Positions 1 to 64,000 of a DNA stretch of 64,000 nt are shown piece after piece. Below the pieces are notes generated by a model. The model saw only the letters and a program-made list of their open reading frames with translations, was not told the DNA's origin and did no database searches. The stretch is from NCBI RefSeq assembly GCF_024521635.1, contig NW_026250417.1, forward strand, positions 62,001-126,000. The letters are read 5' to 3'. The number at the start of each line of letters is the position of its first letter. The stretch's first letter is position 1. Source of the DNA: Tricharina praecox. Taxonomy: Eukaryota. A program made the translations under genes and the position numbers.

Positions 1-99
1 TACCATTACATATAGGAGTCACTCGAATCCGATAAGATTGGAGAAAGATAGGCGAAATAGGCTACTTCCTGTGCATAATATCATCTTGCTCGACCCGCC

Positions 100-1260
100 G
101 CGAATGCCCTGTCCCTCAACTGCTACTTGCCCCGCCGGCACCACCACGAATGCTGTCTCCTCCTACTGCTACTCGCCTTTTGTGGGCGGTATCACTTCCC
201 CCCTCTCTACTCCTCCTCACCCTGTTCGACCCACCGTGCTTAGCATCGCCTGCTACTACTGCTCCTCACGCTCCTGGATCCGCTGTAAATATCACAGACA
301 GCTTCTCCGTCACTTCCTCCATCACCTCACCCGCACACACAGACAGCTTCCCCGTTACTTCCTCCATCACTCCCCCCTTCACAGAAAACTCCTCCACCCG
401 CTGACAGCTCCTCCACTTCCTTTCAATGATAGCTTCTCTCGATCTCTTGTTGATATTTTCTCTCTCTTATAGCTCCCACACCCGCCGCAACTGCTATTCC
501 CGCCGCAACTGCTATTCCCGCCGCAACTGCTATTCCCCCTACTGCCCCAACTGCTATTCTCGCTGATGCTGATCTGTTTTCCAGTTCTTCTCGCTGCAGC
601 TTCTACTCCCGCCGCAACTGTTACTCCCCCTCCCGCCACCACTACTATTCCCCCTCCCACCACCACTGCTATTCTCGCTGATGCTTCTGTCCCACAGCTC
701 TCCCTTCGCCGCCACTGCTACTGCTGCCCTCGTGGCAGCTCTGTCCTCGCCGCCAATGCTATTCCCCCTCCCGCCGCCACTGCTACTCTCGCTGATGATT
801 CTATCCCGCAGCTCTGCCCTCGCTGCCACAGCTCTGTCCTCGCCGCCACAGCTCTGCCCTCGCCGCAACTGCTATTCCCCCTCGCGCTACAACTACTACT
901 GCCGCTGTTAGCACTTCTCTCAAAGCTCTACTCCTGCCACAACTGCTGTGCCCCCTTCTGACGCTACTGCTACATCCGCTGAGATTCCCTCAATCATAGC
1001 TTTACTTCCACTGCAGCCAGTACTCCCACTGCCGCCGCAACTGCTTTTCTCGGCGCAACTCTATTCTCCCCTCATCTCGGCACAACTCTACTCTGACCGC
1101 AAGTCTACCCTCCCCCGACACTCTACTCTCGGCGCCACCAACTCTACTCTCGGCGCAACTCTACTCTAGCCGCAAGTCTACCCTCGCTAATAGCTTCTCT
1201 CTCATATCTTTTCTAGCAGCAACTCTATTCTCCATTCCCCTCGGCGCAATACATCCACTT
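100..1260. repeat. Degenerate C-rich nested tandem-repeat block (possible decayed repetitive ORF or element)
   Basis: 45-bp duplication at 293-382; 18-bp unit CCGCCGCAACTGCTATTC x3 at 482-535; recurring GCTATTCTCGCTGATG, CAGCTCTGTCCTCGCCGCCA and ACTCTACTCT. No continuous ORF. Confidence 0.6.
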
Positions 1261-1540
1261 GGCACAGGCTAGAAAGAATATTAAATAATGTAGGAAGTAG
1301 ATAAAATACTAGATAGAAGTTCAATGCGAGACACACTGGATTACTGCATACAAACCGGCCCTTAGTGATATAAAATCAGCATTCACCCCGGTACTATAGT
1401 CATATAAAATATTGAGATTGAACTGATGCTCATATCCACTGACTGCGCATCGCACGTAATATTGTCTTTTGACGAGTAGAGAATTCCAGTTGATGCTGTA
1501 TTGGTCTAGTAAGGCTATGAGAGTTGTGCGAAGACGCATT

Positions 1541-1677
1541 CATTTGAATGCCAGCATGCTGCCGTACCGATCCGGAAAGGTTATGAGCGTTGTGGGCATT
1601 TGAATACCAGCTTGCTGCCATACCGATCCAGGAAGGTTATGAGTGTTGTGGGCATTTGAATGCCAGCATGCTGCCAT
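1541..1677. repeat. 56-bp tandem repeat, ~2.5 copies
   Basis: Units starting CATTTGAAT at 1541, 1597 and 1653; 6 differences between the first two copies, 5 of them transitions. Confidence 0.9.
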
Positions 1678-2541
1678 AGCGCGACCAAATCAAAGAACAG
1701 GATGATTCACATCTATCGGTACCGACGTGGCAATGCGCATTACTTTTCTCAGTATAATCATTTTTTGGCCGTAAAGATTCCGCTGTTTTTGGATTGCCTC
1801 CAATCATTCTACTGCCGCCTGGCTCTGTTACTGCCTCCATACCGATCAGCCCTAGTTGTTGACCACTGTACTTTTTCAGCTGGGCAGATTGCGGGGTGGA
1901 GTTGAGCGGATACCTCATAAGGGAAAAGTTATTGAACTGTCATATAGACGAGGGGAGGTCAGACATCACTTACGGGATGTCATTCGATGGTGTAACCTCA
2001 CACATAAGTACGGTCACAACACCTTGCGATTCGCTATATCTCCGGTCTTGCATTGGGAGTTTCTGGTCCCCCCTGTGCTATTGTTAACCTGTCATGTTCG
2101 TGATGAATAGTGGCGGATGGATGGACGGTGTCGGACCACATTTATGAGCGTGTTAGTCATCGCAAAGTCCAATTTTGCTTGCCCGCCCATAACTACGGCG
2201 ATCGAGTGAGTATCGTGATTCCAACCAACATCAATTTCCCGTAATTCCGTCTCCGTCTGTGTTATCCGAATGAATGGCCGTGACAATGGCCTGTCCGGGA
2301 CCACATAGAAACCGCTATTGATCAATCCTAATAAAAGGTGTGATTTGCTTCCAATTGGATGGTTTCACCCACCGATTCTGACGAAAGTGTCGAAAGCAGG
2401 GGGTGGCTGCAGTGGCTGGAACTTCACTTCGGAATTCCATGACTGTGTACCCCGCTCACCGTGCTAGGGGGGAGCCGTCACCGAAAAGCAAAAGGGGGCA
2501 GCAGCAGTGAGCACAGCACTCATCATCTCACCTCCAACACG

Positions 2542-3467
2542 ATGGAAACCGACGACCTCAGTACGAGATCTTTCACGCCTACGTCCAGCGAACGCTCCAG
2601 TCCCGCTTCGAGCACGTCTGTATCCGACAGTTCGGTAGTCTTCACTCCGCTCAACCCCTTCCTGAGCCCGTCTTCGCCGCGAAGCCTTAGCCGCGGCGAG
2701 TGGCATGAGGACTTCGGGCAGGAGTCGCGTGAAACCGCCGTCACGAAGCAACGCCACGAAATCATACTCTCGGTCCGCGCCGCCATAGACGCGGCGATTG
2801 GAAGCACCTTTGCTAGATACGAGCTGGGAGAGGTTTGCGGCGACGGTACAATCCCGCATAGGACCGCGTCTTGCTGACTCGCATCTAGCACTCGGGTGCG
2901 GCCGATACGCAAACGGATCATGGCCCCAGAAGCACAACCGACGCGGACCTGATCGACAATTTGTGGACGGAAATAGACGCGCTACGCAGGGAATCTGCCG
3001 CGCTGCGAGCGAATGTTGACGCGCTACGGGCCGATTCTGCCGCGCTGCGGGCGAAGCTCGCGGACATCGAGGCGGAGGAGCGTGCCGACGAACTCGCGAA
3101 TGCCAAGAACGTTGTCCGCGCGTTGGGTATGCTGCTCATGTTTGGCCGTGTCACTCCCTTGGCACCCACCGTATGGTGGCACCGGACCAAGAAAATCACG
3201 AGATGCTATTTCCAGACGGGTCGCCCGCTTGGTATGTCCACTTTCTTCCCGCGCCGCAGTATGTACTTACTTACCTAACTCATCTCAGCCCCAAAGCTGT
3301 GTGTTGATATCGGATCCGACGACGGAGTCCTCCTGTTGGACAGGTACGTATACTCCGAACCAGAGGGCAAGGGGTGGCGCGAGATGGCGATGTTCTCGGC
3401 CACGACGCGGTGTCGCGATGTGGTGCAGGCCTGGGGCCATCTTCTGAATCGGCCGGCTGTGAAGTGA
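2542..3467 (+). CDS. Hypothetical protein (~270 aa), Ser-rich N-terminus plus coiled coil; exons 2542-2832, 2889-3231, 3289-3467
   Basis: Introns 2833-2888 (GTTTGC..GCTGAC..TAG) and 3232-3288 (GTATGT..CCTAAC..CAG) join three fragments in frame through to TGA at 3465-3467; heptad-like segment IDALRRESAALRANVDALRADSAALRAKLADIE. Confidence 0.6.
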
Positions 3468-4103
3468 TTTTGCCGGCGTAAGTAGGTGATTTTGCGTAAA
3501 ATTTGGGGGGAGGGGGGGGTTTATTGGCCATCTAGGTATCGGAATATGTGCGTGCTATTTATAACTACATAGTCACTGGTGTCTGGTTAGTGGTTACTGG
3601 TATGATGGGTGTGCTCGTAATTTGCAGTGTGTATGTACGGCGGAAGTCTTGTATTCTCCCTCCCAAAAGATCTTGGAAATGGGTCGAGATTAAGTCGGCG
3701 CTCGAGGCCATAGCTGCTCGAGCTTCCCCTCGTGCGTCGTGCCAGTAATACCACTACGTACCTATACACCGCTATGAGGAGAGAAACGTCGATCAGTTAT
3801 GCGTGGGCATCCGTGAGGATATCTTGCCAGTCCGAGGGCATTCAGCGGGTGATACAAGTAGAACTCACTTCTGGGAGCACCTGAAATAGCTAGTACTACT
3901 GTTGATGCGCCATGCTACTATATCGAGCCGCTTTGGTACTTGAGAACTTGCTGTCATGCTGAAAATCGAGATACATATCCTGGTGATGTCCGCCCGAGGA
4001 CGGGAATAATCGGTAACGTTATTTTCCACAGTTCTCCATACAGCATTGCCACCACAGGCTAGTTGAAGTCGTAAATGTAAGTTGTAACAAGGTCAACACA
4101 GCA

Positions 4104-4188
4104 TCTCTGTTAGTATAGTGGTTAGTATTTCCGCCTGTCATTCCATGATAGTCCGCGGGAGACCAGGGTTCAATTCCCTGACAGAGAG
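4104..4188 (+). tRNA. tRNA-Asp(GTC) with 13-nt intron (4141-4153)
   Basis: Acceptor stem TCTCTGT/ACAGAGA plus discriminator G; D-arm AGTGGTTA; anticodon stem TCCGC/GCGGG with GTC at 4137-4139; intron after base 37; T-loop GGTTCAATTCC; downstream T-run. Confidence 0.96.
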
Positions 4189-5910
4189 AGAGTTTCTTTT
4201 GGTACAATGCTCAGGTTCTTTTTACCAGCCATCGGGGCAGAATTGCAGAGAAGAGTGACGTGCTATCTACTTAGGGAGGGTCGAACTATCGAACGTCATA
4301 ACTATGGCTCCGACTGCTGGGATATTTAGAATTACTGTCGAACCGAATCGGAATCCGTATGTACGGGCAAGCCGTGGCGAATTCATGTCTGCTAGACAGC
4401 CAGGACTGACGGTTCTTGACGATCTTGAACGTCGCCACAGGCTGCAACTTGTTGACCGACCGCTTCAATAGCAGAGCCCAGAACGCAAATCAAAGCCCTA
4501 TTACGGAACGAAATGGTGTCAGTGTCATTTTTTTGGGAACAGGAGCGGATCGCGGAGGCCCCCTTTGATCGTACCAGTAATATTTCCCATCATGGTCCCA
4601 GTCGTCATGCCCCGCGTGGTGAGGAATGAAAAATCTTGTGGAAACCCTTCTATGATCCTTTGCTGTTTCGGGGGATGTTTCGGGGGGGCGTGGTAGGCGG
4701 CTCGCTACCCGGGGCTAGATTGGATGCACGAAGCTTCCGCCGCCTTGGTTGATCGTTCCTCCTTATCGGAAACCGCACTTCGATCCCCTTGCTCTTTCAA
4801 GGGTTGCTTCGGGGGTGGGTTTTGCGGCTTGCTGTCAGGGACAGGATCTGACGCCGGCAGAAATCTCCATAGAGAGCATGAGGGTACGGACTCGGAAGGA
4901 TGCCAAAGTTCTAACGACTAGTACTCGATCGGAGAAGGTGAACGATAAGTGAGAATGAAGAAGGGACAAGGAAGGGCGTTGATAATGAAGGGCCGGTTAT
5001 GATCGCCTAGTTTGGTCCGCCGTCAGCAATCCTCGTATGTATGTACTTTCTCATGTTGAATACGGTGGCGTCCAGTCATGGACAGCTTTCTACTTTATTC
5101 GCTTTATTCGTCGCCGACTCGATAGCGACGGAGACAGCTCGAGGGAATGTGGTGGTGATTGAATGGACGGAAGACTAGTAAAGAGTGCAACATGTCACCA
5201 CGCTTTCGTTCTGAACGATGACTGGGAGACTTGTCGTCACGGAGCGGGGTGAGAGCGATAGCGGTGATGATGACCGCAAGTGAAACACGAGGAGGTTGAG
5301 TGTCGTGTGCTGATTAAGCTGTTCTGAATAGGTAGTCCGGTTTTGGGTGTGGGTGAAGAGTTGATTCCTTGATAGGTGTGATGCGTCGGGTAAAGCCATG
5401 GCGGTGGTAGAGGAGGAGATGCAATGGAGAAGTGAAGTGATACCCTTGCAAACTGCACCAATAGTTCGCTCCTTGGAGAACCATTCTGTTCAGCAAGCAG
5501 ATCAGGAGCTTCCGCCTTGTGATCCTCATATCGACAGAACATGACGCATCCAAGGAAATTCTACGACAACACTTGCGCATATTACGTCACAGGACATCAA
5601 GGCTTATACTCACTCTAGCTCTTCTGTAGGTTGCTTTCAGTGGCTCGGACATCAATCGTTAACCGCCTCGGCGGTTCGAGTGTTGGCGAAGAAAGCGAGT
5701 GATCGCGAATGCAAATACGTGCTGGTCACCAATTCTACGAGTTTCACCGCCGGTACGACAAACCATTATCATCCCTGAGCTTTGAGCTGACATACTTGTA
5801 GCCAAAGAATGTATTCGGTAAGCGAGTAAGTACATACGCCCCCCCTTTCCCCCCTCCACTCATTCATGCGACTCAAGAACCGCAGCTCGAGCCGATCGTC
5901 ACCAATCGGT

Positions 5911-6762
5911 CTAACCAGTCCAGACAGAACCTACGTCCATATATATTAGCAACAGTCGCGGTGAGATGAATTATTGGGAGAGCGTACCTCCAGGAGCCTG
6001 ATACACCGCCAGTCCTTGATTGAACTTCCACAGCTCCGCCAAAATGCCGGGATGGTCCGGATCGTAAGCCCCCGGCAGCGCCACACCAGTGGGATTAGCG
6101 GATCCACCACCCGTGATAACGATCTGTGCACACGAAGGGTAGAACTGTGCGCCCATCCTCGTGCTAGCCACATGCAGACCCAGGATCTCGTGGCGGAGAA
6201 GGTAGTTCCCGTTGCTTAGGGACTTGGGAATTGTAACGGTCCAGCTTGCACCCAGACTCGCAAGCTTGTCTGAGCCCCAGGGAGGAGTTTGGTCCGCTTT
6301 GTAACCCCATTCGTCGATTTTCACCCATACGTTGCCGGTGTTGGCTTTGCAGGTGGAGAAGTCACCGGGGCCTGTTATGGGTCAGCAAGGAGTACCGAGA
6401 AGCAAGGCAGGAGGGAGGATACATTTTGCAACATAAGTCATCACTGGCCCGGAGTGGGAGCTCCCCCACTGGTCCCACTGGAACTTAACCTGGGAACCAG
6501 CCGTCACAGGGATGTTATTTGCGATGGGGATGTTCCCGCCCTTGTTGCAGGTGATATCCGCGGTCGTAAAGTCCGGGACTGGACCGTTATCGGGGAATAC
6601 ACGCGTGTAGCGCACAGGGGTTGGAGTGATGTATGGATCCGAATATGGTTGCCAGCCGCCGTAGGATTTGCCATCGACGATGATTTCTTTCAGGTAGCCG
6701 TGGCCAAGGACGCCGGGCGCCAGTGTGGCGGCCAAGAGGAGGGGAATGGTGGTGAAATGCAT
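5911..6762 (-). CDS. AA9 (GH61) lytic polysaccharide monooxygenase, ~247 aa, no CBM; exons 6762-6423, 6371-5988, 5930-5911
   Basis: Signal peptide followed by His1 (HGY), SSHSGPV, YLLRHEILGLH and GAQFYPSCAQI; introns 6372-6422 and 5931-5987 have canonical sites; ends PGGSVWTG*. Confidence 0.95.
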
Positions 6763-7481
6763 GTCTGCGAGGCGTGGGGAGGGAAGTGAAAAGAATAGCT
6801 GGCGGGTGGAGGGATTTATACTGACAGGAGCAATGTACCCAACCGGATCCTCGGGCCTGTGGGGAGCGAGGTGGTACTCCGTGCCAGTATCATTTACATC
6901 ACGAGGTTGTGTAGGCAAAACATAGCCCTGGAATATGTCATTAATGCACGGACGTTGTAACTGCAGAGTTAATCTATTTAGAGTAGATGATCTTGGCTAG
7001 CGAGCGGGGTCTCCGTGTTTTCGGAGGTCCCGGCCGGGAGATTGATCGGCCCGGCGGAACCGTAGGGATTCCAACAGTCAAGCGAGTGATAGAAGGAGGT
7101 TTTGTTGGGGGGTGGCGGTGGGAGGGGTTCGGAGTACTTGTATTTAAGCTAGGACGCTCCTACTCGAGGCGGTAACTTCTTGTTGGTTGGATGCCGAGGC
7201 GGGAAGAGCTCCCACTTTGGGAATCTCGCGAACTGATCATGTGCAGGTACCTGCTTTCGGCTCTCACTTGGCCGACCGGCAAGGACCAAAAACATCCGGA
7301 GGCTTTGGAGAGAAGTAATAGGTATTTCCAGCGTCCATGGGTTCCTTGAGATTCTATTCATTCCAGACACAACGCATGACCAATATTTCCCCGCAAATCA
7401 AATCAGCAAAGCGAATCAAATCGAATCCAACCAAACGTCGAAAACCCCGCCATCAATGGATTACCACCCATCCCAGCGCCA

Positions 7482-8156
7482 TCAATCCATGTAATCAAGC
7501 TCCTCCTCGATCCCCAAAGTCTGGCGGATCTTATCAATCACCTCCTGTTCCTTGCCACTATCCTTGAGGAGCTTCTCGAGCGCGTAGATATTATCTGCTT
7601 TGCTGTCAGCACTCCTTACAGGCCTATGCAACCGGAATGCCCCACCGATCATCTCATTCACGCTCAGCCTCAGCTTTTCCTTCTCACTCAACGCCACCTC
7701 CGCTCCCTTAGTGCTCCTAATCTCCTTCAACTCCTCCCTAGCCGCCTCCCTTCTGTCCTCAGCCTCCCTCAACCTATCCACCAGCTCAAGCCTGTCGCCG
7801 CCTCCCTCGCCCCCAGCAATTCTCTCCTTCTCCTCCTGCATCATCGCCTGCACGTTCTCTAACGCCGCCCTTGCCTTATCCCTCTCCTTCGTCGCCTCAG
7901 CGAGGAGGTTCAGCTTCTGCCGTACCGCGTCGGCGGGGAAACTCCAGTACCAGTTTCCGGAACCGATTTTCTCAACGCTGATGAGACTCTCTGCAACTAG
8001 TGCTGCGATGTACTCTTTCACCAGCATCCCGGAGATCCCAGCTGCAGGGGGGAGGGATTTCTCGAGGTCCTTGAGGGTGTGCGCGACGCGGGTTGTGCGG
8101 AAGTAACTGAGAACTAGCTGTAGCTTGCCGTTCGGGAGGTCTTTGGACTGGCCCAT
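7482..8156 (-). CDS. MND1: Meiotic nuclear division protein 1 (~207 aa after removing in-frame intron 7595-7645)
   Basis: HTLKDLEK..GISGMLVKEYI..L..VEKIGSGNWYWSF winged-helix signature followed by coiled coil; splicing restores the family-typical xDNIY motif. Confidence 0.92.
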   Translation of the reverse strand: MGQSKDLPNGKLQLVLSYFRTTRVAHTLKDLEKSLPPAAGISGMLVKEYIAALVAESLISVEKIGSGNWYWSFPADAVRQKLNLLAEATKERDKARAALENVQAMMQEEKERIAGGEGGGDRLELVDRLREAEDRREAAREELKEIRSTKGAEVALSEKEKLRLSVNEMIGGAFRLHRPVRSADSKADNIYALEKLLKDSGKEQEVIDKIRQTLGIEEELDYMD

Positions 8157-8974
8157 TGTTGTGGTGGAGCGGCGTGATGGGTTGGGTTGATGTGGGGTGG
8201 AGTGAGAGTGGGTAGGCGTTTCTATGGGAGAGGGCGAATAGGCGTTGCTATGACTGGGAGTGAGTGATGCCGTAGAAGGAATTAGCGTTGAGCATAGCCG
8301 TCACTCGACTGGACACGACTTCTTCCGGGATGTTTCGTTCTCTTTGAATAGCATCACATATGCTCGAATTCATCTCGTCGGTCATTTTGGATCTTGATTT
8401 GGATGCTTTCGAACATGCTGTGTTTAGAGTGCCATCACGCTTCGAAGCAACGATGCACCACGTTCGTTATGGCTGAAGAGTGGCGCTCGATGGCTTGAAT
8501 GTGTGACATCAGCCACGCAAATATGATCAACTGAGAAACCGGCATTTCACCGAGCTGAATACAATCGATCGCCCCTGCATACACAATTGCTGCTCCTGCA
8601 AAGTTTCAACTTTCAACTCGCTGGAGATGTCTTGGTACATTGGTTAGGTGTGAGGTAAGTACTTACCTAAGTAAGTACACTTACTTACGCACTTCTACGA
8701 TTGGCTGTGAACCGAGAAGCTGTGGCTGCTGCGGGGCTGGAGCTCAAGCTACGGAACCCCTCGCTCACACCCACCTACTCCCCCATCCTGACCCGGCAAC
8801 CACCGCTGACGTCGTGGGCTCCTACACAAAAATCACGTCTGCACTCCTCCGCTTCAGTCACAGACCATCTATCGGTTCTCGATCGCCATCTCGGGGCTTG
8901 TCACTTGAACGCCAACCTTTCGGCTCTCGACCCCTGTTGCGTATCTGAGGCAACCTACCACCACAGCCATCGCA

Positions 8975-10462
8975 ATGCCATTCCGAATCCTCGACCTTCC
9001 GAACGAGCTCATCCGCGAGATCATCCGGGCTCTTCCCTTCAAAACCGTCTTCACTATTCAGCACGTAAACCACCGCTTCCATGGGCTAGCACAGGACCTT
9101 CTATACAAGAGGCTTGGCGACATCACAAGCGACAACAGCGGCGGAGTCTGCCTCACGTCGCTGGATGCCCTCGAGCTGCTCCGGCTGTTCAACAGGAAGC
9201 CATACCTCGTGAATCGTGTGCAGTCTATGTGCATAAACTGGGACTGGGAATCCGGATGTGTACCGGATCTTGAAGACTCGAGGTGCCTGGAGGATCCCAT
9301 GACGGAGGTAGATCTGGCGATCTGGGCGAGGGAGGTCAAGGCGCTGGAGTTGACGGAGGAACGGTTTCCGTATATGCCGTACCTTGAGTCGGGAGATTAT
9401 TTCTACGCGGGTGATCGGTCGACGGGATTCGTGGATGTGGCGCTGCCGTTGCTTCTGGCGAAGCTGGTGAATCTGGAGGTCCTCGAGTGTAGGGGATACG
9501 CCCACGGCGCGTTTTGCTTTCCCTCCATGTGGCAGACGTTCAAGCAGCCAGTGTTTCGGAATCTTCAGAGACTGATTTGGACGGATTATGACGGGATGCC
9601 GTGTTTTCCGGTGGTCTATATCATTCCCATGATAATGGTTGCGCCGAGGTTGGAGTGTGTGTCCACAACGGGAGGAATCGGTTCGATGGGTGCCGATGAC
9701 GATGTGGAGTCCATCTTTTTCTCAGACGGGAGACCCGGGCAGATGCTGCTTGATGCACTCGTCGCTCCCGGGTTCCAATGCAACATCACATCGCTAGAAT
9801 TCATTAGGGCTAACATCCAACCGAAGTTATTCCGGTGGCTCCTCGCACGAACCAAGAAGCTCCAACGGTTCAAATACACAGTGTGGGATGAAGAGAAATT
9901 CATTGGGATTCCGTACCGACTCATCCTGGGAGAGATGATGGAAGCCTTGATAGAAGTCCGCCACACCCTTCAGGTTCTCTATCTCGATGTGGAACTGCGC
10001 AGACGTGGATATTTGGCGGATGATCTAGCAGTGGTCGAAAACCTATCAGCCCAGTTCGAGTCCTTTGAGGATTTTTATCAGCTGCGGAAGATGACCGTCA
10101 ACTTTTACCAGATGGTCCCGCTCCGCACCGTCCTCACTCCAATGGCAAAGCCAACCATCCTCGACCGCCTTCCGCCAAACTTGGAGTACTTCGCCTTCAC
10201 GGATGGCGTGGGCAGGGAGAATATAAGGATGCTGTATGATGTCACTTTAGAGGAGTATCACGAGGAGGTCACGAAGAATATGTTGCAGGTTCTCCAGGCT
10301 AAGGTGGAAGGCGAAAGGATGCAGAGCTTGCGGTCGGTGGTGACTCCATTCCCTCACGATGAGGACTCAAGATGGGAGCTGGCTGAGGCTTGCAGAACGG
10401 GAGGCGTGACTTGTGAATTTTGGGATACAGCCTCTGGAGTTTCGGGAGGGGATGAGTTATGA
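8975..10462 (+). CDS. F-box domain protein, 495 aa, intronless, with probable degenerate LRR-like body
   Basis: N-terminal ILDLPNELIREIIRAL...VNHRFHGLAQDLLY F-box pattern; LxxL segments (LVNLEVLE, FRNLQRL, LPPNLEYF). Confidence 0.85.
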   Translation: MPFRILDLPNELIREIIRALPFKTVFTIQHVNHRFHGLAQDLLYKRLGDITSDNSGGVCLTSLDALELLRLFNRKPYLVNRVQSMCINWDWESGCVPDLEDSRCLEDPMTEVDLAIWAREVKALELTEERFPYMPYLESGDYFYAGDRSTGFVDVALPLLLAKLVNLEVLECRGYAHGAFCFPSMWQTFKQPVFRNLQRLIWTDYDGMPCFPVVYIIPMIMVAPRLECVSTTGGIGSMGADDDVESIFFSDGRPGQMLLDALVAPGFQCNITSLEFIRANIQPKLFRWLLARTKKLQRFKYTVWDEEKFIGIPYRLILGEMMEALIEVRHTLQVLYLDVELRRRGYLADDLAVVENLSAQFESFEDFYQLRKMTVNFYQMVPLRTVLTPMAKPTILDRLPPNLEYFAFTDGVGRENIRMLYDVTLEEYHEEVTKNMLQVLQAKVEGERMQSLRSVVTPFPHDEDSRWELAEACRTGGVTCEFWDTASGVSGGDEL

Positions 10463-12096
10463 ATTCTGTTCTCTCTTTCGCACAGCGATGTAGTGATTAA
10501 AGACACACGAACATAAATGCAAGAATCCTCCAATCAATAGAGATCGTTTATTTTTATATCGTTGTGTAGATACTTGGGTACTACTACATAGGCTCAGTAC
10601 GAAGCCATACGTTCATGATTACCAAAGCTCGATGAGGTATAGTTCAAGCTGAATCAAATTGGAGAGGTATCGCGGGCCCTCACAACCCCGCCGAAGACTA
10701 TAGCGCCAGGCCAGAGACTGCCCAACATTTCAAGATGCGCGGAATTTGGGTCCTAGTACTGGAAGCCTCGATGATTCCATTCCCAATGCACTGATGACGG
10801 GCTGCAGCCTGTTCTGGATCTTGCGGCACACGGCGGAAATGCCATGGGGAGACGGGATCCCCCGGGTCCTCAGCAGCTTGTTCACACCACAGATCAGATC
10901 TTCAGGGCCTTCAAGCTCAAAACACAAGCAACGTGCCTCGCTCCTATGGTCCAGAAATCCTGGTTGTATTCGAGATCTGTGACACTCGGCGGATGTGAAG
11001 GTGGTATTAGTTCAACCGAAGCGAGGCTCGGAGCTGAATACTCATTCCAACTGCTGTACTAGGTAATCTCATGTACTTTCCTACTCAGCGTCCATCAATG
11101 CGCTGCCATAGCTATTCCGCTTCGACTTCTTTTCGTTTTGGCAATACGTAAGCATATCTACTTCCCCTCCCCCGAATTCTGTTTTCGCCACCGTTTCATT
11201 TGTGAGTCTATTTCTCAACCATAAAGCCATCGATCTAAGATTATGCAGCTCTTTCCCTCAAGCTTGTAGTAATGTTAAGAAACTCAGGAAAAGAAAACGC
11301 GCGGCAACACCAGCTCTCAAACGGCAATTTCGGCTTGTTTTGCACTCATTTGGACTTCACCCCACAGTTTATCTTGAAAGCTACGATACCAGGCGGTAGA
11401 TTTTCGGTGGATCGCATACAAGACAAACCACAAAGTTCCGAACCGAGCGGTAGGTAGACTCGTGAAAGCAGGAGGTTAACTATCGCTTCTTCTTCCGGTC
11501 CGCCTGTCAACCAACACGAACACAAACACGAGGGACGACAAGATAGTCAGCCTTTCCGGGCTCGCCGAGCCTCCGCCCGCACGGTGCGCCTCACCATCGT
11601 CGTCATCGTCTTTAGGGTCCTCTGAAACCGATTGCCGAATGACCGTGCTCCGCTCCGTCCATCTGCCTTGGAGCGAGATGCGCGTCTGTAGTTGCACAGA
11701 ATGCAATCGGTATAAGTAAGCCTCGAGTGTTGAGGCGGAGTTTTTTCGGGTGCGGGGGCGGAGTTCCTCTGCTCCGATCCGCATCAACCAGCGCTGCCAT
11801 CGCCGACCTCCGCCTCCGCTAACTACTCTACTGCTTTATCTCCAGAAAATTCGCGGTTTTTATGTACGAAAACCGTGTCTTCTTCACCGCGCAGCTCTCC
11901 GGTGGTCTCTCAATTTCTTGTCACATTCCCGAACCGGCATCGGCCGTCGCCCAAACGCTTGGCTACTAGAGGCGAACTTGTAATTAGAAGAAGTACCTAC
12001 TCCCGCGCGCCCCATCTCAACCAACATCGTCCGCCACCACCGGCCAACCCCTCACGAAAACACGAAGGAGAAAAAAACTAGAACGAACGTACAACG

Positions 12097-12741
12097 ATGC
12101 CGACCGCCAACTTCGCGACGTTCCTAATCATCTGCCGTTTGTTCCGCCCGTTTGCGCCGCGCACGCGCGCTCGCTTGCTAACCTCATCAGCGACATGTTT
12201 CGTCCTCGGCATTCTGTTCACGAATTGGTCCTATGACCACCACACACTGTGGTCCACCCTCCCCATGTCGGAAGCCACCATCGCCGCCGTCGAAACCCAC
12301 TACAGCATGCTCTGCCGGTCGCCGCCGATCCTCGCCCGCCTCCTCCACGCCGTCATCGTCACCGGCCTGCTGGGTTTCTTCGTTAAGCTCTACCGCCCGA
12401 GCGAGAGCAACATGCTTTTCGATGGCGCCAGTCTGGTGCTATACATGATCGGCCTCATCATGTACGGTACCAACATCATCCGTGGGCTGCGTACGGTGGA
12501 GAGTGGTGAGTACGGTGAGGATATTGGGCGCGTTGATACGCTGAGGGTCATGGCGGCTAGCCATGTCATCCTTGCGTTGGTATTGGTGGGTGTCCTGGTT
12601 CTGCAGAGTGGACAATGGTACGCGGAGAGGAAGGAGGGGCAGGAGGTGGCTGCGGCGATACAGTTGGAGGAGGAGGAGGAGGAGAAAAGGTTGGCAGCTG
12701 CCGCCGTGGTGGACAAGACGAAGAGTAAGAAGAGGAATTAG
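12097..12741 (+). CDS. SHR3: ER membrane chaperone of amino-acid permeases, Shr3 family (~196 aa after intron 12137-12190)
   Basis: Spliced N-terminus FATFLIICPTCFVLGILF; KLYRPSESNMLFDGASLVLY; VMAASHVILALVLVGVLVLQSGQWYA; four hydrophobic segments and a charged tail. Confidence 0.92.
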   Translation: MPTANFATFLIICRLFRPFAPRTRARLLTSSATCFVLGILFTNWSYDHHTLWSTLPMSEATIAAVETHYSMLCRSPPILARLLHAVIVTGLLGFFVKLYRPSESNMLFDGASLVLYMIGLIMYGTNIIRGLRTVESGEYGEDIGRVDTLRVMAASHVILALVLVGVLVLQSGQWYAERKEGQEVAAAIQLEEEEEEKRLAAAAVVDKTKSKKRN

Positions 12742-13543
12742 TGGATGTATGGGAAAAGGTGGACCCAGGAGCTTGAGGTTCTTTTCAATTTTAAGTTGAT
12801 GCCATGTGGAGAAGACTCTACTTACTGGAATCAATATCGCTATCAGCAGCACAGTGTCGGCCGGACGCCCATCCATCCAGCTTGCTGTCAAAATGTGATC
12901 CTACTGATATCACCATGTGACATATACCTCCAATTTTGTCTGATGCCGGTTTATGAACACGTGCCCGCGAGCACCGAACGGAATCCATTCACTCTCGGAA
13001 GAGAAGGTGCAGGATATCTTCCAAGACGATGGCGACGTTTTCGGAATCATCGTCTAAGGGCCGACACGTAAGGCTACGAAAAACTCGGATCGGCCCATCT
13101 CGCAAGAAACCCGAAACCCCCAGTGAAGGTCCAGACCAAAGATCGAGCGATCCGGTGAAGGGAGGTAGGTTGTCACGCGACTCGGACAAGTCGTGAAGGA
13201 AGATGAGGGGTCACTATCGATCACCACCCGAGTACGCAGGCAATGCACGTTTCAGTATGTAAAACCACTTGACTTCATTCGTTCGCATCCAACCCTAATC
13301 TGACACTGTTCCCGTAGACCGAAGACCGAAGACGGTGATAAACCAGAGCTCCCCCCAAAAATGCGCACAACCAAAGTCGAATCGAATGAACATTCATTCT
13401 CCAGCAAAGACAAAGACAAAGGAAATAGGAAATAGGAAAATAGGAAAAAAATGACAAAAGAAAACATTTCCATCCTTGCTAATCCGGCTATCCCTCACTT
13501 ACTCTTACCAAATGTTGGGGAGGGGGCGAGGACGAAGGGGAAG

Positions 13544-16500
13544 TTAGTACACGGTTCCGCAAGGAGCGGTGGTGCCCTTGATGACGGTAGTGGTCTTCTC
13601 GCAGACCTTGACTGGAGCGACCTCCTTCACAACGGTGACAGGCTTAACCGGGGCGCAAGGGCGGACAGTCTCGAAGTACTCATTGGGGCGGACAGTCTCG
13701 ATGGTGACGGCGTTGGGGCTCTTGTAGACAGCCTTGCTCTCAAAGTCGACGAGCTCAAGGTTGGCTGGAGGGCATCCGAACTCGGCCTCGTGGATGGCGT
13801 GTGCTGTGGTGCAGCTGTCAGTGCAGCTGTCAGTGCAGCCGGGGTAAGCGTATCCGCGCTTCACGTTGATGTTGATGTTCTCGTTGATGGTTCCTCCAGT
13901 GCACTCACCCTCGGAGTGAGCGATGGAGTGGGGGATTTCGCAGCAGTTGCCGCCGCCGCAGTTGCCGTTGTTTCCGCAGCAGCAGTTGTTGCAGCAGTTG
14001 TTGCTGCAGCAGCTGTTGTTCTCCCGGTGACGCTCGTGACGGTCGCAGCGGTTGTTGTTGTTGTCGATGGGGCAATACTGGAGGGGCTGAACGGCGGCAG
14101 CACTAGGGATAGCGGCGGCAGCGGCAGTGGGGCAGGGCTGAGCGGCGTAGTTGTTCTGGATGGGCTGGATCACCTGGGGGCTGTTGCAGTCGCACGATGA
14201 GGAGCTGGGGCATCCGCAGAAGCCCTCGTTGTTTCCAGAGTTACCGCTGTTGATGGTGTTTCCGCCGAACTCCTGGCCACCGCAAGAGCCACAGCCGCTG
14301 TCGCAGTCGCTGTTGCAGCTGGTGTTTCCGAAACTGCCACCGTTGCCGCTCTCGCCGCTGTTGATGGTGTTTCCGCCGAACTCCTGGCCTCCGGAGCTGC
14401 CACACTCCTCCTGACGCTTATAAAGTCCATTGCATCCGCAAGCCTCGGTGCAAGGCTCCTTGGTGCACTTGACGATGGGAGCATTGGTTGCCTGGGAGTG
14501 GACGGGCTTGACGTGCTGGTCAACGACGGGCTGCACAACGTCCTGGACGGGTTGGATAATGTCGACGGGCTGGACATCTTCGGAGGTGTTGATGCGGGTG
14601 GGCTCAACGCGGGTGACCTTGGGCTCAATCACATCTGTCTTGGGCGCATAGCCGGCTGTGCCGCGAACGGAGTAGGGACCGGTAGCGGACCCGGAGGCAA
14701 AAGGGCCGGGGCCAGCAATACCGTTCACGTAGCCGGCGTAAGGAGCGGCGGCGGCAGGAGCAGCAACACCGTTGGCAAAGCCAGTGAAAGGAGCAGCAAC
14801 ACCGTTGGCATAGCTAGTGAAAGGAGCGGCGGCGGCTGCTGCATTGTAGCCAGAGTAGCTACCGGGAAGGGCGGCAGCAGGGGTGAAGCGGTCGCCCGCT
14901 TCGACGATGGGCTCCTCCACAGTGTTCACCACCGGGGCGTTGATAGTCTCGGAGTGGACGGGCCTAATGTGCTGGTCAACAACAGGCTGAACGACGTCCT
15001 GGACAGGCTGGATGATGTCAACAGGCTGGACCTGTTTGGAGTTGTTGACGATCGGGGCCTTGGTCTCAGTGACAGCGGGCTTGACCACATCGCACTTGGT
15101 GGGGCATCCACAGAAGTTTGCGGGGCATCCGCAGTCACGGCGGGCGACGCCGTTGCAGCAAGCCTTAGTGCAGGGCTCGACACAAGTGTTGACGATGGGA
15201 GCGTTTGTGGACTGGGAGTATACAGGCTTGACGTGCTGGTCGACTACGGGCTGCACAACGTCCTGAACGGGTTGGATAATGTCGACGGGCTGGACATCTT
15301 CGGAGGTGTTGATGCGGGTGGGCTCAACGCGGGTGACCTTGGGCTCAATCACATTCGCTTTGGGTGCATAGCCAGCCGGACCGACGACAGACGCGGAGTA
15401 TGGGCCGGTTACAGAGGCGGGCGCGAAAGGGCCGGGCGCAGCAATACCGTTCACGTAGCCGGCGTAAGGAGCGGCGGCGGCAGGAGCAGCAACACCGTTG
15501 GCAAAGCCAGTGAAAGGAGCGGCGGCGGCTGCTGCATTGTAGCCAGAGTAGCTACCGGGAAGGGCAGCAGCAGGGGTGAAGCGGTCGCCCGCTTCGACGA
15601 TGGGCTCCTCCACAGTGTTCACCACCGGGGCGTTGATAGTCTCGGAGTGGACGGGTCTAATGTGCTGGTCAACAACAGGCTGAACGACGTCCTGGACAGG
15701 CTGGATGATGTGAACAGGCTGGACCTCCGTGGAGTTGTTGACGATCGGGGCCTTGGTCTCAGTGACAGCGGGCTTGACCACATCGCACTTGGTGGGGCAT
15801 CCACAGAAGTTTGCGGGGCATCCGCAGTCACGGCGGGCGACGCCGTTGCAGCAAGCCTTAGTGCAGGGCTCGACGCAAGTGTTGACGATGGGAGCTTTGG
15901 TGCACTCGGAGTATACGGGCTTGATGTGCTCCTCAACGATCGGCTGGATGACCTTGTGCACGGGCTGAATGACCTCCGCCGGAGTCACGACAGGCTGGAC
16001 GACTGTGGTAGCAGGGCGGGAGACGCGAGTAGGACGGACGACACGAACTCGGTCAGCTTCCTCGTTGGAAGAGGCGCTCGCCGAAGCGCAGGCAGTAGCA
16101 CCGGCACCTGCCGATTCGTCGACCTCCTCCAAGGCATCGTTGCATCCGCAACCGCCGAAACCGACGTCCTGGCCGCGTTTGTACAAGTCGCAGCCGCAGG
16201 CGGACTGGGGGGCGGCAGTGCAGGTCACAGCCGGGGCGGTGACGACGACCTCAGGGCAAGGCTGAGCCACCTCCTCAACAATCTCAGCGATGGGACCATT
16301 GTGGATGTTCTTGTTCTCAGCACCGGAAGCAGCGTTGGCCTCGGTGTTGATGTAGTTGTTCACGATCGGTGCAGGCTGGCACGTGGGAGTGGGGTAGGTG
16401 ACCACAAACTCGGTGTAAGGAACCTTTTCGATCTCAGTGACGGTGTGGCAGGTCGTGACTGGAACTGCAACGGGGATCTTCTCCACCACCGGAACGTACT

Positions 16501-17959
16501 CTGTGGTGGTGATCTCAACAGGGCAAGGCGGGGGCTGGGGCTTGTTGAGGTTCTTGTTGATGTTGATGTTCTTGGTAGGGTTATGCTGGTAGTTGCGGCG
16601 CGCAAGAGGCGAGCCCTTGATCAGGCCAACATCACGCTTGTTCAGGAAGGACAGGAAGGAGCGAGTGTTTGCGAATCCAGTGTTGCCGAGGATCTCGGCA
16701 TCGACGTTCTGGTTGTTCTGAATGCTCTGGACGATGTTCTGGTTGTCACTGGAGCAATCCATCATCTGCCGCTTCGAGTGCTGCTTGGAGTGCTCAGCAT
16801 TGTTAAAACGATCGCCCGCGCAGCGGTTGCGGTTGGAGGATTGGGAGCTGGAGTTCTGGGCGACGGCGCCTTTGGGCTTGCCATTGGGCCTGCACTGGCC
16901 GTAGCATGGGTTGCATCCGTAGTTGCAAGGGTTGTTGAACTGCTGCTGCTCACGGTCCGCGAAGGTGACGGAGTTGATGACATTGAACTCGTCCATACCA
17001 CCGAATGCACCCCTCGTAAGGCCACCGAGCGAGCGCTTGGCCTTGAAGAAACCGGAATCGGCGAACTTGACGTCGTTGATGACATTGAACTCGTCCTTGC
17101 TTCCGCATGAAGAGGTCGGGGTGGGGGCAGCAAAGAAGACAGGCTGGGTCACAACCTGGGTCGCGGTCTCAGAGCCGAAGAACTCATCAATCGGGAGGTT
17201 GGCCATCAGACCCTGATTGGCGTCGACCTCCTGGTAGATGTTCTGGTTGTCACGGTCGGCCTTGAACTGGCGCTTCTCCTGGGCGCATGGCTCGCAAGTG
17301 CCGCAGCCGCCGCAGGAGGGGGATGTCGCAGGGTAAGCTTGGTATGCGGCGGGGAAGGCAGCCTGGAAGGTGGCGGGGAAGCCAGTGCAGGTGGGAACGG
17401 CGCAACCGCCGGTGCAGGCAGGGACGCCGCACAATCCGGCCCTGTTCATGGTGGGCATGCGGACCTTCTCGACCTTGCGTCCAACCTCAGCGTTGATGTT
17501 CTGGTTGTTGTCGATGCTCTGGTTGACGTTGTGGCACCGGTTGCATCCGCTTCCGCCGCAGCCGTCGCCGCATCCACCGCCGTTGCCACCGCAGCAGCCG
17601 CCGTTGTTGCAATTGCTGCAGCAGTTGCTCTCGTTGCATCCCTGCTCGCAGCGGTGGTTGCGGTTGCGGCTGCTGCCATCGCCGTCCTCACGGTGGCGGT
17701 TGCTCAGGTGGTTGTTGTTCTGCTCACGGTTGCATTGCTCGTTGCAAGAACCGCCGTTGCGCTTCACAACGATGCCGTCGGCAACGGCAGTGTTCCCGAT
17801 CAACTGGGCATTGGCGGAATCTGTAAAGTCCTCGGCGACGGGCGCCGCAGGGAGGATAGCGGTCGTCTCGGAACCGACAATGCGCTGGGGAGCAGCATTG
17901 GCGAAGACTCCGAGGGAGACGACAGCGAGGACAAGCGAGTGGTTGATCTGCATCTGCAT
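13544..17959 (-). CDS. Large secreted Cys/Asn/Val/Pro-rich repetitive protein (1471 aa), probable Kex2-processed polyprotein of unknown function
   Basis: 4.4-kb intronless ORF with strong C-ending codon bias; signal peptide (..LVLAVVSLGVFANA|AP); 8 KR and 3 RR sites; internal duplications; upstream TATA and 5'UTR intron. The start could be 17959 or 17953. Confidence 0.9.
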   Translation of the reverse strand: MQMQINHSLVLAVVSLGVFANAAPQRIVGSETTAILPAAPVAEDFTDSANAQLIGNTAVADGIVVKRNGGSCNEQCNREQNNNHLSNRHREDGDGSSRNRNHRCEQGCNESNCCSNCNNGGCCGGNGGGCGDGCGGSGCNRCHNVNQSIDNNQNINAEVGRKVEKVRMPTMNRAGLCGVPACTGGCAVPTCTGFPATFQAAFPAAYQAYPATSPSCGGCGTCEPCAQEKRQFKADRDNQNIYQEVDANQGLMANLPIDEFFGSETATQVVTQPVFFAAPTPTSSCGSKDEFNVINDVKFADSGFFKAKRSLGGLTRGAFGGMDEFNVINSVTFADREQQQFNNPCNYGCNPCYGQCRPNGKPKGAVAQNSSSQSSNRNRCAGDRFNNAEHSKQHSKRQMMDCSSDNQNIVQSIQNNQNVDAEILGNTGFANTRSFLSFLNKRDVGLIKGSPLARRNYQHNPTKNININKNLNKPQPPPCPVEITTTEYVPVVEKIPVAVPVTTCHTVTEIEKVPYTEFVVTYPTPTCQPAPIVNNYINTEANAASGAENKNIHNGPIAEIVEEVAQPCPEVVVTAPAVTCTAAPQSACGCDLYKRGQDVGFGGCGCNDALEEVDESAGAGATACASASASSNEEADRVRVVRPTRVSRPATTVVQPVVTPAEVIQPVHKVIQPIVEEHIKPVYSECTKAPIVNTCVEPCTKACCNGVARRDCGCPANFCGCPTKCDVVKPAVTETKAPIVNNSTEVQPVHIIQPVQDVVQPVVDQHIRPVHSETINAPVVNTVEEPIVEAGDRFTPAAALPGSYSGYNAAAAAAPFTGFANGVAAPAAAAPYAGYVNGIAAPGPFAPASVTGPYSASVVGPAGYAPKANVIEPKVTRVEPTRINTSEDVQPVDIIQPVQDVVQPVVDQHVKPVYSQSTNAPIVNTCVEPCTKACCNGVARRDCGCPANFCGCPTKCDVVKPAVTETKAPIVNNSKQVQPVDIIQPVQDVVQPVVDQHIRPVHSETINAPVVNTVEEPIVEAGDRFTPAAALPGSYSGYNAAAAAAPFTSYANGVAAPFTGFANGVAAPAAAAPYAGYVNGIAGPGPFASGSATGPYSVRGTAGYAPKTDVIEPKVTRVEPTRINTSEDVQPVDIIQPVQDVVQPVVDQHVKPVHSQATNAPIVKCTKEPCTEACGCNGLYKRQEECGSSGGQEFGGNTINSGESGNGGSFGNTSCNSDCDSGCGSCGGQEFGGNTINSGNSGNNEGFCGCPSSSSCDCNSPQVIQPIQNNYAAQPCPTAAAAAIPSAAAVQPLQYCPIDNNNNRCDRHERHRENNSCCSNNCCNNCCCGNNGNCGGGNCCEIPHSIAHSEGECTGGTINENININVKRGYAYPGCTDSCTDSCTTAHAIHEAEFGCPPANLELVDFESKAVYKSPNAVTIETVRPNEYFETVRPCAPVKPVTVVKEVAPVKVCEKTTTVIKGTTAPCGTVY
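14470..15925 (-). repeat. Intragenic tandem duplication, unit 693-720 bp (231-240 aa), ~2 copies
   Basis: 14521 matches 15241 (offset 720); 14821 matches 15514 and 15181 matches 15874 (offset 693); few substitutions plus small in-frame indels. Confidence 0.95.
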
Positions 17960-17985
17960 CTTGACGGTTGGTTGGTTTTACTGAA

Positions 17986-18056
17986 CTAGAAAGTGTTAGC
18001 GGACCATCTCGAAATGACCGGAAAGCAGTCATCTAGAAGGATGCAGGGGGACAAAC
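17986..18056 (-). other. Probable 71-nt 5'UTR intron of the polyprotein gene
   Basis: Donor GTTTGT (same as the SHR3 intron), branch GCTAAC, acceptor TTTCTAG 26 nt before the ATG. Confidence 0.65.
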
Positions 18057-18165
18057 AGAGTGAATATAAGAGAATGTTGAAGAGAATGAATGAAGTTGGA
18101 ATGTTGGATGCAGATGAAGAACGAATGAGTTGATGCTGGATGAGATTCCGGGACGGTCGAGCTGG

Positions 18166-18173
18166 TTTATATA
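18166..18173 (-). promoter_or_regulatory. TATA box of the polyprotein gene
   Basis: TATATAAA on the minus strand followed by a pyrimidine-rich CATC/TCATTC initiator-like region. Confidence 0.65.
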
Positions 18174-20462
18174 GATTCCGCCCTCCATATGTTTCCCTGT
18201 GAGTCCGCTAGAGAAATCCTCATGATTGGGAGGGTGTTTGGTTCCCAAACCTTGCGGAGCAGGAAGATCGTGCTCGCAAGGCTGGAGTGGCCATGGAACG
18301 CCGCATAAACCCCCTTCGTATAATCTTGAGGTCCGTGTCAAGTTCGAGGCATAGAGAAATGACTTGTCTGCTCCATTGCAACCCAGTGTATGGAAACCTG
18401 AGAAGCCGTGCATATAGTCCGCCCTGACGCTTGCGGCCAGCAACTCGGGCCGACTATATTCACCAGGTCGACCGTTCCTAACATCCGGTAGAAAGATGCG
18501 AGCATAAAAACCTTATTGACCCAAGCCGTGGTAGTCTAATATCCGTGATCTTATTCCACCGCTGCAGCTCTTGATTTACTGCTACTATGCCTTATCAGGG
18601 ACCATGGGAATAGGGTTCTCAGGGACCAGTCGGATCTTTAAGCATGTGGGATGAAGCATGACCAAATTAGGTTCAAGCATCTTTTTATTCCCACTCTGCA
18701 GAATATACCTTCGTGCGGAATATATCCGTGACCTAGACCCCTTTTCGGAAACTCGCCATATTTTTCCCACAGCCTTTGCAACGGCGAGAAGCTCTACCTA
18801 CGTCTACTTGATCCCGCAGGTAGTCGGCAAATAAAAGCTTTTCACTGACTAACATCCCCCGGCTTAAGGTTTTGGGATTACCATAGGGTTTGAGGCGATT
18901 CTGGTTACAGTAACGCCTCCAATACCTAAAGCTAGAAGAACCGTAGTATAAAGGCGACCGATGTCAGTGCATCGCCTTCCTTTTCCGATGGTGGAACTCA
19001 TCTATGGAAACCCGGACGTGCACGGCAACCCGTCGATTATCGCCCGTGTACCATAGGTTCGGTCGACCGGATAATGTCTTTGCAACTGTGCATTGCCGGA
19101 CGAAACAGATCCCTCCAACGCCGCCGTCGGTATCATATCGCTGAAGAAGACGATCCCCACCCTGCGTGCGAAATCTTCAAAAACAACTGTCATAGCTGCC
19201 CCGAATGTACATACTACCTAGTATGACCATCCTGATGATACCTATCCACGACAAGCCGAGCTGTAGGTGCCCGGTAAGTTGTGAGGGTTTGAAATGAGCA
19301 CTGACCTCAGGCTGGTCCTCACCAGCTGATGCCGTGACCGTCTAGGGCAGAGTCCATATTTGTATCGGCACATCGCCATCAGCAGTCATTCGCAGTTTTC
19401 CCTCCACTGATCGAAATTCTCTTCCGAGTGGACTGGACCGTTGAGAGATTTTCGTCAGCAAGGGCGTTTCCCTGATACAAGATATGTTGGTAAACCTCTT
19501 CTCTCCTCCTTTGAACCCTTAAGCACAATCCCATAGATGTCGGTGTTTACTCATTGATTGCTTGCGACCTATCTAAGTCATGACAATGTACCCATACCGT
19601 TGCCTTGTCCATTGTTCAACCTGACATCGATCAGTCCCCAGCGGCCCGTTGTGGCTTCCCCAGCAAAACACAACCTTTTTTTATTGTTTAATCATTAATT
19701 ACTTGCGACCTATCTAGATTGTGGCAGTACACGCATCGTTTCCATGTCCACTATCCAGCTCCTGCAGAATGCAAGCCGGCAGTCAGGCTGGTCAGCCAGA
19801 TTTATACCGAGTAATAATCTGTGGGTCTCTCCATTCCTTGGCAATCTTTCAACGGCACAATGTACGGTATTTTCTCATGCACACACTCACACAGTTGCAT
19901 GTTTGTATTTCCATAATCCAAGTCCACCACATGCACCAGGATCGGGAGCCGTTTTTGATGCTCGTGAATACCGCGTCGTCCATCTCATCTCCAACGGTAG
20001 GTGTGATGTAAACATCGAAGGAATTCTCAAATACCGGAGATCGAAACCTGACTGCTTAATCAAGGTCTTACCGAACGGACGATACACACTTGATCGATCA
20101 CATTCACCCCGCCGGCGGCTGGCTCCGAAAACCGATCGCGACTTCATGTGACCGCGCCTACCAAAATCCGATTGACCTATGCATTGACTTCCGCAATGAT
20201 CGCCAGTCGACGTCGATTCGGCTGGAACGGCTAGGACCCACTTCGCGCATCGGATTCGGCTAATGACGTGAACTGCTCCCAGCGATCATCGGGGAATTTT
20301 CCTCAAGAGCCCTCTCCGCTCGATCCTCCCGGTGTCGAAGCGTGTAACTAGAGAGATCAGTATGACGTTTACGATCTTCAAATCCCCATGTAACGAACAT
20401 ATCAATGCCCCTCCAGTGTGTACTTATACCCCTCTTCGTTTCCGCTTCCTTCGTCGCTATCA

Positions 20463-21464
20463 ATGAACTTCGTATTCCGTCTCTCGAGCTCACTGCGTCC
20501 AACCCTTACCAAAAACTTCACAAAACCCACGACCACTGCATTCTCCAGAAAAATGTCAAACGCCGCCGGAACACCTGGGGCCGACCGCCTGACCGCCAAC
20601 CACCTCTTCTCCTTCCCCCAGACATACGTCGCCGTCGTTACCGGAGGCGCCACCGGAATCGGCTTGATGATCACGCAGGCGCTGGCCACGAACGGTGCAA
20701 AGGTGTACATCACTGGCCGACGCGAGAAAGACCTTGAGAACGTGGCGAAGCGGTATCCCGGCAAGATCATTCCCGTGGCGGCCGATATCACCGATGAGGC
20801 GTCCGTCCAGAAGCTAGTGGCCGAGGTCGGAAAGAACGAGCCGAAAGGCATCCACCTGCTCGTCAACAACGCCGGTGTTGCGAAGGAAAAGCAGACGACC
20901 TCCTTCTCCACCGCCGACGTTGACTTCAAGAATGCCGACAGTCTCGCGAAGCACCTGGCGAAGGCCACGCGCGAGAGCTGGGCCGAGACTTTCGAAACGA
21001 ACGTGACGGCGCAGTACTTCACCTCGGTCGCTTTCGTCCCCCTGCTCGCTGCGGGAACGAAAAACACCCCCGGTTATTCCAGCAGCATCGTCAACATCGC
21101 ATCCATCAGCGGCGTGATGAAGAACAGCAGCAGGGGGCAGTTCGCTTATGCGGCTAGCAAAGCTGCGTTCTTGCAACTCACACGGAATCTGGCGACCACG
21201 TTGAAGGAAATCAAGGTTAGGGTCAACTCGATCGCGCCTGGCATCTTCCCGAGCGAGATGACGGCGGATTCGAGTGACGAGGCGGGAAAGAGTTCGCTTG
21301 AGGGTACTGGGAAGGCGGATGGGATCCCGGCTGGCCGCACGGGAAGTGAACAGGACATGGCTGCAGCAATCCTGTACCTGGCCGGCCCTGGTGGAGTGTT
21401 CGTGAACGGGCTGACCGTTTATGTGGACGGTGGAAACCTCCTTACTGCTCCGTCTGTTGCATAA
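20463..21464 (+). CDS. Classical short-chain dehydrogenase/reductase (alternative start 20553)
   Basis: VVTGGATGIG, LVNNAG, IVNIASISG, YAASK and VRVNSIAPG motifs; the ORF-track start at 20418 is a GTG. Confidence 0.95.
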   Translation: MNFVFRLSSSLRPTLTKNFTKPTTTAFSRKMSNAAGTPGADRLTANHLFSFPQTYVAVVTGGATGIGLMITQALATNGAKVYITGRREKDLENVAKRYPGKIIPVAADITDEASVQKLVAEVGKNEPKGIHLLVNNAGVAKEKQTTSFSTADVDFKNADSLAKHLAKATRESWAETFETNVTAQYFTSVAFVPLLAAGTKNTPGYSSSIVNIASISGVMKNSSRGQFAYAASKAAFLQLTRNLATTLKEIKVRVNSIAPGIFPSEMTADSSDEAGKSSLEGTGKADGIPAGRTGSEQDMAAAILYLAGPGGVFVNGLTVYVDGGNLLTAPSVA

Positions 21465-22438
21465 AGGGTTAGAGGAAGAATTTCAGGGCACCTTGTACTA
21501 TAATCTTAGGCGGAGACGTGGTTGCAATAGGAATAAGTTTGAAAAGCTTCCAGCATGGCTGAGTGAGATGTGTAGGGGTGGGCGTCTGGCGTGTTTAGGG
21601 CCATTATCGTGAAAGGTTCATAAGACTGTGACGCCCGCCGAAGGAGAAGGATGCAATGCGGAAGATGGATTGTTTGAAGAACTGGAGACCATGTAATGTA
21701 GTCATGGTTTGAGAATCGCACGAACCTAATAGCAAAGCCACTGACGGCAGTTACATATCACCGATATAAAGCACTTGAGGTAACCATGGTGCCAACATCT
21801 CAATCGCCGCTAAGTAGAGTAAGTAGCTGGTCGTTACACAATCGTGCCCGTAGATTAATCAGGGAGATTTCCCTAGGCAATTGCCGGTTTTACTCTCGTG
21901 TTCGTTAGTCTACCCAATGGCAATCCCGGCTTCAGCCCTGCCTTGAGCTGCCCTGAGTCAAAAAAATCGGTACCTCATGTAGCAGGATCGCCGAGGAACC
22001 TCTGTGAACCACCTACCAGGCACACATGCGCAGCCTTCCGTGCGCCCCTTTTTCACTAGGAATGGGGGCCAGCGGTGGATCATTACATGGGGGGGCTTCA
22101 CTAACGCTCTTCTGCTGTTGATGAGTCTTCACCTTCTCTTCTTCTGTTCACCGACACTGTTCTGGGGCCGTATGTACGTTCGTTTTCTACCCGGAGTATC
22201 GGTGGTTAATTGCGGAAAGTTACCATTCCTTTTCCCCCTTGTCTCACCGGGTCATTGATGACCGGCGCCCATTCATTCCTTCATTCATTCCATCAGTCAC
22301 TATTCACTCATTCACGGCCCAGTCAATTCACTCATTCACGGCCAGTCAAACCGTATTATCCTCTTTTACGATATCCCCAACGTTCTTTGAGCCTTTAATT
22401 CATCGTCTGGCGTGTGATATCATCATACCTATATCGCT

Positions 22439-24364
22439 ATGTCGTCTTCAGTACTCCCGAATGGACTACTCCATCTCCTTCTCCTTTCGTGCGCTCTCCC
22501 AGCCTTCGCCGCAATCAAGGCAAAGCCCGTAATGCTACCCTTAAGCAAACAGTAAATCGACATTACCCCTTCAAGATGGCCCACCCATACTGACAGTTTC
22601 AGGTATGGCATCGGTCCCGGGGGCATATGGTACTCGACGCCGCTCACCGTAGGCTCCACGAACGTCAACCTTACGCTGTCAACTTCCCTCCAACACTCCT
22701 GGATTCCAGGCGCAGAGCTCTGCTCGAGTGCCTCCAACGAAACCGCTTGTCGGGAGCCACTGGGCGGCGAATTTCCGAGCACCATCGACGGGGTGGATTC
22801 CGGCATCGCAAAAGAGTTGGGGGAGATATACCCCGAATCGAAGCTACTTCCTGCGCAAGACAAGGACTCCCAGTCGCCGCTTTCATTGAGCGGGAAGGGC
22901 AAAGTTTCGAAGCAGAAGATTACGGTGAAATCCTCCAACGCTGGATCGTTCGACCTGGGAGAGGACCTGACGATCGGCGTGTTCACAACCGAGAAACCAA
23001 ACTTCAACGGCTACCTGAGTCTTCCACAGATATCGTCGGAGCTGTTCAAGGCTGGGGCTACACCGGGGAACAATTTTCACATGTGGTTGGGACCGAGCGT
23101 GGAATCGAACGAAAGTAGCATTCCCGCTGAAAATAGCATCCGCAAGGAACACCTACTCATCTTCGGGGGCTACGATGGAAGCGCATTCGACCTAAACCAG
23201 ACGCAGCAGTACCGACTAGGAGAGGATGGGAAAATCCAGACGGAGCTGGAAGACTTGATCTACCGGTGGACTGACACGGGGGAAACCGACAACTCTCTCC
23301 TCGAGGACTCCCACGCGGTCGTGATCGACACCACGACGCCGTACCTCTGGCTCCCACAGAAGAGCGTTGACAAGCTCGTCACCATGGCCGGTGCAACGTG
23401 GAACGACAGCATGGACGCCTACTCCTTCACCACCTGTTTCAGCGATTGCACGGTTGAGGAAGACAACAGTCGCTCCGCGAGCCTGGACTTGATCCTCATC
23501 ACTGGCCAGAAGATCAGCATTTCCTTTCTCGACTTCTTCCGGGTGCAGACGGGCTGGTGGATATACGGGTCGAACTACAATCTGCCCGTACTTCCCGTGC
23601 GCGCACTGAAAGACGATAATGAGCCCATCGTGCTCGGCCGTGCGGTGATGGCGGCGCTGCACCTATGGGTCGACTACGACGAGGAGTACTTCGGCATCAA
23701 GGCGGTCAATCGAACCGAATACACGTACGCGAAGACCCAGATCGTCAGCTGGGGCTCGGACCACGCGCCCATCACCAACACCAGCATTCTGGCCGCGGCC
23801 CGGACAACCTCGAACTCCTCGCCATCTTCGACCTCCACCTCCACCTCAACCAGCTCAAATTCCGACGACAAAGGCGGAGTACCGATCACGCTGATCGCGG
23901 CCGCTACCGGCGGCGCCGCCGTAGCCGCCGTCCTCGGCGGCATCCTCGCATGTATTCTGCTGCGGCGCCGCCGCGAGAAAAAGCGTCTCGCAAACCTTGC
24001 GCCCACGAACCGCTACAGCCGCCAGGAGCTGCCCACGGACCGGATTCCCGCCACCACCACGACCACGGGTCCGCCGACACAGTTTGCTTCGGAGCTGCCA
24101 CAGGCGGGCGAGTACTACCAGCTCCACGAGCTGGATAGCAAGGTCACACTGCCGTACCAGGCACACATGTCGCCTGCGCCGGGATATAAGATGCCCACCG
24201 GGCATGGGCACGGGCACGGGCACGCAGAGGCGTATCCCGCGGGTCCGGATTATAAGCCGCCGGCGCAAGAGCCCTACTACGGCGGGTATCACCCACAGGG
24301 CGCGCAGCCGATGCCGATGCATCAGGTTTCGATACACGAGATGCCGGCGCAGACTTGGAGATAA
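22439..24364 (+). CDS. Single-pass membrane A1 aspartic-protease-like protein (~624 aa), probably catalytically inactive; exons 22439-22551, 22603-24364
   Basis: Signal-peptide exon joined in frame by intron 22552-22602; pepsin-fold motifs LLIFGGYD, VVIDTTTPYLWLP, IVLGRAVM..VDYD; Ser/Thr stalk, TM helix, RRRREKKR, Pro/Tyr/His-rich tail. Confidence 0.88.
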
Positions 24365-27300
24365 GTGGGTGGCCGTTCGGGGTGGGACTTGTCTCGTGTA
24401 GGTATCATGTATGAAGGTTTTTGTATGTACAACGACTTATGTACTAGTAGTAGTTTTGCTTTGGAGAGGCGTTTTTGGGAAGAAGTGAATTGCATTATTA
24501 TTATGGCTGAGAACGAGGATTCTTGGAAACTTCTTGGACCTGGTAAGATCATGGCAGTTACATGTTCATTCAATCCTCCCCACTGCAGTTGTCGCAAGCT
24601 CGATGTGGGTTACCCTTTGCTCTCCACCCGGCCCTCTTCCTGATCGTCCAAGGAAAGTAAATGTACACATAAGAAGGAAAGAAATCGAAGCCCGGTCCAC
24701 CCCGCTTGCTGCCATCAGCACATCTACTAGTAGTTCCTCGTCTCCCTCCGTGACTGTTCTAGTTCTGCGACCTCTCATTCAGCCTCCTTTCTTTCCCTCG
24801 CCCTCATCGTACCGCAGTCAACGGACCGTCTTTGACTTACATTCATCTGCTAGCTACTCGCAGTGACGACTATCCCCTGGGCGCGAGAGGAGGAATACGG
24901 GCGCCTCTTCCCTCCCGAATTTCTTGGAAACCGAGAGAGAGATAGGACACCAGTATATCGCCGCACACGGCATGATTTTCTTTTTAAGAAACCGCGAGAG
25001 CACAGGAATTCTGCTCCGTTGTGTACTTGTCCAAGTGACCCGCGATGATGCTAGGCACAGAGTTAACTTTAGCTTGGTCTCTCCGACTCTCAATTACGCC
25101 CACCCGCCCCCTCGTCCACAAGAGTTCCTATACCTACCGGTACCGTACGTGCATACATGCGGGTGAGCGGCAACGACGGTTTCCCTCGATACTCGGCCTC
25201 AAATAGTACAGTACCTACAGCACCATCGGCAGCGAAAAAGCAAGCACGCGCTCCGTGCTGAAAGACCTCCAGACCTCCAGACCTCCAGCCGCGTCCATGA
25301 GCCCCAGAGGAGCGCACACGTGACACGACGCGGTGGAATACGAATTAACTCGTGGCTCTAACTACGGTGGGGTACGGTAACTGTTACGTCATCGGGATGC
25401 TCGTCGTGGCCTCCATGGTGACGCTGACGGTAGCGGTGACGGTGGGAGGGTGCGTGGATTTCACTGCAACGCCGCTAACGCTCGCGGAGCGGTACGGTAT
25501 GCGTCGTGGCGTGCCCATTTCGCGTTCGCATTGGTAAAATTTTGCAGTCACGTTCGTACCTTCCAAGTGCCGTCGTCGACGGTGGTGATCATGGTAGTAT
25601 CGCCGCATCGCCGCCGTAAAGACACAACAGCCACAGAAAAACGTGTGTGGCCTGTGGTGCCTGCCACAGTGCGTACCACTTCCCGGCGGCTTTTACGCAA
25701 AAAAAAAGAGGCTTGTATCTCGTCGAGCAATCTTTTGGGATCACGGGTGCGGACTGTGGTGGTTGTCCCGAGCGTTCCTGGCCACGCTTGGAAGGGTGGC
25801 GCATAGAATGTCACTCGTCGTCGGTCCGAATCTGATCGGGGATTCGGGGTGCGAAGTGGTGTGTGAAAGCCTGAATGGGTGGATGCAGCAGGTGAGGTGT
25901 CCAAGTGAGAGCTGTAGGAGCGGGAGGGAGCGGGAGGGAAGGTAGGGAGAGGAGGCGAGAGGAGGACGCAGAGGTTGAGGGGCCGGGGCCACTCCCGCTA
26001 TTCCTCCCCCGCCCACACCTTCCTTCATGACATCTCCCGATGAAGCGGAATGGGGATTTGTCTTTTTCCTAGCATTATTTCCTCGGTACACTCTATTTCC
26101 ATCGTTAAGACAGGCCAGGGCCGAGGGCAGGAGAAGTCACATGATCACATCGTGCCGCTCGATGAAAGTCGGGTTGGACAGCGGCATGGAAACGGAGCGT
26201 TTGTGTGTATTGCCATAATCTAGACAGGTCGCATGCAATCAAGGTAAACAAAACAACAAAAAAAAAGTGGCGTGCTGAACGCCCGTCGGCCTACCTAGCT
26301 GCCTTGGTGACCAGCGCGACCAGGAAACAGACCGTGGATATGCATCATACTTAAATCCGTCATGACCAGACGGTCCGGATGCGGTCGAGTAAAGAATGAT
26401 GAAACAAAAGCGGCGTGCCACTAGAACTCGGATGCGCAGCCGCTCGAATACCCCAGCCGGGCAGCCGCTTACATACGCCGGCCGAACAATCGGGGGCAGA
26501 GGGGGCTTGGCATCATCGGTGAGCGTTGGAGAGAGGAGAGCTTGACGAGACCCGGGAGGGACCTTGTACTTGGGGGGAGAGACCTTGCAGGGACCTTGTG
26601 GGATATGGTAGAACCAAGTGTTATGGAGGAGAGACCCGATGCGGTCGTTGAACGTTGAACGTTGAAATGTTTTCTGTTGCTGTGTTTCTGTTCTGATTGT
26701 CGGTCCCTCTGTTGTTCAACACCACAGATATTCCCAAAAGTTCATAGACCTCTTTTCTTTCTTTTTCAGTTGAATCGCGTTCTACATTTCTCGTACACGA
26801 TCGTGGGTCTCTCAGTATAACACTCACCAGCCACACCGGCTCCGGCGCCAGGGAAGCCAACCGAGCATGGTCCGGCCGTGTCTCGACTTGCTGCTCCCGA
26901 TCAACGGTTATCTTCCCCGCGCAGCACACGGTGCATATGGACGACGTATGGAGATGTTGGTGGCTCGAAGCGGTCTTTTCCCTCTCGCTCCTCCCTCGAT
27001 CGCAACACGCAGCGCAATCAGGTCCGTTACGATGGATCGGATAAAATGATGACGGCAACATACCTAGCCCGTGTTTGTTCGCACTCCGAGAATCCCAAGC
27101 TATCTGCCTTCTCCGTCGGGTTGTTACAAAGCTAGGGGCTACTCTACCGGGAGGATTTATAGTCTAAACACGGGAAAGTCTGGCAGGTGCTAGGCTAGGA
27201 AGCTCATGTGCTCTGGAGCGCTGTGATTCGTGGTGAGCGGTGAGCCCAACATCGCTTGTTGCTGGCCGCTTCACCCCAACAGCCGTTCGCTACCCGTTTT

Positions 27301-30300
27301 CAGCTATAGCCTTGCGTTGGGCTGATTGGTGGGTTCCGCAAGTGCCATTACCGGGCTCGGCGGTACGCAACTACTCCCAAACCAACAGATGCATAGGAAC
27401 ACCTCCACACACGCAGCCGTTATACGAGCGCAGCCAAGTATCTACCGACGATAACTTACCGCCGTCAGCTAGCCACGTGCACATGGATCCCAGCTGGCAC
27501 CAACAGGGCGCAACACAGTCATACCGAGTGACATCGCGTGTGCCAGAAGCCCTGAGCCTCGGTCGAAGTTCGAAGTTCGAACACGCATCCATCGCTGAGA
27601 CCTGACTGCACTTGCCGCAATCACGGAGCCACCGATAAGTACCGCATCGCACGTCGCCGACGATGTTGTATCTACTATTCCAATCGATATCCGTAGTTAT
27701 GGCCATCGGCGCCGCACCCGCGCCCCAACAAACAAACAAACAAATAAACAGGAGCCTGGACCTGGGGAGATTACCTACTCATGCGTAACCGTTCACCCTC
27801 GGCCTAGAGCGAGCTCCTCCCCAACAAGGCTGCTACGGGTCCAGTCCGGTCTTGGCTATCGCTCTCCACCCACCTCGCCGTAGTTCGCTGGGCTGATCTT
27901 CGGCGTCGCATTCATTTCTCGACAATCCGTTGTATGAGTTATGCACCGATACGTACCGCATAGGCAGCACGTGAGTGCTGTCGACAAAGTACCAGTACCT
28001 TTCGTTGCACCACACCACCACCACCACCACCACCACCACCACCACCACACCCGATTCCAGCACAGTGGTGAGCTATCATGACGCCATCTGTATGCGGGAT
28101 GTCTTGCAGCGAGTCTACGAGCCTTCAGTCGGGACAGCAACGACGACAACAACAGCAGCAGAAGAACAATGGGCCAACACAGCAGCAGCAGCAGCCGCAG
28201 CAGCAATCGCATGCATCGGACGCTCGCTCGCTCACTCACTCGTCGGCGCGGGGGGTGGGTGGGTGGATAGGCGCAGGATACGACGTCCGCTCATCGGCCG
28301 CCCACGACGTGGAGGGAATGCATACGCCGCCGCCGCCGCCGGCACGTCCAACACCACCGTTCCGTCCCTTCCAGTCACCTAGAAGAATGTTTCCGGTTGG
28401 AAGGCGCACCCGCGCCCGCACATGGGCAGCAAAACGCTACAATGGACTCGAGTTGCAACACAACAACAACCGGACGGCAACCCAACCCAACAACCCTTCA
28501 GCCGAGTCAGGTGCACTTTCGTATGCGGAGACGCTCGATCCGTCACACACACATATATAGAGTACTCTCTCTACACTCTACACTCTACACTCTATCCGGG
28601 AGGCTTGATGATCACAGGTTTCAATCGGATCTATGGTTTTTACCCGCATACTCTACATTCATACACGCATTCACACATTCACACGCATACATACGAGGAA
28701 CCGAGGAATCGAAGAGGAGGAGGATGATGAAGACAATGAGTGAACGCGAAAAGCAAAGCAAAGAAGAAGAAACCCCTCATGCAGCAAGCAGGTGGACCTC
28801 CGAGTCTCCAACCGTGGGTACATATGTAGAGTAGGTATCTAGGTTCCACATACCGTACCGTACTCTTGAGTCAATGCATAGGGCAGCACGATGCACTTGC
28901 ACTTGCACTTGCCACAGCATACCTACTACATACCATCCTGAAGATCAGCGTTAGTTATGTGTGCCTCCCGTGTTCTCGACCCTAGCCTGCCGGCTCGCTC
29001 GCGCACTCGGCGTTTAGGTATCTCTCGCTTCTTCTTCGTCTTCTTGTTCTTCTGCTTGTTCTTCGTGTTCGGGCACCGGTTCCGCCCCGGCAGTGGGCAG
29101 TGGGCACGCGAGTGGGCACGCGGGCCCAAAAGCAAAAAGCAAAACCCTTTTTCCTTCCCCGCAATAATAAGAATAATAACCATAATAATAACAAAACCAA
29201 TAATAAAAATAATAACAATAATAACAATAATAACAACAGTTTTTTAATTTTAAGAAAACCCCTCGATTTTCTTTCAGTCGCTCAGTCAGTCGTTGCATAC
29301 ACCACGTGCATAGCAGGTACACAGAGTAAATTGAAAGGACTCGACTCCTCGAGGGGCAGTGTAAAAAAAAAGGGAAATTTGCGCTGGGCGCCTATATATA
29401 TTACGTCTTGCAGGGGACCGCGGCGAGCACCCCGGCCGCACGCTGGGGATCCTTGCTCTTTGCTGGAGAGATAGACGGAGTGAGTGAGGGAGTGAGGGAG
29501 TGGAGGAGTGAGGGACGGAGTGTGGTGGAGTGGAGGGAGTGCTGTGGAGGGAGGGAGTGGAGGGAGTGGATTCAGCCCCAACAACGACGACAGCAGTAAC
29601 AATAGCAACAACGACAGCAGCAGCAGCAGTGGCAGTGGCAGTAATAGCAACGGCAGCAGCAACAACAACACCGACAAAGCCAGCAACATCACTCGAAACA
29701 ATCCTCAACACCAGAGTAGCACAGCACAGCACGTCACAGTGAAGTATCGTATCCCTCTCCCTCAACGTCAACCTCTCCCTCACTTTCACCTCGACGCCGC
29801 CCTAGGGGGGGTATGAATCGCCACAAACCTCCCCCCCTCCTCCTCTTCGCCGCGGCGTCGATACTCTACAAAAGGCGAAAGGCGAAATCGAGTAGCGGCA
29901 GCGCGCACCGATTCGTCAGCTAAGCGCCCACGTCGCCCCGTCCCCCACAGGCTTCCCACAAGCATCCCACCAGCAGCCAGGATCAGCCAGGATCAGACAA
30001 GGATGGGGGGTGCTAGACTGCTAGTTGGGTGCTAATTATACCCCCAGCTCCGACACTCGGACACACACTTGTGCACACACACCCTTGCACATTGCAAGTT
30101 GCGAGCCCGACGCGGTGGTTCCGGGCGGTAGGAGCCTCAACTCAACTACATAATCCAACCACCAACAACAACGGAGGGTGGGTGGGTGGGTGGGTGGGGA
30201 GGGGAGGGGAGGGGAGGGGGGAGGGGGGGGGGGAGGGGGGGTGGTGGGTTAATCTTTAAAACAAAATAAAAGATTAATGGAAAATAAAAATAAAGAAGGG

Positions 30301-31223
30301 AATCCATCGAGACTTTCGAATTCCCCCCACACCATTTCTGTCCGCACGGAAAGCAAAACAGTAAAAATGGAGGTTGTCGGTCGGTCGGATTCACGGTTTG
30401 ATGATCACAGGAAACGTCCGAGAAAAAGTGTAGAAGGTAATAATGGGCAAGTGGTATTGCTCTTTAGTATCCCCAATCCCAATAGATCCCTTCCTTCGCG
30501 GGCCGACTCGTCGCCGTCGTCCACCTCGGCCAGCCCGCTTACATCCCATCCCACCGAGGTCACCACCACCACTCCTACCATCCACACACACCTGCACACA
30601 TCACACACACACTGCAAAAAAAAAAATCTGTACATGAGAGTAGTAGTAATCAAGAGTGGCGGACAGAAGAGAACAACAAGAATCCAAGCGAATCGAGCGC
30701 TTTAAAGAACATAATCCTCAACCCCACGAGTCCGTCGGTCGTACTGATGTGGGCCGCTTTCCTTCCCCTCCGTCTCGCCTCGGCCGTCGGGAAGAATAGC
30801 GAAAGGATGGTAGTTGTGTGTGTGTTTGTGTGTTTGTAGGAGGGTGTGTGTTTGTAATCGTGGTGTGTGTGTGGTGAGAAATTGGTAGGTACGTCCCCTT
30901 CCCTCGACTGCGAGAAAATGATAAGACAATAGAACAACGATGGCAAAAAAACACAAGACTCGTGCGCCTGAAAAAAGAAACAGTAAAAAACAAAAACACA
31001 AAACAGTAAAATCAAAAGAGAAAAAGAACGCAAGAGTAAGATCAGGACGCCAGAAGATTGCCCCCGAATGTGTCGTGAAAAAAAAGTGGAATAATGTCGT
31101 AAAGGAGATGGATATTTGTCGAGAGAAAGTGAAGTCGAATCGAAGAAGAAAAAAAAGAGAAACAGCCGGATTTTTCAACAGAGAAATCAAAACCAAAAAA
31201 AAAAACAAAGGCGGATGACCGCA

Positions 31224-31802
31224 CTACGCTATCCGTCGTCGCTTGCCCTTGGGCGCAGGCAGCAGACTCATCCGCGGCGTATAGGTAACTGTCGTGGTGA
31301 CCACCTGCTTCACCATGACCCGGCCATCCGACAGCTGCGCGCGGTCCTCCTCCTCAGCGTCGTCGTCGTCGTCGGGACAGCTTCTGGTGGATCGCGCGCT
31401 CCTGGGCCCCTCGGTGGACGGGCTCGAGTTCGCGCTCGACGGGCTTGGCGGCAGTCCGCCGCGTCGCCTCCGAATGCTGATACCGGAATAGGGCGTGGCG
31501 GGGGTGTAGTAGCCGCTGTGACGGTACGAACCCGATGAGAGCGCAGGCGAGTAGGGGAGGCTGGATGGCGGCGCCGACGAAACGGCGGGGGAGTTCATGG
31601 CGGCTTTCAGGAAGTCGGTGTATGCGGTCGGCGGGGTGATAGGTGTCTTCAGCGCGTCGTCGGCGTTCTTGAGGGCGTCGAACCGGCCATCGATGGGTGT
31701 TCTGGGTAGCTCGGATGGGAGCGGCGAAAAGGGAGACAGCTTTGACGAGCCAGGCAGGATGCCGTGGCCTTTCGTGATGAGCGGACTTGGTCGGGCAGGC
31801 AT
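31224..31802 (-). CDS. Small S/T-P-rich, probably nuclear protein (192 aa), function unknown
   Basis: ATG in good context (ATCGCCATG), coding-like composition standing out from the flanks, motifs KTPITPPTAYTDFLK and VKQVVTTTVTY, C-terminal NLS-like PAPKGKRRRI. From memory it resembles a conserved uncharacterised Pezizomycotina family (not verified). Confidence 0.85.
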   Translation of the reverse strand: MPARPSPLITKGHGILPGSSKLSPFSPLPSELPRTPIDGRFDALKNADDALKTPITPPTAYTDFLKAAMNSPAVSSAPPSSLPYSPALSSGSYRHSGYYTPATPYSGISIRRRRGGLPPSPSSANSSPSTEGPRSARSTRSCPDDDDDAEEEDRAQLSDGRVMVKQVVTTTVTYTPRMSLLPAPKGKRRRIA

Positions 31803-34800
31803 GGCGATGGAGTTTCGAGGAACGGTTGGGAGAAACGGATGTTTGTTGTGGGTAGCGGGTGGTAGTGGTAGCGGGTGGCTGCGACGTCGCTTATAGCGAA
31901 GGGAGTTGTTGCTACGGTCGATCGACTGCTGCTGGGCCGGGACAAACTATACTGATTGTTATATATATAGCGAATGGATGATGGATGAAGCTTTAAGGAC
32001 CGAAGCAGCGTTCAACATAGACTAGTGAAAGCCTGGGGGTAGTTGTTGGTGTGTGGGGGGGTGGAGGAGGAGGGGTGGAGGAGGGAGGGGGGAGGGGGGG
32101 TAGTCGATGGAGCGGCGGGACGTCGATGGTGGGGAGAGTAGGAATTGGGAGGGGAGGGAGGGGGGGTTGGAGGGAAGGCAACATTATATGTATTTAAAAG
32201 GGAACTCTGGCTGGAGACTGGTTGTAGCACAGGCCATTCACTTTCATATCCGCTACCAGGGAGGGTTTTCGCTCCGGAAATGCGCGCGCATGCACGGTTT
32301 GTGGTAGGCGAGCGCGAGCCACAGTGCAGCGCAGCCCATGCCATGGCCAGCAGCAAAAAAGACATGGAGTGAGCGAGCAGGCCGGTCGGTCAGGGCGACC
32401 GGGGGGTAGGGCCAGGGTCAGGGCCAGGAGGACAAGCACCACAGCCCGCCAGCGATGGAAGGCCGATTACTGGAATCGCTCGCGGTTGGCTCAAGGCTCA
32501 AGCCGCCCGCCGCTGCACTTGCGCCACGGTCAGTGCCCTGCACTCGTTGTCGTTCTTATTCTTATTATTAACTCTTCGCGCAGCAGAACGACACAGATCT
32601 TGCGTCGGCTTCCGCACATGACAGTCAAGCGACATGCACACGAAGGCAAAGGCGAGATCTCCCTCGGAGAGGGGGAGTGTGTGTGCGGTGATTGTGGGTT
32701 GGTGAGAGAGTGTGTGTGTGTCTGTGTGTGTGTCTGTGTGTGTGTCGTTACGCTGTTGGCCCACGACCACGACCTCCCCTCTACGGTACCTGACACCCGA
32801 TTGCCTTCTACTCATAGCTGCTATGCACCATTGCCATCACGGGGAAGTACCAATAGAGCACTGGCTGGTAGTTAGGTCCGCCCCGTCGCTACTGCTAGTC
32901 ACTGCTACAACTACTATCATACTACTGCTACTTCACCACACAGGTACAAACCCACCAGGCGACTCCACCAACTCCGCTCGCGTGCGCCCCAGAGATCTGT
33001 TTATGCGGGGTGCTACTATTCCCATCCGGCGGCCAGGGGGGATGGTAGGGTACTACTCAGGGCAGGGGAAGGCAAAACGTGGGTTGGAGGAAAGGGAGGG
33101 CAACTCTGAAACGCGTGTCAAGTTGTGAAGAGTACGGTAGGAGATGCATCCCGTTTAAAAATGGTTACAGACGAGCCGTGCCGATACTCGAAACACATGC
33201 ATCGGATGCCCTTGCAACGTAAAGTATGATAGAGTGCTCTACATACATACGGTATGCATGCACACATTGCACGCACCGAAGACAAGAAAAGAACTGATGG
33301 CTATGTCAGTACTCTGCTGTAGTAAGAGTGAGAAGTGTATCGAGTAGAGTGCCTACTACTCACTACTGACCTAGTCTCCAGTATCCGGCTAGCCTGGGGC
33401 TTTCCCACGAACCCGTTACTCGGTATGCGAGACAGCCATCATCTCTGTCTCAGCAATTCGCTACTAACTAGCAACTAGCACTGGGGCCCTCTATGGTAGC
33501 GCCGGCGCCTATGTACCCAACCGGTCCAAGTACGAGTTGGGGGGGGGGAGGGAGGGCGACTTCCTCCTCCTCGCACTCGACCAGCGGGAAAGAAGGTGAA
33601 GATCGGGACCGGCAGATGCCAGGACGGGGGCGGCCGAGTTGCGATGTGATGGCCTTCCACGTTTGAGAGTCGGATGGCTGGCCTCGGGGGGCCGTTACTA
33701 CTCTATGATAGCATTGTCCGAGCGAGACCGACTTCTCTGGCGGGTTTTGTCAGCTCGTCGGCTCGTCAGATATCTCGAACCAAATCGGCGCGTGTACATA
33801 GAGTAGTACCGTATCATACTGTACCATACCGGCGAGCGAGGATCCGAGGTATTACTCTAGTTACCGTGCATATGGTAGTAGGTAATAGTAGTTACCTACC
33901 CAGATTCCACTCGAGGATCAAGAGTCCGAACTTTGGGGGAACTTACCAAAAAAAAGATCGCCGTATGGTGGGTGTGGGTCGAGTGGGTCGCGAACTTGCC
34001 GTGGCGTCGAGGGAAATTCATCCTATGGAACACACCCCCCCTCCCCCGGATCCCACAATCTACTCATAGAGTAAAGTGCTCTACCACCCTAGCGTGTAGG
34101 TAGGTGGATGGGTGGATAGGTCGCCGCGGTCACCCTTCTTCCTCAACCTTCCCCCGCCTAGGCTCAGCCTTCTCATCCATCTTCTGTCTGTCTGTCTGTC
34201 CATCTGTCATACGAGTCCTTGCGCGACTCGTTCGTTCGTTCGGCACAGCCCTGTGCCAGCTGACGACTGACTGGCCACGGTCACTCGATCATCTACTATG
34301 TGGCCAGCCCAAGACCGCGCGGCTAGAACGAACGAACGAACGAGCTCCATCGTTCGAGCGATAGATTGGGAGATTGGGAGATGGGAGATTGGGAGATTGC
34401 TACGCCGTGGATGGGTGCCTGGGAGGAGCCATTGAGTACCCTACCCGGCGTCCGGTATGGACATTACGGTGGAACATAGTGGGTCGGCCGTCACCTGTCG
34501 GTTCGTGTAGAGTATCTAGAGTAGACACAGATGAGCGGCGCGCGCTTCGTGCAGAGAGAGTATTTACGGATTCCGTCGCTTTCGGGAAGGAAACACACGC
34601 AGCGGAGAGTAAGAGCTCCGTTCGACGGAGGAGGAGGAGGGGCTCTGTTGGTTACATACGGGCCCGAGTAGTTACAGGTGCCTTACGAGCTTTCGGGACT
34701 GACGCGCGCGCCCACACAACGGAGAGAGTGCGCGCGCCCACACAACGGAGAGAGTGCGCGCTCGAGTCCCTTGGTTGCCACATGGTTGCCAGCTGTGGAA

Positions 34801-37800
34801 TTGCGATGCACAAAACAGCGATGTTTGCACCGTCCTTCATTCTACGGCGATGGCCGTATATTCTACCCACCATCCCGGAGACGCCACCAGCTAATATTGC
34901 AGGCGGTACCATAGATGACCCTACCTAGCCACCTACATCACCACCACCATCATCATCATCACCACCAGCATCATCATGCCGCGAAACAACCCGGTCATGG
35001 TCTGTACGAAAAGCGAATGAACCAACCAGCCAACCAACCAACCAGCTGCGCCCCAAGCCATGATCGAGGAACACGGTACACCCTCCGACGAATGACAGGC
35101 CACACATCACTTGTTTAGTCAACTTCGGAGACGCGCACCTGGCCATGGGCTTGCTAAATATGCACCCGTCGCCAGTAACCATAGGTACACATGCACGGCA
35201 AAATATCAACTCTCTCCGGAGCCGTCACGTGTGGAAACAATTATCTAGGTATTCCGCACACGGCTCGCCCGTATGTACGACTCGAGGAGTTCAGTTCATC
35301 AGCGATACTCTACTCTAACTACGGTAGACGAGTGGAGTGGAATCACGAGGAGTGGAGTCCGGACCAGATGCCCATCGAAGAAGGTGTGGGCGCGCGCAAC
35401 TTCCCGTGATCCATGTTGCGCTTGGAAGTTGGAGGAGGAGTCACCTGTAACTCGGGATAGGATTATCTACGGGTACTTATGATACAGACATATGAGGCGA
35501 ACATACAAAACGCCGTATCATAGCAGTGTCGCGGCGACGTTGGATCGGATGTCTACCGGTAGTTATCTTCTGCCTACTAGCACCTAGTATCGTGCATATG
35601 CCGAAACGAGCACTGGAGCCTGTGTCGGTGCCGCGCTGCATCGCTGCATCGCAGAGTATGTACTCTGCATACACACTACCTATACTCTCAGAGAGCCGAC
35701 CTTCAGAAACCGTGATGCATCCAATTCCCCCCCTTCCCCTCACCTCCCTCGCCTCGCCTATCCTCACCGCGCCGCGCCGCGCCTCGCCGCGCCCCTCCCC
35801 TACTCTAACTACTGCGGTTTCAACTTTCCAGTAGTCGATCCAGCCAACCAGGAGGTCCCCCCTATTGTATCTGCTTCTTCTAGAAGGTGTCATAAAAATA
35901 GATCGCCCAACCTGAAACGCAGAGTTAACCGGACCACTGACCACTAACCACCAGAGGAACCACTGATTGCCTGTCTGTCTGGCCCAACTCCATTTTCCCT
36001 TCTTTTCTTTTCTCCTCTTTTCTTTCTTTTTCTTTTCTTTTCGATTTTATTTTAAGAATTATGACCTCAAGCGGCAGGTGGGGGTTGCCAGTTGCCACTA
36101 GGCCAGTTGCAATTTGCAACTTGCAACTTGCAACTTGCAACTTACAGCTTGCAAGAGCACATGCAGTGAGTGCGAGTTGTGCACATGTTGTTTATGTAGA
36201 GTATGATCATATCCAGCAGAAAAGTCTGCAGAGATCGGTATGCAACTACTAGGGCTCTATGTAACTAAATGTTGCATGCGGACATGTACTCGAGTATCTA
36301 AAAGTACCAACCTAGCTAGTAGACGACGAGAATGTCGTTTGGTAGAGTGGAGTAGAGAGGTTTAGCCCTAATAAGTCGGTAGTAGTCCGTCCGGCCGGCC
36401 ATTCCAGTTTGCATCACCAGTACGGTACTCGGGAAGCCCTCGTATCGAATCGATGCTTGCGGTATATCCTGGGAATCAAAGACTTTCTCGCTCACCATCC
36501 GCCCTCCAATCGGAGCACATGTCCTACCAACTACCACCTACTCTACTATTCTAGCTACTAAAGACGATACGGTTCTCCAGCTATACCAATCGCATCCAGT
36601 CGCATCTTTCGCTGCTTTACTCCACTCTAGTGTTGAGCGGTTCTCACGATCGTAGCGTCCCACGCCACCTGCACTGCACTCCACTGCACTCCACTGCACT
36701 GCGCACTGCACCGTACCGCGATGCGCTGCACCCCCGGCCGGAACTCTACATAGATCGCTGGCGGTGGGCGGCGGGCATGTACTCTACTCTACTCTATGTA
36801 TGTACCTTTGCACATACGCAACCTCATTGGCCCATCTCCTCCACAAAAGCCCAAGACACCACTTATCTACTCTGCCTAGGTCTAACGGATCCCTAGTCGC
36901 AGATCTTCATGATCCCAGACGGACTCCAGAGCCCCACACGCATGGACCGGGGATATATTTCTGTGGCAGATCGCTATCAGAGTACCGGTATCGGTGTGGA
37001 CATATCTATCCTCCCCCCCGCCCCCCCCCCTCCGACTTGGACTCCCAGCGTCAACAGCCCCCATTGTAATGTGCAATGTACAAAACAGAGTCAGAGTCGC
37101 TCGCCTACCATGAGCGCGTTAAGGTCCCCCCAGCCCCCCCCCCCCCCCCCCCCTCCCCCCCCGAACCAACCCGGCCAGCGTCTGCTGGCCGCTGGCGAGC
37201 GAGCGAGCGAGCGCGAGGTGGAGGCTGAGGAGACGTTTGGACGGGGAGGAATCGGAGGTAAACGCGGGCTTCATGTGCTCCGGTTCACTTTACACAGGTA
37301 TTTACGGTATATACAGTAGGCTCTCGCGCGCGCCATATCCGTGCTTGGGGGGTTCGAAGCTCACCGGGGCCAGAAGAACATGAACATGGCCATGAACATG
37401 GGATATCTAAATACACGATCCGACGAAGATGATGCTGATTCGAGACTGACAGAGACTGACGGAGACGGCTAGAGATGGTCATGGTCACGGCGGGTACCGG
37501 ATGAGTGGTAACAGTAACGGCGCGGCGCAACTGGTGGCAGGTGCCAGTCTCCTAGACAGGTATACAGGTATCCTTATCGTGGGATTGCCGCCAGAGGCAT
37601 ACATACTCTATCTTTGAGACGCCCTTCCCCCGGCCTACACCCCCAACAGCAACGGCAACGGCAATGGCCTGGAAGGCAGGCTAACATCTACTCTACATAC
37701 TCTGCATCGGCGGCACGATAGCACGATGGCACAGTGTTCGTGACCAGGAACCGAGCATCCATGATCCAACGCATTGATCGCGACCAGGTCCGACATTCAG

Positions 37801-39470
37801 CAGCAGCACCTGCTGCTGCTGCACGAAATCCCGTCTTTTCATGCGGGGCCGGTTCAGATAGCCGGGAATCGCTCCATGTGTATACATATTTTTTTTTTGG
37901 TAGGGGTGTGTGGTCTTTTGCACGTGCTGCAGCGGGCTTCATTGAGCGACCGATCTGAGAGCTCTCCCCGGCCATCTGCCCTGGCTCCGGTCGGAATTCG
38001 AACGGGCTCGCAGTATTCGCAGTATATATTCGCAGTTCTCTTTGTACCGAAAAGAAAGAAAGAAGAGAGAAAAAATTCACACATCGCTATATTGTACCAT
38101 AGCATAGCATCGGCCAAGCCATCCCACCTGATCCTGGGGTGAGGCCCGAATTAGCAGCGGATAAACGCCGGCCGTTGATCACGGCCAATCACTCACGTCG
38201 CACTTACAGGCCCTCAAGACAACGCCCTCCCGGAACCCATCCATTCGCGCCCTTAGGCCTGACAGCGGCATTGCCTACATACAAGTGGGGTACAAAAATA
38301 GCAATTCCATCACTCGACCTGCATGAAGAATCAAGATAGCCGCCATCATCAATGTCGTTGGCTCTGTGGGCAGAGAAGCTTTATTATTATTAGAGACTGC
38401 CTGCGTGGTTACTGTCTAGACTCTATGTACAGGGAGAACTCTGAACGGGCTCATGTTGGTGCGGGCTATTGTAGGTACCGTGGTTGGGTTACGTCGGTGT
38501 GTAGTGGCTCGTGCACTGATCTGGACTTCTGTTGTCTCTGTCCGTCCTGCGACCGTTTACCCCCACCCGCCATGCACTGTACGCACCAATGCGTTGCTGG
38601 CTGTATAGACGCTTCGACGATAGCAACCACCTTGTTTTTTTTCCTGCAGATCCTTACTGGGAGCGGACAAAGGGATTGGCAGGCATTCATGATTCCGCCC
38701 CTCAAGCGGCAGAAGCTTAGGCTGGCCATCATTGAGGAGGGGGATCTGTCTCTCCCTACCCCACCCGGCCATCATTGATTCGGATCCGCGTATAGGTAGT
38801 ATAGTACACACATACAGCCGGCAGGTGCGCATCTTTCATTCTCCCAGCAAGCTTGCCCAAAAGCCCACTGTCTCGACTCTACAGCCCTTGGCTAGCTAGC
38901 TAGCCCTCCCGCCTCGGCCTGCGCATGAACGATGCAGTAGTCTATCTACTACCTATCCAGAAGGAACCCTCTCGACTTGCCGGCCCTGCAAAGACCTCAC
39001 ATGCACTTCCGCTCCTCCCCATCCCCACCCTCTCATGCACCCGCTTTCTGGCCATATCTAGTGGCAGCGTCTAGTGAGGGCCGGATATCGATCGTGGCGA
39101 GCGAGACCTTATCGCTCTGCGGTCCCGCGGTCCTGCAGAGTCAGCTCTCGGCAGTATGTAGTAGGTAGTGAGATGTCTTGTTTTTGTCTTGTCTTAACTC
39201 TAACGCAACGCAACGCAGCACTCCGGATACGGTCCACCGATGGACGAGCTGACTCTGAGTCTGAGTCTCGCAGCTTACCAGAGTATGTACACACGTATGT
39301 AATATGTATGCATCTTACTACACGGCCACGACCACGGCCTGCTGGGCTCTAGCGGTTGGAATCTTCAGGCTTTCCCTCCCCCTCATCCTCCCTCTCCCCC
39401 TCTTCCTCCTCCTACGCGCTGCATACCATGCACTCGACATGAATGTTTGCATAAGTACATACCTCTTACA

Positions 39471-39597
<127 letters not shown>

Positions 39598-42500
39598 GTT
39601 TGGTATTTTACCCGAATGGATATTGCCATATAGTATCACCCAGATAAGCCTAGCCGAACGACCCTGCCCTTGAACCTTCGCCAGAGGCTGCTGCTGCTGC
39701 CATATGCATGCAACGCTCCAAGCGGCAGCTGGCCCCGCTTCTCGACACTCGCCGTGAGGAATTCTTCAGGTTGTGGATGTGTGCATGTATGTGGGTGTGA
39801 ATGCATGTGGGTGTGACCGCGCCGATCTTTGAAAAAGCCGTTGCGTAGAGAAGAGGAGAGAAGATACGTGATGCAGCGGCGGGCGAACGTGCTCGGGGGT
39901 GAGTGAGTGCGCCAGTGCGTCACCGAGCCGAATCATAGCCCATGCATAGTCCATGGGCCACTCCACTCGCCGTGAAAGAGAAAAAAACTCTGCAGCAACT
40001 TGCAAGCCTTAGGCGTCTACATGGCTGGTGTGCTGCGTTGCATACTATCGATACTAGATACTATGTAGATACCTACCCACCCACTACCCAATGCGCCCCC
40101 GGCGTGCGGCTCAGACGATCTCTGTGGGAAGTTGGGAAGTTGGGAACCGGCTGAATCCACCACTGCAGTGCAGGGTTGTTTGGCGGTACATGCATACAAA
40201 CAACTTAAAAGCAGCGGCTGTGAAATGTTTCTCCCCGCAGCTGTCTGTTCTGTCACGCTCGCTTGTATCCATCCCCCCGGAAAGCTCCAGCCTCCAGGCG
40301 CATGTACACGCAAATGGCTATTGCGGCAAAGGCACCCGTTACCTAGTACCCCCCGTGCCACTGTGTATATTGTGTATATTGTGTATATAGTATTCTGGCC
40401 GCGTGCACGTCACTGGGTTCTGACTTCTCGCGGAGCCCGGAGGTTGGAGGTCGGCACCCCGAATCCTCGGGAACTGTAGAGTGTACATACATAGTCTGTC
40501 CGCATGACCACCTCCAGCAGCAGCAGCAAGCAGCAAGCAGGGCCCCCAGAGCCCCTGGGCTCTAACGGCCGCCTAGGTACGAAGGTATGTCATAATGTAT
40601 GCAGTCGGCGTTTAACCGCCCGCAGGGCCGCTGGTAATGTTGTAGCGACGTCGGCCCACTCTCTCCACACGGTGCTCGCGGTGGTGATTCGCGGTGGTGA
40701 CTCGCGGTGGTGACTCGTGGGATGGTTGGACGGTGGGACGGTGGGAGATGCAGATGCCAGACAACTTACGAGCAATGGGCGAGACGGAGGGGAGATTCAT
40801 CATCCAACAGCGTGGGGTAACTGTACGTGCTGTGCGGTAAGGTAAGGTAATGTGCGGTAAAGTAAGGTACGATAATGTACGATAATGTAAGGTGAGGTAA
40901 GGTAAGCCGATTCTTGAACCACAAACCGCAACTACAGACAACCTCCATACCACCAACTTCTAACGCTCGTGTACTGTGTTGTGTAGTGTTATGCTGTCCT
41001 GTCCTGGCCAGCCCACAGTCACGGCGGCAAAACCTCTCCAGGCCACCGGCAACTGCCAATGCAGTCTGTCCGTCCTTCCACTGAGCTGTCGATGTGATGC
41101 TCAGTTCCGACGAGCCATTGGCCGGCAGCTTCGAAGTTCGAAGTTCGAAGTCTCGCGGTTCGGTATTATATGTGCATATCCTGGGATGAGGCCAGGTTTG
41201 GCAGCTGCAGCATATTGTCGAGGGGTGTTGGTTCGACGCTGCTGGGGCCTGGGGGCGCCCTGGATCGGAGGTGCAGAGGGAATAGCCGTGAGATCTTATC
41301 CGTCTACACGCTGTTGGGCAGCCCAGGGGCGGCGGCTCGTAGGTACCGAATGATGCTCTCGAACGCTACTTTTCTATGTACGATCACTTTTTTCACTTTT
41401 TGGGGGGGCGGATGCGGAGGCGAGTGATATCCCCTCACCCCCCTTCCCACCCACCCTTTTCGTTTCTTTTCTTTTCCTCTCGGTACATATAGAACTCAGC
41501 ACGGCTCAGCTAGCTGACCGCTTCAGGCTTCAGCGAGTGGGTGTGGGTGTCGGTGTGGGTGTGGGTGCGTACGTGTGGGGTCTACCTACCTATGCAAAGG
41601 ATCTGACGATCCCTCGACCGACCGACGTTGTGATTCGTGATTCGTGAAATCCTCTTGCTCGAGACGCTGAAGACTTTTTTCCGGGTTGCTACGAGGGTGA
41701 GGAGGGTGGGAGGGCGAGACGCTGAGGAGACCGGTTGGTCGATGGTGTGATTGCTGGGGGAGGGGGGAGGGGGGGGATATTTCTTCCCGCGCACGACTCA
41801 TGAGTCCGGGAGACCAGTATGAACTCTCCAGTGTGGTATGCGCATATGGTGGGGCGGGTGGCCGGGGGGTTCTGCTCATTCACGATGCGTGTGTGCGTGC
41901 GTGCGTGCTCGCTCGCCAGTGCTTGAAACGAACGTGTGGAGATTTTTTGACTCCGCGACGCGACGCAGCCCGTGGTGACCGGCGCACTCGTGTGGGCACG
42001 TCAACCGCCCCCGCCTTCGCCCCCCGCCATGTCGCCGACGGCGCAGCTGTGGGCACCGGAGGCCGGTGTTTCTTCTCGCTGCCATCATGAATACTCGGGC
42101 GCAGGCTTGAGCTGTATGATGCATCGCTCCACCCACCTTCTCGAGCCGTGTGCCTACGGCGATGGCGGCCCACAGCTACAGCCAAAGAACTCTGAATACA
42201 CGGTTTCTCGTCCGCTCAGTCCTGGTATGGTAGTTAAGCAAGATATCGCCAGGCTTGTACCGGTACTGTGGTGTGTGATCCTGCGGGCATCCCTGGTACC
42301 GTAGTTTGTTGTTGCTTGCGTCTGAGGGGCTCGAGATGGCCTAATTATCTCTACTTACGTCTAAGTCCTTGTTCCGGCACTTTCTCAGTGTTGTACCAGG
42401 ATTTGCGACATCGTCCGGGCGAACATCCGCGTTCCTCACATCGATCTGCGAGTGATCCACCATGATCCACTGTGCTGCAACTCCTACAGGACCCGTCCTC

Positions 42501-45500
42501 CGTATGTAAGTACATACGACTCTGATATACAATTACCGGCTGGGCCAAGCGTGGTGACCGCGCTATAACATACTAGTAGACCTGCGTATCTCCGCCCGAG
42601 GCTGGAGGGAGGGATTACAGAAGCCGCCCTCTGATATCCGGCGGAACGACTGGCGCCCCCGGAATCCGGATATTGTCCCAGTGGTCCTCCGGTTTTCCGG
42701 CAGACTATCCACAGCTGAGCTGGGCGGTGTCTTGGCGGGCCGAGATGAGATGGAGCGATGACTGAAGTTCGAATTTCGAGCGGCACGATCGATTCACTTT
42801 CGAAGTACGTCTTCCGCCTCGCCGCAGCGGCGGCGCAACTCCATCACTCGGTGGTCCAATCACCTACATCTCGTGACCGCAGAATACCTATAAAAGTTAA
42901 AAAACCCCCATCCCCCGGCTCCCTCTCTCCCTCCCTCCCTCCCTTCTTCTTCTTCTTCTTCATACTACCTTGAAACCACACTATCAGCTCATCAAGCGGC
43001 AGAGCCCCGGGGTCATTCCCTCTTTGCACTTCAAAGAGGACGCATCGTCCCTGCGCGGTGGAGCACCTTCGGATTCTTCAATGATGGAATTTTTGATTTA
43101 TGTCGACGTAGAGTACCGTTTCTTCGGGATTCTGGTACGCGAGCTGGGGTCGGGGGACGGCGATGCTCTGTTGCCGAGCTTGGTGGCATGGCGACTCGCA
43201 ACTCGCAACTCGCAACTCGCACGAGTGATCCACCATGTTACGAGCTTTACCTCCCGCCCCCTTCCGCATTCTCGCATTCTCCCATCACCAATTCAGAGCC
43301 TATCATGGCTGCAAAATCCTGGCGTTCCGATGGCACGCGGGTAGCGCAGACATCGTGGCGTAATACACTTACGCACCGGGACACTGGGACGTGCGGACGT
43401 GTGGACTCCTTGAGGCGAGGTGCGGAAACCGCCACACAACACAGCACATATACACATACGGCTTAACACTTACGGCTTATGTACTTCAACGGCAATCTTC
43501 CGGAACCCTAGGCCATGGCAGCGATCGGAGCCGGCGTGCGCAGGGCAGCTCTTCGCCACGTCCGATGGCAAGACTCGCACGGTCGCACCCGCCGACTACG
43601 AGAGTAGAGTGCTGACAACACCACGGTAACCCCGCAGGCTGCCGTTGCCTGCTCCGTCCCCGTCCTGTCCTGTCTTGTCCTGTCATCTTCTCGTGGCTTC
43701 TACCGTACTCCTGTGACGCCCAGGCGGCGTGCGGAGACGACGAGTGACGAGTGACGAGTGGGTGACAGCTGCATGAGCATCGAGCCGGACATCGAGACAC
43801 CGCATACATACGGGCGCAGCCACGATCTACTCTACAGGTCCTTCGCTATACGGATCATCGTCATCGCTATCATCTAGTCCAGTCCGGTAGGTAGCAGTTG
43901 CTCCGTCTCCCCCTCCACCCCACTGGCGCCACCACGATATCCTTCCTTCCGTGCGATGCAACGTGGGCAGTTTTCTTCGATCTCCATCTCCATGCCGAAA
44001 AACCAGCGCACGTGCTCAGTCTCCGGGTGGGCCCTGGAGGGGGAGAGACGAGTTCTGCAAACACGCCCGCGCAGCACCGCATTGATGGAGTGTCCATCTC
44101 AAAAGCGTATTAGCATTAGTTATATACACATGTAGTTACGGAACGCGAGCCCCCGTGTCGACTGTCGACGACAAACAAACAGAACCAACGCACACGAACA
44201 CGCACACGAACACGTGGGGCAACAGACAGACAGACAAGCCTTCCTTCGGCCAGCTGGCCTGGCCTTGGCAATAGCATATCCTCCGCAGGGAAAAGCCCAC
44301 GTTCCCACGTGCCCTGCGACTCGCACACGGCGGCGGACGCACCATCGATAGGTCTGGTAGTTAGGTAGGCAGGCATCCTCAGTGCTCGGGACGGTCCGCG
44401 GTACTATAGATACCGGTATCTACCGGCAACTACGGGGTTCTAAGTATTGGCGACGAAGTCGGCGCCGTGTATGCCTAGGCAGCCCGTCGTTTGTCCGTGG
44501 GGTTAGTTCACGTTACGTACTCTGTTGCATACCGGCAACGACAGTGGAGACCGACGGCCGCTGGCGGCGGAGGAAGTCGGCGAGTCGACCAGCGCCTCGT
44601 CGCCCCACGTGCGTGTGCCGTCGAGTCGAGTCAGCGGTCATGACCTGGTGTCGCTCCCCAGTCCCCACTAAAATGGGTGGTAGCGGCGCACCATCCCGCC
44701 CGCCCGTCGGCGCCAACCGACCAACCAGCGGGTCGATAGCCTCCCCGTGCCTCTGCGCGTTACATAACGCAGCTCCAGCTCCAGCTCCTCCTCCTCCTCC
44801 TCCGCGAGGCATGTCATGTCATATCTTACATATCGCGCTTTCGGCGACCATCTGGGGCGCGGCTGTAAAGCTTAATTTCCCCCCCCTCCCCCCATCCCCG
44901 CCCGAAACTCGGCCTTCCTAGAGTATGGTAAGGTAAGGTACCCCCACCGAAGGAAAGAAAGAAAGAAAAGAAAAAAACCCCATCATCCTACGGCAGGTGC
45001 TCTACTGTGCCTACCGTGCCAGCCGGGCTTCCGATAGAGTACCCAGATGAGGCAGTGAGCCCTTATCTGCCCCCCCCCCCCCCCCCTCGCTCCCCGGAGC
45101 GGTGGTAAGTGACAGTGACAGGGCACTTCACTTTCTTTCTGACATAAGGGTTGTCGGTTACTAGTACATGTGATATCCGCCGTTTCGTTTCATGATGGTG
45201 GTGGTAGTGGTGGGGGGGAGGGAGCTAGCTGTCGACGGAAAACACGGAGGTGTGTCCGTGTCAGCGTCCGGTGTTTCGCGGCGAGGGGACGGCGAGGGGA
45301 CGGTGTGGCGAAATGTCAGATGGTCGATGTGAGGTATGATGTACGGTATGTAACCATCGGACAGCTGCCTACCCGCCTGTCTGACGGTGGGGCAGCAGCG
45401 AGCAGCAGCAGCAGTGAGCGAGTGATCATGGGCGTTGAGCGAGGGCGGCGAGCGGCGAGGGCAGGGTAGGGGTCTGAAACGGGGGCGGGGGGCAAGCTGT

Positions 45501-48500
45501 TTGTGTGTTTGTGTGTTTGTGTTTGTGTTTGTGGTCCACGCATGCTGATCGCCAGCCAGCCCACCAGCCAGCCAGGCCAGCCAGTGAGCTCGACGGACCC
45601 ACGATGGACGGAGGACAGATCTCGCATCATCCAAGTTCTCCAGATTTTCCAGGCTGAAACGTTTTATGTGTGTGGCCTGCCTAGTGCCCAACGCCATCGC
45701 ATCGCGTCGTGTCGCATCGGAGCAGGGCAAGGCAAGGTAGAGTACCTACGGTAGAGTGCTCTCCACAACCTACCTAACCTGACGCCCGGAGGACACTCCA
45801 TACAACACCTCACACCTCACACCTCACACCTCACCTCACATCAATGATCACATCGCGTCGCATGCATCGCCGCCCATCCATCCGTCCTGAAGGAAATCCG
45901 TCTTCACGCACCAACCAACCGTCGCATGGACCTTGCATCTTTCATCTTTCATCTTCCATCTTCCATCTTGCATCCACCATCCACCCCACCCCACCCCACC
46001 CCCACCCGCGCCCCCCATACGTACTTACATACATACAGTACCTACGGTACATCTCGACTGCGCAGTGCGAACCAGCATGCCCAGCTGAAACACTCTACTG
46101 CAATCGAAAGATTTTTTTTCTTCCACTCTCTCTGTCGCTCTGTCGCTCTCTTCCTTCCAATCTTTTGCATGTGCATGTGCTTGTGGGTGGTGGGTGAGCG
46201 TAGGCGCGGACTGGCTCAGTGCTGTCGTATGTACTCGTATGTAGGTTATGTAGGTTATGCGGGCGCATGCGAACAGGATATCCATCCATCCATCCATCTC
46301 CATACCGTAGCTATTATTCCATGTTCCATCATCAACCAGACCGGACCGCACACCGCACACCGCACACCGCACGCCGCACGCCGCAGGTTCCACGTCGCAA
46401 GTGGCAAGTCGCAAGTCGCACGCCGCAGCAGCGTGGCGTGGCGTGGCGTGGAATGGCGTGGCGCGTGTTCGCAACTTCGCATGCGACTCCGGAGTGGGGT
46501 TGCAGAGGTCGCGATTGGTGGAGTAGTACTATGGAGTACTCTAGAGTGGCTACCGCAAATCCAGACCGACCGACCAACCGACCAACCGGCCGACTCGCCG
46601 GGAAACGATACGGGGGGACGGGGGACGGGGGGACGGGAGAATGTTCTAGAGAGATACTTGTTCCAACCAACAGCACCAGCTACAGGTGGGGCAGATGGGG
46701 CAGATGGGGCAGATGGGGCAGATGGGGGCAGCGCGGTGGGGGCAGTAAGGCGGGTTTACCCTACATACATAGCCGAGACAGGACAGGACAAGACAGGACT
46801 GGACTGGATACTGGACAGAACCGGATACTGGACAGAACTGGATACTGGACTCGGATGCGCATGTGGCTGTGGCTGTGGCTGCGGTTGTCGCATGTGTGGC
46901 TGTGGGGAATACTATCATAGAGGTGGCTGTGGGGAATATGGGGCGGGGTGGCGATCCCCGCATATCTAATCTAATCTAATTCGAGTCCATCTCATTGAAC
47001 AAGGACTTTCAAGTTTCCAGAAGCTGGCGATGGAGAAGGTGCAAGCCAACATCGATATCGAGGCAGCTTGCCAAGCAAGCAAGCAGTTGCTCCCCAGTCC
47101 CTCCCGCCCAACTCCCGCCCAACTCCTAACTCCCCACTCCCGAGATGGGTAGAGCAGGAGGGATGGTCTGCTACGGTAACTTGCTAAGCGATATCGATAC
47201 GGTACCGTATCCAAGCCCTGCGGGCCCGTATCGACTTACCTAGTGTCGAAGGGACTCTCTCCCTCCCGACTCGAGAGAGAAAGGGGGAGAGAGAGAGCTC
47301 AGACCGAGGCGACGGGATGGGATAGGATGGGTTAGCATGAGATGGGATGGGATGGGCTTGGTTGGGGTTTGAAGTACCGAGACGACGGTAGTGGGGTTTG
47401 GTTTGGTTGGTTTGGGTTGGTGTTTACAGCTAACTACTCTACCTATGCTGGTTAAAGGAGCTGTACGTATGCACAAATCTACATACATACGAGGGAAAGA
47501 AGGAAGAGGAAGAGGAAGAACAAGCAAAACGACAGACAGGAGTCCACATCGTGATGATTGTTGTTGTTGTTGGTGTTGTCGTTGTTGTGTGCGTGTGTGT
47601 GTGGGGGGGGGCGGGATGATGTGGAAGGGAAAAAGAACTCGAAAGTTGAAACACAACGAGTTTTGGATGCGGAATTTGCACCGCCGCGAAGGAGCGGTCT
47701 CCTCTGCGATTCTGCACATCTTCACCGCTCGCGGTGAAGAATCCACATCCCTGCCCCTCCCTCCGTCCCTAACTAGCACTTACGCACGTACGCACGCACA
47801 CACGCAAAAGAGCAAAAGACGAAACCGAATGTTTGACCACGATTTGGGTCCCCAGATCTCATAGTGAACCGAAGCATCAGACCTGGCCCCTCCCGGCGAA
47901 AGCCGGGAGAGAAGAGAAAATACGGGGACCAACTTCTAAGGTCAATTGCAATTGTTTTGTTCTGTGATCCGACCGACGCTCTAACAAAACAACTTCACGG
48001 AGGAAGGAAGAAACGAGCAACACGGGTTGTAGGCGGATCGCCGCACGAAGAAGGAAAAGAGGGTTGAAGGGTGTCGCCGCCTTTTATGGGGCAGCGTCGG
48101 TGAAAATTTTCGCGCAGGATTCGTGGGTTACCCGGTCGACGAGCGGCGAAAATGACGGCGTAGGCGGAAGCACGTGCCCGACGAGTTGCCTAGGTACTCT
48201 AGGTATGGAGATGTCGGACTCTATGCTTCAACCACTGTGATATGAGGTCGCAGAGATGGCGAGAGACAACCATCGATAGGTACACGGCATATATTGCGGC
48301 GGATAAGAAACCCGAGGGAGGCGGTCTCGAGAGACGATATGTACCCATATATCTTCTGGAACATGACACAGCAGAAGGAAAATGGTACCCCGTCCACCCC
48401 GTCCGAAACGGCGATCAATCATCTCACCGCATCACCGCACACGTCTTGTACATATGGTTGCTAGTTGGTGGATACTCGTAGGTGGTACATCCGTACAGCT

Positions 48501-51500
48501 GAAGAATTCGAGTCGAAGAACTGCCGACCGCCTCGTCCATCGACGCGAGCGAATAGTTGCATATGCTCCCCTCCCCTCGCTCCCATCCGACCCGACCGAC
48601 TGACTGACCTCATCATCATGCACGGGACCGAGGCGTCCAGGCACGAGATTCCAATGCGGCCATCCCTCCCAATGGTGCTGATGGCGGAGGTGGAGGTGGA
48701 GGTGGAGGTGGTGGGGTACCTGCATCTGTAATTCCTTCTCCGTGTCGTGTCGTTCCCGATGCTGGTGGCCGGGCGCGAGGGATGTTCCACACTAGCATCC
48801 TACATACCGTACCACTCTTCCGACTTTCCCACATCCTCACTTCCTCATGATCTGAGATGACTTCCTGACTTTGCCTTATCCTGCCTGCGCCTGCGCCTGC
48901 GGTTTTTACGTTTCGGGCTATCCCCGTTATCCGTCAACAGGCCCGATTACTACTAGTAGTACCTCTACTCCTCTGGGTTAGTTACACTCTCCTCTGGCTA
49001 GTGCTTCGTCTCGTCGTCGCGAACAGGCAGGGCAGCACACTACACCACAGCAACAGCACAGCACAGGCGACGAGAAGCTTGCTACTTGCTGCTTGCCGAT
49101 GCGGAGTGGTGGATGCAACTGCATAATTCCGCCGTCCAATTCGTGCGTTCGTGTGAGCTCGAGGTCCGTCCGAAATGGGTAACTAGGTACGTGAGTTGGT
49201 AACTACATGCGTAGGTGGGTGGGAGTATCTAGAGAAGTCAACTAGCGGTTGCATCGAGAGTGGGAAGGAGCCTGGGAGGGACGTGTGTGTGAGTTGGCGG
49301 ATGGGTGGGTCCTGCCGCGGGCGGCGGGGTATGTAGAGTAGGTAACTAGAGCACTTGGGTACTGCTTGTCCTGTCCTGTCGGATCGCCAGCCCGCCCCTG
49401 ACAACTCGGTTGTCGTTTTGACTTGACGGGACGAAGAGATTTCGAGCCGGTGTTTCATCGGTGTGGGAAACTCGGCATATACAGCGCTGCACGTGTGCGG
49501 GGGAGAGGGTTGCGATTCTTGGGCTTGGGGGACAGCAGTCAAGTCAAGTTAAGTCAAGTCAGTTAACCTGGTGGGGCAGGTGGGGACGGGACGACGAGGA
49601 GGATGGGGAGGGTTTCAAGAGAAACCTTGTGTTCCCTTCTCTTCCCTTCCCCGATGGGGCGAAGCTTTTTTATTACTGTTCTGTTCAGCCCGGCAGACAG
49701 GCAGCTGGCCCCCAGTAGGAGATTATTCCAGAAAAAATGTTTGTTTGCTCAAGGATGCGTTGCTCGGTATCGTATGTGGACTACTACATACCGTAGTTAG
49801 TATTTACACACGCACGCCAGGTCGGGTCGGTGCCGGTCTCGATATCTCCACGTCTCCACCTGCGGATTATTGGAGGCGCGGAAAGTGCCTTGCCTTCCTT
49901 ACCTTGGTCCATGGATGGGGCGTCATCATTATATTACCTACATACAAAACATACATACAGACTGCTGCAGCCACTTTGGAAGCAAACATATCTATGGAAA
50001 TGAAATGAAATGCCGTGCGAGGTCGGCCGGTGTCGGTGTGGCCATCCATCGAGTACGATTACCACCATCTTCGAAATCTCGATATGCTGCTGCTGCTGCT
50101 GCTGCCACTGTCGATGCGGTGCAACCTAATAAGGAAAAGAAAAATGAAATGATGATATGATGATTTGTTTGGTGATTTCCGAATTGGGCTGTTTGTGGAG
50201 AGTCGAGACTGAGTGCTACATGGAACGACGACTCGAGATGGTCTTTATCTGCGGAGCCTGTTCTCACGTGCCGCCATAGGTACATCCATAGATACCGGCC
50301 CACCGTAATCAATTCTCGACCAGATCTCACCATGAAGCCTGTGACGTCGAGTTCCGCCGTCGCTTCCCTACAGAGAATCAGCATTTCCAGCATCACCCCA
50401 AATATGTAGTATGCATACGTACGAGATCCTCAGTATAGTACATACTAGTACGCAGACTACCTATAGTACTCGAGTAGAGAGGCTCGATTAAACGTCGAAA
50501 GCTGTTGTCAACCAGCCCAGCGCCTTGAGCCGAGCCGATACCCTAAGCCCAAGTACCGTGGGGGAAAGGCCCATGAGTCCAGGACTTTGCTGGAACAGTC
50601 GTTGGTGAAGGACTCAGGAGTCAGTCCTCAGTCGGGACTCAGTCACTCAGGACTCAGGAGGTGGAGGTGGATCCAAGTTCTAACCAACACGGCAGGAGCG
50701 AATGGGGTCCTGTGTGTACCGGTACATATGAAGTAGATACTAGATACGTATGTACTCACTCCCGAGGCTTCGGAAATCTGGGGACATCGGTACCTAGGTC
50801 CTAGGTGAGTACCTAACCATCTGCGGCGACGACGACGGCGGCGGCGGCAGGTGGATCCGGAAATTCGGAGTTTAAAGTTCAAAGATCGTGGTGTCGACGG
50901 TATGCATAGGAGTTATTGCGTATATACATTGGTAGGTTCATACCTTGTATAGTTTGCTGATCACGACTGCCACGTTCGCCAGCCAGCTTGTGTCGATGAA
51001 CTACCTACTACTGGGTGGTGGTAGTAGGTATGTAGACGTTGAAGGAACCGTGCCAATGTCGTTGGGACTCGGGGTGGGGAATCACGTCCCAGAGAAAGTC
51101 GAATGGGAATATGTATAGGTACTACCCCAGGTACATATGTCGAGATTTGGTCGTGGCGTTGTCGCTTCCTCCCGGTTGTCGAGCCTGTGCTACTACATAG
51201 AGACATATCTACTATTACAAACTATACTCTCACGGGGTGTTCACTGATTGATCCATCATTCAGCCCGCTCGCTCCGGAACCCAGAACCCAAAACCCAGAA
51301 CCCAGAATCCAGAATCCAACTCATGATGATGTCGCATAAAGGAGGCATTTGCCGTCGGAAAAAAAGAAAACTAAATAGAAAAAGAAAAGAAAAAAGTGAA
51401 GTTGCAAGTTGCAACACCACCACCCCACACCTCACAGCATCACATCACAATGCACATCGTCATCGCAATCTAAGCGCGCGATAAATATACATGCACAAAT

Positions 51501-53192
51501 AAACACAAATAAATATTCGAAAGGGCACTGAATCTGCCATCTACCTAGGTAGAGTGCATACTGGATTTGTAGATTGTGAGTTGTGGATTGTGGATTTGCG
51601 GATTGTTTATGCGGATTACGGTATCTGGGGGCATGCTCCACCTACCTACATGGAGTACTATACCTACCGTACCGCGCATGCAAGGTCCTTGCTTGTAGAA
51701 TGGGTATATATGTTGCTTCCAGAAAATAGCATCGGGACTCGATTGATTCCATTGATTCTATGTACTAGCAATTTCTTGCGTTCCCTGGCTCGCTATATAC
51801 AGGTATCGACAGCCGGACGAATAGGTAAACCCATGAGGGTGCACAGCATGAACAATTGGGCATGATATGTAGAGTACAATACATGAGTGAGTGGTTATCC
51901 TTCATGGGCAGCAGTCTTGGCCGACATGTGGTTATTTTTTATAGATGCATGTTTTTGCTCTCGTGATGTTCGTCTATTGATGGAGTGAGGGGGAGAGTGG
52001 GAGTTGCATAGGTATATGGTACGGTACCCGCCCAGACTTGGATGCATACCCCGCGCCTTGGATAGAACGGTGATCACCCGGAGAAACAAACTGCTCATGA
52101 TGCCTTAACCTTGGTGTCCGTCATCTATATCTGCCTATCTGAGCCGCCGCCGTGATTGCCAATTGGTGGTGGTACATACCTAGTGGCGGTAGTGGTGGCT
52201 GTGATGGGCTGAAGATCAGAGGAGGAGAACGAAATATTCTCCGCCGGCGGAACACCAATAGAGTTACAATCACAGTGATTGATGCTCGTCGTGGGCGCTT
52301 GATGGACGTATGGGCTGGGCTTATCGGGCTGCTGCGTGCAAAAAAAAGCTGACAGACGAATCAGAGAATTTCAGCTTCCTACCAACCAACATAATATGGA
52401 TTACCTACATAGGCATGGGCGGAAACCTCATGATCACCATCACCACCACCATCACTACCACCATCATCATCACAAAAGAAAGAAAAGTGAAACTTTGCAA
52501 CAAACCCTCCCTCCTCTGCCGCTCCTCCGCCGCCGCCGTCGGGGCAATCCTCTTGGAGGGGGCCAGTCATGCTGGTTGTGTCGATTTGTGAGCGATAGTT
52601 GGCTAGGCGAGATAGATAGGGCCGTGGTGATTCGTGATTGTGGTGGGTTTAGGTATTTGCTTTTGTTTCTGTTGTTTTTGTTTTTGTTTCCTTCGGCCTA
52701 TCATCCATCATCTATGGGATTGTTGGGATAGTATCTATAGATAACTCTACTCTACCTATCGCCTCGGCGAAACAGAAGATGGCGATGCATATTATGGGTT
52801 CCCCACGCTTCGATAGGTGAAGAAGCCCATGGTGGATATGAGATGAGATGAGGTCTACGGTCTTCCCCCACCAACCAGCCCACCACTACCCCCCCCCCCC
52901 CGCCGCCGCCGGACGGAGAAGCATCACGAGTGTTCGCTGCGGGGCGCGATAGGGCCAAGTTCAAACCTATTGCCCCTCCCCCTTCCCCCCTCCCCCGCCT
53001 ATCATCACTTGGTCGAGACTCGAGTCGCACTATCCATCTATCCAATCCATCCATCCATCCAATCCATCCATCCATCCATCAAAGATGATCGTGCATGCCA
53101 TTCCATTCGGTGTTGTACTCTAGAGTACTCGAGCTATGTAACAATGGTACCTGTAGACGTATGTAAAATCTTGAAAACCTGATCCCGCAGTG

Positions 53193-53308
53193 GCAGGCAA
53201 GCAGGCAAGCAGGCAAGCAGGCAAGCAGGCAAGCAGGCAAGCAGGCAAGCAGGCAAGCAGGCAAGCAGGCAAGCAGGCAAGCAGGCAAGCAGGCAAGCAG
53301 GCAAGCAG
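53193..53308. repeat. (GCAGGCAA)14 tandem repeat
   Basis: Direct reading; perfect 8-bp units. Confidence 0.97.
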
Positions 53309-53412
53309 CCAGACACGGCAGAAAAAAAAGTAGAAAAAGAAAAAATCCTTCTTCAGCTTGTTGACCCGACCCTGCGTTGCATTGCATGTTTTGGGTTTTG
53401 AACGAGAAGAAC

Positions 53413-53489
53413 AAGAAGAAGAAAGAAGAAAGAAGAAAAGAAGAAGAAAGAAGAAAGAAGAAAGAAGAAAGAAGAAAGAAGAAAGAAGA
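53413..53489. repeat. Homopurine (GAAGAAA)n tract
   Basis: About 77 nt of A/G only. Confidence 0.9.
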
Positions 53490-56144
53490 TCCCACCCCAC
53501 GAGCATGAGCAAAATACTTTGGCCACAACCGGTAGATGATCGTCAGGAACGTGCCGCGATGTGCCAAGTTGGTGGAAGGGGAGCTTGTGGGGCCGGGTCA
53601 AGTTTCGACCATGATGCGCAACTATGTGCTCTGTATAGATGCATATGGTGGCTCTTCAGTGCTGCTGCTGCTGCTGCTGCTGTTCATGTTATGTTGGAGT
53701 TGGAGTTTCTACACACTTGCGACAGGAAACATCCTTTTCTTTTTTCTTTCTTTCTCTCTTTCTTTTCTTTTTCCATTCGCAAGCCCGGCCGATTGATTCT
53801 TTTCTGCCAGGACCCAGGGTACTCTACTCTACTCAACTTAACCACTTCACGATACCTGCCCAGCTTCCGTTTTTCTGGGCATCGATAAAGGCCTGCCTAC
53901 CCATCCAGTTATCCAGCGAATCGCAACGGGACAGACAGCTTTGGTCAGCTTTAGACAGCTTTGGATAGCTTTTTTGGACGGCTTTTTGGATTTTTGGTAA
54001 ATTAGCTGTCTCAGACGCCCAGTGCTCACTACTCAGTTGCTCAGTTGCTCACTGCTTCCAGTTCGTGCGTCTATCTTTTGCCATAGCATAGGTACGATCG
54101 ATGATTGGACTGAGCGTGTGTACCATACACACGACGCGTCAAGAAAATATCGTCGGTTCTGTTCTACCGTGTTCTGATTTATCCTCACCGATATCCGGAT
54201 GCTGATTTTATCGGTCAATAATAGTGTTGCAACTCCAATTGGGAGGATTTTCTCACGCGAGCTCCTCCCACGCAGGAAAACCCTCGCAGGCGCGCGGCCC
54301 TCTTGCGTGTGCGTGTATCCTGTGTGCCCGTCCGGATAAGCTCGACCCGCAGTGCAGTTGCAGTGTAGTAAAAAAAACCTGCTTGGTTGCTTGGGTGGAC
54401 TGGACGGCTCGTTGGAAAAAAAAAGTGCAGACACGGAACGAAAGCCTCAGTTGTTATTTTTTCTTTTTCTCGACTTTTCTTCACGATCGGGGGAGATCGA
54501 TGGCCCAAGCGCCAGGCGGGCGGCGAAAAGGACACATACGGTACTCTACATACGGTACATACGGTAAAGAGGTACTCCACATACGGTACATACGGTAGGT
54601 ATGGGGGGTACATAACAGAAACAGCAGGACAGCAAGAGCAGGATAACAGCGCGAGGGCAGCAGGACGAAAGGCGGCCGGCCGGACAAGGCGTCGTCGGTG
54701 GGGGAGGTGGCTCTTAGCTCTACATAGCTAGTGAGTTACATAGCTGATGGGACCGAGTACTCTACGTAAGAGGTTAAGCCGAGAGTCCCGAATCCGAGGA
54801 ACTCTCCTTCACATCTCCGGGACATTTTTTTCCCTTGGTGTTGGGTGCAATTCGCTATCTCTGGGGATTGAGGAAGGGAAGGGAAGAAACGTTTCCACAG
54901 GTCTGGTGCCTACATACACGACTACTCCGGAGTAGGCATAGATGCTCTGGCACGCAGTCCACTCTGCTGTTTCGTTCGAAGGCCGCTGCTACGCCCGATT
55001 TAGGCATCGCTTACTCTCCGGTTCCTGCGCAAGCTCGGTCTTGGGAGAACTTAGCGCCTTGACCTCGTCTGGCAATCCAACCCAACCCATCAGAAGAAGA
55101 AGTCTTTTCTTCGCATCTTTCTTTTGTTTTTCCTGTTTTTCCTTTCGCTTTGGTCGTGCAGCCACATGATGGAGGGGTGGGTGGGTGGAAAAGGGCCAGA
55201 GCCAGAGCCAGACAGAGCCGGAGCCCGCAGCTCTGACCTCTTTTCGTGCTCTCTGCTCAGAGATGCGCTGTCAACCAACCAACCAGCGGCTTTTGGCTGG
55301 CGTCTCTGCAGGCTGAATGGGGCATCCGCGTTGCCGCTTCCGTCCCACGGCTCCGGCAAATCGTTCGGTCACCGCTGATGCCACCAGAAAGCTAGGACAG
55401 CTGGGGATGCAAGTCGCACAACCCCACGAAAGTGGTCTTCATCTGCTGCCATATTGAGCTTGGCCTGCTAACTGACTAACGGAGCATGGGTGGGACCCCT
55501 GCTCCCCAATAAGTCCTCGATGTTGCCTGTTCGGGTCTAAGCCGAAAGCCGACATGGACCAGCCGAAGAAGACGAAGCGGAGGTGTGCGGTGATGGTGGT
55601 GGTGAGTGGTGGGTGGTGATGGTGATGGTGGTACCGGTAGTAGTGGCCATGGTGGTAACTACTCCAACATGGCCTGCTGCGGTGGGTTGGTTGCAACGAT
55701 GGCCGTTGCGCTTTCCGGCGCCGACTGCCCCAAGGCCACAGCAATAACAACAACAGGAAAAGGCCAACCACCAAACAGAAGCCGTCTTTGGCCTCCGACT
55801 AAAAGTAGGCGGTGCGGTGCGGTGCACAACACTAACCGATCGCAAATGCATGGGCGGCAAAGCCAGGTCCACGGCGATAGTGATCGAGCGACAGAGAGAG
55901 AGGCAGCGACGGAAAGTCCCTTCTACGGAGTGGCGAAGTTCAGGGTTCATGTCCGGTCAGCGTCATTGTTGTTGTTGCCCGGGAGCACCGGGTCATCTAG
56001 GGCAGTCAATCAGTCGGTCAGTCGGTCAAGCGGTCGGTCGAGCGTACCGAGAGCCACCAACATGATCATCGCACCTCAAAGTGTCGCGGGCGGGTTTTGG
56101 ACCGCACTGGATAACGGAGAAAAGTGGTCTGGAATGATCTCACT

Positions 56145-56189
56145 CCACCACCACCACCACCACCACCACCACCACCACCACCACCACCA
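56145..56189. repeat. (CAC)~14 microsatellite
   Basis: Direct reading. Confidence 0.95.
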
Positions 56190-58020
56190 TCAGAGGCGGT
56201 TTCCTTGATGCGGGACGGGCGAAGGCGGGTAGGAGCTGGAGGCATCATCTGTTTCGTCTAGCTCAGGTAACCCGCGGGGTGTCTACTCTATCGGTGCTCC
56301 CCAGCATGTTTACCGTGGTGCCCTTCTTCCCACTACTACTACCAGCACCACCCCCGGTCCCCCGGTCACTCCGCTCATGGGTCCGACTGGGGGGGAGGGG
56401 GCGGCGGTGCTATTGGGCAGTTGTCCTTAGCGGGAGACACGGAAGCTTTCATTCGGTAGCAACAAGTTTACTGGTGGAGATCTCCTTCCAACTGCTTGCT
56501 GGCGGTGGTGGTGGTGGTGGTGGCGGAGGGGAGAGCTCGAGGTGCTAGGCAGAGCTACCTACCCCCCCAGCACAGCAGTTGGCGATTCGGGTCGTAAATC
56601 ACACATGCTGCGGGCGGCTGGCGGCGGGCAAAAGATGAGGCAACGTCCAGCAGCAGCAGCGTTTCGCGATCGTGTGGTGTCCTCGAGCGTGCATCAGCAG
56701 CAGCAGCGGCGGCGTCTCGCGATTCTGCGGTGTCCTCGAGTGTGCATGCTCGACCTGAACATGACGACGCTTGATGTCCTCATCAGCCGCAGGTCTCGAT
56801 CGGCAAAGCCTCTTCTTGCGGCGGCAGAACATGGCGATTGGTTGGCGGGTTCCGACCGCCTCCGTCCGGCCCTTTGGCCCCGTACCATCTCCATGGCCCT
56901 CGGCGTTCTGGCTGCTCGCGAGTCTCTGCACGAAGCGGTCATTATTATTATTTTCTTCTCAGTTGGGGTGGGGAGGGCGATACCGACCGGCAATTGGCTG
57001 GTGAGGGAAAATGCACACATAGCTCACAGCACATAGCACGAGCATCCACACCCCATCCACACACACGCCCTCACGCTCACGCACACACACTCCCTCACAC
57101 TCTCATACACTCACACACACACACCCTCTCGCACACTGCCCGTTCGGACCGCAGAAAGCTGTGCCCTGTCGTGTGCAGGCGTTCGGTTCCCACAACAACA
57201 ATAATAATAATAATAATCTCCTAGCCAAGTCGGGGCCACACACCCACACACACCCCCCCAAGGGTCCACCCACCCTCCAACCCAACTCAACCCAACCCCA
57301 ACCCACCCACCCCATCATGCCCCCTCCACCCCAGCCGGAAAATAGTATTAGATATTCGGGCGGTTTCCTGATGTGCCGCTCTGCTTCCTGGCTTCTCTTC
57401 TTTACCCTCGTCCTCGCCGCCGCCGTCAGCTCTTTGACCCCTTCGTCGTCGTCGTGGTTTTCTTGTCCGTCCTTCTCTAGCTAACTAACCCTCTTTACCT
57501 TCCTTTGGATCCCTCTTTCGTACATGCCGTGCTAGCAGTCTCCCGACTCCCCCATACCTTCTTTTGGTTTCTTGTTTGAATTCGGATTCATTGCGCTTCA
57601 TTGCCCAAATACCACATACATACCCGCTGCTCACCTCGGACTCGGTCGTCGGAAATCCTTCCATCCCTTTGCCTTTTGGACATCACCCACTGGAACTCGT
57701 TCCTTGAATTCTCTCTTTACTCAAAACTTCAAGGGTCTCGCCTTTTGCCAACTTCAACCTGAGCCTGCGTCTGTCGAATCTCTACTTATCACAACACCAT
57801 CGGAAGACTATCAACAACTGCATCGCAACGTACGCATACACTCGTTAATCAAGATCCTTCGGAATCTCGACCGCAAAGAGAAACATCAGTGCAACATTAT
57901 AGCCACCTATTAGTACCCAAGAACGACAATTACCTTACTTTAATCGTGATCAATCGACCGTACATCTCTACCGTACCACCTTCACCTACCTCACAATACA
58001 TCCTAATTCACACACTCGCA

Positions 58021-59728
<1,708 letters not shown>

Positions 59729-60741
59729 TGACGGACGCGAGGACCTTTTGTTGTGGGATTGTTTCTTCTAGCTTCTAGGGATTGGCTTTTTCTGGTTTTT
59801 GTTATTTGTTTTTACCGGCGCTGTTAGTGTGTCATTTTTTTAGGTGTTCTGTTTTGGTCATGTGCAATTGGCCTTTTCTAGGCCGTGCTATCAAATGCTT
59901 GTGTCATGCTGGTGTGGTTCTTGCACGGTTTTAGATACCGGGTGTTGGGTGGGGGATGGGCTGGCGGCGGGGCGGGGAGGGTTTTTTATATAAAGTATCT
60001 TTGTTTTATTATCTGGTTGTGATGTCTTCCTTTCTATTTGTTGTTTTTTTTATCGGCGATTCATTGGGACGGACTTCTGGAACGACTTGTTGTGGCCCAC
60101 GGGGTTTGGAGGTGGTGGAGGAGGAAAAACTTTCGCGCACAACAATTAATGCGGCGCAACTTTTGGGGATGAACTATTGGGCGATGTGGATGTGGATGTG
60201 GATTTGGGTGGAGGAGGAATGAATGCATTTACTTGGATATGGGCCTTTTTCTTTTCGGAATGGACGTGGGACGTGGGTTGGGATGGGAGTTGGGTGGGTG
60301 GGAAGGCAAAGACTGGATTGTTTGCAAAAAGAGAGGAGGGTGGTTTCTTTCTTTCTTTTCTTTTTTTTCTTCTTTTCGAATGCCGTATTTTTTTTTGTTA
60401 CCCACCTTTTTGTTTCTTTCTTCTTTCTTCTTCGATGTTTTTACTTTTACTTTTACTTCTACTTCTACTTGGACGCGCTTACGAGGATATACCAATACGA
60501 TACGAATATCATCATTCTACAAAAAACTGTCTTAATTGGAACTGTGCTTTTCTATACTCTGGAGTCGTGTTGATCGGGTGACATTGTTCGGATGGTTCGT
60601 TTAACTATTGAGATGGACAGATGGACAGATGGACTGAGATGTGGACGGACGGGCAGCAGTGAGCAGTGAGCAGAGAGTGCGCGCGCGGCCTCCGCATGTG
60701 TGTGTACAGTGTGTACTCTACAGTGTGTCGTGTGCATGGCA

Positions 60742-60840
60742 ACTTCATCTACTTCATCTACTTCATCTACTTCATCTACTTCATCTACTTCATCTACTTC
60801 ATCTACTTCATCTACTTCATCTACTTCATCTACTTCATCT
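60742..60840. repeat. (ACTTCATCT)11 tandem repeat
   Basis: Direct reading; perfect 9-bp units. Confidence 0.97.
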
Positions 60841-62435
60841 ACATACATGGAGTACTATATCCTTCACAGTTGATACACACGACCCTCAGGGCTTGCTTTT
60901 GCGGTCCTTTTCATTTTCATTTTCATTTTCATTTTTGTTCTTTTTGCCAGTTGCTAGTTGCCAGGAATAGGGCTGGATTAAGACAGGACAGGACAGGACA
61001 GGATAGGCCGTGGGGCGGGGGGTTTGTTTTGGATATTTCTTTTCGATATTTAGCTTTTGGCGGGAGTTCTGGCCCCGCTTGAAGCCGCACTCCGCACTCC
61101 GCACTCCGCCCTTCGATCTCCGCTCGAGTCCGCCCTTCACCCTTGGTTCTCCGCCTAGTTGCGGGTTGCTTGTTGCGGGTTAACTACTGGTTGCGGGTCA
61201 CTGGTTGCGGGTCACTGGTTGCGGGATACGGGATGCGGGGATTCTCTTTTCTGCGTTTATATATTTCCTTTGCTTTTATTCGCTCCGATGCGGTTGGATC
61301 TGTCAAGTCTGTGTTTCGATGATTCCTTTCCGTCCACAAGAAAAAGACAATTGTTTAACCTTTGTCCGAAAGGAAAAAAGAAAAAAAGGAAAGAAATAGA
61401 AGAAAAAACCTGCTTCGAGTCCCACTCGCCCGTGATGTTCCTCCGTCCGGGCTCTGCTCTGCTCTGCTCTGCTCTGCTCTGCTCTGCTCTGTGGTGGAGC
61501 GTCGTGCGTGTGTGGTGGCGTGGTGTCGTGGTGTCGTGGTGCCTCAGCTTTCCGCTCTTCCTTCCCTCCTTCTTCGTTCCTTCCTTCCTTCCTTGACGTT
61601 TCGCGTGGAGATGCATTAAGTTTTTTCCTGCCAGACAGCGAGCTGCATCAAGAAAACTTCTCTGCTGCCATGCTGCTTCCGTGGGTGGTGGTGGTGGTGG
61701 TGGGTGGTGACGGCCAAGTTCCTGCATCATCGGCGGTCGAGTTCCTGCAGCAAGGTGGGTGGGCAGGCTATATGCTACATATGCGTACATACACTATGTA
61801 TCCACGTCTCCGCCGCAGTGTTGCAAAGTCACTCACTCACTCACTGGCTGGCTGGCACCGGCAAAGTCACGCACTTCACGCACTGCCGCGAACCTGCTGC
61901 GAACCGAGGAGGGAAGGTGCGTACGATACGATACTACGATACGATAGTTACTGCGATACCTATCCTATCCACTGAGATACACATCGCATCGTATCGTGTA
62001 GCGTCTTTGCAATTGGCGGGTTCTTCCCCACCACCACCCACCACCGCTACCAGGCTCACCTCACCTCATCTAGGTAGAGTAGATACACCGTTTCGCAATG
62101 TATGTAGAGTACCTAGAGCACATATACGCAGGAACGCAGGCACGCAGGCACGCAGGCACGCAGGCACGCAGGCACGCAACTACCGCGCTGGATGGGGTGG
62201 GATGGGATGGGGCGGGATAAGATGGGATGGAGTGGGACGTGATGGGATGGTACGGAATGGTAGAGTATATACGGGATGGGATGGTACGGAATGGTAGAGT
62301 GTATACGGGATGGGGGCCAACCTCTGTTCGCATCTCTCCACGTCCGTCCCCAAGCAGAGCCCTGGTACCGTATCGCCACGGGCTCGACGATAACTATGAT
62401 GCTAGATGATCGGTGCCAGCTCAGCTGTCAAATCG

Positions 62436-62490
<55 letters not shown>
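62436..62490. repeat. (TAC)~18 microsatellite
   Basis: Direct reading. Confidence 0.96.
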
Positions 62491-62649
62491 GGTAGCCAGC
62501 AAGCTTCCCACTTTAGACGCAACGTCGGCGACGCCTTCGAGATACCTGTGTACCTACTCTACATGCCCACTCTAGAGTGCTTACCGTGCCTCTCTTCCTC
62601 TAGAGTATCTACTCTAGCATAGTACAGATATTAAACCTGGGGGCGGCCC

Positions 62650-62651
<2 letters not shown>

Positions 62652-62702
<51 letters not shown>
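62652..62702. repeat. (GA)~25 microsatellite
   Basis: Direct reading. Confidence 0.96.
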
Positions 62703-62704
<2 letters not shown>

Positions 62705-64000
62705 GGCAGTCCCTTCCTTCCCTTGCCTTCCTTCCCTTCCTTCCTTCCGTCCTTCCATCCACCCTCCCCCCACCCATCCCACCCATCCACCCACCCCACC
62801 CCACCGCAAAGCTTGCATCTGGGACCTTAATATCGGAGAGTGGATTCCATAACAACCAGGAAATCAAATATAATCGTTAAATACCCATGTGCATTGCATG
62901 CATCGAGCCCTGTCCTCTCACTGCTCACCCATGGCGGCAGTGAGCGTTTCGCATCCGTCCAACGAGGGAAATAAAAACCCTACAAGAAAGAAAGAAAGAA
63001 AACAGGACTGGAAGGGAAAAAAGAGAGGGAAAAAAAGATTCCCCATAGATATGCCAGTGACAGTGCCAATGCCAATGCGATGATGTGATAAGTCAGTCCG
63101 GAAGGGACGGACGGACTGGGACTCGGCCACTGCGCATCTACGGTACATATCGACTCAACTCTGGTTATCGATGATGTCTCGGAGCTTCTCTTTCCCTCGC
63201 TACTAGCTAGCACCTACACATCAGAGCTGTGCATAACCACTTTCTGGAGCTCGAGAGCAAACATCCCCCACCCTTCCCATCGTGAGCCAGCTCTCTAGAG
63301 TCTACAAGCACTAGGACTCTATGTACGGTAGATACGACGCCCGCCCGGCGCCCGATGACCTGGGTTGGGTTCAAGTTCGGAGCTGGGGGTGGGAGTGGGA
63401 GCTGGGGGTGGGTGGGAGACCTCAAGGCTCAGACGCCATTTTAGCCCCGCCACTCTACTACTAGTATACTCTAGGCTGGATACGTATGGTCTGACCCGAG
63501 CATGCGACTCTCGGGCCCTTCGCCTTCGTCTTCGCCTTTGCCTTCCCCCCCACCCACCCAGCACAGCAGGTCGAGATCGATCAAATTCAGCAAGCCAGCA
63601 AGCCAGCTCGTCTACCTAGCTAGCTAGCTAGCTAAGCCCAGTAGGTAAGTGCTCTAGAGTAATCAAGATTCAAGCCCTCGACTCTCGACTCTCGACTCTC
63701 GAGCTCGAGCTCGAGCTCGGGCCCGCCCGCGGGGATAACTATCATAACTATCATTTTGTATGTGCCCAGGAATAATACGCCGGTCCAAGCCGTGGCGGTG
63801 GCGGTGAGGAAAGTAGGTACCAAGGTAAGTACTCTAGGTAGGCATCATCGCCGGCGTGCGCAGAGTAATCCCGTCATGTTTAGGGATGTTTGGGGCGCCC
63901 CGCCGCCGCCGCAATTTGCCTCCCGGATCGGATGGATATGTAGAGTAGAGTACTCTACCGCCGCGTAGGTGGGTGGGTGGGCCGGGTACTCTACTCTACT

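What the first reader, a model, noticed from the sequence alone, without database searches (positions are those of the whole stretch)
13544..17959. 1471-aa secreted precursor cut by 11 dibasic sites into different modules: candidate fungal structural polyprotein
Seen: a signal peptide, then KR at aa 66, 229, 308, 396, 441, 594, 1181 and 1367 and RR at 454, 709 and 940. Several sites share a context (CGCDLYKR / CGCNGLYKR; CCNGVARR x2) and fall at boundaries between compositionally distinct blocks. I found no Trp, no TM helix and no GPI-type tail. Known: Kex2 cleaves after KR/RR; described fungal Kex2-processed repeat proteins (pheromones, Ustilago Rep1 repellents, dikaritin precursors) mostly release short similar peptides. 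Inference: this gene would release ~12 different 13-240 aa subunits in fixed stoichiometry, suggesting a self-assembling, disulfide-cross-linked wall, spore or fruiting-body matrix encoded as one polyprotein. I do not recognise the family.
Basis: partly seen in the sequence, partly recalled or inferred. Interest (0 to 1): 0.8.

Follow-up and report, generated by a model that had tools for sequence, protein, structure and literature searches.

The report
Modular secreted polyprotein of cup fungi
This is a real, mis-annotated fungal gene from an undescribed cup-fungus family whose secreted proteins are strings of swappable cysteine-rich building blocks joined by conserved cutting signals, probably supplying structural material for the fruiting body.

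Summary
In detail: a 1471-aa uninterrupted ORF with a signal peptide, 8 KR and 3 RR sites (KR 8 vs 1.8 expected, p=0.0002; RR not enriched). It belongs to an undescribed family found only in Pyronemataceae records and environmental sequences (no Pfam or PDB match). There are two unlinked paralogues in this genome, which NCBI's identical records name Tricharina praecox. In 14 relatives KR is enriched (53 vs 8.7) while RK, KK and RR are not, and 9 of 11 sites align with KR in a 934-aa orthologue. '12 different subunits in fixed stoichiometry' is overstated. Two pieces are 91% identical, a few modules recur and are reshuffled, and site numbers vary (1-10 KR). The Pyronema member (locus link inferred) is about 13-fold up in sexual development. 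A spliced antisense RNA overlaps the gene, and the public 262-aa model results from reading its intron on the wrong strand. Best reading: a Kex2-processed structural precursor for fruiting-body wall or matrix, like Rep1 but with larger, heterogeneous, Cys-rich modules. Cleavage is likely (~0.8); the structural role is inferred (~0.5). Nothing is shown at protein level.

The parts
13544..17959 (-). CDS without stop or sense intron, 1471-aa secreted modular precursor (Q)
   Evidence: collinear with 934-aa orthologue P0017
17894..17959 (-). Predicted signal peptide aa 1-22, conserved across the family
   Evidence: hydropathy; 11-18 of 22 identical in 12 relatives; no SignalP run
17759..17893 (-). 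Cys-free pro-piece aa 23-67 ending in KR66, the best-conserved site
17270..17758 (-). Piece 2 (aa 68-230): NGG/Cys-Gly-Asn module plus one NQNI motif; shared with paralogue B and L019
16634..17269 (-). Pieces 3-5 (aa 231-309, 310-397, 398-442): Asn/Gln/Ile NQNI motifs and two D/E-F-x-V-x-N motifs; KR308, 396 and 441 have KR counterparts in orthologues
16595..16633 (-). Piece 6 (aa 443-455), 13-aa spacer ending in RR454 (KR in P0017 and P0018)
16175..16594 (-). Piece 7 (aa 456-595): NKNININ, TEYVP Val/Pro/Glu and PVVNNYI motifs, all present in five orthologues
15830..16174 (-). Piece 8 (aa 596-710): one divergent ~68-aa VQP domain
15137..15829 (-). Piece 9 (aa 711-941): two VQP domains around an Ala/Pro/Gly/Tyr linker
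14414..15136 (-). Piece 10 (aa 942-1182): tandem copy of piece 9 (208/229 identical)
13856..14413 (-). Piece 11 (aa 1183-1368): Cys/Gly/Asn module ending in N-I-N-x-KR, an end also seen in P0006, P0007 and P0017
13547..13855 (-). Piece 12 (aa 1369-1471): Val/Pro/Glu/Thr C-terminal module, homologous to the end of P0017
17986..18056 (-). Predicted 71-nt 5'UTR intron (donor GTTTGT, branch GCTAAC); similar branch/acceptor signals upstream of 6 relatives; no spliced read seen
   Evidence: prediction; no joint here
18166..18173 (-). TATA-like box upstream of the start codon
   Evidence: seen in the sequence
16394..16451 (+). 58-nt GT..AG intron of an antisense RNA inside the ORF; removing it from the sense reading reproduces the public 262-aa model
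   Evidence: joint in RNA-like runs X1 and X3, not in X2 or X4
12097..12741 (+). Convergent neighbour SHR3 (intron 12137-12190). Its contig has a further + strand intron (13255-13317) and runs into the 3' end of Q

Best explanation
Q is a secretory precursor that Kex2 cuts after most KR sites (and probably the RR sites that sit where relatives have KR) into about a dozen 13-240-aa pieces drawn from roughly six or seven module kinds. These include Cys/Gly/Asn blocks, Asn/Gln/Ile NQNI strands, a Val/Pro/Glu block and a Pro-punctuated ~68-aa VQP domain. The pieces are secreted together, mainly during sexual development, and build an insoluble wall or matrix layer in the apothecium or spore through strand stacking and disulfides. 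Shown: gene, family, selective KR conservation, host Kex2, antisense splicing. Inferred: actual cleavage (~0.8), developmental timing (from one homologue), structural role and cross-linking (~0.5-0.6 if cleaved).
For: KR 53 vs 8.7 expected in 14 relatives, while RK (5 vs 8.7), KK (6 vs 7.5) and RR (8 vs 10.5) are not raised. 9 of 11 sites align with KR in P0017 in BLASTP segments; the three tandem sites map to one KR. At P1' of 61 KR sites: Q 15 vs 2.5, D 12 vs 3.3, S 10 vs 3.6; P 0 vs 5.0 and V 0 vs 6.2. The excess of acidic P1' residues matches cleaved Kex2 sites (PMC2515848 passages). KR marks the joints where modules are reshuffled between family members. Cys is enriched just after KR (1.31 vs 0.74 per 10 residues, 0 of 5000 permutations). 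A Kex2-like gene is present. Low-complexity composition with almost no Trp and no enzyme or lectin domain. PCON_04726, the inferred locus of the Pyronema homologue, is 12-13.5-fold up in sexual development (PMC3778014 Table S2). Rep1 is a precedent for Kex2 pieces forming a wall amyloid layer (PMC3133707 passages).
Against: No protein-level data. One third of predicted Kex2 substrates stayed uncut in vitro, and a conserved KR in Pry proteins is not cut. Site number varies from 1 to 10 KR, and sites 229 and 594 lack a clear counterpart in most orthologues. The counted sites are related by descent, so they are not independent. More than 20% of Pyronema orphan genes rise in sexual development, so the induction is not specific evidence. 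The Pyronema homologue lacks the VQP domain. The odd-cysteine pattern in Q (9 of 10 pieces) did not replicate in relatives (26 odd, 34 even). AlphaFold gave no confident fold. Knockouts of six Coprinopsis KEP genes had no phenotype (PMC9769878 passages).
Confidence: 0.5

Rival explanations
1. Cut at only some sites, or cut but held together by disulfides, so that it acts as one multi-chain wall glycoprotein (Pir/Hsp150- or Ywp1-like pro-processing; names recalled except as listed).
For: KR66 is the site best kept among orthologues. 91 Cys and 10 N-glycosylation sequons. Folded substrates can hide KR sites.
Against: KR is kept at many internal joints, with Kex2-like P1' residues. Cys is not enriched upstream of KR (0.70 vs 0.72), which gives no sign of bridges across the cut.
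Confidence: 0.22
2. The pieces are diffusible defence or signal peptides (Ece1-like: one active piece among several), protecting or coordinating the fruiting body.
For: Paralogue B gives 39-53-aa repeats whose tails have high helical hydrophobic moments (0.42-0.69, 5 of 5, no control). Frequent Gln at P1' fits pyroglutamate capping, as seen in Coprinopsis KEP peptides. The signal peptide is conserved while the mature parts vary.
Against: Most pieces of Q are 80-240 aa, low in complexity and near neutral or acidic. There is no fixed Cys framework and no defensin or toxin family hit.
Confidence: 0.13
3. Extracellular metal-binding or redox-buffer polyprotein using CC/CxC clusters (metallothionein-like), useful on burnt soil.
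For: Dense CC/CxC blocks with 21-23 Cys in pieces 2 and 11. Named hosts include Pyronema and Tricharina, whose fire-following habit is recalled and appears in listings.
Against: The secretory pathway favours disulfides (general knowledge). The best-conserved motifs (VQP core, NQNI) have no Cys. Trichophaea, Wilcoxina and Sphaerosporella, recalled as root symbionts, also carry it.
Confidence: 0.06
4. The KR motifs are never cut in vivo and the protein works whole as a disordered wall or adhesion protein.
For: A conserved but uncut KR is known in Pry proteins.
Against: KR but not RK or KK is enriched six-fold, with P1' bias. The protein is unfolded by prediction, so the sites should be exposed.
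Confidence: 0.07
5. Precursor of a dikaritin-type cyclic peptide.
For: Signal peptide plus Kex2 sites.
Against: The only UstYa (DUF3328) locus found is on contig C61, not near Q (C12), A (C1) or B (C28). There are no short repeated cores.
Confidence: 0.02

Closest known systems
KEX2-processed repeat proteins (KEPs; PMC6339444, PMC7329392)
   Same: Signal peptide, no TM helix, at least 4 KR/RR fragments, and three fragments sharing a domain; paralogue B looks like a classic KEP. KEP motifs up to 352 aa and 79 KEPs with 2-3 motif types are on record.
   Different: About 6-7 module kinds of 13-240 aa in one chain, reshuffled among unlinked paralogues. Repeats exceed the 100-aa limit of one survey. 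The Pyronema and Sphaerosporella members are absent from that catalogue.
Ustilago maydis Rep1 repellents (PMC3133707)
   Same: Kex2 polyprotein giving 11 pieces (10 of 34-53 aa, one of 229 aa) that form an amyloid layer in the wall: the closest functional model.
   Different: Rep1 has 12 related repeats; Q's pieces are larger, heterogeneous and Cys-rich (6%). No direct sequence comparison with Rep1 was run; Pfam showed no hit.
Candida albicans Ece1 (passage in PMC7329392; cleavage in PMC2515848)
   Same: Kex2 precursor releasing eight partly unlike peptides.
   Different: Ece1 pieces are short peptides and one is a membrane toxin; Q's are long low-complexity modules with repeated domains.
Laccaria MiSSP8 (10.1101/218131, abstract)
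   Same: Kex2-cut repeat protein expressed in fruiting bodies and linked to hyphal aggregation.
   Different: A small basidiomycete protein with one short repeated motif.
Articulins/alveolins, chorion-type proteins (resemblance recalled; articulin papers seen as search listing only)
   Same: Val/Pro/Glu-rich repeats and Cys-rich arms typical of insoluble scaffolds.
   Different: No Pfam hit for any such family at E<=1 (whole protein) or E<=10 (modules); likely compositional convergence.

Membership tests
KEP (Le Marquer 2019) | Signal peptide, no transmembrane segment | tested here: met
   Hydropathy and conservation only; SignalP and TMHMM not available
KEP (Le Marquer 2019) | At least 4 fragments after in-silico KR/RR cleavage | tested here: met
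   12 fragments
KEP (Le Marquer 2019) | At least 3 similar fragments covering at least 15% of the length | tested here: met
   Pieces 8, 9 and 10 similar (z 22-110); 3 x 115 / 1471 = 23%. Tested by local alignment, not by their FIMO step
KEP (Umemura 2020) | At least 3 tandem repeats of 8-100 aa between Kex2 sites | tested here: not met
   The repeated pieces of Q are 115-241 aa. Paralogue B has 39-53-aa repeats
KEP (both) | Kex2 protease in the host | tested here: met
   PF01483 hit E=4.5e-26 in an ORF with subtilisin-type motifs
KEP (both) | Cleavage in vivo | not testable with these tools
   Needs proteomics
Dikaritin RiPP precursor | DUF3328/UstYa gene nearby | tested here: not met
   Single locus on C61 (only the best candidates are scored)
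Rep1-type repellent | Pieces form amphipathic amyloid at the hyphal surface | not testable with these tools
   Only a weak hint: beta moment exceeds helix moment in 18 of 24 NQNI-type motifs, no control
Alpha-pheromone precursor | Short near-identical cores with XA/XP (Ste13) spacers | tested here: not met
   P2' is Ala or Pro at 2 of 61 KR sites; no short repeated cores in Q
Articulin/alveolin, Pir, hydrophobin or any Pfam family | Family HMM match | tested here: not met
   No significant hit for Q, A, B or five modules

The most novel reading that the evidence does not exclude
A lineage-specific 'mix-and-match' extracellular material: several unlinked genes use KR-bounded cassettes as interchangeable units, Kex2 frees the subunits, and two new self-assembling elements (the Pro-punctuated VQP domain and the NQNI strand) co-polymerise through Cys-capped ends into the fruiting-body matrix of cup fungi, with the gene held off in vegetative hyphae by an overlapping spliced antisense RNA.
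Probability: 0.25. Interest if true: 0.78.

Novelty: new variant of a known kind. Interest (0 to 1): 0.52.

Why it matters
The structural proteins of ascomycete fruiting bodies are poorly known (general knowledge). In Coprinopsis, loss of kex2 or kex1 genes blocks fruiting through unidentified substrates (PMC9769878). This family is a concrete, testable candidate class of such substrates in a lineage with a culturable fruiting model (Pyronema). It widens KEPs from short peptides to large heterogeneous modules that current pipelines and annotations miss, defines two new repeat motifs, and shows an antisense splice junction corrupting a public gene model.

Tried and rejected
Full-length word-index search found nothing (0 of 8000 candidates); module and profile searches did. 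No usable ESM Atlas hit. No Pfam hit at threshold; no PDB sequence hit (0 for VQP, one chance hit at E=2.1 for NQNI). AlphaFold: VQP domain pLDDT 57, pTM 0.11; P0006 pLDDT 37. No fold search was run on such models. Four-copy complex of the VQP domain: no answer (score 0.02), evidence neither way. The idea that odd Cys counts force inter-chain bonds was rejected. Cys enrichment on both sides of the cuts was rejected (upstream p=0.57, both sides p=0.11). A second gene copy on contig C3 was rejected: C3 is a 3064-nt chimera of C39 and C12 sequence. Two weak own-genome hits with P0011 (L027, L028) are unrelated low-complexity ORFs. No SHR3, SDR, F-box or aspartyl-protease synteny in 7 of 7 metagenome loci, which are A-like or short members. 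The run search listed no holder on record as RNA; depths of contigs were not used to rank expression. PCON_04726 is not in the Pyronema antisense table. No expression data found for the Trichophaea, Wilcoxina or Sphaerosporella ids in 12 of 20 supplements of PMC7550596. Paper searches showed no description of the family. Subscription papers, including the genome paper for these Pezizales (recalled), are outside the library, and the KEP sequence table of PMC6339444 was not in the held text. I did not check whether a B-like protein is among the 9 Pyronema KEPs of PMC7329392.
Full report
1. Observation. The minus-strand ORF 13544..17959 encodes 1471 aa without a stop. It has KR at aa 66, 229, 308, 396, 441, 594, 1181, 1367 and RR at 454, 709, 940, one RK and no KK. 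Against 10,000 shuffles KR>=8 has p=0.0002 (1.8 expected); RR (3 vs 1.9) is not raised. There is no Trp, and no hydrophobic 19-mer above 1.16 outside the N-terminus. Third positions are C-rich (822 of 1472), which explains the long shadow frames on the + strand. Cutting at all 11 sites gives 12 pieces of 13-241 aa. They are not all different: pieces 9 and 10 are 208/229 identical, piece 8 shares their domain, and pieces 2, 3, 4 and 5 share shorter motifs.

2. Paralogues. A six-frame search of the window's genome (38.4 Mb, 104 contigs) found two unlinked relatives. A (569 aa, contig C1) has nearly the same signal peptide, 3 KR and three copies of a ~68-aa Val/Gln/Pro domain ('VQP') that Q has five times. 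B (646 aa, C28) has 10 KR and repeats the Cys/Gly/Asn and 'NQNI' modules of Q's N-terminal half. Q is thus a mosaic of A-type and B-type modules. A is letter for letter an NCBI hypothetical protein of Tricharina praecox. A further hit on C3 is an assembly chimera.

3. Family. A whole-length word search failed. A VQP profile gave 4 hits among 1738 candidates. phmmer with aa 1-941 on 1.84 billion representatives gave 12 hits at E<=0.001, an orthologue profile gave 4 among 8000 candidates, and the metagenome scan gave 7 loci from 277 pattern matches. All named hits are Pyronemataceae (family placement recalled): Trichophaea hybrida, Sphaerosporella brunnea, Wilcoxina mikolae, Pyronema omphalodes and P. 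domesticum. The rest are environmental. P0017 (934 aa) is collinear with Q from end to end but has one VQP domain. L019 (376 aa) strings VQP, Val/Pro/Glu and Cys/Gly/Asn-NQNI modules in another order, each joint being KR. The VQP domain occurs 19 times in 11 of 15 proteins, with core proline spacing 6-7-8 in all. No Pfam, PDB or Atlas match. These searches cover called proteins, so the range may be wider.

4. Are the KR sites under selection? I used Q plus 14 relatives, leaving out near-duplicates and fragments (L020, L021, L023, L024, P0003, P0005, P0008, P0010, P0013-P0016; P0001 is A). Without Q: KR 53 vs 8.7 expected, RR 8 vs 10.5, RK 5 vs 8.7, KK 6 vs 7.5. In alignments with P0017 (29% identity in the longest segment) KR lies opposite sites 66, 308, 396, 441, 454, 709, 940, 1181 and 1367, the three tandem sites mapping to one KR; 229 and 594 are ambiguous. 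With the dibasic pair masked, flanks alone placed a KR within 6 residues in at least one relative for 9 of 11 sites. Many individual alignments did not, above all around the repeats, and 594 and 1367 gave no positive placement; 1367 is recovered by its N-I-N-x-KR motif in three orthologues. At P1' of 61 KR sites Gln, Asp and Ser are raised and Pro, Val, Ile, Leu, Lys and Arg are absent. An acidic P1' excess marks cleaved Kex2 sites (PMC2515848, passages). Cys is enriched after but not before KR. The genome has a Kex2-like gene. Caveats: the sites are related by descent; site number runs from 1 to 10 KR; one third of predicted substrates were not cut in vitro.

5. Expression. Two runs guessed to be RNA (X1, X3; two studies) show GT..AG joints that the DNA-like runs X2 and X4 lack. 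One joint, 16394-16451, is a + strand intron inside the ORF, i.e. a spliced antisense RNA. The SHR3 contig carries another + strand intron (13255-13317) and extends into Q's 3' end; that these are one transcript is not shown. No joint was seen at the predicted sense 5'UTR intron, and an X1 contig crosses it unspliced; contigs drop rare forms, so this is not absence. The public T. praecox model at this locus (262 aa, P0005) equals Q252-503 plus 10 residues, and is reproduced exactly by removing that interval from the sense reading. It is a mis-annotation, which explains why Q is not in the collection. Antisense splice sites are common in this group (281 genes in Pyronema; PMC3778014 passages).

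6. Developmental hint. P0012 is CCX05139.1 of P. omphalodes CBS 100304 (466 aa). In Table S2 of PMC3778014 (file cut when stored), 11 rows have a 1401-nt CDS, and only PCON_04726 is both without homologue and predicted extracellular. Its 55-nt intron falls in the 5'UTR by arithmetic, as predicted for the family. The implied numbering offset also maps three other accessions to fitting rows, two secreted and one membrane. The link is inferred, not read from a record. PCON_04726 has counts 579/673 (dark), 3145/12187 (sexual) and 583/612 (vegetative mix), i.e. 12-13.5-fold up. The base rate is high: over 20% of orphan genes rise in sexual development (section 9). This homologue shares Q's N-terminal modules but not the VQP domain.

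7. Mechanism. Most likely: signal cleavage near aa 22, Kex2 cuts in the Golgi, and co-secretion of pieces that often start with Gln/Asp/Gly plus a Cys pair. They would assemble into an insoluble layer through Asn/Gln/Ile strands, VQP domains and disulfides. Cleavage rests on statistics (~0.8). The structural role rests on composition, absence of catalytic domains, developmental induction of one homologue and the Rep1 precedent (~0.5 overall). Models gave no confident fold, which fits low-complexity chains but also shallow alignments. Rivals: partial cutting or a disulfide-held multi-chain wall protein (0.22), defence or signal peptides (0.13), uncut (0.07), metal binding (0.06), dikaritin (0.02; the only UstYa locus is elsewhere).

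8. Comparison and novelty. Q meets the Le Marquer KEP criteria as far as I could approximate them (sections 6 and 24 read) and fails Umemura's 100-aa limit (passage). CCX05139 and KAA8893924 are not in Umemura's Table S2, and Tricharina and Trichophaea were not among the strains listed. Unlike pieces from one Kex2 precursor are known (Ece1; Rep1's 229-aa piece), so the principle is not new. The family, its two motifs and the shuffling of KR-bounded modules were not found in eight paper searches. Verdict: new variant of a known kind.

9. Papers seen. PMC6339444: passages, sections 6 and 24, supplement search. PMC7329392: passages, supplement searches. PMC3778014: passages, section 9, rows of Table S2, search of Table S3; 11 of 17 files were not searched. 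PMC2515848, PMC9769878, PMC3133707, PMC6921081: passages. 10.1101/218131: abstract and outline. PMC7550596: 12 of 20 supplements searched. Articulin papers: listing only. Earlier scan notes: none on this genome or sequence; one unrelated note.

Noticed in passing
window 20394-21461 (+): Short-chain dehydrogenase gene. Contigs there have by far the greatest depth in X1 and X3 (about 26,000 and 92,000 in bin 20474-21040); contig depth is a poor measure of expression.
   Followed up: no
window 12742-14273 (+): Spliced + strand RNA downstream of the SHR3 stop, with an intron at 13255-13317, overlapping the 3' end of Q; possible long 3'UTR or read-through.
   Followed up: partly
G000:C3 (L002): 3064-nt contig made of 370 nt identical to C39 and 2687 nt identical to this window: an assembly chimera.
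   Followed up: yes
L008:3983-5920 (-), G000:C28: Paralogue B, a 646-aa classic-looking KEP with 39-53-aa repeats, near a gene that reads like CDC20 (recalled); its exact sequence is not in the protein collection.
   Followed up: partly
window 17520-17725: X2 and X3 contigs join 17723 to 17591 with 20 other letters, and X1 has a loose end at 17526: reads of paralogue B or length variants of the Cys/Asn block.
   Followed up: no
window 6385-10462, 22556-24364, 58565-59728: Neighbours with Pfam hits: AA9 monooxygenase, Mnd1, F-box protein, aspartyl protease-like protein, C2H2 zinc-finger protein.
   Followed up: no
PMC3778014 Table S2, PCON_05490: Row used for numbering calibration: a membrane protein induced over 70-fold in sexual development.
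   Followed up: no
L027 (G000:C12:146841-150239): 597-aa open frame with many NGSAF-type pentapeptide repeats, unrelated to the family.
   Followed up: no
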